NCBI RefSeq assembly: GCF_963676685.1
Contig: NC_092351.1
Location: forward strand, 28,396,001-28,460,000
Reading direction: 5' to 3'
DNA from: Mytilus edulis
Taxonomy: Eukaryota
DNA: 64,000 nucleotides
The notes below the pieces were generated by a model. The model was not told the DNA's origin. It saw only the letters and a program-made list of their open reading frames with translations, and ran no database searches. This document shows, piece after piece, positions 1 to 64,000 of this stretch. How positions within the stretch are numbered: the stretch's first letter is position 1; each line of letters opens with the position of its first letter. Made by a program: the position numbers and the translations under genes.

Positions 1-1002
1 AAATATTTTGAAATCGTGAAATAATTACAACATACAGGATACAAACAGCGGGTACTTGCACAAATGCTACAGTTTTAAATACAAACATATAACATACAAA
101 AAAGTTAAGTAAGAAATAAGCTGTTTCATAAACACTGTTATGTACTACAACAGCATGAAATAGATATGTATTAATCAGTATATCAATTCATTACACCGTT
201 ATATTTTAGCTTTTATTTCTATACTAATCTAGTAGTTACTATATATGCATTTAACTGTATTTCTATATGCATATGTAATTTTTAATGGCGTAGGGCCAAT
301 TTCTCTTGTGCATTGTTTATATTCATTTCACCTCCCAAAAACATTTAACATGGAAAATGATAGTGCAAGTGGGGCATCCGCCGTGTACTTTGGACACATT
401 CTTGTTTTATAGTGCAATTTGATTCAGAATTATGCATTTGGATAAGATAAATTTGTGGGAAAATTAAATAAATAAAAATGTTTTTTTATACTCGATTAAA
501 GTACAAATAATGAAATACAATACGAGTATATATACTTTATGATCAGGTGGAACGACAAACTAAAAGGTTGAACTATTTTATTGCATTGGTTATGTTTATT
601 TCACCCTCCAATTTTTTTTTTAAAGTACTACAATATTAATAAGATTTACAGCATAAAGGCTTCATCTGTTTAAAACTGTTTTACGTATTTTCAAACATGC
701 AATCGAACTGTAATGTCAAAAGAGGACCTTTTAATCAAATAATTAATTCTTAACCAAGTCAAGTATGTCTCAGAAAGTAAAGATATATACTGCTGTCTTT
801 CCGATGAAAAGTAAACCATGTTATAAATATAATTCACTTCTTTGCAATATTTTACAAAAAAGTAAAAAATAAATCAATATTGTGTCAAAATCAATAGCAT
901 TTAACAGCAATGCACGGCACTGTATAACAAATTTGATTTAAGGTTACATGTAAAAAAATGTTGGGAAATCTGGTCAATTTATTTTTTAGACTCGGTAATA
1001 TT

Positions 1003-1830
1003 CGGTGCATTACCTTTGCGCGCATTACCATATTGCGCGCAAAAATCATTACGTTTGTGCGCAGCTTTTGATTACAATTGCGCGCATTTTTTTTCGACAG
1101 GTAAACTCAGGTAAGCTCAGGTAATATAATACTTATTTATTTATAAATTTATTGAACTATTTTTAAGTAAAAGTACCTTAGTTCCCTTAGTCAAAGTCAC
1201 CTACTCACCCACGAGGAGGTGGACGTGGGATTCAAGCAGGATTAGTCGGTTGCATTACATTCAATCAATACGAAAAGCTTTATATTCATCATGTATATAC
1301 AAAATTTAGTCCAGGTATCTATGATGAGTTTATTTATATACTAATGATTTTCCCTCCGATTTGCTATAAAAAAAAACACACCTTCAACTGTTCGTGCCTT
1401 GACAAAACTTTACAAACTGTAACTTAAATTATTTAAAATTTAAAAGAGATCACTATTCGGGGACTTGTTCACCCTGACAAATTCGCAATGAAGTTACATG
1501 TATCCTCTAAGTTATAACAGAATTTATCATGAACACTTTAATTTAAATTTTGTCTTAGAATTTAATATAAACGATATATAACTTAAATATATTTTCAAAT
1601 TTAATGATTTTTAGTCATATCTAATATAAAAATTATAGTCATTTATATTTCATTATATTCCCGTTTTAATCTGAGTTTATCTGTAAGATAAATGTGCGCA
1701 AATATAATCAAAAAGAGGGACGAAAGATACCAAAGGGACAGTCAAACTCATAAATCTAAAACAAACTGACAACGCCGCGCGCAAATGTAAAACATTTTTA
1801 TTCACAAATGCGCGCAAACGTGATGCGCCC
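1003..1830. mobile_element. Non-autonomous TIR element with 8-bp TSD and TTGCGCGCA subterminal repeats
   Basis: Left CGGTGCATTACCTTTGCGCGCAT versus right reverse complement GGGCGCATCACGTTTGCGCGCAT; TSD GTAATATT at 995-1002 and 1831-1838. Confidence 0.8.
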
Positions 1831-2859
1831 GTAATATTCGAGTTTTCACTTACTTTTATGACATTGTGTGTCAAACAAATACGTGTATAAGGCAAATAAG
1901 CCCTTCCTTTTTTATAGTGCAATTTGATTCAGAACTCTGCATTTTGATAAGATATAGTTGTGGGAAAATTATATAAATACATATGTTTTTTTTTATACTC
2001 GATTAAAGTACAAATATGCTAGATTATATTTGAAGAGTTTTATTTTTGTCTTACCTTATAAAACGTGTACAAATTATCTCGATATTTCGCTATTGAGACG
2101 ACTACAAATAATAAAATACAATAAGAGTATATATACTTTATGATCAGGTGGGACGACAAACTAAAAGGTTGAACTATTTTATTGACTTCTAGTTTATATT
2201 CTAAACATAATTCGAAGTAGATTAACAATGTTTTATTGATCTACAATGTAGAGGATATAACACTAAGTAAATTTTTAATTCAAAAATGAAATTGTTAACA
2301 ATCCCATAAACTAATTAAAACCAACAAAACTTTTAATTGACAATTGGTAAACACAGAAAATCAAATATCAGGTATCTGCTCAATAAAAAAAGTTTTATCA
2401 ATCGGAGAAAATATTCAAATAGAATTCTCTGGTTTCTAAATTTAACAGACATGAAATTTGTATTGTGTCATAGATTCAGAAATAATAGTTGCTTAAACAA
2501 TTTAAGTCCTTTTGATTTGATATCTAGTTGTAAAATTCTGTGTCACTTGGTCTCTTGTGGAGAGTTGTCTCACTGGCAATTATACCACATCTTCTTTTAT
2601 ATTTATATATATATATATAATAGGTAAAAATGTCATAAATAGGTGTACAAAAGTCAACTTGTGTTATATTCTAGCAGTGCTGTAGACTCTTGATTTGTTT
2701 TGTCTTGGTTTTGTCTAATCTTTTGCAACCTTCGATATTGCTGTTCCTTTAGTTCATCCGGTCTCTCGGCTTAGAAATCATCTTTGCTGCTGCGTTATTT
2801 GATTCTCATAGCAAGTATACAATTCTAGATAATCGATTTTTGTTTCTTTGTGACAGGTT

Positions 2860-2942
2860 AATAGTTATCAAAGGTACCAGGCTTATTATTAAGTACCCAT
2901 GACGCGCGTTTTGTCTACATAGGACTCATTAGTGACGCTCAG
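2860..2942 (-). mobile_element. Decayed hammerhead plus tail fragment (family 2)
   Basis: Core mutated (CTAATGA; GAAA changed to AAAA); stem III palindrome retained. Confidence 0.7.
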
Positions 2943-3282
2943 AACAAAACTGTTATACCTAGTTCATTTATAAGATTTTAGTTTGGGGCAACTTAACGTG
3001 GACGATTTATTTGTTTAATAGGTAATGTTGATTAGAAAAAATAGCGACATAGCTAGATAATACAATAAATTATCTAATTACTAACACAATTCTATATTGA
3101 TTAAATTGTAATTGTTATATTATACACCAAGTACCATAATTAAAAACCTGATTTTGAACTATATAAAACAAAATTGAATTTACCTGTGACGTCATTTTGT
3201 AGCGTAACTGCATGGTTCTTTTGTTCTATTTTATGTGCTGTCCCTTTCTTGTTTTACGTGGTGTTTGTTTTTATTCTGTGGT

Positions 3283-3464
3283 TAGTCACCACCTTGGTGT
3301 TGACAGGAACATCAACATTTTAGAATTTTGGGTCATCAGTGCTTTTCAACTTTGTACTTGTTTGAATTTCTTTACTATTTTGATCTGAGCGTCACTGGCG
3401 AGTCTTATGTAGACGAAACGCACGTATGGTGTATTAAATTATAAGCCTTGTACCTTTGATAACT
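3283..3464 (+). mobile_element. Decayed retrozyme family 2 fragment; hammerhead at 3387-3432 with mutated core (CTGGCGA)
   Basis: Similarity to the 18448 and 53557 copies. Confidence 0.7.
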
Positions 3465-3479
3465 GTTAGCATGCCAACA

Positions 3480-3832
3480 TGTCCTTTTGTTATGTTTATT
3501 TGTGTATTTCTCTGTCTTGAATGTTCTTGCATTTATTTGTACTGTAGTCATGTCATGTAATGTTGTTATGTTAGCCGCAAAACCAGGTTTAACCCACTAT
3601 TTTTCTTAAAATGTCCTGTACCAAGTCAGGAAAATGGCAGTTGTTATATAATAGTTCGTTTCTGTGTGTTGCATTGTTGTTGTTTTTTTGTTGCACTTCA
3701 GTGTTTCTATTGCTTCGTTGTTTTCCTCTTATAGTTAATGTGTTTACCTCAGTTTTAGTTTTTAACTTGGATTTGTTTTCTCTCAATCGATTTATGGCTT
3801 TCGAAAAGCGGTATACTACTGTTGCCTTTATT
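3480..3832. repeat. Dispersed repeat (CGGTATACTACTGTTGCCTTTAT family)
   Basis: Copies at ~4520-4631, 5195-5445, 16365-16458, 19930-20030, 26465-26690 and 50514-50640. Confidence 0.8.
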
Positions 3833-5532
3833 GATACAGCCAAACAAATATAACGTAAGTTTGGTTTTAACTCTTTGCAAGGTTATTAATGAGAGTGAAG
3901 ACAACAGCTGTGTATTTAACTTGTCAAATTGCGTGTTGGGGACAATTTATAATTGGATTGTCGAAAAAAAGTATTAAGATTAAAATATTTTAATCAATGA
4001 GCTGATAGTAACATGATACTTGTATTACTATTACACTATAATATACACAACATTTAAAAGTATTTATAAGTATATCAGATTTTGTCACTTTGAAGTATAC
4101 AAAACTTACGTTTTTGATTCAAAATTATCTTTTTGAATACGTCATAATCATTTTGTTTTACATACACTTTTGTCGTGGTATCTTTCTAACTATTGTACGG
4201 TGTGAACATTAATAACTATTTTAGAATATATGTGCATGTCACGTATTAACTATTTTGACCAAAAAAATCGTCCCTAGAAAAAATAGGAATATAAGATAGG
4301 TTGTACAAGTTGTAAGACTACACGAAAGAATCTAGAAAATACGAAAATAATTACTGTTCTACAGAATGATTTTTGAATAGCACATTTAGAACATCAAATT
4401 GTATTCAAAATCATGTGTAATTGACTGCCAAAATTCAAACACACATCAGTTAATGCTAAAAAAAAATCAATCAAATATACAGACAAAAATTAAATACAAG
4501 TTGACTTTAATGCCCTGTTTCCATTCTTTATAGTTGACGTGTATCCGTCGGTTTTAGTTTGTAGGTCGTATTTGTTTTCTCTCAATCGATTGATGACTTT
4601 AGAACACTTGTATACTACGGTTGCTTTTATTAACTTATTCAATAAATAAATGGAAAATTATCAAGTCAAAGAGACTATTAGTTTTTCGTTTATTTGTTGC
4701 ATAAATCAGGCCATTTGTTTTGTTTTCTTGCTGTTTCACATTTTGTAATGCCGGAGCACTTTATAACACATAATACTATATGTGTTTTTCTCAGTGTTGA
4801 AGGCTGTGAGATGACAAAACACCCTCGTATTTTGTTATTTGGCGGACAGATGCCTCTTTAACAAAATGTGGAGCTAATAAAACATTACATCGACAAGAGA
4901 TACAATAGATTGGTGACTATATGTCTTTTTAACCTTTGTTCTTTCCAAAGCACCCAGTCATTATTTCTTATTCCTATAAAGCCAATAAAAATACAACAGT
5001 GATAAAACTTCATTAATTACTTAGTTGACATACAATTTTAAAATTGTCAATTTATTATTATTGAATCTCTTAAATATTCAATGTATAGTAATATTACATT
5101 TTAAGAATACATGCACGAGATGTGATGTAAACACCACAACATCCCGATTATACTTTATTACTTAAGGATATGCGATCATAAGGTTATTTCCAAAAAAATG
5201 CAGGGAGGTTTGGCATGCCACACAACCAGGTTCAACCCAACTTTTTTGTCTTGAAAGGTCCTGTACCAAGTCAGGAAAATGGCCATTGTTATATAATAGT
5301 TCGTTTCTGTGTGTGTTACATTTTAATGTTGTGTTTCTGTTGTGATGAGTTCTTCTCCTCAGTTTTAGTTTGTTAACCGGATTTGTTTGTTTCTCGATCG
5401 ATTTATGAATTTCGAACAGCGGTATACTACTATTGCCTTTATTTATTATATAAAATAAACTTTCGATTTTCGATTTATTCGTTATATATTTTAATTAAGT
5501 CGCTCACATTTCTGGGATGATTAAAACTCTGC

Positions 5533-5895
5533 AAAAAGTAAAATCACAAAAAAATACTGAATCCAGAGGAAAATCAACTCGGAAAGTCCATAATCACATG
5601 GCAAAATCAAATAACAAAACGCATCAAAAACGAATGGACAAGAACTGTCATATTCCTGACTTGGTACAGGCATTTTCGAATGTAGAAAATGATGGATTTA
5701 ACCTGGTTTTATAGCGCTAACCCTCTCACTTTGATGACAGTCTTCAAATTTCGTTATATTTACATTGATGCGTTAACTAAACAGACACAATAAATAAAAT
5801 AGTCAAAATATTGGCACATCAGTGATCATCGTATAACAATTTTAAAAGGAACAATTTAACAGAACACAAAAACATCTATTTACATACACATTCAT
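5533..5895 (-). repeat. Dispersed repeat matching the 3' end of the Penelope-like element (AAAAGTAAAATCACAAAAATACTGAA family)
   Basis: Further copies at ~16643-16995, 36460-36635, 40527-40620, 45400-45662 (opposite orientation), 46965-47040, 51300-51485 (opposite), 58260-58730, and contiguous with the RT at 56340-57470. Confidence 0.8.
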
Positions 5896-6383
5896 AATAC
5901 GTCAAGTAATTTCAAATTTCAGCCAGAAATCAGACAAGAAGCCTGGATTTCTCAATAATAATACACCAATGATATTTTTGTTCACTGACTAAGCATATAA
6001 GAAATGTTTTCATCCTTGCATATTTTTTTTTTAAATATTTAGAATATGTTTTGTATCAAAAGTAAAAAGAATATAACAAACACCAATAATTTGAAACCAA
6101 AATAATTTCTAATGAAAATATTTTACAATTTGTTTCTTACTAAATAAAAAATATCAAAGCTTCTGAAGTATCAAAAAGTTCGCGAATTAAACGTTTTCCC
6201 AGCTAAAAAACCATAAACATTTGGTAAATCAAATATGTAATTGAAATTAAATGCCTAATTAAATCTAAATAAAACTTTAATAACTATTCTGAAACGATAG
6301 AATGAACCTTAAATATTTCTGTATTAATAGAAACACATTTATTTTATAACACAGGTTTTTGCATATTTCTGTATAGTCGTCAC

Positions 6384-6534
6384 CAGAGTCTGATTTTAGA
6401 GGGGGAAGTGGGTTCGCCCTCTTCTGTGGGAAAATTTGGTTGATTATATAGGGAATCACTGAATCATGACTGGAGCTGGCCCGTCTTAGACAGTCAGTGG
6501 GTTCCGTCTACTTAAAATTTCTGGATCCGCCACG
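6384..6534. mobile_element. Short decayed hAT-like MITE
   Basis: GC-rich island ending in CTGGATCCGCCAC, the same terminus as at 31281-31293. Confidence 0.5.
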
Positions 6535-6631
6535 GGTCAAAATATTTGTCTTTAATTATTTGATTATGAATAGCCCCAAAAAGTTGTTTTCTGCACTTAA
6601 GGAGGCTCGCGGGTACGGTACTAATTTTCTT

Positions 6632-6675
6632 GTACCAGATGCGCATTTCGACAATACATGTCTCTTCAGAGATGC
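6632..6675 (-). ncRNA. Minimal type I hammerhead ribozyme (stem I weakened)
   Basis: Core CUGAAGA/GAAA/AUC intact; two stem I substitutions relative to the other copies. Confidence 0.75.
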
Positions 6676-6981
6676 TCGTGGCCTAAATATTTGAAATCCA
6701 AAGCTTATATAAAAGATGAAGAGCTATAATCCAAAAGGTTCAAAAAGCATAGCCAAATTCGTGAAAGGAATCAGAGCTTTGCATGAGGGAGATATATTCC
6801 TTAATTTATAATAATTTCTATCATTTAGTAACAGCAAATTTTAATAACACAAAAAATTTGTATTTTCATGGCAGTACCGAAGTACTGGCTACTGGGCTGG
6901 TGATACCCTCGGGGACTAATAGTCCACCAGCAGAGGCATCGACCCAGTGATAGTAATTAAATTAACGGTACTAATTTTCTT

Positions 6982-7025
6982 GCACCAGATGCGCATTTCG
7001 ACAATACATGTCTCTTCAGTGATGC
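6982..7025 (-). ncRNA. Minimal type I hammerhead ribozyme
   Basis: Stem I GCAUCA/UGGUGC, core CUGAAGA, stem II GACA/UGUC, GAAA, palindromic stem III AUGCGCAU, AUC triplet. Predicted cut between 6988 and 6987. Confidence 0.9.
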
Positions 7026-7331
7026 TCGTGGCTTAAATATTTGAAATCCAAAGCTTATATAAAAGATGAAGAGCTATAATCCAAAAGGTTCAAAAAGCAT
7101 AGCCAAATTCGTGAAAGGAATCAGAGCTTTGCATGAGGGAGATATATTCCTTAATTTATAATAATTTCTATCATTTAGTAACAGCAAATTTTAATAACAC
7201 AAAAAATCCGTATTTTCATGCCAGTACCGAAGTACTGGCTACTGGGCTGGTGATACCCTCGGGGACTAATAGTCCACCAGCAGAGGCATCGACCCAGTGG
7301 TAGTAATTAAATTAACGGTACTAATTTTCTT

Positions 7332-7375
7332 GCACCAGATGCGCATTTCGACAATACATGTCTCTTCAGTGATGC
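7332..7375 (-). ncRNA. Minimal type I hammerhead ribozyme
   Basis: Identical to 6982-7025. Confidence 0.9.
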
Positions 7376-7681
7376 TCGTGGCCTAAATATTTGAAATCCA
7401 AAGCTTATATAAAAGATGAAGAGCTATAATCCAAAAGGTTCAAAAAGCATAGCCAAATTCGTGAAAGGAATCATAGCTTTGCATAAGGGAGATACATTCC
7501 TTAATTTATAATAATTTCTATCATTTAGTAACAGAAAATTTTAATAACACAAAAAATCCGTATTTTCATGCCAGTACCGAAGTACTAGCTACTGGGCTGG
7601 TGATACCCTCGGGGACTAATAGTCCACCAGCAGAGGCATCGACCCAGTGGTAGTAATTAAATTAACGGTACTAATTTTCTT

Positions 7682-7725
7682 GCACCAGATGCGCATTTCG
7701 ACAATACATGTCTCTTCAGTGATGC
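7682..7725 (-). ncRNA. Minimal type I hammerhead ribozyme
   Basis: Identical to 6982-7025; the array ends at the 5' strand of its stem I. Confidence 0.9.
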
Positions 7726-8881
7726 TATAAATTATTACTTTATGATATGGTCCAAAAATCAACCAAATAAATCGATTCTGTTTGGCCCCAGATGACTTTT
7801 AAATTGTTTATATTATTAAAAAAAGCTCAAAATTATCTCCCTTTTGTGCAAAAATGCCATTTTTTGGCATTAGAATTAAAATATCTTTTTTAACTCATCG
7901 GTGACCTATATTTTTTTGTTATTGTTTTCAAATAAGCTGTACATAAACTAAATAATTGTAAAATTTAATCGACTTCTGTAATTACCTCTATTTCGTCTAT
8001 TAGTTCAACAGAAAAAAAAGAACATTAACAAAAATGTATGCTTCTTTCGGTTGCAGATTGTGAGCTGAAATGAACGGTGACCCCTTTTTTATTTCATTTT
8101 TCTATTAAGTATAAGATAAAGTTCATTTATAAAAAAAAATCCTATATTAAAAAAAAAATCATTTATACCCGCGAGCCCCCTAAAAAGAAAGGGGCTTTAT
8201 AATAATGGAATATAGAAATACTATTTCGCTATCAAAAGAGTTAGTTTGATTCAATTTCGTTAGAATAAGCTAACAAAATCAAACACTGATGTATTTTTTG
8301 CTTGCAAGTCAATTATTCAAAAACATTTGAATCAGTATCCATACAACTTTTAATTGGACTTTTAGTTGAGAAGGTTGCGCACATGTTCAACATCAGGGCC
8401 ATTCATAAAAAAGGAACTATAGAATTAAACTTATCAATTACAAAAGATAAACAAATTGAGACAATTATGATAATTCAAGGTAAAACAGAAGACCTCAGCA
8501 TGCTAATAAGATACCTTATTTTGTTCCACGAGTGATATCATAAATTACAGTGACCGACCTTATAAAAAAGAAGATGTGGTATGATTGCCAATGAGACAAC
8601 TGTTCACAAAAGACCAAAAAAAAACCATTAACAACTATAGGTCACCGTACGGCCTTCAACAATGAGCAAAGCCCATACTGCATAGTCAGCTATAAAAGGC
8701 CCCGATATGACAATGTAAAACAATTCAAACAAGAAAACCAACGGCCTTATTTATATAAAAAAAATGAATTTTTAGTTTATATTTGTGTAGAACGTTGATA
8801 TTTTTCGTGTGCATTATTTATATCTGTTCTTGGGTGTTAAATTATTATGAAGGAAATAGAGATTGAATACACAATCATAAA

Positions 8882-9342
8882 GGTGTAATACCACCATTGA
8901 TTTTGCCCTATTAGTCTTTGTTAAATTTGCACTTTTCAAAAAAATGTGCAGAATTATCTTTGTTTCAAATAAAGAAAAATTTGGCATGAGTAAAGTTTTA
9001 TCCTGTCCAGTACTATAGAAAAAATTTCACATAATATTTCATTGCATATAAGAAAATAACCATCATTGGAAGTTAACCAATAAAATTTCTCCCCTTATTT
9101 TATCTATGTACAAGGTTTAGTCAATGTTACCTCAAGATTACAAAATATTCTATAGAAATCCCAAATAAAAAATAATGGTGTTTTGAAATACCCAAGACAT
9201 ATGTTTATGACACAGAAATGTTTTACTGCAATAAAATGTAGGATTAATTACCTACAACTGTCAAATTCAAGAGAATAATCTTTTTTGACCTACTTTCGTA
9301 TACAACCGGATGTGACGTACCATGATTTGGTGGTATTACACC
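8882..9342. mobile_element. Kolobok-like MITE
   Basis: TIR GGTGTAATACCACCA / TGGTGGTATTACACC with TAAA on both flanks; an internal fragment recurs inverted near 58070-58115. Confidence 0.8.
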
Positions 9343-9454
9343 TAAAGTGTCATACTGAAAAAAAAACTTTTCAAAGATATAGCGTACTCAATTCTCGTAC
9401 CGTATTTCATGCATTCCCAATTTATGAAGGCACACACTCAACCTCGGATGAGTC

Positions 9455-9503
9455 GAATACTTTTGTCCAGTACCTTCGACTTCGACACAACGAGGTTCGA
9501 CTG
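9455..9503 (-). mobile_element. pogo/Tigger-like TIR fragment
   Basis: Minus strand reads CAGTCGAACCTCGTTGTGTCGAAGTCGA. Confidence 0.45.
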
Positions 9504-12500
9504 TTCTTCAGGAAGAACTACTAGTGACTTTGTTGAATGATTAAGCTCACAAAAACGTGTTATTAGGGTAATACGATGATGAACATATAGTTTTAATCTA
9601 TATATATATATTGAAACAAACAGACCTAGAAAAATCGTCTTTATGCGGGTTTTTTTGTGTGTCCATATCTATAAAGTAAATAATAAAAAAACCATTAAAA
9701 TGAAAAGAAAACAACCCACAACATATAATGATAATTTGCATGGACAAACTTCATCAGATACACTCAAAATCAATAGAATGGAACACAAATATCTAGTTTT
9801 GATCCAAACCAAACAACTAGAAACGTCTAACGTATTCTCTGAAGTCGGCATTAAACTGACCACATATAAATCGATATTGAAATAAATTTACGAAAAGGGA
9901 TGATCAAGATTTACATGTGCTGAATTTAGATGATCAGAAAACATTTATGTCATAGCAGTGCACTAAATGCACGTATCAATTAATAATGAGTGCATAACAA
10001 ATAAGAATTTCATAATATGATTTAAATTCAACAAATGTTAAGGTTAAATCCATACTTCAAAATATCAAACAAGGATACATGCATACATAATCCCCTTCCG
10101 CTTTGATGCTAATCGGAACCGATAAGCATTTACTTTTCAAAAGATTTTAAACTTTCCTTTATAATCTTTTAAAATGTTCAAAATTAAATCCTGTCAGAAC
10201 TCTGAATATTAATTACACAAATGTCACTTATCACATAATAATCAGTTAATAACGTGGCAGTGTCAGGATATTATAATCAAAACTGTCGTTAATTCATTAT
10301 GTGTCAGCAGATACTGAGAACATTAGGTTAACATTTACTAATAATACATGTAAATATAGACAAATTTTAATTTCCAATCAATCAAACGAGCTACCGACAA
10401 AACAAATATATGAAAAGCTATAGATATTCTATCATTCGTTCACCTCATTGTAGACACTACTATATATATAGGCCATTGAAAATTATATTGGTAACTTAAC
10501 GATAGCAAAATTGCGTATTTGAATAACTGACAAGTGAACAGATATGCCATTTTAACAGAATAATTCTCATGAGTTGAACAAGAAATGAAAAACAAATGTA
10601 GTTTATCGATCTTTGAATCCTATTTGAAAAGTTCGATTAATAAACTAACATCCAAGCAATGAAAAGTTGAAACAATATATTTAAAAGAAGAAAGAAAGCT
10701 TACAGGATACCCTTATCCTGTCGATACATACACTACCCCTCTTTTTGAGGTTCATGCGATTACCTTAGTATTTCTTTACTACTTCGATTTGTCACTCTAA
10801 TCGATTGATGGAATTTTGAATATTTGTAAAACACTATTTTCTAAGCATAGTACTGTCATACCTTCCTACCTTGTTGTTGGACTATAACGGTCAATATACA
10901 GTAGTAGCTGTATGTTAAAAGAGACGAAAGGTACCAACAAAATACCAAAAAGGTGAAGAAAAACTTAAAACGTCATGTAAAAGATGGACGGACTTTCAAA
11001 CTTATAAATCAAAAATTTACTGACAACTCCATTGCTACAAACGAAAAACGACAAACAGACATATAATAATACACAAAACACAACATAGAAAAGTAAACAC
11101 TGAGTAACACGAACACCCACCAAAAATTGGGGGAAATTATTAAACAATCATTTTGGTATATGGTATAAATATATTCCTTGTTAAAGTTTCCATATTTCTT
11201 TTCTATATGCGAACACAATTTCTTTTCGATATGACAAAACCACTTAAAATCCTGATATAAATTCATAGAACAATGTAAAATGTTTATATGTAACATTTGA
11301 AACAGCATCAACAATAACAATGAGTTAATTTATAAACTATAACTTACAAGAGTTCGATGGGTTGGAAATACATTCCAATAATTGTAAAGCTTTGAACTAG
11401 ATTCTTTTTGACGTGTATAAAAGATAATCAAAATATACCATGGTCTAACTTATTACAAAAACATTACACCCAGCCATACCAGACATCTTTTTAATGTGAC
11501 AAAGTTTTACTTGTTACATTGTTGTATACTAATATATGTATCCAATTACACGGAGTCTATTAAACGGAACATTTAAATGTTATATTTATTTCATAAATTT
11601 AACTGTAATGGATATTCATCACGCATACCGGCAATTTGAAACTTTGTAATTTACAATTGCGGGATTAAAAGAAAGTTTTTCAAATGTATACAAATACCTT
11701 ATATGTGACCGTGGCACTTTTTAGTATGATAAGGTAGTATTAAGATACGGTAATAATAATATAGGAATGAACGTACATGTTTAACCTTACTGAATAACTG
11801 AATACCTGAATGTTATGAAATGTGACTTTCAGAAGCATAATTTAGACTCACTATCAGAAGTGCATAAAACTATAAATCTGCATGATTTAAACGAACATGT
11901 TTGAGAGATGAATCCTAATTATAACATAATTTCTTTACGAACAACCTGGATTAACGATCGATCATTAGCAATCTATACATGTTATGTATACATTTGAAGT
12001 TGCAATTACGACTATATTATTCAATTGTTGGTTGAAAATGAGAAAAAGATTACTGTGTCACATGTGTATTGTTCTATTTTAGACACTTACAATATGAGAA
12101 CATACATACATAAACAAGAAGCAAAAGGTACCTCAGTGTTATTCATGATATTTCCACTCTTAAGTCGAAGAAAATCTGACAACGCAATGACAAAAGAATG
12201 AAATGCGACGAAAAGACAAACAATAGACTAAGTGTAAAAAATAATTACTGAGCAACAAGAACCCAACAAAAAACGATTCGGAAGTTGATCTCAGATTGTC
12301 AGAAATAATTTATTATTTGATTACGCTCTCTTCCCTCAGTAACAAAATCTGATAATTTCACATTTGGTATGATATGTGTCTCTCAGGTAATAAATATTAT
12401 TTTCTTTGCTAAAAAAAACTGATGGAGGAAGAACATTCAAAATTGAAAGCAGCCAGTAACAGTCCTAAAACAATCCAAACAGCAACCGTAGTTTAGTGTA

Positions 12501-12758
12501 CTGCCAATAAATAGTCAGCGATGACTGTTAAAGTCTATGATTAAATGAAATAATTGAAATACACGATATTTCATTCGAAAACTAATGAACGGTGTTAATT
12601 AAACAATAGCAGTCTGTTTACTTTACAAATGTATTTATATTGAAGATATCTATCTTGAGCTCAAACGCACTTCATATTAATACAGCTATGAAAAATAGTC
12701 AAAGAAGTTACTGCATGTTCATTCTGACTTTAACACTTGGTCACACAAATCAATTTAA

Positions 12759-13031
12759 GGTGGTACCTAACACTACCGGGAGATAACTCTGTAAAGTCAT
12801 CTTAACGTTTTAATTACGTTGTGTTATAAAGGGAATATTAAGCTTCTCAATGATCAAAATTGGTGTTGTCAAACTGCTACATAACCAGTGTAATTTTTCT
12901 AACAAAACGGTCGGTTTAAAATTTTTGAATTTTTTTATATTTTTGTTAAAGGGTCAAAGTAAATACTTTGACAAAATTTTATGACAATTTAACGAGCCAA
13001 AATAATTTTAGTAAAAGTGTTGGGTACCACC
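12759..13031. mobile_element. Kolobok-like MITE
   Basis: TIR GGTGGTACCTAACAC / GTGTTGGGTACCACC, TTAA TSD, GG..CC termini. Confidence 0.85.
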
Positions 13032-15522
13032 TTAAAAGTGTACGACGGTCGATGCATTAATGTCAGCAGATTCTTATTACGTGAATGCATCCAATCTCAA
13101 TATTTTTTGGAGCTAATGATGTTTCAACTTTTTAACACCAAATTTGGATCACCTGTACTAACTCTATGTTTATAAGTACATACGATTTCATCATTAATAA
13201 GTATGGAACATGTGTTCAATTTTTCGAAAGTCACTTAAATCATTTAGGTATACAACCAATTACTACCTCAAAACTTATGACTTAATTGTCAACAGTCTAA
13301 AAACTAAAAAAAAACACTATTAAAGCTACGAGCGAAATAACCACAAATTATGACAAACGTTGAACGAGGAATATATATACAAATCATGAAAAACACTGTA
13401 ATTTGTGTCTTTGTTTTACAAATGATATGATTTAGACAAATTAAGTTGAATACTATAAAGTGAAACATTCAAAACCGAAAATATTGTGTGATTAAAAAAT
13501 CATTTAAGAGTCTTTTTTATTTCCTAATTTGTCTAAATCTAAAAATAAATTCTTATTATAAAAATTCTGTTCATGTGAGTCATTTACGATTTGCATTCAG
13601 ATATAGAAGAAAGTATTTGACGTTGAAGGGAAATTTCGTACATTATATGAATCAACCACCTGTTTTGATTCCTTTGATACATAATTGATATTAAATGCTT
13701 AATGAAATAAGAATAAAACACGACTGAAAGATGTATCTTGAAAACGAAAATAAAGCTATTTCATTTGTTGTTGAAATAATCGTTTTGAATTTTATGATCC
13801 ACTACGATTAGATATTAGAAAATAAAAAAATAAATGATAAACCGGACCAAAATCTTTATCATGAAGTAAGGTATACAATTATATCAAAGTTCATAATTTG
13901 TAGAGGATGGCTATAGTTTCGTTCCATTTAGATATACAAGTATCATCATGCATTTTGTATTTCCTAAATAAATTATACTAGTGATAGCTTGTTCTAACAT
14001 AAGAGTTAAATCTTAGTTATCAGTTTTAAAATGATTCTCTACTTTTACTGAAATATAGGGCACCGTTCTGAAGGCTAAAGCTACTTAGGGGATAACACTG
14101 TTAAGTTGCCCCTTAAAGTCGAGGATTTGACAGTCACAAATGGAGCCCATCACAAGGAGCGGACCCTAAATGGATATTTACGACCATCACATCCCAAGTA
14201 AACGATGAAAACCTCTTAATGTCAGTAATATTAATTTTCATAGTCAAACATTTGACTTCATGTGAAGTTATTTCGATCGTCAATCGAAGAACTCAGAACT
14301 TCATTCGATGAACAGTTGCATTACATATCTATTGCATTAAAAATGGGAATCCAATGTCTAATGCTATAGCCAAAATAAGCATATCATAATTCGACTAAAT
14401 TCAAAACGGTTTATACTCAAACTCTTAACGCTTGGGAATTTTAATAATTAATAATTTCTCGATAAACAAAAATGGAGAGTTTCACTTTTGAATATTTTGT
14501 GATATGTGAAGCTCTCCATTTTTGACCCGGGAAAATCAATTACGTTGTGAGAATATGGTGCTTAGCTAAAAAATGTTAGATTGGACACTCACAGTCTTAA
14601 AAAAAATAGTTCAGCCTACACACAAGAAAATAAAATAAACATTGAAATAAATACAGAAATAAAATCTACAGACCTGTAAGAATGGCGTTACCTTTTTCAA
14701 ATCGTATCAAAACCACAGAAACATAGTAGTTTGTGATATACTTTGTGTTCTTCTTGAATGAAATATACACCTTATAGTAAAACTGCTTCAATAAGTAAAA
14801 GTCTTTTTTACTTTAGTCTAATCGACTGTAAAAAATTACAAAGGCCTAAAACTTTATCATTTACATCAACCTCCAATGTAATTGATCTTTTTGTGATAAA
14901 TGAAATATATTTCTAAATGATAGTTTGGTGTTTATTTAGAAAGATAGTTGAACAAGTGCTTATAATTTCAATTGAAGTAATTGAAGATTAAATTGCAATG
15001 CAAAAAAAATTAAGTATTAAGATTGGGAACGTTTACATTGTGATTATTACGTATTATTTAACACAAAATTATGCTGTAATTGATCCAGTGACTAATAATT
15101 GCATAACTGTGGTAATTTCCTTAAAATTTGAACTCGTGCTATTAAGTATTCCTTTAAATCTAAACACAACGAGGCTATTCAATCAGCCGTTTCAATTATA
15201 AACAATCAATAATGCATTCATATTATTCCATTATTGTGATACTTTGAAGGATGAGTTGTGATGTTATGTTTTAGAGTTCATTCACATCAACTAAAAGATA
15301 CATTTGAGAAAGAATTATAACATGATTTACGAGGACATTATAATGATGATAAATCATGATAGACCAGATACGTTCATATTTTTTTACATAAACATTTCTA
15401 GGAAAAAATGTTTATGTAAAAAATATGAGAAAATAATCAATAATAGTTACTTTCTGTCTGAGGTCAGTGGAATTGTAAACATCTTACATATAATTTGAAA
15501 TAAAATTTGTAAATCAATTCAT

Positions 15523-16010
15523 AATTAGGTCTTTCCACTTTTCTGTGGAAAGACCTATTGTTTTTCTTCTTATTTTATTTTCTTCTTCTGCCTAATTTTG
15601 TTCTAGCGATAAATATTTGTTTCGCAATATGTCGCTTAGATATTTGGTATATGATATCAAACAGTTTATGCGCCTTTGAGATTTACCCTGCGTAACCGAA
15701 TACTTTTCTTTGTAGGAGTTATCTTCCCAAACACTGTTTTCCTTGTGTCCACTACTTCTTCGGAATAGTAAAATATTACGACAAATTTATTTTATAAAAT
15801 TGCTCGTTATATCTTTCGCATGATTTGTTGTTTTTTGACCGAAGAGATATGAACACTCCATATGAGAGTTATTTCCCCTTATGCATTTGATATAATTGAG
15901 ATGCATTTCTATCTTGTAAACCATAAGTGAAAGAGACCTAGGATCTTTTGATTTGAGGTCCTTGATCCCAAAAAATGATAAATTAGGTCAAGGTCAAAGG
16001 TCAAGTTATA
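15523..16010 (+). mobile_element. Helentron/HINE-like element fragment
   Basis: 5' hairpin TAGGTCTTTCCAC / GTGGAAAGACCTA (15526-15557), followed by a (CTT/ATT)n low-complexity tract and AGGTCA repeats. Confidence 0.55.
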
Positions 16011-16642
16011 AATTTGGCTTTTGCTTATATTTGCATTTTCTCAAACACTTTGGAAGGTATATATAAAAGAACATCTTGCCTCGTGCTTCATGAGTAAGAA
16101 GAGGCAGACCTAATTTTGATTGAAACTTTTTAACACCAGGACCAATTTTCATGAAATCTTTCAATCTGAAAATTTCCCAGCCCGAGATGTTAACACAAGT
16201 GTTCGTAAACGATGTTTTTTGTATATTTCTAAACAGGTCATTGAATTTAAAATCAACAATTGTTAGAGATTTTGAGTATACATCCAGCAAGTACATCATC
16301 CCGTGTTAAGAGAGCCAAATATCTTGCACGTTAAAGACACCCTTGTAGATTTCGAAAAAAGAGCGTTTCCCTCAGTTTTAGTTTGTTACCCCAAATTTGT
16401 TTTTTGTCCATAGATTTATGAGTTTTGAACAGCGGTATACTACTGTTGCCTTTATTTAATGCCGCTACAAGGCCGCACTCACACCCGCAAAGTAGAAAGG
16501 GATTAATATAAGTTGAAAAACTTGTTTCCCAATCCACTATAAATAAATATGTTTAAACTATAAGTACATCATCAGGAATTCGTTAACCAATATCACAATT
16601 ATGCAAGAACTAAAGCTATGCATTTTCCTTCGAAAACTAATC

Positions 16643-16995
16643 AAAAAGTAAGATCACAAAAATACTGAACTTAGAGGAAAATCAATTCGGAAAGTCCATA
16701 ATCACATGGCAAAATCAAATAACAAAACGCATCAAAAACGAATGGACAAGAACTGTCATATTCCTGACTTGGTACAGGCATTTTCAAATGTAGAAAATGG
16801 TGGATTAAACCTGGTTTTATAGCGCTAACCTTCTCATTTTGATGACAGTCTCGTCAAATTCCGTTATAACTTAACAGACACAATAAATAAAATAGTCAAT
16901 ATATGGGTACCTCAGTCATCATCGTATAACTATTTTAAAAGGGACAATTTAACAGAACACATTCATTGATTTGTGTGTCTGACGTCAGAAAATTG
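16643..16995 (-). repeat. Same dispersed family as 5533-5895
   Basis: High identity to the 5533 copy. Confidence 0.85.
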
Positions 16996-18160
16996 TTTCA
17001 TATTCATAATGGTAAATTATGTTCTTTGGTGCCAATTTGATAAACAATAACATATATCATTTTGCAATTTTCTTTCAAACGCATTATGTAGCGCATTTTA
17101 AAATTTTGATATAATAACGGAATCATGAGTTGTTTAACAATACTCGAAGAATATGACAGACTCTTTACATTCAATTCAAGTAAAGAACATACCGGTTGGT
17201 TATTTTGAAACAGAACAAGATGAAAAATCTCACTGTATATAAATTCGAATAAAAAAGGTGTAACATCACCGTACCATTAAACAACAAAAATACAAAAGAC
17301 CATTTAAAAGTAAAAATCTTGTATACTTGACAAGTGATAATCAACGTCGTTAGGTGTATCTTTACTCGTTATGGTTACTGTGTAATATACAATATACTTA
17401 ATTAAATATTTTTTCTTGTCTTTTAATATTATGTAAAATTGAAATAACTTAGTGCACAGACTATGGTACGGCGTTTGTAAAAACAGTATTTTTTTAATGA
17501 AAGTTTACCTTAGCTTACCATCATTCGATCTTTGGTTTAATGATGAAAAAGATTCTAATTTATTCAGTGTAACCAAATATAATTAAACATGACAGTTGGA
17601 TTTCATATTGATAGAAACCTCATCATCACTTTTCTGCATTAAGAAATTACATTGATGTAACTCTTTTCGTATATATATCTGCAAGGAAGAACAGTTTCTG
17701 ATTTCTTCATACTTGTACTACTAGAAAACAAATTTCATTTTATATGTTAATTATATTTCAGATGTATGATGTTTCAATAACAAAAAGAAATAAATCGTTT
17801 TATATTTTCACATGCCCCTAATGCACTCAAAAATAAATGTCTAAATATATAATGAAAATGTTATTATACATTATAACAAAAAAGTCCCCTGAGAATTTGA
17901 AACCACAAGTTCGATATTTTTTTTTCATTAATTAGTTATGCTTGTATAAAGCATAACAAAAGTATTAAAGAAATCGTTTAATATGATTTGATTTTAAAAA
18001 TCTGTGGCGTTTTTATCCAGGTATAATGCTTTACTCTTGATGGTATAGCCAGTATGCTCGAGGTAGGTATCTTAGTTGAAAACCACAATAGTTTACTATA
18101 TAATCATACCTTAAACTTACATGTCATTATTTGAAATCTTTTTAACTTTTTTTTAGATTC

Positions 18161-18206
18161 GAGCGTCACTGATGAGTCTTTTGTAGACGAAACGCGCGTC
18201 GGGCGT
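18161..18206 (+). ncRNA. Hammerhead ribozyme, second retrozyme family
   Basis: GCGTCA-CTGATGA-GTCT-tttgt-AGAC-GAA-ACGCGCGT-C-GGGCGT; core intact, one mismatch at the base of stem I. Confidence 0.8.
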
Positions 18207-18447
18207 TAATACAAAATTTAGTTATCTATGATGAGTTTATTATATAAATGTTAGAAAGAGGTGAGGGTAGTCTACCTATATCCAAATTCAATACATGAAT
18301 TGAAATATTTTTATTATGGTTAAAAAGAAAAATACCAAATACAATTACTTGAAATGTTTATCAAAATTAACTTCAGATCATTTTGTTAACTTGATTTTAT
18401 AATTTAAGCGAAAAAAAAAAATACATAAAAAAGAGTATGTATGAAAT

Positions 18448-18493
18448 GAGCGTCACTGATGAGTCTTATGTAGACGAAACGCACGTCTGGCGT
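18448..18493 (+). ncRNA. Hammerhead ribozyme, second retrozyme family
   Basis: GCGTCA-CTGATGA-GTCT-tatgt-AGAC-GAA-ACGCACGT-C-TGGCGT; core intact. Confidence 0.82.
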
Positions 18494-21132
18494 ACTAATT
18501 ATAATCCTGGTACCTTTGATAACTATAGGATTTTTTTGGCAAAAATCACATGAAATACGTATAATCTGCATTTAAAGTCACATATCATAGTTTAATGAAC
18601 ATGTTTTGATAGTTGATTTGAAAAATATAATAAGAAATAATATCATGAGAAGCAAATGAGAAAGGGAAGATCAGGCCATTTTTTAGACCCCCTTTTTCGA
18701 AAACCAAAAAGTATTATACATCATTCATATAACATCCATCAGATGTTTACAAGACGACTGGTAGATATCAATACTCATATTTTCAATTCTGTCTGAAATA
18801 TTTTCTTTCTCTAACATAACTGGGATAATCTAATCATTTTATAATTTTCAGTGAACAAATTATTTCATGATCGTAGACCCTGTTTTTAAGATAAATATCA
18901 TAGGCTTGGTTGGCGTAGTCAACTTATGGCTTAACCATCTCTTTACTTTTGATGTAAATAGCATGTATGCTGGTTAAGGATAACCGAAACATCATTTGAC
19001 TCAAATGACTTTACCAATGTAAATCAAATGACTAAGCACTTTTGAACAATTTTTATCAACAGACCCCCTTGTCTATCGAAGTAAATGAAACATCTATACA
19101 CATTTTCTATAAACGGTAAGTATGTCCGATTGTGAATAATTTTATACTTTCAAATCGTTATGCGTTTTCCTACAGATGTATTAATCAAGAATTGGTTCTA
19201 TATTGGATAAAGTATACATTACCACACAAGAAAGATGTCATATGTGATATTAAAATGACATGTTAGGGAAGAAAAAAATGTAAAGTAATGAGACTTTTAA
19301 TTTTAGATTCGCAAATATCAAATAAGATTTACAATATCAGCCTTTTCATTTCATTTGATCTTTTAGGGCCCATTTATCGGACATGAAAATAAAATTTCTA
19401 ATACGTCTACATATTAGTTCACACATATGAGTTATATTTAAATCGGTTTTAATCGTGGTTTGCGTCAAAGTCTGTTCAGCGCCAAAGTGGGTGAAATTGT
19501 CAAAAGAAGTCATTGTAAAGAAGACTTTTACTTATTTATGTTCGATCGTATTTATAAATATCAACAGACTCAATATAACTCCTAAATGGTAAACAGTTTT
19601 AATTTCCCATTTATTCCGCCACTATGAAATATGTTGAAAAACATGTACATATATGTAAGCATCTTTATCATAAATATCATTTTTTGTATACGTACCTGTA
19701 TTTCTTTTCTTTTTATTTGCCAATTTTATATAAATAAAGTTTTAGATTTAATTCAAGGAAGGACACCATATGTTTGTATCCGTTTAACAAAACATTTATA
19801 GGCTTATCTGATTCGTACGGATAACGTGTTTCTACAGAAAAATTTCTATTTTGTATTCGATATACATCATTTGGAAAGCAGGAACAATACATATTTTTTG
19901 TCTTTTTTGAATGTTTAACGATGATTATAAATAAAGGCAACAGTAGTATACCGCTGTTCAAAACTCATAAATCCATGGACAAAAAACAAAATCGGGGTAA
20001 CAAACCAAAACCGAGCGAAACGCATTAAATATATGGATATAATTGCTTCTATCCATTTGAAACTCTATTGGACAGTTCTCCTTATTGTATAGCATTTTTT
20101 TTTGTATTTTGAATCATTTGATTATTTGTAGACCTTTTTTTTTGTCTTTGTCTGAAAACTGTTTCTGCTAATCTTTATGACATCGTAATATGTTTAAAAC
20201 AAGTACTCGTTGTACCAGTCCATATGCGATACATATAGAAATTATAATGACTACATATAAAGTTTTTTTTAAAGAACTGAATGAATCTAATATAATCTTA
20301 ATAAAAACACTTTTTATTTGTTTAATGATTTCAAATATATCTCTTAATTGCTTTCTGCTTTGATATCTATCAGGTCAAACTACTGTTGCATTTATTTATA
20401 ATTTGATATAATAAGATTGGTGCTCCGTACAAATGTAATGTCAGGAGAAAAGATTAACCTCATTAGCAACCATTCAACATCTCTTTGATTTATGTAAAGT
20501 TTCAGTTAACATGTTTACTTATAAGACCTTTCTTATTTAGGCTAATTTTTTAAATTTTTTCAATGTATGAAAAGGATAGAAAAATTAACTTATTTCTGTA
20601 AGTACAAACAATCTCCATAAAGAATATAGTTCTGCAGTTTATCTTTCAATCCTATTTAATTCAAGGTATATGGATATTCATACTCATATGTCCCAAATGA
20701 ACTGATAATGCCATGGCTAAAAAAAAGATAAACAGACATACATAAAACAACATAGAAAACTAACGACTAAGCAACACAAACCCCATCAAAATCTCGAGGT
20801 TATCTCAAGTGCTACGGAAGGGTAAGCAGGAACTGCTCCACATGTGACACCCGTCGTGTTGCTCATGTTAATACAAATCCGGTAACAAGCCTTATTCGGT
20901 AGTATCCTCGTGAAAAGGGGACGGGATTGTAGTTACGACTTTAGGAACATATCCGCTATCATTTGTAAAACAGATACTACATAACGGTCAATCGTGTACC
21001 AAAAAAAAAAATCCACTTCTGCCCTTAAAATAAACTAAATCTGTTAATTTCATATAAGCATTTATGTAATGATGTTATATTTTAATTATAAATGACATTT
21101 ACAATGAAAAGCATCTTCTTAGTACACATTTC

Positions 21133-21705
21133 AAAGGAGTAGGTCCGGTAAGGGCAGATTTTGACCTCAATTTTCAAGTTCATCTGACGAAATATTTTAG
21201 ACACTTTTTAAACACTTAAGTGTCTATTTCAATTGATTTAATTAGTTTTTGTGAAAGATTTTCACTGATTAAGTCATTTAAAACGCTCCGATTCAAGCTT
21301 AAATATGACAAATCTATCAAATTTGCCAAAAATCGTCACTTTTCAGACGGTTTTTGTCAAAAATGAAAATGGCCGCATCCGTGTTCATCCTCAACCTTTA
21401 TATATATTATGTATTATCGTCAAATACAACTTGCATTTCAATATTATGAATGAACGCGAATGCGGCCACTTTCATTTTAGACAGAAACCGTCTAAAACTT
21501 AACTAAAATGCTATTTTTGTAAAGATTTCAGTAATTTGTGATTTCAATAACCCGATATATGTGCATTGTATTGTCAAAAACAGGCCATATTTATGAAGCA
21601 GAATCATTCTACTTTCCAATATAAGCTTCATGATTACATTATCACAATTTTGTAAAATTGCTATATTTTGGGGCCAAAAAGGGGTCTTACTGAACCTACT
21701 CCTTT
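21133..21705 (+). mobile_element. ~575-bp MITE (AAAGGAGTAGG family)
   Basis: TIR AAAGGAGTAGGTCCGGTAAG / CTTACTGAACCTACTCCTTT; internal inverted repeat AAAATGAAA.TGGCCGCAT; four copies in the window. Confidence 0.9.
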
Positions 21706-24700
21706 GTCTGAAATATATAAATATATATAAATGAATATGTATCTATTATGAAAGGTTGAATTGAATAAATATGCCAAGGTGCTAATATGAAAAGAAAATG
21801 AATAAGCGTACAATTAAAATTGTTTCTAGTGCAAACTTATTGAAGTCTAATAATATCTCTTTAATACTGTCATTTTTTAACAATACTAAATAAATGCTCT
21901 AATTGTAATATCATATGTTTGAATACAGTCTGTTACTGGCAGAAACAGATATTAGAAGTCTAGACAGCAGCTTTTAAATGAAAGCAACTAGTATGAATAA
22001 AAAGTGGAACAAATGAAATTGCTGCTCAGGACTTGCCAGTATGTGATATTTATGTAACTATTGCATTATCGTGTCAAAGACTAAGGTAATTTCAAGATGA
22101 GTGCAACACAGGTAAACCCTTGATAAATGACTTTTATTTTGTATAGCACTTCAGATTTGAATTGATAGAGATTATTATAAACTAATTGATTGAGATAATA
22201 ATGATGAAAAGAAAACCAGTCTGACATTATTAACAATAGAAACATAGATTTAAAAGAACAAAGGACAGATCGTGTCCATACTTTCACGAAATTGTTTTAC
22301 GAGCTATTTTAACTTCGATACAAAATGCGTTCTATGGAAATTTAAACTACATATAACATAAACAATTGGTAATTAATTATGAATCGCCATTCCAACAAAA
22401 AACCTATTATTTGTCTGTTTGTCTTTTTTTCGTTTTCATCTATGGCGTTGTCAGTTGATTTTCGATCTATGAGTTTGAATGTCCTTCTGGTATCTTTCGA
22501 CCCATCTTTGGTAAATTTTGTTTTTCTATCTTGAAACTTTTCAACTGTTATTTCATTCCATGAACACTGTTTTCATATAAACGTATGGACTACTAGAAAA
22601 AGTGAAATCATAAATGCATTAGTTCCAAAACTAATTATGAACTATAATGTATAATATCATGTCCCATAAAAACTTATTTGTAGATTGTAGTCATGCATTT
22701 CTCTTGATTGAACATTGGCAAATTGTGTTTACATTTATATTAAATCATTGTCATAGTACATATATTATCAGCCCTTAAAGACTCTTGTAAGTGTCATCTA
22801 TTTCAAAAATGTATGATATTGCTTTATTTATATCAAATCGTGGTGTCCTTACTTAATATTATTCATTGGTGCAAAACGTCTATTACCCCTATTTCCTGAA
22901 CTTAATATTCAGATAAATAGTCATAGACGCAATTAAAAACATTATATATACAAAATCTTTAAAAACTTATTAATATTAACATATGACGCTGATTTCGGAA
23001 CAGATGAGTTGACCCAAGTTAATGTTTAGGGAAGTTTTTTAACGGGTCATGTAAGTCAATATGTTTAATTCGTCAATTGAAAGTATTCTCATATGTTTAG
23101 AAAATTATTGTATGACAGCAATTTATGTGTGGTGTGAATCAATTAAATGATCTCCTTTGATGAACGTACATTTGTAGTATTGCACACTTTATATTTCTTA
23201 CACAAACAATTAAAAAGACGTTGAATTTAGACCCATATCAATATAAACAGAAGCATATATTGATATAAACATGGATGTTCATTCACAATCAAAACAAACT
23301 GTTATGTTTTTTTTTTCAATTTGTTTATAGTACTTACTTATATTCTCAATAAAATCGTTAGAAAAATATTATTGAATTAAATTAATTAAGAAAATAAAAG
23401 CAGTATTTAAATCAGATCTTTTTAATATATAAATTAAATGATTAATTATCAGTAAACCCCATAATCTTGAAAACATTAAAATGTCACTTTAACATCATTC
23501 ATTTGTTAAAGAAATTTGTTTATTCTTTCTCTGTCCGACTTGACTGAATACGTGATCATACGTTGCTAATTGATGCATGTTTCTTCCTCTTATATTCCGT
23601 AGAAAGAACTATTACCATTTTGTTACATTGATAATACGAAGTAAATAGTTTTGTTGTATCTAAATATCGTTTAGATGTATTAAATATGTTTCAGTTACAT
23701 CATAAAATAATATAAAAACTAAGTCTATCTTGATGTACAATCGTTTAATTTAATATCAAAATAAAATGTGTGTAATAAAATTGGCGAATTCTATCATTTT
23801 TTTTAATCATAAATATGCATTTACCTTTAAAAAAATGTAGTTTTGTTATGTTAACTCCATTTAATTTTCTATCATCGTCTCAATCATTATTTTTCCTCTT
23901 CAGTATTATGATGCGTTAAAAGTGATTTATCATGCTTTCAATTTATATCAGCCCTTTGAAGTGTTTATAAAGTTTGGGATTTTCAAATATTTTACCTCGT
24001 GCATGACTGAATATATTTCAATTGTCGAAAGATGCATCTGGTACCTTTTATTGCTTGTACACTCCACCATGTAGAGTAGTCGAATATCCAAATATCTTGT
24101 GCAAATATAAAAGAATGATTAAAGGGTTGAAATTCAAATTTGGCCAAAAATTGGCCTTTAAAATATACAGATCAATAGATAAAAACCTTCAGGAATAGCA
24201 TGAGCTCAAAAAGGACCATACCATCGTTAGGGTAGTGTCTCGTGTTACGCACGAAGCCATACTAAACTCCGAATTATACACAAGAAACTAAAATTGAAAA
24301 TTGTTTTGTCTTTTTCTTATTTAGCCATGGCGTTGTTATTTTATTTTCGTCTATGAGTTTGAATGTCCCTCTGGTATCATTCTTTCCTCTTTTTTAAATG
24401 TGTACTGTTTGTTAACATGTATTTTCCTTTTTTATAATTTATATTCTCATTTTGTTATCTTCAAACTTTTTATTCTCTAGTAAATAGAATTTACAAATTA
24501 GTGGGTAAGGCAAAAATTTAGAAATTAGATTCATTTGGCATTCATTAAATTTGTGTACAGTTTTCATTTTCTTACTTCTAACAGAAATGTATCAAATCAA
24601 TGTCATTAGATACTTCAGGATTGTTTTTTAAAAGGCTTTTTAAATCAAGGCTAACTGTCAGCTTATCGTGCAGTTTCTTTTCAGTATAACAGAAAACTGC

Positions 24701-25124
24701 TGATTTAAACATTTTCTCTATAATAGACAGTAATAAAAGGTTATTTAATAATCATGCATCTGTTATCAATAATATCTCTAACTATTTAGATATAAGAAGA
24801 TGTGGTATTTGGGTAATGACAACTCTCCCTCTAAGTCACAATTTGTAAAAGTTAACCATTATAGGTCAAAGCGCGGTCTTCAACACGGAGCCTTGGCTCA
24901 CAACGAACAGTAAGCTACAAGGACCCCGAAAATGACTAGTGTAAAATCATTCTAACAAGAAAAACAACGGTCTTATCTGTATAAAAAATTAAACGAAAAA
25001 CACTGACTTAGTACAGGTTCAAACAAAAGCAGCGGGTGTTAACGTTTTGATACATATCAACCTTCACCATTACCTGAAATAATAGTGTAACATAACAATT
25101 AAAAGATTATAATTGTCATTTTAT

Positions 25125-25547
25125 TTATTTTCTTTTGTTACCTCTTCTGACATCAGACTCGTATTTCTCTTGAACTGAATTTTACTGTGCGTATTGTTAT
25201 GCGTTTACTTTTCTACATTGGATAGAGGTATAGGGGGAGGGTTGAGATCTCCAAAACATGTTTAAACCCGCCGCATTTTTGCGCCTGTCCCAAGTCAGGA
25301 GCCTCTGGCCTTTGTTAGTCTTGTATAATTTTTAATTTTAGTTTCTTGTGTAGAATTTGGAGTTAAGTAGGACGTCCATTATCACTGAACTAGTATATGT
25401 TTTTGTTTAGGGGCCAGCTGAAGGACGCACCCGGTGGCGGGAGTTTCTCGCTTCATTGAAGACCTATTGGTGACCTTCTGCTGTTGTCTATTCTATGGTC
25501 CGGCTGTTTGTCTCCTTGATACATCCCCCATTTCCATTCTCAATTTT
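25125..25547. repeat. Dispersed repeat (AAAATTGAGAATGGAAATGGGG family)
   Basis: Copies at ~33296-33552 and 37910-38003. Confidence 0.8.
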
Positions 25548-26053
25548 AAATAATAGAACAAAAGAAACATCTTAGAAAACTAAAGACAAAACCAACACGA
25601 ACCCCATCAAAACTTCGAGTGAAATTCGGCAACTTGCATACGAAAAAACCTGCGATTGAACTGAAATTAAAAAAAAAAGAAATAATTATATCTTTTCTAG
25701 AATCTCCCGTAGTTGCAAATGTAATGTCGCAGGAGGAGGGAAATAGAGGAATTATGATTTTAATAGATAATACAATTAATCATCTGGTTGCTAACACAAT
25801 TCTATATTAATTAAATTGTAATTGTGTTTTATGCATTAAATGCCGTAATTACAAACCTGATTTTGAACTACATCAAACTTTTCGAAAATTATCATGACGT
25901 CACTTTTCACTGTGATGTCATTTTGTAGCGTAGCATTATTAGGTGACGATGCAAGGTTATTTTGTACTGTTTTATGTGCTTTCGTGTATTGTCTTACGTG
26001 TTTTATTTTATTCGGTGTTGACATGAACATCAATTATATATGGTAATTCTTCT

Positions 26054-26390
26054 AAAGGAGTAGGTCCGGTAAGGGCCGATTTTGGCCTCACATTTCAGGT
26101 TCGTCAAACGAAAGATTTTGAACACTTTTTAAACACTTAAGTGTCTATTTCAGTTGATTCAATTAGTTTTTGTGAAAGAATTTAACTGATTTAGTCATTA
26201 AAACGCTGCGATTCAAGCTTAAATATGAAAAATCCATCAAACAGGCCAAAAAATGTCACTTTTCAGATGGTTTTTGTCAAAAATGAAAGTGGCCGCATCC
26301 GTATATATGTTATATATTATTATCAAATACAACTTACATTTCAATTTTAAGAATGAACACGAATGCGGCCACTTTCATTTAAGACGGAAT
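26054..26390 (+). mobile_element. Truncated AAAGGAGTAGG-family MITE
   Basis: Left TIR and about 60% of the body match the 21133 copy; right end missing. Confidence 0.85.
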
Positions 26391-28535
26391 CATTCTTTAC
26401 TATTTTGGTCTGATCGTCATTGGTGAGTCTTATGTAGACAAAAGGCACGTATGGTGTATTCATTGTTTTCTTAAAATGTCCTGTACCAAGTCAGGAAAAT
26501 GGCCATATTTATATTATAGTTCGTTTCTGTGTGTGTTACATTTTATTGTCGAGTTTCTGTTGTGTCGTAGTTCTCCTCTTATATTTGATATGTTTCCCTC
26601 AGTTTTAGTTTGTAACTCGGATTTGTTGGTTTTTTTTCTCTCAATCAATTGATGAATTTCGAACAGCGATATTCTACTGATGTCTTTATTTAACAATGTT
26701 AAAAACGTGGACATTTGCTTTGAAAAATTTGAACATATACGTAATCCGTTTTTAAATGTGTTGCAAAATTGGGTTTTGGTCATGGATTCATGGAGGATAC
26801 AATGTTAGTGTTTTAGATATTTCTGATGGAAGCTACGAATAGTTTAGGACTATTGAACTGCGTTAACTACTGTTGCCTTTATCTTGCGGGGTCTGCCTAC
26901 CCTGCCGGAGCCTCTGATATCACTACCAGGTTTTTGTGGGGATCGTGTCAGTTTATTTTTGATCTACGAGTTTGACTTTCCCTTTGGTATCTCTCGACCC
27001 TTTTTTACGATCTTTTTCACCAAATCAACCCGTACTAATGATAATTTTTGTCCGCTCAAGTTAAAAAGTCAAGAAAAGACGAAATGTATTTCTTTTGCTG
27101 AAAAAGTTGAAAAACTCGGTTTGAATTAAAAATATAAAATTGTTAAAACTGGTACTGTCAGTGACCCCAGAAAATTTCTTGTGAGAAATAAAAAAAAAAC
27201 ATATCCTACCGAAACAAAAAAACTATAAATGTATGTATGAAAATAAATATTATTTACGACATATACTTAGGTTTGTTATTTTAAGGATCATCAACTACAC
27301 CGGATTTGTCAGTTAAGTACTATAGCTATATTTGATCTTAAATTTACTTTAATTGGAAAGTAAATCATATAATGAAAACACATATCAATTGAGTATATAA
27401 CTACATAAGGTTAATAAATAAAAAAAGAAAATACAGTAAAGGTATTATTTATACTATACTTTACGTCACATTTTATACTTAATTACACATCAAAAGAGAT
27501 TGCTTCCTTGTGACTATACTTGGCAGATCTAAAATTGATCCAGATATTCGTTCATCCTTAAATTTTATATCTAAAGTTATTAACTGAAAGGCAGAATTTC
27601 TAGATATTATTGGTCAAATATAAAAGTCAGATATTCCTACAAATAGCTAAACATAACAATAAAGTGCTAAGGATTTGTTGTGAACTTAATATTCTTACAC
27701 TATTTCGTGCTAATCTTAGATTCAAATTTTCTAAAATATATTAATCAACAAAACATAATAATGCATCATGATTTTTTTTTATTGTTTTAGATTATCCAAT
27801 TTAAAAAAAAAACACCAGAAGGAAGTTTACATTACTTATGGAATTTTCCATTTAATTAGCTTTCAATAAATAAAATATCGACACATTTTCTTCAATTTCA
27901 GAACTAATTGCGGAATTTATTTACTCTTACTTATTGTCACACAAATAATCACTGCAAACAATACTGAAATTCAATAAAACGTAACGAATAGCACGATGGG
28001 AAGAGAGGCAGAGAGGCAAAAGATACCATTAGGGATGTTCAAACTGACAAGTCAAAGATAAACATACTACGCCATGGCAAAACCGATAAGATCGAATTGT
28101 CGTAACCACAATTCCTTCCTCTTTTCATCGAACTTAACACCCCCGAATAAGACTTATTAACGGATTTGCACTCTACAAAATCTGCTTACCATTGTGAAGT
28201 AATTGAGATCATCCCGGTTCGTGCTGCTTAGTTTTTAATTTTTCATGTTGAGTTTTGTAGACTGTTTTTTGTCTTTAGCCGTTTCTGGCTTTTTGCAATA
28301 CAGTTGTCAGTTTGTCTTCGAAATGCGTTTGATATTTCTTTGGGTTCTTCCTCCTCTCTTCTATCCAATAGAGTTCAGGTAGAAATTTTGTTTCTGAAAC
28401 CAAGAAGAAAATGATTCAATACAATCCACGTGTTACTCAGTAACAGATTCTTTTTCAGCATCATCTTATGATGCAAAATTATAAAACATAGCCATGTTCA
28501 ATATTTACCCCGGTTAGCAAATTTCATATCTAATG

Positions 28536-28865
28536 AAAGAGGGGCGAAATATACCAGAGGAATAGTCAATCTAATAAATCGAAAATAAACTGACAACGCC
28601 ATGACTAAAAAGGAAAAAGAGAAACAGACAAATAATGTTACACAGTAAACAACATAGAAAACTAAAGACTGAGCAACACGAACCCAACCAAAAACTAGGG
28701 ATGATAACAGGTGCTCCGGAAGGGTAAGCAGATCCTGCTGCACATGTGGCACCTGTCGTGTTGCTACTGTTTTTACAAATCTAGTAAATAGTATAATTCT
28801 GTAGGTCACATTCATGAAAAGGGAACGGGATTGCGGTTACGACGTAAGAAACATATCCGATATCA
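28536..28865. repeat. Dispersed repeat (AAAAGAGGGACGAAAGATACC family)
   Basis: Copies at ~1711, 10920, 12120, 20660-20992, 22405-22510, 24300-24395, 26885-27005, 28011-28360, 34207-34417, 37809-37905 and 61110-61365. Confidence 0.85.
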
Positions 28866-30344
28866 AATTCCAAATAGTTATATTCAGACATTTCTTTCGT
28901 TAGCATATCTTTAATTGACATTAAATATATAATTCATTAAAATTTTTCGCAAGGTCTAGTAGTTGCTTTAAATCATTTCTAAAATGCAATACGTTTATCA
29001 TTTATAGCGTATAATACAAATACTCCCAATGTGTCAGGTTGTTGTAAGCACTTGCAAGTCGAGTTATACTAGCATCATGCTGTAATATAAATACAATAAA
29101 ACACTAATAGTATGTTTTCCGAATAAGATTTTTTAGCTGTCGGAATTCGAATCGATGTTGGAATGTGTGTGTGTGATAGGTGTCACTTTATACAAATACA
29201 AATGCTTAAAAAGTTTTTCAGTGCAGCAAATTTTGTCAAAAATGCAAAATACGGCGAAGTCAAATTAGACAAATTTCAGGCACTTATTAGAACTACAAAT
29301 TATAGTGGTTTTTTTAATTATCAAACTTAAATTGTTATATGAAGGAAGAAAATTGTTCGTAGGAGGGAAGATATGAAATAACTTAAAATTTACTTTGTCT
29401 AATTCGACATTATCATAATCAGACCATTTTCTATCGTTTTGAACTTGTTTCTTTGGCAGTTTTATAATTTCAAACGCCTAATAATCCATTTCCTGAATAT
29501 TTACCTTGTTACTTTATATAAAGAAATGCATTCTGAAATATGAAGATGAATGAAAAAGAAAAACATATTAACACTAAACGAACGATGACATTAAAAGGTT
29601 GAAGTCGATTGAAGTTCTTTTTTTTTTCATTTAAAAAAAAACGCGAATATTACACATTTAAATTTGTATCATGTACATTCAACAACAAAACCCAGACTGT
29701 ATTTTTGCCCAGATTCGTGTGACTTTTTAGAAATATTAATCTATCTACGCAAAGTAACGTTGCTGTATCACCCATCTATTATTGACAGGGGTTATTGAAT
29801 ACAAAATCATTCTCATAAAGGATAAAACGGTTAAGGACTTTCAGCTCTAGTTCTCAAAGATATGTTTTAAATGTTAAGTTTAAAAAACATAAAAATTACG
29901 TCCGTCTGTAATCAAACTCTTTATTAAGCTACAATTAAACTAGACCATGTAGTCCGTTTATAAAATTAACAGTATAAGAATCTGTTTCTATTCATAGTAT
30001 GATAAATTTGATTTTTTGATGGTGTAATTTTACAAAATCATTCTTGATCAACAAGATTTGACTTCAGATGATCCTTGTTCATGAGAAATTTTTGAGTGAT
30101 AACAAATTCGAGTAAAGATTATAATGTTTATGTCATGTTTTTGATTTTAAAACGTTATATCGTGTTTAACTTTAAGATGATGAATTTGCATCCAAGAACA
30201 CGTAGTAATGAGGCAGTACCATTTATTTATTTAAAATGTTCGACAAAAGATCGTTTTAAGTTTAGGCTTTCATTCTTTTTATAGTAAAATAACATGTTTT
30301 AGGTTATGAAAAACACACTGATTCCATTAAAGAGTCATCAAATA

Positions 30345-31295
30345 CAGGGGTGGAGCCATGATTTTGGAAAGAGGGCGCTAAGTATGTAAACCTTGCTGAG
30401 CGGCGCGATGCGAAAAAAAATGTTTACCTTTTTTTGGTTAAAAAACATAAAATAAGTGTAAACGATGCACTTTTTTTAATGGTTCCTGACGTAGGGCATG
30501 TATATTTCATAGTTGAAGTGTAAGTGTTGGACATTTTGATGCCATATTTTCCCCATTAATTGTCGATTATAAAATGATTGGATGGATCCAAAGCTATGTA
30601 CTAATATATTTGATGTGGGACTCTTATGTAAAAAATGGACATGTTTTATGTTTAGTTAGCGTAACCCCACAGATTTCTTGTAAATATACGCCGGGCTATT
30701 ATATGAAATTTTCAATACCACCGACACAAGTAAGGAAGACAAACAACAATTTTTATCCAAATGTATGGTTGAAATGTTTCAGCTAACAAGGGATGTGACG
30801 GATTCCAAATAAACCAAAGGCTACAAATAAGTCTGATATGGCAACGAATTTATGAATGACAATCGACAAATGGAGTCATAAAGGCCACACAGGCCACGAG
30901 CAGGCAGGTCGCATTTGGGCCTTGAAAAAAGTATTCAATTTATCAGTTCGGCGAAACAGACATTCCGGTCATGCAGTTATGGGATTTACATGTAACCCCC
31001 GGCCCCAAATAAATAACGTTTTCACAATGACTGAATGATGTTTTTTTGACGGACTGGTCAACTCCACCGTAGCGAATCACAAAACTTTGTCATTATCAAT
31101 AATATATTACAGTAAATACGAGCCAAAAAAATCTTTAAAGTAAAGAATTGTTGCATGAAAATTAAATACACGGGAAATAGCAAAGTTCACGAAGTCTAGT
31201 CTAATTAACAGTCATTTAAAAATATAAAGTATGAGCAAACGGAGGCGGGGGGGGGGTGACGTACGCCCTGTACGCCCCCTCTGGATCCGCCACTG
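30345..31295. mobile_element. hAT-like non-autonomous element
   Basis: Left CAGGGGTGGAGCCA versus right reverse complement CAGTGGCGGATCCA (11/14); no TSD recognisable. Confidence 0.6.
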
Positions 31296-31606
31296 GAATA
31301 TGATATAATATGATATAATCACAATTCTTGTCTTTTTGATCGCCAACACATTTATAGAGTTGTGGATGGATATTTGAAAAGACAGTTGGTGAGTTGGTAT
31401 ACTATGGGCACTAAGAGTACACTTTCGGATTTTTTTGAAATATGAATTTGAATCACACAGAAACTTCTCATAGACAAAAAAGAAATCTCCTCTTTCAAAA
31501 GTTTATAAAAAAGAAGATGTGGTATGATTGCCAATGAGACAACTCTCCTTAAGAGACCAGATGACACAGATATTAACCTCTATTGGTCACTGTACGGCCT
31601 TCAATA

Positions 31607-31775
31607 AGTTCACTACCATATTCATTGATGAGATCCTGTCACTCAATTTACATGAGTGAGTACTTGTATCTCATCTACTACAAATAACTTGAGATTAAGG
31701 ATAATATCGCACTAAAAGGTCTGCTTCATATCTTGATTATTACGTCGATATTGACACATATGAACGACTAAAAAG
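31607..31775 (+). mobile_element. Short Penelope-like RT fragment
   Basis: FIDEILSLN (IDD-like motif), LEIKD and KRSASYLD remnants with frameshifts. Confidence 0.6.
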
Positions 31776-33042
31776 ACTGCTGCTTCCAACAATGAAACAG
31801 TACAGGATTTTTTAAAAGTACTGTTGTGTTTTCAAAATTAACAATTGATTACACGTCTCTGTGGTAAACTAAAAAGTGTACTCTGTATTTGAAATATTCC
31901 ATAATCCAATTTTATTAAGTCCTCGTCGTTGCAAACAAATTAATAAGCAATTATTTCTACCATTGTCATCGTTTTGAATAAATTTAATACCAAGTTTTAA
32001 TCATAAAGGTTTAGGTTATTTAGATATAAAAAACTGTTTTCTGGTTAAGCTACCTATAAATGTAATTCAGTTACTAACAATTCTATCTGATCAGTCCTGT
32101 ATTCCTTTTTTAAATATATTAGTCTCGTGAGTCGAAAAAAGATGGTGATGATGATAAAGATCATATACAGTCTTTTGACAATAATCGCAAAACTAAGAAT
32201 GGAAAAAAGTTACACGCCCCACTTTCAAAATGTTAAACCACATAGACTGCCGGATTGTGAAACAAAACAAAGGATTTTGAAAGTAAGTAATCAAAATCAT
32301 TTGTTAACAATATTACAAAATCATGGTTGTGACTCTGCGACAATTTTTATTAGGTGTGTTCCAACGTATGTGGATTTATCCTGAACACGACTTCCTGGAA
32401 AAAGTACTGTTTTACAATGAGAAATATAATTTACGTATTCATTTGAAACGTTTTATTCTATATAAGGCCTATGTCATGTTTGCTGTAAATGCTGAAAAAA
32501 AACCCAGGAAGAACAAGCAGTAATAAAACCGAAAATTACTCCAAACGACATGCAAAAACGGCGTTCTTTTATCGTATATTTTATCAGAATTTACAGTAAT
32601 AAATCTTGTTAGTTAATCGATTGAAAAGAAGAATGAATATATATAACAAACAAAAACTAAGGGAATTGCATGAACTAAAAAATAAGCGAAATCAAGTTGA
32701 ATCGACATTGTAAGCGTCTCTTGATATAAACGTTCACACGCCATACAAATATACATCCGGTCAAACTGTCACAATCAAGAATAGAATCCAACCTGTTAAA
32801 TGGAAACTTAAATTACAACTAAGATCCTCGAAAGAGCATGGTCACGCATTTTACATCGACGAGGAGTGTTTCATTGACGAGAAATGTATTATGAATTTTC
32901 GATTATGTTAAATGTTAAACGTCTTTAATTTTTATTTATTCTTTTATGTTTGCCTTTTTGTCGTTTTTTTGGATGCCTTGATGTTATCAGCGTGTATTCG
33001 ACATAACAGTTTTTTTTAGTTTAAATATCTTTTTTGGTTTCG

Positions 33043-33228
33043 TTGGCCAATAAAATTAACCATTCTTTGTCGCTTTCTTAGAAAGAAGATATCATTAAAC
33101 GAAAAGATACATATTTTTTCTTATTTGCAGTTATATTGGCCAATAAAATTAACCATTCTTTGTCGCTTTCTTAGAAAGAAGATATAATTAAACGAGAAGA
33201 TACATATTTTTTCTTATTTGCAGTTATA
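33043..33228 (+). repeat. Recent 93-bp tandem duplication
   Basis: Units at 33043 and 33136 differ by 2 substitutions. Confidence 0.95.
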
Positions 33229-34967
33229 TCCCTATTATTAAGAATGACCAAATCAGTAAAAACATAGCAGGAAGCACTTTTAAATGTCATCTTTGAGCCT
33301 GTTCCAAGTCGGGAGCCACTGGGATTTGTTAGTTTGTATGATTTTAGTTTTTAAAATATATTTTTGAGTTGAGTATGACGTTCATTATCACTGAACTAAA
33401 ACACATTTTTGTTTAGGGGTCAGCTGCAGAACGCCTCCGGGTGTAGGATTTTCTCGCTGTATTGAAGACTCATCGGTGGCCTTCGGCTGTTTTCCGCTTC
33501 TTGTTTGGGTTGTTGTCTCTTTGACACATTCTCTATTTCCATTCTCAATTTCATCTTAAATATTGATTGAAATTGTCAAATTGATCAAACAAATTTCAGT
33601 CTTTATATATATTTTAATTTCTTTCGCGTTTTTCCATTTCTTTGCCAGCAGTTTCTTTTCTAAAACTTAAGCATCAGGCAGTTTTATTTCTAATTGGGTT
33701 TGAATTGCAAGCACGCATGCTGTCGCATTTGATGACGTGGTTTTTATTTGTTTTTTCTTCATCTTCGTTTCTTAAAGCATTTGTTCGAAATATAGTATTA
33801 AAAAATTAATGCTGTTTTGTTTTTGTATACCAAACTCATTTCATGTAGCAAACTGTTTTATTGACTTCCGTGAAATCGAAATTAGTGTTATCAAACCATA
33901 CAATGTGCAATTATGTTAATGATTATCAAAGAGACAGTAATAAACATCGACAATTAATGTCGAAATTATAGTTTGTCGCAATAAAAAAAAATAAAAAAAA
34001 TTGATGTATTTCAATCATTTTAGATAACAAAGAAAGATATCAATCATTCGGTTTTGCCATTTTAATTGATAATAAGGCAATGACACAATGGAATAGTTTT
34101 ATTACAAAACAATAATACTACAAAACTGAAGGTGTCAGGTTCAAACAAACTTTAAAAGAGTCAGGTTAATAATCATCAAGAGTAAAATACCATACATCAA
34201 TTTATTTGTGGAGCAGGATCTGCTTACCCTTCCGGAGCACCTCAGATCACCCCTAGTTTTTGGTGGGGTTCGTGTTGTTTATTCTTTAGTTTTCTATGTT
34301 GTGTCATGTGTACTATTGTTTTTCTGTTTGTCTTTTTCATTTTTTAGCCATGGCGTTGTCAGTTTGTTTTATATTTATGAGTTTGACTGTTCCTTTGGTA
34401 TCTTTCGTCCCTCTTTTATTATCAGACGGCATTCATATTTATTGTTTGAGTTCTTTTTTTTAGATAAACTCACCGTAGATAAACTCGAGTAAGAAACAAA
34501 TCTGTAAAAAAGAAAACTGAAAAAAAACAATCCAATGTGTATATTTTTTGTGCGTACAAGACGATATCTCAGATCTTAAAAAAAAGGAACTTACGAACGT
34601 CGTGTTTCAACTAATGAATTAGAAAATAAAAATGTAAAATCAACAAAACGCGATGAAATATATAACAATTTCACTAGAATATAATAATAAATTGCGTGAC
34701 CCCTAACTGAAAGGAAAGTCTTTAGAGTCAAACCGAAATGAATGATGGAAACTTTTTTTACCAGGCTTTCTTTATTGCTTCATGGATGAAACCAGCATAA
34801 AAGAAAGGTGTGAAGACATATTTTTTACACACAGGATTACAATGCTTCATGCTAGAGATGAAAAAGATACTAAATCTCACTTTTTCCAATCGATCTAGAT
34901 ATCATAAAAATCAGGCCATATGTTAGCGTTTATACGATTAATTTGTTACAATAATTTTCATAATTTC

Positions 34968-35556
34968 AAAGGAGTAGGTTCAGTAAGACCCCTTTATGGT
35001 CCCAAAATATAGCAGTTTTACAAAATTGTTAAAATGTAAACCTTTAGTTATTTATTGGACAGTAGAATGCTTCTGCTACATAAATATGGGCTGTTTTTTA
35101 CAATACAATGCACATATATCCGGTACTAGCACCATTAAGTCATGCTAAATTACTAAAATCCTCATAATTCTAGCATTTTAGTTTAATTTTAGACGGTTTT
35201 CGTGTAAAACAAAACGAAAGTGGCCGCATTCGTGTTCATCCTTAATATTGAAATGTAAGTTGTATTTTATGATAATACATAACATATATAAAGGTTGAGG
35301 ATGAACACGGAGGCGGCCACTTTCATTTTTACCAAAAACCATCTGAAAAGTGACATTTTTTGGCATATTAGGTAGATTTTTCATATTTGAGCTTGAATCG
35401 GATCGTTTTTAATGACTAAATCTGTTAAAATCTTTCACATAAACTAATTAATTCAAATAAAATAGACACTTAAGTGTTTAAAAAGTGGTCAAAATCTTTC
35501 GTCAGATGAACCTGAAATTTGAGGCCAAAATCGGTCCTTACCGGACCTACTCCTTT
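34968..35556 (-). mobile_element. AAAGGAGTAGG-family MITE (inverted)
   Basis: Reverse complement of the 21133 copy with both TIRs. Confidence 0.9.
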
Positions 35557-35786
35557 CTGATAGTTGATAGCCTGAGTTGTACCTTTTAAATGCTTTATGT
35601 AATGAAAGTGAATTTTGAAATATGAAGATGAATGAAAAAGAAAATTTTAAAACATGCAACGAACGATGACATGAAAAATTTGAAGTCGATTGAAGTTTTG
35701 TATTATATTTTAAAAAATCTGAATATCTCACCTTTTAATGTGTATAATCAACTTTTAAGTACGTAAGTTAGTCCTTTTTTTGCCAG

Positions 35787-35901
35787 ACTCGTGGCTTTTA
35801 AGAAATATTTCTCTTACTACGTTTAGTAGCATTGCTGTGTCATCATTCTATAATCGCTGTGGGTTATTAAATACAAACTCATTTTCTCAAAGGAAAAAAC
35901 G
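35787..35901 (+). CDS. Candidate exon (SWLLRNISLTTFSSIAV...FSQRKK)
   Basis: Acceptor tcctttttttgccAG, possible donor GTTAAG, synonymous-type differences versus the paralogue at 29713-29829. Phase does not join directly to 38449. Confidence 0.3.
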
Positions 35902-38448
35902 GTTAAGCCCTTAAAGCTCTATTTTATTCTTATTGATTTGAGTTGTTTTGAACAACAAAAAATCATCCGTCTGTAATAAAACTCTTTGGTAGCTCTAATT
36001 AAAGCTCTCCAAATTATTCCTTGAAAAAAGAATATGAATATGTTCCTAGAATAACACATTGGTGTTTTTTTTTTGTGCAATTGGATAAAACTATTCTTGA
36101 TCAACAACTTTGAAAATTCTGTTCTGCAAGACTTACCAAGTGACAGAATCTACATGACGATAAGGTAATGATACTACTTTTCATACCAAGATTTGACACA
36201 ACGAAAAGTATATCCTATTAATTAGGTGAAAATAATGTTCATTAAAATGTAATTCAGTATAGTAAGTTTTAAGTGATATATATACAACTGACTTCACATA
36301 TTTTGCATGAAGCTTTTTTCAAGTGTGCTTCTTCAAATGTTTGTTTTTTATAACTTGCTTCGGTAAAGAGAATATTTATAACAAACATTTCTTAAATTCT
36401 TCGTTTATGAAATCAAAAATCATAATAAAACTAGGGTTCATACTCCAACAGGCAAAAAGTTCATATCACAAAAATACTGAACTCCGAGGAAAATTCTAAA
36501 CGGAAAGTCCCAAATCAAATGGCAAAATCGAAATGATAAAACACATAAAACGAATGGATAACAACTGTCATATTCTTGACTTGGTACCTGCATTTTCAAG
36601 TGTAGAAAATGGTGGATTGAGCCTGGTTATATAGCGAAAAGTAGCCTTTGACAGACTTGAATGTCCCTTTTGTCGGATAACTATTTTATTGTGCGGTTCG
36701 ATTTTTATCCATCCGACTTTCCTATTTTTGGTTTGGAGCGTTCCTGAATACAGAAAAACGCTTTGCACGCATACAATTGGTAGTTTTATTTATAGTTTAC
36801 AAGCTGTCTATATGTATAGTAATTTACATTGAAAAAAAGGTTGTTTACAAGAAAATAATGATAAATAATCGATTGTCTTGTATTAATTAACTTTATTACA
36901 AGAGAGCTGACACATGATTTGAACTGAATACTAGTCCTTGCACTGATTTTCGTATGCTACCTTTATTGTAACATCCACATCTTAAATAATGAACAATTTA
37001 AAGGACTATAAAGTATGAAAGCGGCTGAAAATATATATGAAGCAAAAAATATAAGTTAAAACTATCAATGAAAACCGAAAAAAAATTAATATGAAAAATG
37101 ATGAAAGTAAACAATCAGAAGCCGTTTCAAACTTTGCACACTGTGTCTCGAATTTTGTCTTTTTAATTGAGTATTCAATATGTAAATACATGAAAAGAAT
37201 GTCATTCATTATATAATATTAAGAATAAAAATATGAAGAAATTTGACACTTATTTCAAGTTAATCTATGAAACATCTGACGCAAAAATGAACTTTTTAAT
37301 TAAAAAATAAACAGAGCCTAAAAGTTAAAGGTTGATATCATGCGTTTGACGCATTTTTATACATTCGTTTGTTTGTGGAGAGACTGTTTTAAAGACTGAT
37401 GCTTTTGAATTTATGAACCCTACCCCTTTTTGTTATTTTCCAAGATTACAAATCTGAAATTAAATGTGGTACAATAGAAAAATAAGAGATGTGATATGAA
37501 TGCAATGAGAAAAATGAGACGAATATTTACTCAACTATAGGTTACATTGCCGTTTACAATGACCATATCCATACCGTATTGTAACCTATAAGAGGCTCCG
37601 CCATGACAAAATATAAAACAATTTTCAATCGAAAAAAAACGGAATAATTTATGAGATTTTTTCACTAGAAAACAGATATGACAAACTGCAACAAAACACA
37701 ACTAGCGAATCACAATTACTGTCTTGAGACACACATGTTTGACTGCTCAAACCTTTATCTTGAAGAGTGGTGTAAATGAACATCAAACGGTATTAATTCC
37801 AGACGTCTAAAAAGAGGCGCGAAAGTTACCAGAGGGACATGCAAACTCATAGATCGAAAATAAACTGAAAGCGCCATGACTTAAAACGAAGCAGACAAAC
37901 AGAAAAATTAAATAAAATTGAGAATGGAAATGGGGAATGTGTCAAAGAGACAACAACCCGACCATTAAACAGACAAAAGAACAGCAGAAGGTCACCAACA
38001 GGTAAATATATATCCACATTATTCTACCTTTAGACGTCAATTATCTGTGATGAGTTATTATTCATGGTTATGTTTAAATTCAAGACTACAGTAATCTTAT
38101 TTGTCTTTATTTCTATGGTATTTCAAACTTTTTCCTAAATGATCAAATATATTAATTCTAACTTACCAAAGAGTATAGACATTTATGAAGAATTGTGTTT
38201 CTAAATAATGAAAGACCACAAAACTAAACAAAATTTAAATACAATTATGATTTAAAAAAACGTTTTAATTACTTTTTATGAAACTTCGACACCACTGTCG
38301 AAATAACAAGCAATGCTTCCTGCTTCATTGTTATATTGTCATCGTTTTAAATGATTTTAATAAATCTTTCTATCATAAAGGTTTAGATAATTCAAAAGAT
38401 TAATATATTTTGGTTAAGCTATCTATAAATTTGATTATTGTAATCCAG

Positions 38449-38624
38449 GTATAAACAATTCTATCAGATCTGTCTTGAATTCTTTTCTAAATAGTATTAA
38501 TCATAAAAGTAGTAGGACAACTGTTGGTGACGGGGATAAAGATCCAATCGCTATTTACTGTAATAACTTCGAAACTGAGAATGATCTGAAGAATAAAACT
38601 ACACTCCTTATTTCAAAGGGTTAA
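38449..38624 (+). CDS. Candidate terminal exon (INNSIRSVLNSFLNSINH...TTLLISKG*) of an unknown gene
   Basis: CCAG acceptor, 57 open codons, and synonymous-type differences versus the paralogue at 32071-32236 with the stop at the homologous position. Confidence 0.35.
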
Positions 38625-41335
38625 ACCACAGCGATGGCAGGATCTTAAAATGAAAGAATGAGTTTTTAATGAAAGCTTTCAAGGTCATCTGATAACGTTG
38701 TAAAAACACATCATAGTAGTGACGCAGAGTCAATCGTCAGTTATTTGTTGCCAATGTATTTTGATTTTTTATGACGTTTGATAGATTGATTGATTGTTCA
38801 AATTCTTATGTCAAAGAAAATACTTCGAAAAAAGATTCAATATTGTACTACCATTTGAAGTTTAACTCAAAGGTTCATCTCGAATATAAAACACGCGAAA
38901 AAAGACGAAACAAAGCTTTAAAATACAAAATAATCATGCCTTACCTCGTCCTTTAATAAGGTTGAACAGAATCATACAACTAACAATTAAATAACGAAAT
39001 GAGTTTTAACATTGATATATTGTATTGCTTAACGCTAATATATTTCTTCTATCTACAGAGTATGAAATTCATGTACGAAAACTGTTCCTCCTGAAAAGGT
39101 GATATTTAATAAATGAGTTACTGTTAGTTATGTGACTGACTAAAAAGTAAAATGCAGATTGACATAATATGTGTACAAAAGATAAACGCCTCCTCTGTAA
39201 CGTGTATTGTATACTTGTTTCCGCTCATGTAAAAACCGTCTAGATGCCTTCTATGATAAAATGAATTCATTTATTGAATCTTTACATACAACGTGCAACT
39301 ATTTTGATGGTAATCACAGAGGCAGATAAAAACAATAAAAGTTTACTATAAAGAAAGTCGTAATTATTTTTTTTATTTTTTTCATATTTATTACTTACAA
39401 TTTTGAGAGGAAAGATCGACATCAGATATTAGGTTTTGCCATTTCATTTTATAGATATGCAATGACACAATGAAATAATTTTATAACAAAATAATGATAC
39501 CACGCTATAGAAAATTTACAGTTCTAACAAACGTAAAAAGAACTCAAATAATGATAAAAAGAACAAATAGCTAAATGTCAGTTTTTAATTCTTGATCGTA
39601 CAACATGCATTACATTTTTTTTCTAGTAGACTTCGTAGAAAAGCTTATAATGAATGTTGTACATAAACTACGTTTTTTTAGAATAACTTTTATGAAACGT
39701 TTTGAATTCTGAAAAAAAATATCACAAGATTCATAGCAAAAGAAAGAGCATTGACATACATGTAGGTTATGAATAAACTCATCATAGATACCAGGATTGA
39801 AATTTTGTATTAAGTGATTGGATATCATCAATATGACTGAAAGAGAGATTAAAGCTGATAGTATATGCATTTTGCTTTTTTTCTTGATGTTTTGAAACGT
39901 TAATGAATAAAAATCAAATGTCGGAAAACATATTGGAAATTATAAACCGCATCGATAATATTTTTATATCGATTTCAATTTATACAGCAATGAAAAAGAC
40001 GTAGGATAACTTTTATATTATACAACTTTAAAAAGTTATTTAAACAAGTTGGTATTTTTAATCGCATATTCAAATTGAGACAGTACTTATGAATCAATGT
40101 CACTAAAAATAGAAAAGAATGAATGAAGTACTCAAACTGAGATTTTTCTATTAAAATACGAAATAACACTTTTAGTGTAAACATATTCTCATTATGTGTA
40201 TGAGTTGTGACTGATCTTAGACCTACAATGCTCGATATTATATTTTGTACGGAAAGAAGGTGATTTATATCACAAAGGAAAATGAGTTTGCAGAAATGAG
40301 TTGTGATGCTATTTGCTACAATACATCTTTGTCAAATAAATTGAGTTGATCTTTTACATGACTTATCGGGTCCCAAATGGAATACAATTAGCCTTGCAAA
40401 AGAAATGTTTAAATAATGCTAGACCTGCATAAAACGAATTCAGTGGATGCCATATTATCTTTTAAAAAAAAAATTCTTTTCTTATTTGCACAATTGATGA
40501 ATATTGCAAATAGTAGTATAAAAAAAAAAGTGAAATCACAAAAATTCTGAACTCAAGGGGAATATTCAAAAAGGGAAGTCCCTAATTAAATGGCAAACTG
40601 TAGCTAAAACACATCAATCGTTTGTTGATAACAAATAACCTTTTCTTAGATTTACACTTTCATTATGTATTAATGAATTTGCAGCTCATATGAAGAACTT
40701 CTTTGAAATTGATACGCTGCACCTCTTATATTTAAATTAGACAAATAGTCTAAAATTTAATAACCTGTTCATTGAAAATATGTGAGTTCTTTTTTGTTAT
40801 TTTTTAACAAGCATAATTAACCAAAAGCAAACAGGACACTATATTTAACGTTTTGTCGTGTATTCTCCTCTTGTTGGTACAAATATATTACTATTGTTAA
40901 ATACCAAGAATGCAATACGATATAAGTATTATCATTGATTTAAGAAACGTAACATTAGAATAGAAAGGATTCACATCTTTTCTTACTTTACTATTTCAGT
41001 ACTTTTACGAGTGGCACTTAAATGAAAAACTCACATATGGCCTTATTTGAAAGAGTAATGTCAAATAAATAGAATAGACATTATTTGACAAGTACTGTTA
41101 CTTAATATACCGACCCTTTCAGATTCCAGATTTACTTTACTATTAAAAAACACAAAGACATAATATCGTAGAGGTATATATACAAGCATCGATCGTTTCT
41201 GCTTTGAAATATTTGTCTTGTTTAAATACTCAAACAATAGTCGGTCAGTTGTCTCTTTCTTACTGAACACATGAGAACATGATTTATGTTGAATCTCGGA
41301 ATCTTCCTGAAGCATACAAGGGTTAACCTGTTTAA

Positions 41336-42362
41336 CAGGGGTTAAAAAATCCACTAGCCCGACGCCCGGGACTAGATTATTTATACCTCGGGCAATTAAA
41401 ATGTGTAATCCGATATGCCCGACGGACTAGTAACAAAAAATTCTCGACGGCGGCCAAAATAGAAAGTGAAAAATCCCTTCATCACTATTCTATGTTAGCC
41501 ATTTCAATTCAATTAAGTCATCCGGGATTCCAAGAATTTGAACTGGTTTGTACAGGTCCTGTTGTACATATTTAAAAATACAACAAATAACTCTGGCATG
41601 TCTGGGTGGCCTGGTATCATGTGTTGATTGCAATTATCGTACTTTAAATATCGATTTCTCATACCATGGCTTGGGGTATTGTACATTGCTTATCGTGACG
41701 AGATTATTTCTTAATATTTTAGTACGGGAACCGCAGGAACTTTGTCAGTTTCAAAACGAAAAACAGTAGATGAAGGAAGTAACGAGGCTGACAATTCATC
41801 CCCCAAAAATGCTAAATACGACAGGGAAAAAGCGCGGAAAAAAATAATAGTGTCCAGGACAGCAGGACTGTCAAGTCTTTAGTGCGAGACTCGCACATGT
41901 TCATGCTTATTTGGCGGCATTTTCCTTTGATCTATTGTTTTTTCTCTTTGATCTCAAAATCATGCATTCACTTCCTGAAAAGTTGGCAGAACTGGGACAC
42001 AATGATTCCCCTGGCAAGGTTGTTGCTGATGAAAATAACAGACAATGCTCTGTGAATATTGCCGTTAGTTGCCCCAAGCACGCCAATAAAAAGTCTGCTT
42101 TGAATGTGTGAACAACTAAGTTAGGGTAGGCACCAAAAGAATAAATAACAGATCAACAAAAATTATTAAATACAGTGTATAATGTCTCCTTCAAAACAAA
42201 GGACACCCACTTTGTATTATACATCAAACTCTTGAGTTTTAAGGCATACTAGAGCTAGCAGGTCAGTTTTGATGGACTAGCAGTTCTTCCAACAGGGCTA
42301 GTAAAATCCTGCTGCCAATAAGTCCTGGGCTAGTTAGCTGTAACAAAATTTTTTAACCCCTG
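41336..42362. mobile_element. hAT-like non-autonomous element
   Basis: TIR CAGGGGTTAAAAAA / TTTTTTAACCCCTG; subterminal GGGCTAG/GGACTAG repeats; degenerate TSD CTGTTTAA / CTGTTATC. Confidence 0.8.
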
Positions 42363-42916
42363 CTGTTATCTGTCAAACAAAACGTTTTATTTCACTTTGG
42401 GTGAATATCCTTTTAGTTTAATATTTATATATCAATTTTCAACTAGCCTTTGCTAAAATAAATGTTCGTGGTATTAAGTAACCTGCAATACATTTTCTAC
42501 CTAAATATCTAAAACAAAAAGTATGACCTTCATCGTAACTTAGCGTTCGTGTCTAAAGTTACAACTGCTTTTCATTTGACCATTCGTTTTAAAGCATTTG
42601 AAGTCAGTAAATCCAAGTTTACAAGCTATATTTGCAATTTTAGATAAGAACTGTAAAAATGAGGAAATGTCAAACGCGACATTGAACTGGAAGTCGGTTG
42701 AGAATTTATTTCAGTAAGCTAAACTTTTAGGCTGGTCTTGGTCAACAGATCCATTCATAATTGAACCCCACCCAAAATATAAGAGAAAACAATTGCAAGT
42801 GGTTGGGAAGGCAATGTGGTAATGGCTTCTTAAGAATTCAAGTAAATTCATCAGTGTTTGTGTTTTATCATGGTATACATCTTCGAAATGGATCCATATG
42901 ATATTTGAAGGTCAAT

Positions 42917-43354
42917 AATAAACTCATCATAGATAACAGGACTAAATTTCATATATTCGCCAGACGCGCGTTTCGTCTACAAATGACTCATCAGTGACGC
43001 TCGAATCCAAAAAAGTTATAAAATTTAAAAAAGAAGCCAAATAAAGTACGAAGTTGAAGAGCATTGAGATCCAAAATTCCTAAAAGTGTTGACAAATACA
43101 GCTAGGTAATCTATGCCTGAGGTAGAAAAGCCTTAGTATTTCAAAAAATTCAATATTTTGTAAACAGTTGATTTATAAATATAATAATATCAATGATAAT
43201 TCATGTCAGCACAAAAAGTGCTGACTACTGGGCTTGTGATACTCTCGGGGAAATAAATCTCCACCAGCAGTGGCATCGACCTAGTGGTTGTAAATAAACT
43301 CATCATAGATACCAGAACTAAATTTTGTATATACGCCAGACGCGCGTTTCGTCT
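42917..43354 (-). mobile_element. Retrozyme family 2: one ~376-bp unit plus partial repeat; hammerhead at 42958-42999
   Basis: Direct repeat of aactcatcatagata...cgccagacgcgcgtttcgtcta at 42921 and 43297 (period 376). Minus-strand core CTGATGA...GAAACGCGCGTC intact. Confidence 0.85.
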
Positions 43355-46300
43355 AGTGCAAGTTTGAAACAAGAGACATTTTTCCTTTAGAAATGTACGG
43401 ATGAACAAAGTATGACATGAGACGTTCAATGGAACCGTTACCACTCGGTACCAGTTGATACTGCATATGTACGTTTTTCTTTGTGAAGTAAAAGATTGAT
43501 GATTTAGATCGTTATCTTTAAATCGGCAATAAAGCTCATTGGCCCTATTTAGTCGTGAAACGTTTATGAAAGCGAAGTTGTCAATTAATCATAATTTATT
43601 CATATTTAATTAGAGATATTGTGATTAAAAAAAAATAGAAAATCAAATGGTATCGACATTTTTTGTTTCTTACAAATATTAACCTGTCAAAATATAAACA
43701 TTTGTACATGTTCTTTTTTAATACGTCTCAAGGTAATTCTCTTCAATGTTTGCTTTTTATATCAAATGTATAGGTGAATTGATCCTTCAAGAGGGCAATG
43801 AAAAGCGTCAAAGTTACCTTCATTCAATCTCCATCAGTTAATACATTTATTTAATCTTTAAAAAAGTAGGACTTGGAAGCTAAATTTTTTTAAGACTGGT
43901 CATGATGTTAACTGCTTTCCCATTTTAACACTTGTAATATATAATTCATGTAATCATTTCCCCCTCAAAAATTAATATGCTGATTTTTTTCTTAAATAAA
44001 AAATGTTTTTCGTTTTCAGTGAAAATGTGTGGAACTTATTGATATTGACTGTATCAGGTATGGTATTTTCTAAATATTATGTATATTCCGATTAATATTG
44101 AGATGGAGACAGATTGTTAGAACAACAACTTAAATACTTAGTTTGAGCTGTCAAAATATAAACAAATACCAAAACAGATTTTTATATAGATTTGACCGTT
44201 GATTTTCCCGTTTGAATGGTTTTACATTAGTAATTTTTGGGACCCTTTATAGCTTGCTGTTCGGTGTTAGCCAAGGCTCCGTGGTAAAGGTCGTACCTTG
44301 ACCTATAATGGTTTACTTTTATAAATTATCATTTGGATGGTGAGTTGTCTCATTGGCACTCATACCACATCTTCCTATATCTGTTAAACAAGTAAATATT
44401 TTTGATTTTCAAACAAATTATTAAGGAGACCCAGAGACACATATTTCGTAATGATTTAGCCAAAGGGAAAATATTTGAACATAAAAATCGTATGACAAAT
44501 AACAGTAAATACTATTTAGAAATGTTACTTTTGTTGCTCTAATGCACTGCATCTAATAATGTTCGTCTTATATACAGATAAACATCTTGTCAGCAATGCA
44601 TCTAATTATTATTTTATAGGATATAGTATGAGATAACTAATTAGTTTGCGAATATTTATATATAAATATATTTCCTTATTATAGCATTGTAAGTTCATTA
44701 TCGTATTTAAACTTATTGCACATATACATCGAATGCCTAAAGATATCATTAATATTTTGGTAGAAATAGTATAAAAGAATTTATCTGCAGATGATACCAA
44801 GTCAATTTTATTTCTTTATTCTTTAAAAGTATTTTATTTGTCAAAACTCTGGATTTAATTCATTGATACACATTGGTGGCATGATAAAACAATATACAAA
44901 TACTTGTAGCTAGGAAAATAAATTGAACCAGTTTTGATTTACGGGACTTGCCTACTACTGTTTCTCTAGAACAGAAACGCCAACTTTCATGTATATTGCC
45001 GAAATGTTTGTGTTCAATAATCACATAAATCTATAGTAATATAGTAAATAAACTCATTATATCATAAATACCAGGATTGCAACTTTATATTTGCGCCAGA
45101 CACGGATTTCGTCTAAACGTTTAGAGTATATTTTCTTCGGACCTCGATATATTTTTTTTTTATCAACGTTATATGGCCAAACTTAAATTTGCAGTTTAAC
45201 CTTTTGAAATAAACTCCATATATTTGGTTAGACTCTACTAATTGTGATGATGAACAATCGTTCCTGAACAAGACTTTGCTACTATTTGGGGGCAAACATC
45301 GACTTTTGAAAACAAAAGCAGTTACTTGTAAATACACATTGACATAGGAGAAACTCAGCTTATGTGAAGTCGGCATTTAATAAGAAAAACCATCAACCTT
45401 TTTGTGTCTGTTTGTTTTGTTCATCACGCGTTGTCAATATAATGGAATTTGATGCGACTGTCGTATAAGTGAGAGGTTTAGCTCTTTAAACCATGTTTTA
45501 TCCACCATTTTCTACATAGTAAAATGCCTGTACCAAGTCAGGAATATGACATGTGTTATCCGTTCATTGGACGTGTTTGAGCTTTTGATTTTGCCATTTG
45601 ATTAGGGACTTCCCGTTTTAAATTTTCCTCGGAGATCAGTAGTTTTCGAATTTTACTTTTTGTCGGACTTTTCCAGATTTCTGCTTTTCAAATTTCCTTG
45701 TCATGATGGATCAACTATCGTATATGACCCTGATACCTTGTAATGAAAAACCATTAAACTTTGGCATCATATACTTTTGTAATGCCTGTAACCTATTGAG
45801 TATGCAACACTGTCCACACAGCTTAATTTTGTTGATGTAAATCTCACGTGAATATAATGTAACGTCACAGAAAGTTCACGTTAATTCTTCTTCATGTGAA
45901 ATATCTGTAATCTTTTCCACTTGAAATTATTTAAGCACGAATGTCACGTTCAGGACAGTTCAGGGTGAAAAATTTCACGTGAAAGCTTAATTCATGTTGA
46001 TTTGAATTAAAAATCTAATTAAAGTGTAAATTGCACGTGAATCACCGACTCACGTTAAATGCACGTAAATTTATTTAAAAGTATACGTTCTATAAAGTGA
46101 ATCGTTCCATGTGAAATTCACGTGAACTGAAATGTTCATAGATGACTTAAAAATGAGTAAGAACTTGTTATGTCATATGCAAAATGAACACACCTTTACT
46201 TGTATTTACTAATTATTATTGAAAAGGGTTATATCAAATTATTATCAAAGTACATCAAATATTGTTAATCATTATGAGTGCACTCTTCTAAAATGCAGCC

Positions 46301-47421
46301 AACGAGTACAAGTGATTTAAATTCTTTATTTCATTCTTTAATCATTTGATATAGAACTAATTATATAACACACGGTCATATTACCTAATTAATGTACTCC
46401 CTGTCACTTATTTTAGGTTTTCATCATGCCTTTGTGTAATTGTATTAACCCAATGGAGTAAGAGATGGTAGACAAATTGAAAATCACGTTACCATTTTAA
46501 ACAGTATAATGTACTTGAAAGTATATACAAGGAATTACCACACCCTAGTGTATATGCATTTATCCCTTTGTAAAAGTTAGCAGTAATGAAATAAAACATA
46601 CATCGAAATTTGAGAGAAGTCTCTAAAGAAGTAGTCAATGACACATCGCCATCACGAATTGAAAAAATAACTGTCACGATGGAATAAAAAATAAATAGTA
46701 TGAAGATTACCTTCAATAGTTTCCATATCGAAGTTGCAAGGACAACACTCACCTTTGAAATTTAATATAGTAAGACTGAGTTCAGTTGGATTGAGTAGTA
46801 ACTATAAAAACACCAGACATATTAACAGAATTCTTTTTATAGATATCTGCAGGTATTATTCAAATCATCTATCTATAAAGAATAACAAAAATACCGGACT
46901 CAACTCAAAACGTCCATACAAACTGTCACAATCACGCGGTAGACATTGTCAACTAGCAAAATGAGCGAAAAACAACTGTCATATTCCTGATTTGGTTCGG
47001 GCATTTTCCGTAGAAAATGGTGGGTTAAACCTGGTTTTAGTGGCTCATCGGATATTTTTTAAGTCTTTATCACATTAAGTCATAAACTCATGCTATAACA
47101 GTTTAACAGAACATGTATGCGACTTACACCCCAAAAGAATGCTAATCGTTTGAGGAAATTATTTGTCCCGAAACAGACATTGAAACAACAATTTATAAAA
47201 TTACACTAGATTTATCAAAAGGCTTTTTTTTCATGCATCCGAAGCCTTTCGCTAGATTCACCTTATACAAAACGCCCAATGCCGAATATTTAACAATGTT
47301 GAAAATCCTTGGCTTCCAAATATTTGGCTTTGAGCATTTCGGACGATTTTTAGTCCGGATAAGCGCTCGGACACCTGAAATATATGGAGTGTTGGTTTTC
47401 TTTTTTTCTATGATTGTGTTG

Positions 47422-48831
47422 CACAGGCACTTGTCTCAGAATTTTTTTTTATATATACCTTAATATAACACAAGGTACTTAACTAAATTTTTTGAAAAAT
47501 GACACCCAGTCCAGAATTCCCGTTATTTTTCGATTTCTCGGTTGTCAAACCTACTTAAACTTAATATGCCGTAAATCTAAATTGATTTATCTACACAATG
47601 GTATATATGACACGACTATCATTGTTGTCGGGATCATTAGTAGCAGGTCTCAGAAGTCGGTCAACGGGATTTTTTTTGCATTCGTCTCAAACTTTGGTAA
47701 CACCCAGTCCGTATGTAATTTTATACTGGTTTCTCATTGGTCAATCGTCTGGCAAAAAATAAATGTGGGAAATTTTGGTCAATTTATAACTCTACATTAG
47801 TGTCGTTGTGTACACGTGTGTTTCATAACAAAATGAATGTCAAACAGCTTATAGCATTGAATGAGGTAAAAAATGGTCATAACCTTTTGCTTCTGGGGCA
47901 AAATGAAACGGGGAAGAGCCATTTGGTCTGTACTATAGAACAAGAACTAAAAAAAGGGGGGGGGGGAACGGTCGCAGTCACAGGAACAACGGGAGTGGCT
48001 TCCTTGAATATAGGTGGGATTACTGTCCATTCCTGCTCCGGTATAGCAGATGGTCATTTTTCAAATGACGAACTTTTACAAAAATTGACTATTGATGAAT
48101 ATTTTCGAAAATACAAGGTGTTCTGCAAGTTTAGGATTTTAAAAATTTCAATTTACCATTCAAATAAGGATTGACATATGTTGTTTTCCCTACTCAAAAT
48201 GATATCAAAATGTTATTAGAAATATACATACCATGAACAAATAGCATTATTAGCTAAATACATCTTTTCATGATACTTCAAAATATCTCGCTTTTCAAAC
48301 CTTTTGGAGTTATCTCAAAATCTTATGTAAAGTCCAGCGAGAGTCTGAATGATGTCAATAAAATGGGAAAATCTGAGTTCTAAAATTAGAAACTCTTGAC
48401 ACATTCGACAGACCTCAAAAAACACTTATTTGGGTTTGTTTCTCATGATCTGTAAAGAATTTACAATAAAGATAATAATTTATAGTCAGAGGGAAGCTGA
48501 CAGTTTTTATTTTAATAATTTTATAATAATTCAATCACTGCGGGCTGGGTGTTGCCAAAGTTTGAGACGAATGCAAAAAAAAAATCCCGTTGACCGACTT
48601 CTGAGACCTGCTACTAATGATCCCGACAACAATGATAGTCGTGTTATATACCATTGTGTAGATAAATCAATTTAGATTTACGGCATATTAAGTTTAAGTA
48701 GGTTTGACAACCGAGAAATCGAAAAATAACGGGAATTCTGGACTGGGTGTCATTTTTCAAAAAATTTAGTTAAGTCCCTTGTGTTATATTAAGGTATATA
48801 GGAAAAAAAAATTCTGAGACAAGTGCCTGTG
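47422..48831 (+). mobile_element. Non-autonomous DNA transposon with ~290-bp TIRs carrying a PIF1 helicase fragment
   Basis: TIRs 47422-47711 and 48541-48831 are near-identical and start CACAGGCACTTGTCTCAGA. Flanked by direct repeat TTGTGTTG (47414-47421 and 48832-48839). Confidence 0.92.
47833..48117 (+). pseudogene. PIF1-family (SF1B) helicase N-terminal fragment
   Basis: NLLLLGQNETGKS (degenerate Walker A, typically GxAGTGKS) and VAVTGTTGVASLNIGGITVHSCSGI (motifs Ia/Ib). No Walker B or later motifs. Confidence 0.85.
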
Positions 48832-51800
48832 TTGTGTTGGTAAGAAAATAGGAAATTTGATACTTATTTCGATTATTTCTTAATTTTAGGATTTTAATAC
48901 TTATAAACATAAAGCAGTGAGCGGTTTTTATTTTTATAAAAGTTTCTGCTTCACTTAGTTTAGAGGCAAATCTAATAGAAATAACTTTTTTGTCAGATTT
49001 TATAAACACAAAAAGTTGCTCGAAATGCAAAAATGTATGATATCCATTCGACAGAATTAAAAGCTACAGAGCAGAAATCTAAAACTATACTACAAGGAAA
49101 GGAACTTATCTGCATGTAATAAAGGTGGATTTGTTTCCATAACCTAACAACATGTGCATGTTTTTCCCCAACTAATAAGCAATACCATGCCAGTATAAAT
49201 GCACAAGCTATCCGGTATAGGAATAGCGACACAATCATATTGATATTTTCAATTCTTAATTTTCTTCTAGATATAATATAATTCAGTTTTACTTAGTCAC
49301 CCTCATTCAAGTAAGGGCTAATTTCTTGTTATTCGGTATTCCCGATGAAATATGATTATGGATTATACGAAGTGATTTGTTGTACAACAGATAATTGCAT
49401 TCTTGATTGTTAACTGCCGCCCACTCTTGAATATCAAATCATTGATATCAGTTGATACTCTATCCCTAACCATGAGTTAATAACAGCTATTGATCAATTT
49501 AGTTCAATTTATAATTGAAAAACTTTTTCACCAGTTTAGAAAGAAAAAAAGTGACTGATTTCATAATATCACAAGTTTTACTGTCGAGATATTGAAATCG
49601 GAATCACGCATTCGGAAGAGACTGTTTTCAATACACCCGTTTAAAAATGATTTTTTAATATAAAGTATCTTTGTAAATCTCCCCCAAAAATGCAAATTAT
49701 TGTCAATACACAAGAAAGTTATAACAACAGTTTTCATTTGTCAATTAAGACGCCCCGAGGAGCAGTACAATTACAATTTAATTTTAAAGTGTACAAATTA
49801 TTGTAGTGATTTTGTCATTGAACTTTTTGAAATTACGGTGCATGACAATGAAACTAAAACTATATAATGAAAGGAAGACAAAAAACACAGTGCTTGGATT
49901 TTGCCATGGTATTGTCATGCCATTTCAACTTATAAATTTTAAATGGTACCTTAATATCATTCTCCTCTTATTCAAAACGAAAAAGTAAATTAAACAGAAA
50001 GCACACTTTTCTAAAACTTTTAGCCTTCATAGATCCTGGCAACACCAGTTTTATGAAATATATTTTGGACAAAAATCTAGATAACTGTAAGCAATGTTGC
50101 AGGATCTCAACATTGAGGCTATCAATGCTTAATCTTATGGTCAAAACTATCTAAATTCCCAAATTAAATGTTATACACTTGATCTTGTTATAGCTGATGG
50201 TCCTATCACTGGGAACAACATGTCTTTGTGGAATATGTGGTTTTAAGGAGTTGACAACCTTAATCCAAAAATCTGTAAATAAATCTTGTCAGTCTACAAG
50301 TAAAATGATGTGTCAAAGAGTATTCAAGATAGTAACAAAACGTTAAAAAAAAATGTAGATAATTTCGAAAGGTTTATATCTATCAAGTGGAAAGCGGACC
50401 TCTGCTTTAACCTCAATGACGTACATATTACTGTCCGCGTAGATATAAAAAATATCCTACATATGACTTGGTAACTTTGTTTTAAGTGTTATGAAATATC
50501 TGTGACAGAGATGAATAAATGCAACAGTAGTATACCGGTGCTTAAAAGTCGATTGAATGAAAACATATCCGGGTTACAAACCAATACCGAGGGAAACACA
50601 CTAACTACAAGAGGAAAACAAAAGAACAACAGGAACACTATTAATTCGATAAAACTCGTATGTCATAGCATTGGTCCTTCCATCAATCTTTCGATTATGA
50701 TATCACCTATTGTGACAAATATAGATCTTGACTATAGATAACAACACGGTGGGTTATATTCGTAGAGCTGGTATTGTTTTCTTCTTCTTATGTTTTTCAT
50801 TTCCGATGTAGGTTATGTAAACTGTGGTTAATCTAGTGATTGGTCGTAGTGTTATTAGTAATTCTTCGGTTAAATCTTCGTGGTCTACTTTTTCCTTCGA
50901 TTTGATGCATCATGGCAAACAATCATAGCCTATCGATGTTTCTTTTCTCTTTGAATTTTGTTAAAATACCAAATAACAATTCATACCAAACTTTGTAGTG
51001 ACTACATTTGATTCGGACAGAAAGACATTTCCAGTATGAAGTACCGAATGCTCATGAGCCAAAGATGGGAATGAGTAAAACAGCCTTTTTTTCTGCATTG
51101 TTTATTCATACTACACAATACTAGTATATAAAAATTAAGTGTAATGTAAAATCGTTTTGTACCCTTTAAGTTGTTGGTTTTACATCTGTAAAAACATTAT
51201 TTAATACAACATTACTTCTAAGAGTGTATCACCTGAGAAATTTTAAATGTTTATGAAAGTTAAACGAATTTAAATCGTGTTCTTAAACTTCTCAGCTAAT
51301 AAACCAGGTATAATCCACCATTTTCTGAGTAAGGAAATGCAGGTACTAAGTTAAGAATATGAGATTTATTATCCATTCGTTTAATGAGTTTGATTGTCCC
51401 TCTTGTATCTTTCACCTCTTTTTAATGCATTTGAGAACGGACTTCCTGTGTTGATTTTTCGTTGAAGTTATAGTTATTTTTGCTATTTATCAACAAAGTG
51501 GTTGAAGCTAAACAATTATGTAACCCTTGTCTGCAATTTGATATATGTATGATTTGAATTCGAGTTGGTCAATTATATGAGTGTTCTGTCCTTATTTCCT
51601 TATTTTCTTATCCGTATCATTTTCCCGACTTCAAACATATCAATTACTAACTAAAGAACGTACTTTAGTCATATTTTATTATATCTGAAAGTTCTTTACA
51701 CAATGAATACAAATGTGTACATTATACTTACCTTTCATTCTTCATTTGTTATTGTAATTCATTTTAAAATAAAAAAAATATTTAAATGCACCAAATTGCT

Positions 51801-53556
51801 CTGGCATTTTAAAAGTATGCATGTATATCTATGTAAGGGGATCAGCTGCTAATAGTTCGTCATTGCAATAAATGAAGTTTCTAATAATACAATAATAGAT
51901 TGGATGGTAAATATCATTTGTTTTTGACAATTGAATCGGCCCTATTGTGTGGTTTGTTCGCGTTGTTAATTTTTAGTTTCCTTTGGTATTTTGTACTGAT
52001 TGTCTGAAAGGATATCGTGTAGTTTGCTTTGTCAAAATTGTGTAAATTGTCCATGTACATATGCGTAAAATACTGAGTGGTCTTGTAATATCATCTTTCA
52101 TTTTTTAATTCTATAGTTTTCCGTCATTACATTTTTTATTACCGAAGTTCGTATTTTCAAAGATATAAAGATTTGATAACTAAATATTCTTAATGATGAT
52201 TACTTCTCTTATTGCAAGTTAATGTGTATCATATGAAATAACTTTATATTTTCGTATATTTTCAGAAATTTTGAAAGATCATGTTTCAACTCTTGGTCTT
52301 TGGTGGTCACAGGGCATTGTAAAACATAAGTTGCAGGTTTATCTACCTTGATTCTTATCATAACAGTCTTTTGATTACCATATATTATTGAAATATCCAG
52401 TAAATACCATACAATATTATTGCAACACTTCTTTTAACAAATTATCAAAGGAACCAGGATCATAATTTAATACGCCAGACTTTAAATAAGACGAATATCA
52501 TCTTATTTCCCCCCAATTTTCTGTTGCTGTTATGCAAAGACCGCTTTTAATTTTTCATCATAATTCGTTGCATTTTAATAAGGGATCATTTATCAAACAG
52601 GTTACTAGAAATCATTAAAAGTCAATAGTCACACTACAATGCATGTAAGACATGTACAAAAGACAGCAACAAAAAATTAAAAACTTTAAAGAAATATATA
52701 ACAAAGATTTTTGTTCAAAGCCAATATGGTTAATATCAAAATATAGCATATCGTTCGTTCGTTTGAACTGTCAATAAACTTATTAAGTACGCTGTAGATA
52801 TCAATCGCAGATACAACAGCTAATATAAATGCATTTTAGTTTATATTAGATTGTTCAATCCGAAGTCAAATATATTTTGATGGAAGATGAAAGATAAACA
52901 ATACCTATTGTTGAAATCTTTTGTTGAAAAACGTTTCCTTTTAAAACATTTTAATAAATAATATTTCCCACACTCACTGCAAACAATTATATTTACATGC
53001 GATATTTTTATAGATTGACTATCTCGATTACATTTTTTTTTTCTCAGAATAAAATAAAGTCAAACATACAAATATTTACAAAGAAATAGATAAGTAAAGC
53101 AGATACTACTCAAGTCTGTTTAACCTTGATAGAAATATTATGTTAACTAAAAAAAAAACTTATGTTAATATATTAAACTTTCAAATTTTTTTATTTATTT
53201 TTTCTCATCTGGAATGTTTTTTGGCTCAATATATTTATTTCTCACAAGAATTTTTTTTTTTTTTTAAATATAAACTTCATATTTTCCCACCAATACTTAT
53301 ACCATGTCAAACATTTTGTAATATAGATTGTTGGGAAGCGGTAATGAATCAAAACCGTTGTAAAGATGAATGTTTTACTTGACAATTAGTATGTTTACAT
53401 GTATCGCTGATATAGTCTATGGATTCAGGTCCAATATTTATATACATTTCACGACGTTGTAAAAAAAGATGGAACAGAAACAGTATGTCATTTTCCTCGG
53501 ACTTTTTTACTCCTACTACAAGCTTAAAATACAATTTAGTTATCTCAATTTCAATG

Positions 53557-53938
53557 ATAGTTATCAAAGGTACCATGATTAAAAAAAGTTTTGTAACAGG
53601 AAATTTATTAAAATGACCACGTTATTGATATTCATGTCAACACCGAAGTGTTGATTACTGGGCTGGTGATACCCTCGGGGACAAAACGTCCACCAGCAGT
53701 GGCATCGACCCAGTGGTGTAAATAGTTATCAAAGGGTCCAAGATTATAATTTAGTACGCCAGACGCACGTTTCGTCTTCACAAGACTCATCAGTGACGCT
53801 CATATCAAAATATTAATAAAGCCAAACAAGTACAAAGTTGAAGAGTATTAAGGATCCAAAATTCCAAAAAGTTGTGCTAAATACGGCCAAGGTAATCTTA
53901 CCTGGGATAAGAAAATCCTTTGTTTTTCGAAAAATTCA
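53557..53938 (-). mobile_element. Retrozyme family 2 copy with internal deletion; hammerhead at 53756-53799
   Basis: Homologous to 42917-43354. The tail atagttatcaaagg is repeated at 53557 and 53722; core CTGATGA/GAAA/GTC intact. Confidence 0.8.
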
Positions 53939-54809
53939 GACATATTAAAATAAAATCTTTCAGAATAATGACACCACACCATTAGCCCTATACTAAGTAC
54001 TCATTTCCGAAAAGATAGAGAATTTATGGCTAGGGAACTAGGTACTGCAATGTCATACGGTTGCAATGATAACATCACAGGAGTAGGAAATTTGTCAAGT
54101 CCAGTCTGCAATGATGTTAATGTAATGAGCTTATTCAAACCTTTAATATTCTATCTGTCAATTTGACCAATATACCATATTTTTGTAAAAGTAGATGGCA
54201 TGAATTCTTCTAACGTTGTCATTTTGTGACGTACAGATGTGGTTGAGGGCTCAGATTAATGTTCGGAATATCAACAACATGATGTATTGTGCCTTAAACT
54301 ATTATCAATCAATACGTTATGTCATATTGTCATATATTGATTAGAATATTTTTCCAGAAACTGTTTTTATTTTTATTTTGTAAATAGTAAACTGAATATC
54401 ATCAAACAAATCCTTGATTTAGAAAAAAAATACTATATTGATTACTGTGATCTTGTTCCTTTACAAGAATACTACAAGAATACTATTAAAACTATAATTA
54501 AAATATGTACGCATATAAAATATCTGATTTAATGAGTATCAACATTAAGACAAACTCAAAACGCGATGAAAATTCATGTTTTGTTTTGTCAGTTGTTATA
54601 GCAAAAGGGATGCAATCATCTAAAAGGACATAAAATTGTTAGCGGAATAAGATAAGCAAAACATGTAATGCTTGATTATGAGGATGTAGGACACCATATC
54701 GCTTGAATAAAGAAATAGTAACATATCAATGAAAATACGAACATTTCTGAATTACTTTTATATATATTTGCCTGAAAATATAGTAATTTGCGTAACCAGC
54801 AAAACTGTT

Positions 54810-54965
54810 ATTGAATTTCGGTCCTCAATGCTCTTCAACTTCGTATTTTATTTGGCAATTTTAACTTTTTTGGATTTGAGCGTCACTGATGTGTCTTTTG
54901 TAGACGAAACGCGCGTCTCGGCCTAAATACACAATTTAATCCTGGTAGCTATGATGAGTTTGTTT
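54810..54965 (+). mobile_element. Retrozyme family 2 fragment; hammerhead at 54878-54922 with core mutation (CTGATGT)
   Basis: Similarity to the 18161 and 42917 copies. Confidence 0.75.
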
Positions 54966-56825
54966 ATCAGCATGGGTCAAAACAATTAGGTCTCTGATAA
55001 AATGTCGCATTCATAAGTTGAAAAACTGTGTGAATGATCTACCAAAGTCCATTGTCAGAAGAATATTGTCTGTGTATGTAAATCGTACTACTACGAGTGT
55101 CTTGTAAAAGAATTAAGAATACATGAGCACTCAAGTAATTGCAAATACAAAAACAAACCATTTGACAAGGGTGAGATTTTGACGACTCATTAGTCCTTCA
55201 TGGCTTTAATGTACATTACATTGTATAACAAATCAGAGGACTTACCTTGTTTGTATTGGATACCTAAGCTTCACAAAAAAAACCAAAAAAAAACCAGGTG
55301 CATTCCCTGCATGTTAGTCTAAAGCATTGTCCATTAAATTGAAAAAATCTGTCCGCAGTGAAAGAGAGTCTTCAAAAATACTGTGAAACTGTTTACTTGC
55401 GTAGAGGTATAAACCATTTGTGGATTCTAGAAACCTCTTAAAAACGTCTGGATAGTTTTAAATCTCGATCTTTTTCTGAAATTAGTTCTATGAAATCCTG
55501 TATACAACCATTCCCCATGTAAAATTGAAAAATCGTCCGAAAGAAATAGTACACAATGCTTTTCAGCATAAAGATGGAAGCATACGCTATAAATTTAAAC
55601 TTTGGGATACCATACTGCATATTTTGTTAATAGTGAACAAAAAGATAAAACATGCTACACATATGAACAAATGATCAGAATGCTGTAGTTTCTTATTGAC
55701 AACATATTTGTTGAATTTAGGGACGTTTTCAATTGTCGGCATTCCTATGGGAACGAAATGTGCGTATTTACTTGCCGACCTCTTTTTATATTCTTATGAG
55801 TCCTTCAAACACTTGTCAAAAACAAGAAGATCAGAAAAGCCAGGTCTTTAATTTCATAATTGAATGTATTGATGATGTTATTTCCATTAACAAGCCAAAC
55901 TTTCCTGATTGGGTTTCATTAATATACCACAAGAATTATATATTAATGAATTAACAGACACGACATTTCATTTTTAAACTTATACCTCGAATTTGACATA
56001 CACGGTCATCTCAGTATCGGAATCTATTTCAATTTTGAAACTATCAATTTCTCCCACCTTAGTAGCAATGTACCAACTTCATCTGCATATTGGATAGACA
56101 TTTCTCAACTTATTTATTCAAGAACTTTCAGCTGCTACTCAGAATTTGTATAACGTCACCAGTTGATCTGAGTTTGATGAATACCATTGTATCAACATAG
56201 GTTTTTCAGAATAAAATATATATATATGAATCAAGGGTAGGTCAAAGGACGTCTAGTCCTTTTTCTAAAAGAAAGTTCATCGGAAGGTACCAAGACCTTG
56301 TTTATAATTTTGCGTATCAACTTCACAAATACACGATTCTGGTTACTGACATTGTTTCTCATCTTAATACCGTGTAATTGTATTCTTTAATTAGTCTTTT
56401 GGAATATTACTTTTACTGTTTAGTCTATTTTTATGTTATTCATTTGACGTGGCTAGTTACTGATACATCCCGTCATTGTGTTATTGTTTTACGGTAAATA
56501 TTTGTATTCATGTCTTTTGTTTTTGCTTATGTGCTTTGTCTTTAAGCCGTTTTGTGTTTCTTTGTTACATATATTGTTTTTTTTTATAGTGATTAATGTT
56601 ATAACACCATGTAGTCTGTTTTGCTATTAGTACCTATTATGTCTGTTTGTTTTGTTCACACATCATTGTGAATATAAATAATTTTTAAGCGAATGTGGTA
56701 CAAGCGAGAGGTTTAGCTATAAAACTGGGTTTTACTCACCTATTTTTACGTAAGAAATGCCTGTACCTTGTCAGGAATATGGCAGTTGTTATCCATTCGT
56801 TTGTTTGAGTTTGAGTTTGAGTTTT

Positions 56826-57406
56826 AAAGGAGTAGGTCCGGTAAGGGCCTATTTTGGCCTCAAATTTCAGGTTCATCTAACGAAATATTTTGAACACTTA
56901 TTAAACACTTAAGTGTCTATTTCAATTGATTCAATTAGTTTATGTTAAAGATTTCAACTGATTAAGTCATTAAAAACGCTCCAATTCAGGCTTAAATATG
57001 AAAAATCTATCAAATATGCAAAAAATCGTCACTTTTCAGATGTTTTTTTGTCAAAAATGAAAGGGGCCGCATCCGTGTTCATCCTCAACCTTTATATATG
57101 TTATGTATTATCATCAAATACAACTTGCATTTCAATATTATGAATGAACACGAATGCGGATACTTCCATTTAATACGGAAATCGTCTAAAATTTAACTAA
57201 AATGCTAAAATTGTGAAGATTTAATTTAGCATGACTTAATAATGTTAGTACCCGATATATGTGCATTGTATTGTCAAAAACAGCCCATATTTGTGTAGCA
57301 GAAGCATTCTACTTTCCAATAAATAGCTAAAAGATTACATTTTCACAATTTTATAAAACTGCTATATTTTGGGGCCAAAAAGGGGTCTTACTGAACCTAC
57401 TCCTTT
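56826..57406 (+). mobile_element. AAAGGAGTAGG-family MITE nested in the retroelement 3' end
   Basis: Both TIRs present; the host repeat resumes after 57406. Confidence 0.9.
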
Positions 57407-59398
57407 GTTATTTGATTATGAACTTTCCGTTTTACCTCGTTGTTCAGTAAGTTTGTGCTTTTATTTTTTACATTTTAGTAAATATTTTAGCTTAAAAATG
57501 CAATAAATAAAATTGTGTGCGAAACTGCTACATCGACTTAGGAATCTTATTAATGTGACGTCATAGATTTACTCAACTATTTTTACTTTCTGACATTCTG
57601 AATGGTTTTAGTATTGACAAAAAGAAGATCTTTCTTTTCTTTTCTTCCTTTTTTTTAGATTCAGAAAAATGGTGGCATTAAAACAACAAGCTCAATAATA
57701 ATTTGATTAAAAGCTCAAATTTAAAATGAGCCCATGCTTTGGTGAGGTCCTCATCAAAATCCATTACTATTTAGAAATTATTGTTTAAATTGATATATTG
57801 GATTTCTCTGATTGTAGGATCATGAGAAATCACCTTTCGGAGATGTTTATGTTTAGAACCCCAGTAATAACATAGTCAAAGAAACTGTACATGTAATGCT
57901 TTTGGGAACAAAAACATGGCAGAGTTTTTTTTTATGTGTTCTTCTTGTAGAAGACGCATTGGTGTCCTTGTGCTTTTGACACTAGAGGTACTTAAGCTTG
58001 TATACAGGAAAAAAAAGAGTGAAAAATTCAGTGATGGTTATTTTCCTTATGTGATTTGTTATGTGAAATTTTGTCTACTATACTGGACAGGATAAAACTT
58101 TACTCATGCCAAGTATATATTTGTTTTGAAGCATAGATAAACTCTGCAATTTTAGATTTTACCTCCTTTTGATTAAGAACATTGCTGGTATTGATTACAG
58201 CAATTCCTGTATTAGAAAACTGAACAGGAAAGAATTCGCTGTTTTCATCATGCAAAACGGAAATACCTTATGAAATCATAAAACCAAAGTTCAAACACAT
58301 CAAACAAATGGAAAACAACTGTCCTGATTTGGAACAGCCATTACCTTATGTAGAAAATGGATCAAACCTGGTTTTATAGCTAGCTTTATCTCTCGCTTGT
58401 ATTACAGTCGCATATATATTTCCTTTAATAGTATATTGACAACAATGTGTGAACAAAACAAACAAACATAAAAATTAAAATGTAAAACAATAAGGGTTCA
58501 GCAGTCAACATTGTGTTATAATCTTTTGAAATCACTAAGAAAGCAAATAAAAAAGGCAACAAAGAAAAACAAAATGTCATATAGACAAAACACAGCAGCA
58601 AAATAACATTATGGCGAGATGTATAAATATCGAGCCACGCCAAGAGGATATTCCCAAAAATGGACAAAACGGTAATGGTTAATAATTTACAAAGACAAAT
58701 AAAAAACAAAATAACACGAAGTTAAGATGTCTTCTTTGAAGGTTGTGTTTCTTGAAAATCGGATGAATGAAATCACATTGATCTGAATTTCCGAGTATAT
58801 AGTTTGCCCTGCCAAAACTATACTTAAAAGCGTTTTTTTTCAAATTAATCCATTAATTGTAACATTTTGCTTATCTCCTTAACTCGGTCAAGTTTATGCG
58901 GGTTTCTGTTTGGTTAACCATTATTTTTTTTTTATGTTGTGTATTTGAAAGAAAAAAAAATGACACTGATTAATAACCATCAACGATAATTACTTTATTG
59001 AAGTCTCATTAACAATTTTAAATCATTATCCTCAACATAAATCTGTTTTATGGTGTTTATTTTTGAATAGACTTCTATATGTAAATGAATGTTTAGCGGT
59101 TTTCTCTCTATATATAATTTTTATAACCACAATGGAATTATAAAACTGTCTTTGACATATTTGTAAATATGTTTTATTCCTAAATCATTCAAATTTCTTT
59201 TACTTTTTAATACTGGGTCAAACGTGAAAGTGGTTAACCAGCTCACTGACTGTGCAAAAATATGTACAGCAATTGTTAAATCAGGGATATGAGAACCTTT
59301 ACTATTCAAACTGTCTTAAGAAAATAAAAGTATATGTTATGAAGTCTACTGCATAAGTAGATAGTGATTCAAGCCATTCAGTTAGGTATTTCTATTTA

Positions 59399-59687
59399 TA
59401 TAAAAAAGAAGATGTGGTATAATTGCAAATGAGACAAATGACATAAATTAACAACTATAGGTCACCGTATGGCCTTCAACAATAAACAAAGCCCATACCG
59501 CATAGTCAGCTATAAAAGGCCCCGAAATGACCATGTAAAACAATTCAAACGAGAAAACTAACGGCCTTATTTATGTAAAAAAAATGAACGAAAAACAAAT
59601 ATGTAACACATAAACAAACGACAACCACTGAATATACAGGCTCCTGACTTGGGACAGGCACATACATAAATAATGTGGCGGGGTTAA
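59399..59687. repeat. Dispersed repeat (AAAGAAGATGTGGTATGATTGCCAATGAG family)
   Basis: Copies at ~2525-2600, 8563-8770, 24790-25100, 31505-31606, 37480-37790 and 44193-44382. Confidence 0.85.
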
Positions 59688-59999
59688 TAGTTATTAAAAC
59701 ATATAATTAAACCAACTATTTATAAACTGCAAGTGTCAGATGCGCTTTTCTGTGTTCACCTTCATCAAACGTTGTTCAAAGCCGAATAATTCAGAGCCAA
59801 TGATGTATAGAAACAGAAGCAGTTGAAGAGCTATATGATCGAAAAGGATTTAAATAATAGCCAAAACTATAGAAGTTGAATTACAGAAGCTGTATCACCA
59901 AAAAATCATTCATCATCACATCAAAGTAAGTATATCACTTCCAGATTTTTGGGGTTTACTTACTGTAATGAGTAAAACCATATACTATATCCCATCAGG

Positions 60000-60061
60000 G
60001 ATTGATTGATTGTTGGTTGCTAAACGTCCAGTGGCAAATATTTCATGCATGTTCAGGACGA
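60000..60061 (-). repeat. Probable SINE 3' tail ending in (CAAT)n
   Basis: Minus strand ...GACGTTTAGCAACCAACAATCAATCAATC; head not present. Confidence 0.4.
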
Positions 60062-61714
60062 TCCATTAGGGACAATACACACGTAACCTTCATGGTTCGA
60101 CGATATCCCCGCCGGTTTTCATAACAAGTATTTTTTAGCCTTATATTTAGTCTTTCCAAATTGCTATCCGTTTATATCTGGTGATCAATTCAACAATGTT
60201 TTTGGAGGGTTTGCCTAATTTTAAATCGTTCGTTTTCCGACACCTAGATTTCTTTCTCCTTTGTTACAAAGTCATTTTCTACGGTCTCCATTGATCTGAT
60301 TTGACAGTCGGCAAAACTTTGTTAATGTTGCAGTGCTAAACAAACTAACAACAATTCATTGAAATTTTCACGAAATATGTTAAACCGTGTTGACAAAACA
60401 TATAATACAAATGAGTAACTCCAATGTTATACATTTGTTATCTTTTATAAGAAATAGACCACCGAAAATCAAATAAAAAGTAATTACTTTCTATCAAATA
60501 CTTCGATACTATCCGTACAAAAACAACTATTACTTCTATTATACTTGGATATTGTCGTCGTTTGTCAGGTCGGTCTGACATAAACTTTCTTAAATAAATG
60601 TTTAAGTTATTAAAGAGATAGCATCTGATCTGTAAAAATCTATTTTGATAAAACATCAATTAATGTGTGCATATTAATCCCGTTTTTGGCATTTTGTCAC
60701 AACTGTCTAGTTTTTTTAAGAACAATAATTTATTGATTACATCGACCTGGCCTTGAATAAAATGTTTTTGTTGTTGCAATGACGAAGTATTTATTATGTG
60801 TTCGAATTATGAAAATCTTCTACCACATTAATCAGAATAAAAGGAGACTGTTACGTTAAATTAGACATAAACACAGTCACAAAAACCTTTAAAAGAGGTA
60901 ACAGCATAATATGAAAAGTGAATCCACAAACAATCATAAAAAAGCCCTCCCTCCATAAAACACTCAGTTTGCGTTTCATTTAACCATCAACATGCATATT
61001 GTGACAAAGCATACATAAAATGAAGACAAATAATTCCAGCTTGTTTTTCCTTTTTTTTCCATATCAGTCCACTTGTCGAAATGTTATTATTAAAAGGTTA
61101 ACTCAGAAACACTACCATTTTTGATTGTGTTCGTTTTGTTCAGTTTTTAGGTTATAGTCAAGGATACATCAGGTCAACCAGGATTTCATGGAACCAATAA
61201 GTGTTACTTTCATTCGGATGTTTTTGGTTGGTTTTTTTTTTTATGTAGTATGTGTTTTGTAATGCTGTTGGTCTTTTGTCGTTTTTCGTGTTAAAAATGG
61301 CATTGCCAGGTTTTTTTCTCGGCCTCTACGTTTCAATACTCCTTTTATATCTTCTGTATCTTTTTTGACTACTTATGAGACCATGTAGATCTTTATATAT
61401 TATAGACATCTGGGTTTTTTTTGTAGTAAGTGTTTTGCCTCATTTGTATATTTCTTACGTCCCATTTTATAAAGAAATATTCATTTTTTTAAACCAGTAA
61501 GCGATGCCTACCACAATTGAATGCACAGCATACTTAGGATAAAAAAATGAAAAATGACAGTCAGTTGTATTTGTATTTTATGACGTATCTAGTACGTATC
61601 TAGTACTTCATAACAATGGTCTACACCGAAACAAAAAAGGTTAACTATAAACTAATATAAATATATTTTAATAAATAGCATTTTGATTTTTATGAAATGT
61701 ACAAACACCTTGAT

Positions 61715-62336
61715 TTATTTCACCGATCGGAATCTCAAGCGGAATCGGGTTAGGTTAAGTCTTTGTGAAAAAGGCTTTTTTGATTTCTTGATGAAGTTGT
61801 CTATAGATGTTGGAGAGCTGCTTAAAGATGATTTATCTGAATTGCTCTGGGAATCAATACTCGACTCACTGCTACTCGATGATCCATGTTCTTTCCCATG
61901 ATAAAAATTGTGGTTTACATCACGTTCACAGAGTTCTTTATCAATGGTGCAACTGTTACGTTCTTCGCTTATTTCTTTTAAAGGCACACTTATTTTACTT
62001 CCACACAAACTTTCACAATAGTTGTGACTAGAAAAGACATTGTTTTTGTTACATGTATGTTGTCGTTGCTGATGATCACTGACGTGTTTTAAGCAGACAG
62101 ATGCTTTAGCGTGATTGTTATTCTGACCGTGTTTTAAACACCCCGATGAACTAGATTGAATGTTATTTTGACTGGAAGTATCACAGAGACATTGTTTGGT
62201 ATTTCTTTGAACATCAGAATGAAAGTAACACTTATTGGTTCCATGAAATCCTGGATGACCTGATGTATCCTTGACTATAACATAAAATAAGCCACCATCC
62301 TCCTGCACATACGGCATCCAATTGTCTTCGATATTG
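61715..62336 (-). CDS. Terminal coding exon of an uncharacterised Cys/His/Ser-rich protein (~236 aa if started at ATG 62816)
   Basis: Longest ORF in the window. Minus-strand acceptor ttttcttttctAG lies at 62337-62338, and its phase-2 junction joins cleanly to the upstream exon (AG|C = Ser). 206 codons run to the TAA. Confidence 0.75.
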
Positions 62337-62727
62337 CTAGAAAAGAAAAACAACGATTTTATTGACTTTTTTCCCAAATAATACGATTCATGTTCATGCT
62401 TTAGTCAAGTAACTATGTGAAATACATGTAAAAATTCAATGTTACAAGTGAGAAGTATTTAGCAATGAGGCCATATATAACATGCTATACGGAATGGGTT
62501 TTGTTTATTGTTGATGGTAGTTTGTTGCTCTAGAACTTTTTCAAAATGATTCCTTTGTCTCTTGTAGATATATAATTGTGTCATTGAAAATCATACCACA
62601 TTTGATTTCGGTTCAAAACAATCCTAATGATCTATTCTCCGCGTGATTCGTTTTCATTTATGAAATATACATCAAAGTATATTAAGATAATAAATTTAAC
62701 ATAAAATATGAAAAAAAGACAACATAC

Positions 62728-62909
62728 CTTTGTGACAAAATGCTCCGTATTCCATCAAAATCGTCTAATTTATTTCGTCTTCGGCATTCAGATATTGGTG
62801 TATTTAATCCAAACATGCTCTGTCTAAATGGGTCGATGTTTTTCTTCTTCGAATTAGACTAAGTTCTTATTTCAGGTATCAATAAGGTCATTTCTCTTTG
62901 GTACTTTAT
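62728..62909 (-). CDS. Upstream exon of the same gene; coding from ATG 62816 (MFGLNTPISECRRRNKLDDFDGIRSILSQ)
   Basis: Acceptor ttttctttacAG at 62910-62911 and donor AG|GTATGT at 62727. Phase matches the downstream exon. One in-frame TAG at 62859-62861 lies upstream of the ATG. Confidence 0.7.
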
Positions 62910-62984
62910 CTGTAAAGAAAAGTAAAATGAGCAACTGTTGTGCGAATTGTAATTTGTGATAATCAACATATAATTACATAAGAT

Positions 62985-63162
62985 GTATGTTTCATTATAA
63001 TATTTTATTCTGATTGGCTAACTACACATGACGTGTTATTCCGTAAGCAGTTGCATGGGGTTGTAAAAGCGTTGACCGTGCGTACATTTTTAGAATGAAG
63101 CGCTTCCGTCAACGCTTTTACACCCCAATAAATTTACAAAAAGAAGCATTCAATTCTTAAAT
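62985..63162. mobile_element. Short non-autonomous element with an internal inverted repeat (possibly Crypton-like)
   Basis: Arms GGGGTTGTAAAAGCGTTGAC (63057-63076) and GTCAACGCTTTTACACCCC (63108-63126). Family assignment is inference only. Confidence 0.4.
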
Positions 63163-63252
63163 GCAGATCTGATACATGCACAACACAATATTTTGTTAAC
63201 GATAATGCGAGGCGAGCATTGTATTACCATTTTCTTTGAAATTTGATGAATT

Positions 63253-63300
63253 TAATCATTCAAACTAATCATTTAAACTAATCATTTAAACTAATCATTT
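63253..63300. repeat. 13-bp minisatellite (TAATCATTTAAAC, about 3.7 copies)
   Basis: Read directly from the sequence. Confidence 0.9.
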
Positions 63301-64000
63301 TGAAAGTGAATTGTATGGTAATGACATGATTACTGAGGGAATACTATGCTGAATTGGCACAATATAGGTAAATATATACCACGCTATATCTCCTTTAAAC
63401 TTTTATTGACATAATGGTGCAATCTACTTTATCTTAATACGAATTTATAGATTTTTCTTGACAGTTCGACACTGATACATTTTTGTGATGTATATGATAT
63501 ACAATACTCAATGTAAGGACGCCTGCCACGCAAGGTTATCGTTTAATTTATAGTGTATATCACTATAAGAGGGTAGGTTTCTTGTTATTCCAAACAATCA
63601 ACACATTCATGTTGATTAACAATGGACATTTGTTTTAAACAAAGGCTATCTTCATTTAGAGGAAAGCACGCTTATTCCGAATATGTAACTTTATCCAAGA
63701 TCATTAAGGTCGTTTTTTTTTATTTATTTGAAAAGTCAAAACAGAAAACAGCAAATTTTGTGTGAAATAAGTGCTCCTAAAGTCAAGTATGAATTATGGC
63801 ATTGTTTGCTACCCGTTTCCCCTTGACATTACAACTTGTATTTGCGCATCGTATGATGAATGACGTAAGCATTGCAGGAGACGCTTTCGGGGAGATGCTC
63901 CTTACTCTCATCCGAGTCAATCATTTCTTTTGTTTTCATTTTATGTTAAATGTTTTTTACAAATATCAAAAACGAACTTTGGTTACTTTATATTAATATA

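Follow-up and report, generated by a model that had tools for sequence, protein, structure and literature searches.

The genomic copies of a retrozyme family of Mytilus edulis were probably made by the reverse transcriptase (RT) of Naiad, a hammerhead-free Penelope-like element (PLE) which, judging from sequence comparison, would load on a hairpin shared by both elements and start 0-3 nt upstream of it. Naiad is put forward with good confidence as the candidate mobiliser, and a circular RNA is somewhat favoured as the template. The full picture, in which retrozymes would be chimeric circular-RNA parasites made of a hammerhead plus a loading signal from Naiad, with a telomerase-like RT starting at a fixed point and rolling round the circle, is about evenly balanced. 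The general link between Penelope elements and retrozymes is already in print; Naiad as the partner and the hairpin as the signal did not come up in the literature searched. The cited papers are represented here by extracts, to which all statements on them refer.

The array in the window and its hammerheads

The window is the whole stretch of DNA analysed, 64,000 bp in length. It contains a retrozyme array for which TRF returned a period of 350 bp, 3.2 copies and 98% matches, and whose features are given in Table 1. Four minus-strand hammerheads spaced by 350 bp, each with a full core and paired stems I and II, had been announced in the original prediction. Spacing, strand and core agree with the TRF period and with the motifs at 7725-7682, 7375-7332 and 7025-6982, whose positions also confirm the cleavage sites after 7688, 7338 and 6988; the pairing of stems I and II holds for these three copies, the fourth being mispaired in stem I. 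Hammerheads 1 to 3 contain CUGAAGA, GAAA and an AUC triplet; their stem I has 6/6 pairs, stem II has 4 bp, and stem III has 2 bp and a palindromic loop. In hammerhead 4, which failed a filter of five out of six stem I pairs, one of the two broken pairs adjoins the cleavage site. If transcribed, the window copy is predicted to give at most two clean monomers.

Table 1. Features of the retrozyme array and of its host MITE (positions in the window)
Feature	Position	Strand	Remarks
TTAA and left terminal inverted repeat; host MITE of Kolobok type with GG...CC ends	6597-6615	+	
Retrozyme array, 3.2 x 350 bp	6615-7726	-	starts (5') on a hammerhead's first base and stops (3') 23 nt beyond the last cleavage site
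Clipped 3' tail, 23 nt	6615-6637	-	family norm 33-36 nt
Hammerhead 4	6632-6675	-	stem I broken at two pairs, activity probably weak or absent; Rfam 29.2 bits
Unit 3	6638-6987	-	release hinges on damaged hammerhead 4
Naiad-like hairpin, unit 3	6888-6956	-	
Type I hammerhead 3	6982-7025	-	predicted cleavage 6988/6987; Rfam RF00163 31.2 bits and motif scan
Predicted 350-nt monomer 2	6988-7337	-	
Naiad-like hairpin, unit 2	7238-7306	-	
Type I hammerhead 2	7332-7375	-	predicted cleavage 7338/7337; motif and stem scan
Predicted 350-nt monomer 1	7338-7687	-	cleavage site to cleavage site
Naiad-like hairpin, unit 1	7588-7656	-	87% identity over 69 nt with Naiad-1000 leader; adjoins the family's fixed 3' end (+33/+34 = 7655/7654)
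Type I hammerhead 1	7682-7725	-	predicted cleavage 7688/7687; motif and stem scan
Rest of the ~550-bp host MITE	7727-8184	+	right terminal repeat 8166-8184; about 60 bp beside the left repeat missing with respect to other copies

The hammerheads had also been described as minimal. Under the definitions of PMC4209133, they are canonical metazoan type I ribozymes (6-bp helix I, 4-bp helix II, short helix III with a palindromic loop), minimal PLE hammerheads having no helix III and a long helix II as against 2 bp and 4 bp here. Definitions were likewise drawn from PMC10085705 and PMC9587614.

A search with Rfam Hammerhead_1 (RF00163), the check that the original prediction had suggested, gave no match in the window at the gathering score of 34, though all core nucleotides are present. 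Below that score the whole model was matched at 6982-7025 (31.2 bits, E 2.8e-5) and at 6632-6675 (29.2 bits, E 1.4e-4); hammerheads 1 and 2 have the same sequence as the former, yet were absent from this sub-threshold listing. The hammerhead pattern was counted seven times in the real window (three in the array and four from an older subfamily), versus a mean of 0.09 and a maximum of 1 in 100 shuffles.

As for folding, ViennaRNA gave stem I a probability of 0.0 in both the circle and the linear context, with a z of 0.55 for the lone motif, so that hammerhead activity rests on the literature. A tail hairpin of the circle (probability 0.65) was considered as a block to the hammerhead, but stem I is equally absent in the linear context and no claim is made. 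The palindrome of the hammerhead would allow an intermolecular duplex, computed at -10.5 kcal/mol. Concerning coding capacity, no frame of 100 or more amino acids was found within 6615-7726; the GC content of the array is about 0.33, the class criterion being under 50%.

Age of the copy and its host MITE

The array had been called young, which holds in a relative sense only: its units differ at 6-11 of 350 sites (mean 7.3), compared with a within-array median of 1 for the family (170 pairs), and four of the 24 multi-unit loci are more diverged. The window array is a real but ordinary, ageing copy, not among the youngest. Eleven of its variants are private to single units.

Features absent from the original prediction are the fixed 3' end and Naiad hairpin treated below, and a TTAA-flanked MITE around the array. 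Among 29 other copies of this ~550-bp element, TTAA was found on the left in 25, on the right in 23 and on both sides in 19, the window copy having TTAA on the left and TAAA on the right. TTAA flanks and GG...CC (RR...YY) termini are shared with Kolobok-type MITEs (termini as in PMC9587614), and the type is assigned from these termini. The array is present in none of the 29 other MITE copies and the junction between terminal repeat and array was seen once (among the best 40 of 595 candidates), so the host MITE is a landing site only. No target-site duplication was found at the window locus, where about 60 bp of the target are missing; the copy may have landed in the MITE, or may later have lost sequence along with it. 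None of the public contigs over the junction of array and MITE bridged it, and no empty site was displayed among them. Just left of the MITE, 6400-6530 is a fragment of another, very high-copy GC-rich repeat.

The position of the array between the MITE terminal repeats and the high identity of its units might suggest a local satellite produced by unequal crossing-over, or spread inside the MITE, a reading that we regard as highly implausible. Thirty-seven other loci have unrelated flanks and one fixed end, and the MITE was found at none of them. The reading is already largely refuted; for spread by the MITE, no second composite was found among the best 40 of 595 candidates.

Dispersal of the family in the genome

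The search covered 1.37 Gb on 14 large contigs. It yielded at least 125 matches from the best 40 of 1425 candidates, and all the large contigs except C13 are represented among the matches listed. The array almost certainly belongs to the known class of metazoan and mussel non-LTR retrozymes, whose tandem units measure 150-450 bp. This identity, already proposed in the original prediction, is upheld by the dispersed tandem units of ~350 bp, by their single type I hammerhead and by a hairpin region common with the published 375-nt retrozyme of Mytilus galloprovincialis.

Arrays hold 2 to 12 hammerheads. Their units differ by a median of 1 site within arrays versus 11 between arrays, and those of four or more units showed 17 singleton variable sites versus one shared by a subset, array-wide variants being common to the units. 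This homogeneity fits one monomer copied repeatedly, though it may also reflect a homogeneous multimer, and a young parent transcribed into multimers would likewise give uniform arrays. At L037, L054 and L055 (C7, 87.2-89.2 Mb), one insertion has been duplicated with its flanks at least four times, the number of units having changed afterwards.

The window also holds solo or truncated copies of the older subfamily, with a CUGAUGA core, at 18163-18206, 18450-18493 and 23964-24042 on the plus strand and at 42957-43000 and 53756-53799 on the minus strand.

Insertion ends

Ends were surveyed at the 37 other loci of the genome search and in the window. Short or older fragments were dropped (L031 4895-4980, L032 7-78, L039 5329-5756, L048 7709-7784 and L059 1363-1456), three pieces of L048 were counted as one, and the four rows of L037 (two), L054 and L055, having the same flanks, were also counted as one. 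In 37 of 39 array rows, and in 34 of 36 independent insertions, the 3' end falls 33-36 nt beyond the final cleavage site; only L064 and the window copy (+23) deviate. This end lies 0-3 nt before the 69-nt hairpin. The 5' ends fit a uniform distribution (KS p 0.16), no interval of 4 nt containing more than 2 of the 36. Nine of 33 junctions have a duplication or microhomology of at least 6 nt, compared with 4.9% in swapped pairs; the other 24 have none of that length. In this class of retrozymes, target-site duplications exceed 4 bp where they occur. Public data break into unrelated sequence at the same place, with loose contig ends at 6615 and, in the read set X24, 113 reads at 7654.

Since cleavage leaves a monomer ending at +1, ends at +34 imply internal priming on the RNA. 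In the older copies of the window the end lies 39-46 nt beyond the cleavage site but, by eye, once more just ahead of the hairpin, so it is the spacing to the hairpin, not that to the ribozyme, which is maintained. A Pol III terminator was rejected as the cause of the end, since copies with and without T4 at +26..29 (L031, L032, L040, L052 versus the rest) end alike.

A hairpin shared with Naiad elements

PLE candidates were collected by a GIY-YIG scan (best 150 of 858) and a follow-up protein search (best 131 of 4125). Nine families were examined, six with a C-terminal endonuclease (EN) and three Naiads with frames of 1000, 1007 and 1053 aa. The latter, here Naiad-1000, Naiad-1007 and Naiad-1053, possess an N-terminal GIY-YIG, CxC and DKA and are called Naiad by these motifs, their Pfam scores mostly falling short of the curated cut-offs. 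Nine 1000-aa frames, at a median of 0.3% from each other, show Naiad-1000 to be young and intact. All three families form partial tandems and have no canonical hammerhead. A scrambled or permuted hammerhead was also rejected for Naiad-1000 and Naiad-1007, where CUGAnGA was found on neither strand; Naiad-1053, covered by the type I scan, has one sense and one antisense match.

Over 69 nt, positions +32..+100 of the retrozyme are 87% identical to the Naiad-1000 leader (E 5e-19). The hairpin matches Naiad-1007 at 74% (E 4e-8) and the 33-nt core of Naiad-1053 at 85%, and the local scores for the three Naiads (94, 58 and 41) compare with shuffle maxima of 34, 33 and 33. The rest of the retrozyme unit gave no match to the three Naiads. 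Measured from the hairpin start, 3' ends lie at -6..+2 (35/35), -7..-1 (19/19) and -8..+1 (15/15) in the three Naiads, with 1, 4 and 7 tandem-junction rows set aside, and at -3..0 in the retrozyme. The retrozyme thus has what is expected of a non-autonomous partner, namely a cis element common with the autonomous Naiad, the same insertion end and a variable 5' truncation, the window copy being one of two exceptions in 36.

The minimum-energy fold is the same in the retrozyme, Naiad-1000 and Naiad-1007, and its outer helices are kept in Naiad-1053 (z -2.6 to -3.5). In an alignment of nine hairpin sequences, 93% of the cells are paired and 9 of 23 pairs have changed on both sides, a result reached in none of 500 shuffles (slid controls 36-48%); the tool warns that such a count is inflated, as the sequences are related and one of them supplied the structure, and part of the Naiad-1053 row is misaligned. 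The shared element of Naiad-1053 contains an inserted side hairpin of 10 perfectly paired bp (L129:4455-4480, minus strand).

The hairpin directly precedes the Naiad start codon, and it could be a captured 5' leader or promoter. In that case the RNAs would end near a T-rich stretch, and microhomology would prime them from the 3' end rather than internally; the ends are indeed T-rich and often share letters with the target. Several observations make this account unlikely. Hammerhead cleavage gives monomer ends at +1 and not at +34, and the ends are alike whether the T4 run at +26..29 is present or absent. The upstream sequence differs among the three Naiads and the retrozyme, whereas the hairpin distance is conserved, and the compensatory changes point to a structure in the RNA.

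The parent and mobiliser could instead be a hammerhead-bearing PLE of Neptune or Poseidon type, an origin that has been put forward for the retrozymes of Xenopus. This genome does have PLEs of that kind whose frames are intact and which contain hammerhead-like cores; the distance of 33-36 nt recalls a tail of 30-40 bp, and a 2026 preprint (bioRxiv 10.64898/2026.07.22.740005) ties retrozymes to pLTRs. Set against these points, similarity to the retrozyme unit is within the shuffle range for five of the six C-terminal-EN families, and the sixth, of Neptune type, has a weak 29-nt match (score 36 vs. a shuffle maximum of 30), antisense and inside the ORF. Moreover, five of the six families end in (TA)n, unlike the retrozyme, and we consider such a parent quite improbable. 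A closer partner than the present Naiads may exist beyond the nine top-scoring PLE families.

By eye, the 3' UTRs of Neptune-type PLEs at L139, L133 and L132 show cores resembling hammerheads in which the first motif varies (AGAAGA or UUGAAGA, CCGAUGA, UUGAAAA).

Proposed copying and the nature of the template

Under the preferred reading, the Naiad protein would bind the hairpin, nick AT-rich DNA, prime 0-3 nt upstream and copy through the hammerhead; the hairpin, being 3' of the start, would have to wait for the following round. With a linear cleavage product, no more than 34 nt lie 5' of the start, and arrays of 2-12 hammerheads therefore call for a template that lacks such an end. This template would most likely be a circle, by rolling reverse transcription, or else an uncleaved multimer. 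The unit can accordingly be pictured as a putative two-module parasite, in which the hammerhead would make the circle and the Naiad hairpin would get the unit copied.

Three public read sets of 2026 (X21, X22, X24) and one contig set were mapped to one unit plus flank. X21 gave 3092 matching reads out of 8.7 million, 22 of them at 99% identity or more and 590 at 95-99%; matching reads are mostly 90-95% alike and represent other subfamilies. The first mates of X21 lean to the plus strand about 2- to 6-fold, those of X22 less and those of X24 little. By the rule of the mapping tool, plus-strand first mates mean RNA of the hammerhead-sense strand. The flanking MITE has no strand lean, its read depth being of the same order as that of the unit. 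The retrozyme family is transcribed, this being stated for the family and not for the window locus. No pile-up of read ends was found at the cleavage site in these sets, whose libraries may not keep linear monomer ends.

Reads joining 7726 to 7377 (501, 281 and 167) fit circles and multimers alike, and their source locus is not separable. Naiad could therefore be the partner with an uncleaved multimeric transcript as its template, hammerhead and circle being dispensable by-products. This version is possible, though it carries less weight than a circular template. Naiad itself spreads without a hammerhead, and in the Poseidon system hammerhead mutants left insertion unchanged, unprocessed RNA being the main substrate (PMC11167929). 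On the other hand, circles make up 75-95% of mussel retrozyme RNA in published blots (PMC7229834), and repeated copying of multimers is expected to accumulate variants shared by subsets of units, of which there is one as against 17 singletons.

Relation to known systems

About 5000 type I hammerheads in repeats of 350-390 bp have been described in M. galloprovincialis, a 353-nt clone being named in the text; a mussel monomer clone self-cleaves at about 0.1/min, circles are abundant, RtcB ligates in vitro, and PLEs are named as a strong but unproven candidate partner (PMC7229834). The present family resembles these retrozymes in its tandem unit size, its one type I hammerhead, the absence of ORF and LTR and its low GC, and differs in its fixed 3' end and shared signal, neither of which is described in the extracts of PMC7229834. 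By eye, the published 375-nt sequence (PMC4918200, Additional file 11, as available) contains the hairpin region and agrees with the older CUGAUGA subfamily at 43217-43296 of the window, unlike the subfamily of the array with its CUGAAGA core and AUC triplet.

Naiads are diagnosed by an N-terminal endonuclease, CxC and DKA and are without hammerheads, and it has been suggested that hammerheads may parasitize PLEs (PMC8557442). The retrozyme shares their hairpin and end position, but encodes nothing and adds a hammerhead; the available text of PMC8557442 describes no Naiad leader hairpin and no Naiad-dependent retrozyme. In the Poseidon PLE PAc, the RT initiates in vitro inside its RNA near the start of the ORF, using nicks in AT-rich DNA, and the start sites are marked by the genomic ends (PMC11167929). 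PAc nevertheless belongs to another PLE clade, has its own hammerhead and two start sites, and the assays in the extracts of that paper include no non-autonomous circular template.

Vertebrate retrozymes are held to derive from PLE pLTRs and to be non-autonomous PLE partners, on the basis of co-occurrence and of pLTR homology in Xenopus (bioRxiv 10.64898/2026.07.22.740005). The extracts of this preprint mention neither mussel, Mytilus, bivalve, tail nor stem-loop, and the mussel hammerhead cannot come from the partner's pLTR. Our search, most of the subscription literature lying outside it, found no publication that names Naiad as a retrozyme partner or describes the hairpin.

Which RT copies animal retrozymes, and how priming works on a circle without a 3' end, has been asked since the class was described. 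The present family supplies a named candidate (the 1000-aa frame of Naiad, young and intact), a signal of 69 nt in which compensatory changes are seen, and a start site predicted within 4 nt. If the proposal is true, Naiads, which are dominant in bivalve genomes, would have in this hairpin their first cis element, and hammerheads would appear to ride on PLEs rather than to serve them. The hairpin of ~70 nt alone would also be a portable tag that makes an RNA a Naiad template, as an array of 24 hairpin-only units of 83 bp hints.

Additional arrays and fragments

This array, in L191 and L228 (G000:C12:78783741-78785700), consists of 24 units of 83 bp, 23 of them identical, that contain only the leader hairpin of Naiad-1000. 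The units are directly ahead of an intact Naiad frame and each begins at the insertion-end site; the array looks like repeated re-copying of the loading signal.

A second non-coding hammerhead repeat was found at L136:7380-8050 (minus strand) and L138:2560-3000 (plus strand), and also in L106 and L126. Its hammerhead is 85% like that of the window over 52 nt, its body is unrelated and ends in (TA)n, and no match to the Naiad hairpin was found in it. A relationship to Neptune ends was rejected, (TA)n and one 24-nt match (E 0.01) being all that they share. Its reads are strongly stranded (216:19 and 310:17). The repeat points to a single hammerhead module that is combined with various PLE signals.

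More than 30 Naiad fragments are present in the window, including 5535-5845, 28537-28881, 34207-34418 and 53955-56450, with a decayed 1.4-kb piece of Naiad coding sequence at 55059-56450. Elsewhere in the window, a 151-aa frame at 47719-48174 on the plus strand has a P-loop-like motif and may represent a fragment of a PIF1-type helicase.

Follow-up and report, generated by a model that had tools for sequence, protein, structure and literature searches.

A Short Inverted-Repeat Element of Mytilus edulis Derives from a P-Type Transposon Whose Transposase Appears Split, with a PIF1 Helicase on the Predicted C-Terminal Domain Chain

The Element in the Window

The window, a stretch of 64,000 nts from Mytilus edulis (GCF_963676685.1, contig NC_092351.1, positions 28,396,001 to 28,460,000 of the forward strand), contains a non-autonomous element of 1410 bp (47422..48831) that arose by deletion from an 8.2-kb element of what is here called family A. 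The element is flanked by target-site duplications (TSDs) of 8 bp with the sequence TTGTGTTG (47414..47421 and 48832..48839) and its termini read CACAGG...CCTGTG. An earlier note, made from the sequence alone, had described near-perfect terminal inverted repeats (TIRs) of about 290 bp, and measurement agrees, with 290 bp on the left (47422..47711, plus strand), 291 bp on the right (48541..48831, minus strand) and 284 of 290 positions matching between the two arms. The PIF1 N-terminus, placed in the same note about 120 bp from the left TIR, begins with the ATG at 47833, 121 bp inward of the left TIR, and the 113-aa frame opened by this ATG matches Pfam PIF1 over residues 9-74 with an E of 8.7e-10, above the curated cut-off.

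This helicase fragment (47833..48116, plus strand) amounts to approximately 94 codons of the 5′ end of the gene and includes motifs I and Ia only. Its frame continues beyond the internal-deletion junction (48116..48120) to a stop at 48172-48174, and its Walker A motif is altered, reading GQNETGKS versus GQSGTGKS in the parents and most copies. The remaining segment before the right TIR (48120..48540, minus strand) is non-coding and equals bases 7525-7953 of the long copy L013, which in the parent lie upstream of the transposase gene. No transposase was found between the TIRs, as had been observed at first reading. The helicase fragment likely has no function, and the window copy is a dead derivative of an ordinary kind.

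Copies, Target Sites and the Parent Element

The TIR was searched for in the 1.37-Gb genome and the best 40 of 956 candidates were scored. The terminal 17-mer occurs 752+747 times (1499 in total) against 0+0 for a reversed control, hence the TIR family is not a product of chance. The TSD of the window copy alone could be read as 8 bp or as 3 bp. Tabulation over the 13 long copies with both ends present (0.7-8.4 kb) settles on the former, since an exact 8-bp TSD is found in 10 of them and a 3-bp duplication fits the window copy only. Among 20 paired short copies, mostly 45-410 bp long, 11 have an exact 8-bp TSD and eight have one with 1-2 mismatches, the last pair being probably two separate elements. 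Such mini-elements are numerous among the paired ends (first 100 listed).

Searching for long copies with the TIR, as the earlier note had proposed, led to four (L013, L026, L028 and L031) that carry transposase and PIF1 genes facing each other, and all four long family-A copies examined are broken by stops or frameshifts. The first gene of the family-A long copies matches the P-type RNase H and the GTP-binding families of Pfam, and the second matches PIF1, Pif1_2B and PHD. L013, with both genes, is 8242 bp long and has 290-bp TIRs and the TSD CCTAACCC. Four other long TIR pairs considered as autonomous copies (L011, L012, L014 and L021) are short copies with foreign insertions.

The window copy consists of bases 1-694 and 7525-8242 of L013. 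The internal deletion, of approximately 6.8 kb, has removed most of the helicase-CTD-SAP-PHD gene and the entire transposase gene. The same junction is present in 13 aligned copies at 11 independent sites, three of the 13 representing a single duplicated locus. The independent copies are 94-98% identical and several are frameshifted within the helicase fragment, which together with the shared junction suggests that a single deletion event spread through an older burst of amplification whose products are now decaying. This bears out the first of two options in the earlier note, in which a larger cut-and-paste element with a PIF1 helicase gene of its own gave rise to the window element by internal deletion.

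Related Families with Two Genes

Protein searches of the genome located the two genes next to each other in many further families, and element length ranges from 8 to 16 kb across families. Family B, with ten helicase matches in the genome, is young and intact. Identity among eight aligned copies is 99.95-100%, both ORFs (1084 and 796 aa) are intact in them, and the TIRs are perfect over 606 bp. TSDs of 8 bp flank eight of ten copies, the other two being without one, and one copy is nested in another. In several families, among them L053, L059, L063 and two G000 families, the transposase gene lies antisense within an intron of the helicase gene, hereafter ORF2; the two nested G000 families have 7-bp TSDs.

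A protein labelled Mytilus edulis matches the helicase of a sister family at 100% identity. For ORF2, full-length homologues carry the labels Mytilus, Saccostrea, Pinctada and Tegillarca, to which homologues of the transposase core add Mercenaria, Dreissena, Littorina and Ptychodera. The window copy belongs to a real and active kind of element, a variant of the P superfamily that is apparently undescribed.

The Transposase Core

The earlier note had named CMC, hAT, P and Zisupton as candidate superfamilies. The 8-bp TSD and the P-type transposase identify the element as P, and two of the other candidates fall. CMC elements (EnSpm/Chapaev/Transib) have a 2-4-bp TSD, and 3 bp can be reconciled with just one long copy of 13. 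For hAT, the predicted fold of the transposase (pLDDT 87) is far nearer to P (Foldseek to 6pe2_A, E 3.5e-20, TM 0.78; next family E 3e-5) than to Hermes (E 1e-4), and no hAT Pfam family is matched by the element ORFs. A profile of 71 transposase homologues likewise retrieved the Drosophila P transposase 6p5a_A (E 1e-9) and otherwise only two weak RFX matches; a PDB sequence search with a single transposase gave no match.

Residues D395, D495, D535 and E738 are invariant in all 71 homologues. D535 opens a DxxH motif whose H, three residues on, is conserved in at least 85%; a C/DxxH motif sited between the second D and E is a trait of the P superfamily (PMC9587614, available text). An insertion aligned to 6p5a 318-407 is predicted to bind GTP, matching Pfam PF21788 above cut-off in L028 and more weakly in L032 and L048. 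Cleavage by canonical P/THAP9 proteins is GTP-dependent, with a stagger of 17 nts. The elements thus show the DDE residues in a P-type RNase H fold, the DxxH motif, the GTP-binding insertion, the TIRs and the 7-8-bp TSD of the P superfamily.

Two features of canonical P/THAP9 proteins are lacking, the N-terminal THAP and a CTD on the same chain as the catalytic core. No THAP match was obtained in five long transposase ORFs, an upstream exon being possible for family A, and the N-terminus bears a weak resemblance to the winged helices of RFX (E 0.02). In family B, a THAP domain has no room, as the ORF opens 39 nts inside the TIR. At the other end, all 71 cores stop 28-115 residues (median 73) past the catalytic E, so the CTD is absent from the core. 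Drosophila P has approximately 220 residues after the catalytic E531, with the CTD at 566-751 (PMC7776569 and PMC10824691, in the text available).

The Helicase Protein and Its Helical Domain

ORF2 encodes, in order, a PIF1 core in which motifs I-VI are conserved, an acidic linker, a helical domain, a SAP weakly supported by Pfam (E 0.018) and a PHD. The idea that the helical domain is the P CTD was set down ahead of the structural comparison, in which an ORF2 model (pLDDT 76, 35 sequences) was compared against 48,161 chains. Residues 638-841 align with 6p5a_B, the Drosophila P CTD, over 118 of 118 residues at 2.6 Å with a Z of 10.9, a value to be read with caution, as the comparison tool warns that in helical folds, and the CTD is all-helical, a Z below about 13 can stem from a generic helical arrangement. 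6p5a_B is the only row among the top 50 that is restricted to the helical region of ORF2. Foldseek with the whole helicase model gave only helicases among the matches listed, and PDB sequence searches with profiles of the helical domain and of the free CTD-like proteins described below did not find 6p5a_B. In the Atlas, the helical domain had no usable match and the whole of ORF2 yielded viral PIF1 leads below 0.9 only. Models and profiles together predict the helical domain to be a P-transposase CTD.

The distribution of the domain is consistent with this prediction. None of the best 150 matches to its profile carries a transposase core, all 56 matches with more than 200 residues upstream have a helicase there, and the domain occurs in none of 120 transposase homologues.

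Linkage of the Two Genes and Helicase-Free Relatives

The two genes co-diverge, as trees of each from 17 elements have all seven starred clades in common (Mantel p 0.0005). At 80 metagenome loci, drawn partly from related runs and hence not all independent, a partner domain lies on the opposite strand in 35, being a helicase or helical domain in 25, and on the same strand in none. Where at least 2 kb is available downstream, a helicase or CTD part is found on the opposite strand at 15 of 18 loci.

Truncated cores also occur in other company. Further P-like cores in the genome end approximately 65-70 residues past the E as well (15 rows, 13 of 16 loci), and in five distinct families a gene of 350-430 aa, separate and on the opposite strand, shows the pattern LxYIAGY...RGGL and no helicase. 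The TIRs of one such helicase-free split element are 18 bp long and its TSD is 7 bp. Three of the five free CTD-like proteins match Pfam Tnp_P_element_C weakly, below cut-off (E 2e-4 to 0.05), and the ORF2 helical domain aligns with these proteins in hhalign at 97.7% and E 1.7e-12. No CTD gene was present in the stretch fetched around L223 and L228, whose cores are of the helicase-free type, nor around L216 and L227.

In a tree without outgroup, a branch with a support of 100 separates the helicase-linked cores from the others. No longer, fused relative of the free CTD protein was seen among 2776 candidates, a weak piece of evidence. On the simplest reading, the split preceded the helicase, which joined the CTD chain once. 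Helicase-free CTD genes in other split mussel P families mark the helicase as an add-on, and since these families manage with such a gene, it is probably an enhancer and not a core requirement.

Expression and Splicing

Contigs from four runs in four studies, of which one is recorded as RNA and three were guessed to be RNA, join family-B base 1198 to base 5541 through a GT..AG intron whose donor sits in the Walker A codons. Two large DNA-like runs have no contig with this junction. The spliced form of ORF2 has only 32 residues, and the contig sets in which it occurs also cover both family-B ORFs unspliced. One run also shows another intron, which crosses the transposase gene in antisense. In the raw RNA-seq run X24, of which 19% was examined, no reads fell on either family-B ORF, and a small-RNA run gave a few reads of approximately 30 nts on the helicase. 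ORF2 may be controlled by splicing, like P itself.

A Probable Two-Protein Machine and the Alternatives

We are confident in reading the window element as the dead 1.4-kb derivative of an 8.2-kb P-type transposon in which a CTD-less core and a PIF1-CTD protein likely work as one machine with a tethered motor. The core would cut and join DNA, and the CTD, supplied in trans, would dock where it does in Drosophila, between the domains for RNase H and GTP binding. The PIF1 motor, which runs 5′-3′, could load onto the gaps of single-stranded DNA that strand transfer leaves, dismantle the complex and assist in gap repair, with SAP and PHD helping to bind DNA and chromatin. In Drosophila, the P CTD grips both the target and the transposon end, which is single-stranded and looped, and disassembly and repair of the P-type strand-transfer complex are stated to be uninvestigated (PMC7776569, available text). 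Complex stripping with an aid to gap repair is our best guess for the role of the motor, a tentative one.

The motor could, with the same anatomy, act elsewhere. A helicase tethered at the donor site would promote homology-directed resynthesis after excision and thereby raise copy number. PIF1 supports long-tract repair synthesis, and the elements are long (8-16 kb). The break left by P excision is repaired by homologous recombination or end joining with the involvement of a host helicase, but the CTD leaves together with the excised element and touches the target, not the donor flanks (PMC7776569, available text). Moreover, the abundant internal deletions resemble aborted gap repair and give no sign of better repair. 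Action at the donor site, the main alternative, is rather unlikely.

It is more doubtful still that the helicase protein is an accessory passenger, acting in replication timing, chromatin access or counter-silencing, with a helical domain that is unrelated to the P CTD or no longer serves as one and a core that suffices alone. The Z of 10.9 lies in the grey zone for helical folds, accessory RecQ helicases are carried by AcademH and KolobokH, and some truncated cores have no CTD gene nearby. However, the match is full-length, of low rmsd and to precisely the domain that the core lacks, and the helical domain is homologous to the free CTD-like genes beside other truncated cores.

Origin of the Helicase

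A phylogeny of the fragment with host Pif1 and Helitron helicases had been proposed in the earlier note. In a tree of 79 rows, the 22 element helicases form a clade of their own (support 99), the nine Helitron rows form another (100) and host Pif1 stands apart. Host Pif1 is a separate multi-exon gene, represented by a partial sequence from exons at C1:121.28-121.30 Mb. A Helitron was considered and rejected for the element itself, as ORF2 starts at the helicase, matches no Rep family and belongs to elements with TSDs. It is very improbable that a non-autonomous TIR element captured a host Pif1 or Helitron fragment in Pack-type fashion, or that a Helitron is nested in a MITE, because the fragment comes from the 5′ end of a gene of the parent itself, in a clade apart from host and Helitron helicases, with no Rep domain ahead of it, even though Helitrons are abundant in the mussel genome and a tree uniting element and Helitron helicases is compatible with the data (p-AU 0.61). 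Recent capture, including the Pack-type host gene capture raised in the earlier note, is refuted; in a more distant past the helicase may have come from a Helitron, a host or a virus.

On balance, we favour the broader view that the two-gene elements belong to an undescribed, old and still active P branch of molluscs and other marine animals, in which the transposase is split into catalytic and CTD chains and one lineage added PIF1, SAP and PHD to the CTD chain. The result would be a eukaryotic cut-and-paste transpososome with an ATP motor, throttled by a splice donor in Walker A.

Significance and Comparison with Known Systems

Among the papers listed in a literature search there was no P element with PIF1 and no split P transposase. 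The helicase-bearing DDE elements named in the available texts are AcademH and KolobokH (PMC7776569, PMC8788227, PMC3698922, PMC10045372, PMC10799480, PMC5718144, PMC10824691, PMC10294476, PMC9587614). In the available text of a bivalve survey, the word "helicase" is absent and no P family is among the curated elements (PMC10294476). There is some chance, though not a large one, that the link between P and a helicase is already noted in Repbase or Dfam, and a smaller one that the split is.

A natural element with a helicase on its CTD makes disassembly and repair of the strand-transfer complex directly testable, the near-identical intact family-B copies serving as reagents and the helicase-free split families as a natural control. 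The elements also explain a large unannotated domain family (1480 representatives, E up to 0.001), identify a likely mobiliser for several hundred mini-elements and show that transposons account for many of the "PIF1" gene calls in mussel and oyster.

Maize MuDR, like the mussel elements, has two genes reading inward from its TIRs, mudrA and mudrB, the second of which aids integration. It differs in its MULE transposase and 9-bp TSD, and MURB is not known to have a helicase or a transposase domain. Within the P superfamily, Galileo has long TIRs, and both Galileo and 1360 have a single transposase gene. These two share with the mussel elements their superfamily and, with the two nested mussel families, a 7-bp TSD, and no helicase is described for them in the available text of PMC3698922.

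AcademH and KolobokH are, like the mussel elements, DDE TIR transposons that carry a helicase. Theirs is a RecQ helicase of SF2, in other transposase superfamilies, whereas that of the mussel elements is PIF1 of SF1, and the available texts report no split transposase for them (PMC10045372, PMC9587614, PMC10799480). The Helitron RepHel protein (7lcc; PMC8788227, available text) has a helicase domain of the PIF1 family in common with the mussel elements, which differ from it by having TIRs and TSDs, no HUH Rep and a separate helicase clade.

Drosophila P/THAP9 (6P5A, 6PE2; PMC7776569) and the mussel elements share an HTH, an RNase H DDE domain with a GTP-binding insertion, the DxxH motif, the 8-bp TSD, CA...TG TIRs and an all-helical CTD, predicted in the mussel case. 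In contrast to P/THAP9, the mussel elements have, by a weak match, an RFX-like winged helix instead of a THAP, TIRs of 290-606 bp in elements of 8-16 kb, and the predicted CTD encoded apart, by a second gene that joins it to PIF1, SAP and PHD.

Structure and expression of the two-gene elements

All four long copies of family A, the family of the element in the window (the 8.2-kb parent L013 and the copies L026, L028 and L031, all four broken), carry between their two genes a 60-bp hairpin, which is a copy of the element's own termini (L013:4664-4723) and is not flanked by a target-site duplication (TSD). Open reading frames inside or adjoining family-A copies at L012, L021 and L023 appear to resemble those of reverse transcriptases and LTR retroelements, as judged from motifs.

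In family B, a single transcript of L035 was spliced at two GT..AG introns, the first of which (1198-5541), with its donor in Walker A, removes the helicase ORF, while the second (5715-7997) removes the antisense transposase region. Small-RNA reads of about 30 nt, with 9 and 6 starts, were found on the helicase gene (L035:1883-1914) in run X21 and are piRNA-like.

Split P elements lacking the helicase

At five loci, a truncated P core is accompanied by a separate gene resembling the C-terminal domain, without helicase (L215:4932-5999, L217:3795-5093, L221:5682-6737, L224:5782-6834 and L229:4267-5484). A C2H2 finger is present in two of these five families, and in L215 the core has its CTD-like gene on the opposite flank. 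A transposase of the lineage to which the window element belongs, P0167, was deposited under a bacterial MAG label; its source is likely host DNA in a bacterial bin. Separately, the window contains a 229-aa open frame with a serine-rich end (61715-62404, minus strand), possibly a host exon.

Genomic arrangement

A single insertion was found on one chromosome and five small contigs (C13, C2095, C860, C146, C903 and C1070); the three copies compared (L016, L029 and L030, on C13, C2095 and C860) are 100% identical, and this is duplicated DNA or haplotigs. L015 and L019, which share the TSD AGTCAGGG, are two independent insertions in similar flanking context.

One family-B copy is nested within another (L148 and L149, C6:89380962-89397279 of the mussel genome G000), and neighbouring copies lie in inverted orientation in two other families (C4:2.02-2.05 Mb and C1:42.98 Mb). 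The interval C6:89.0-89.7 Mb holds a group of five copies of family B, as would be seen with local hopping.
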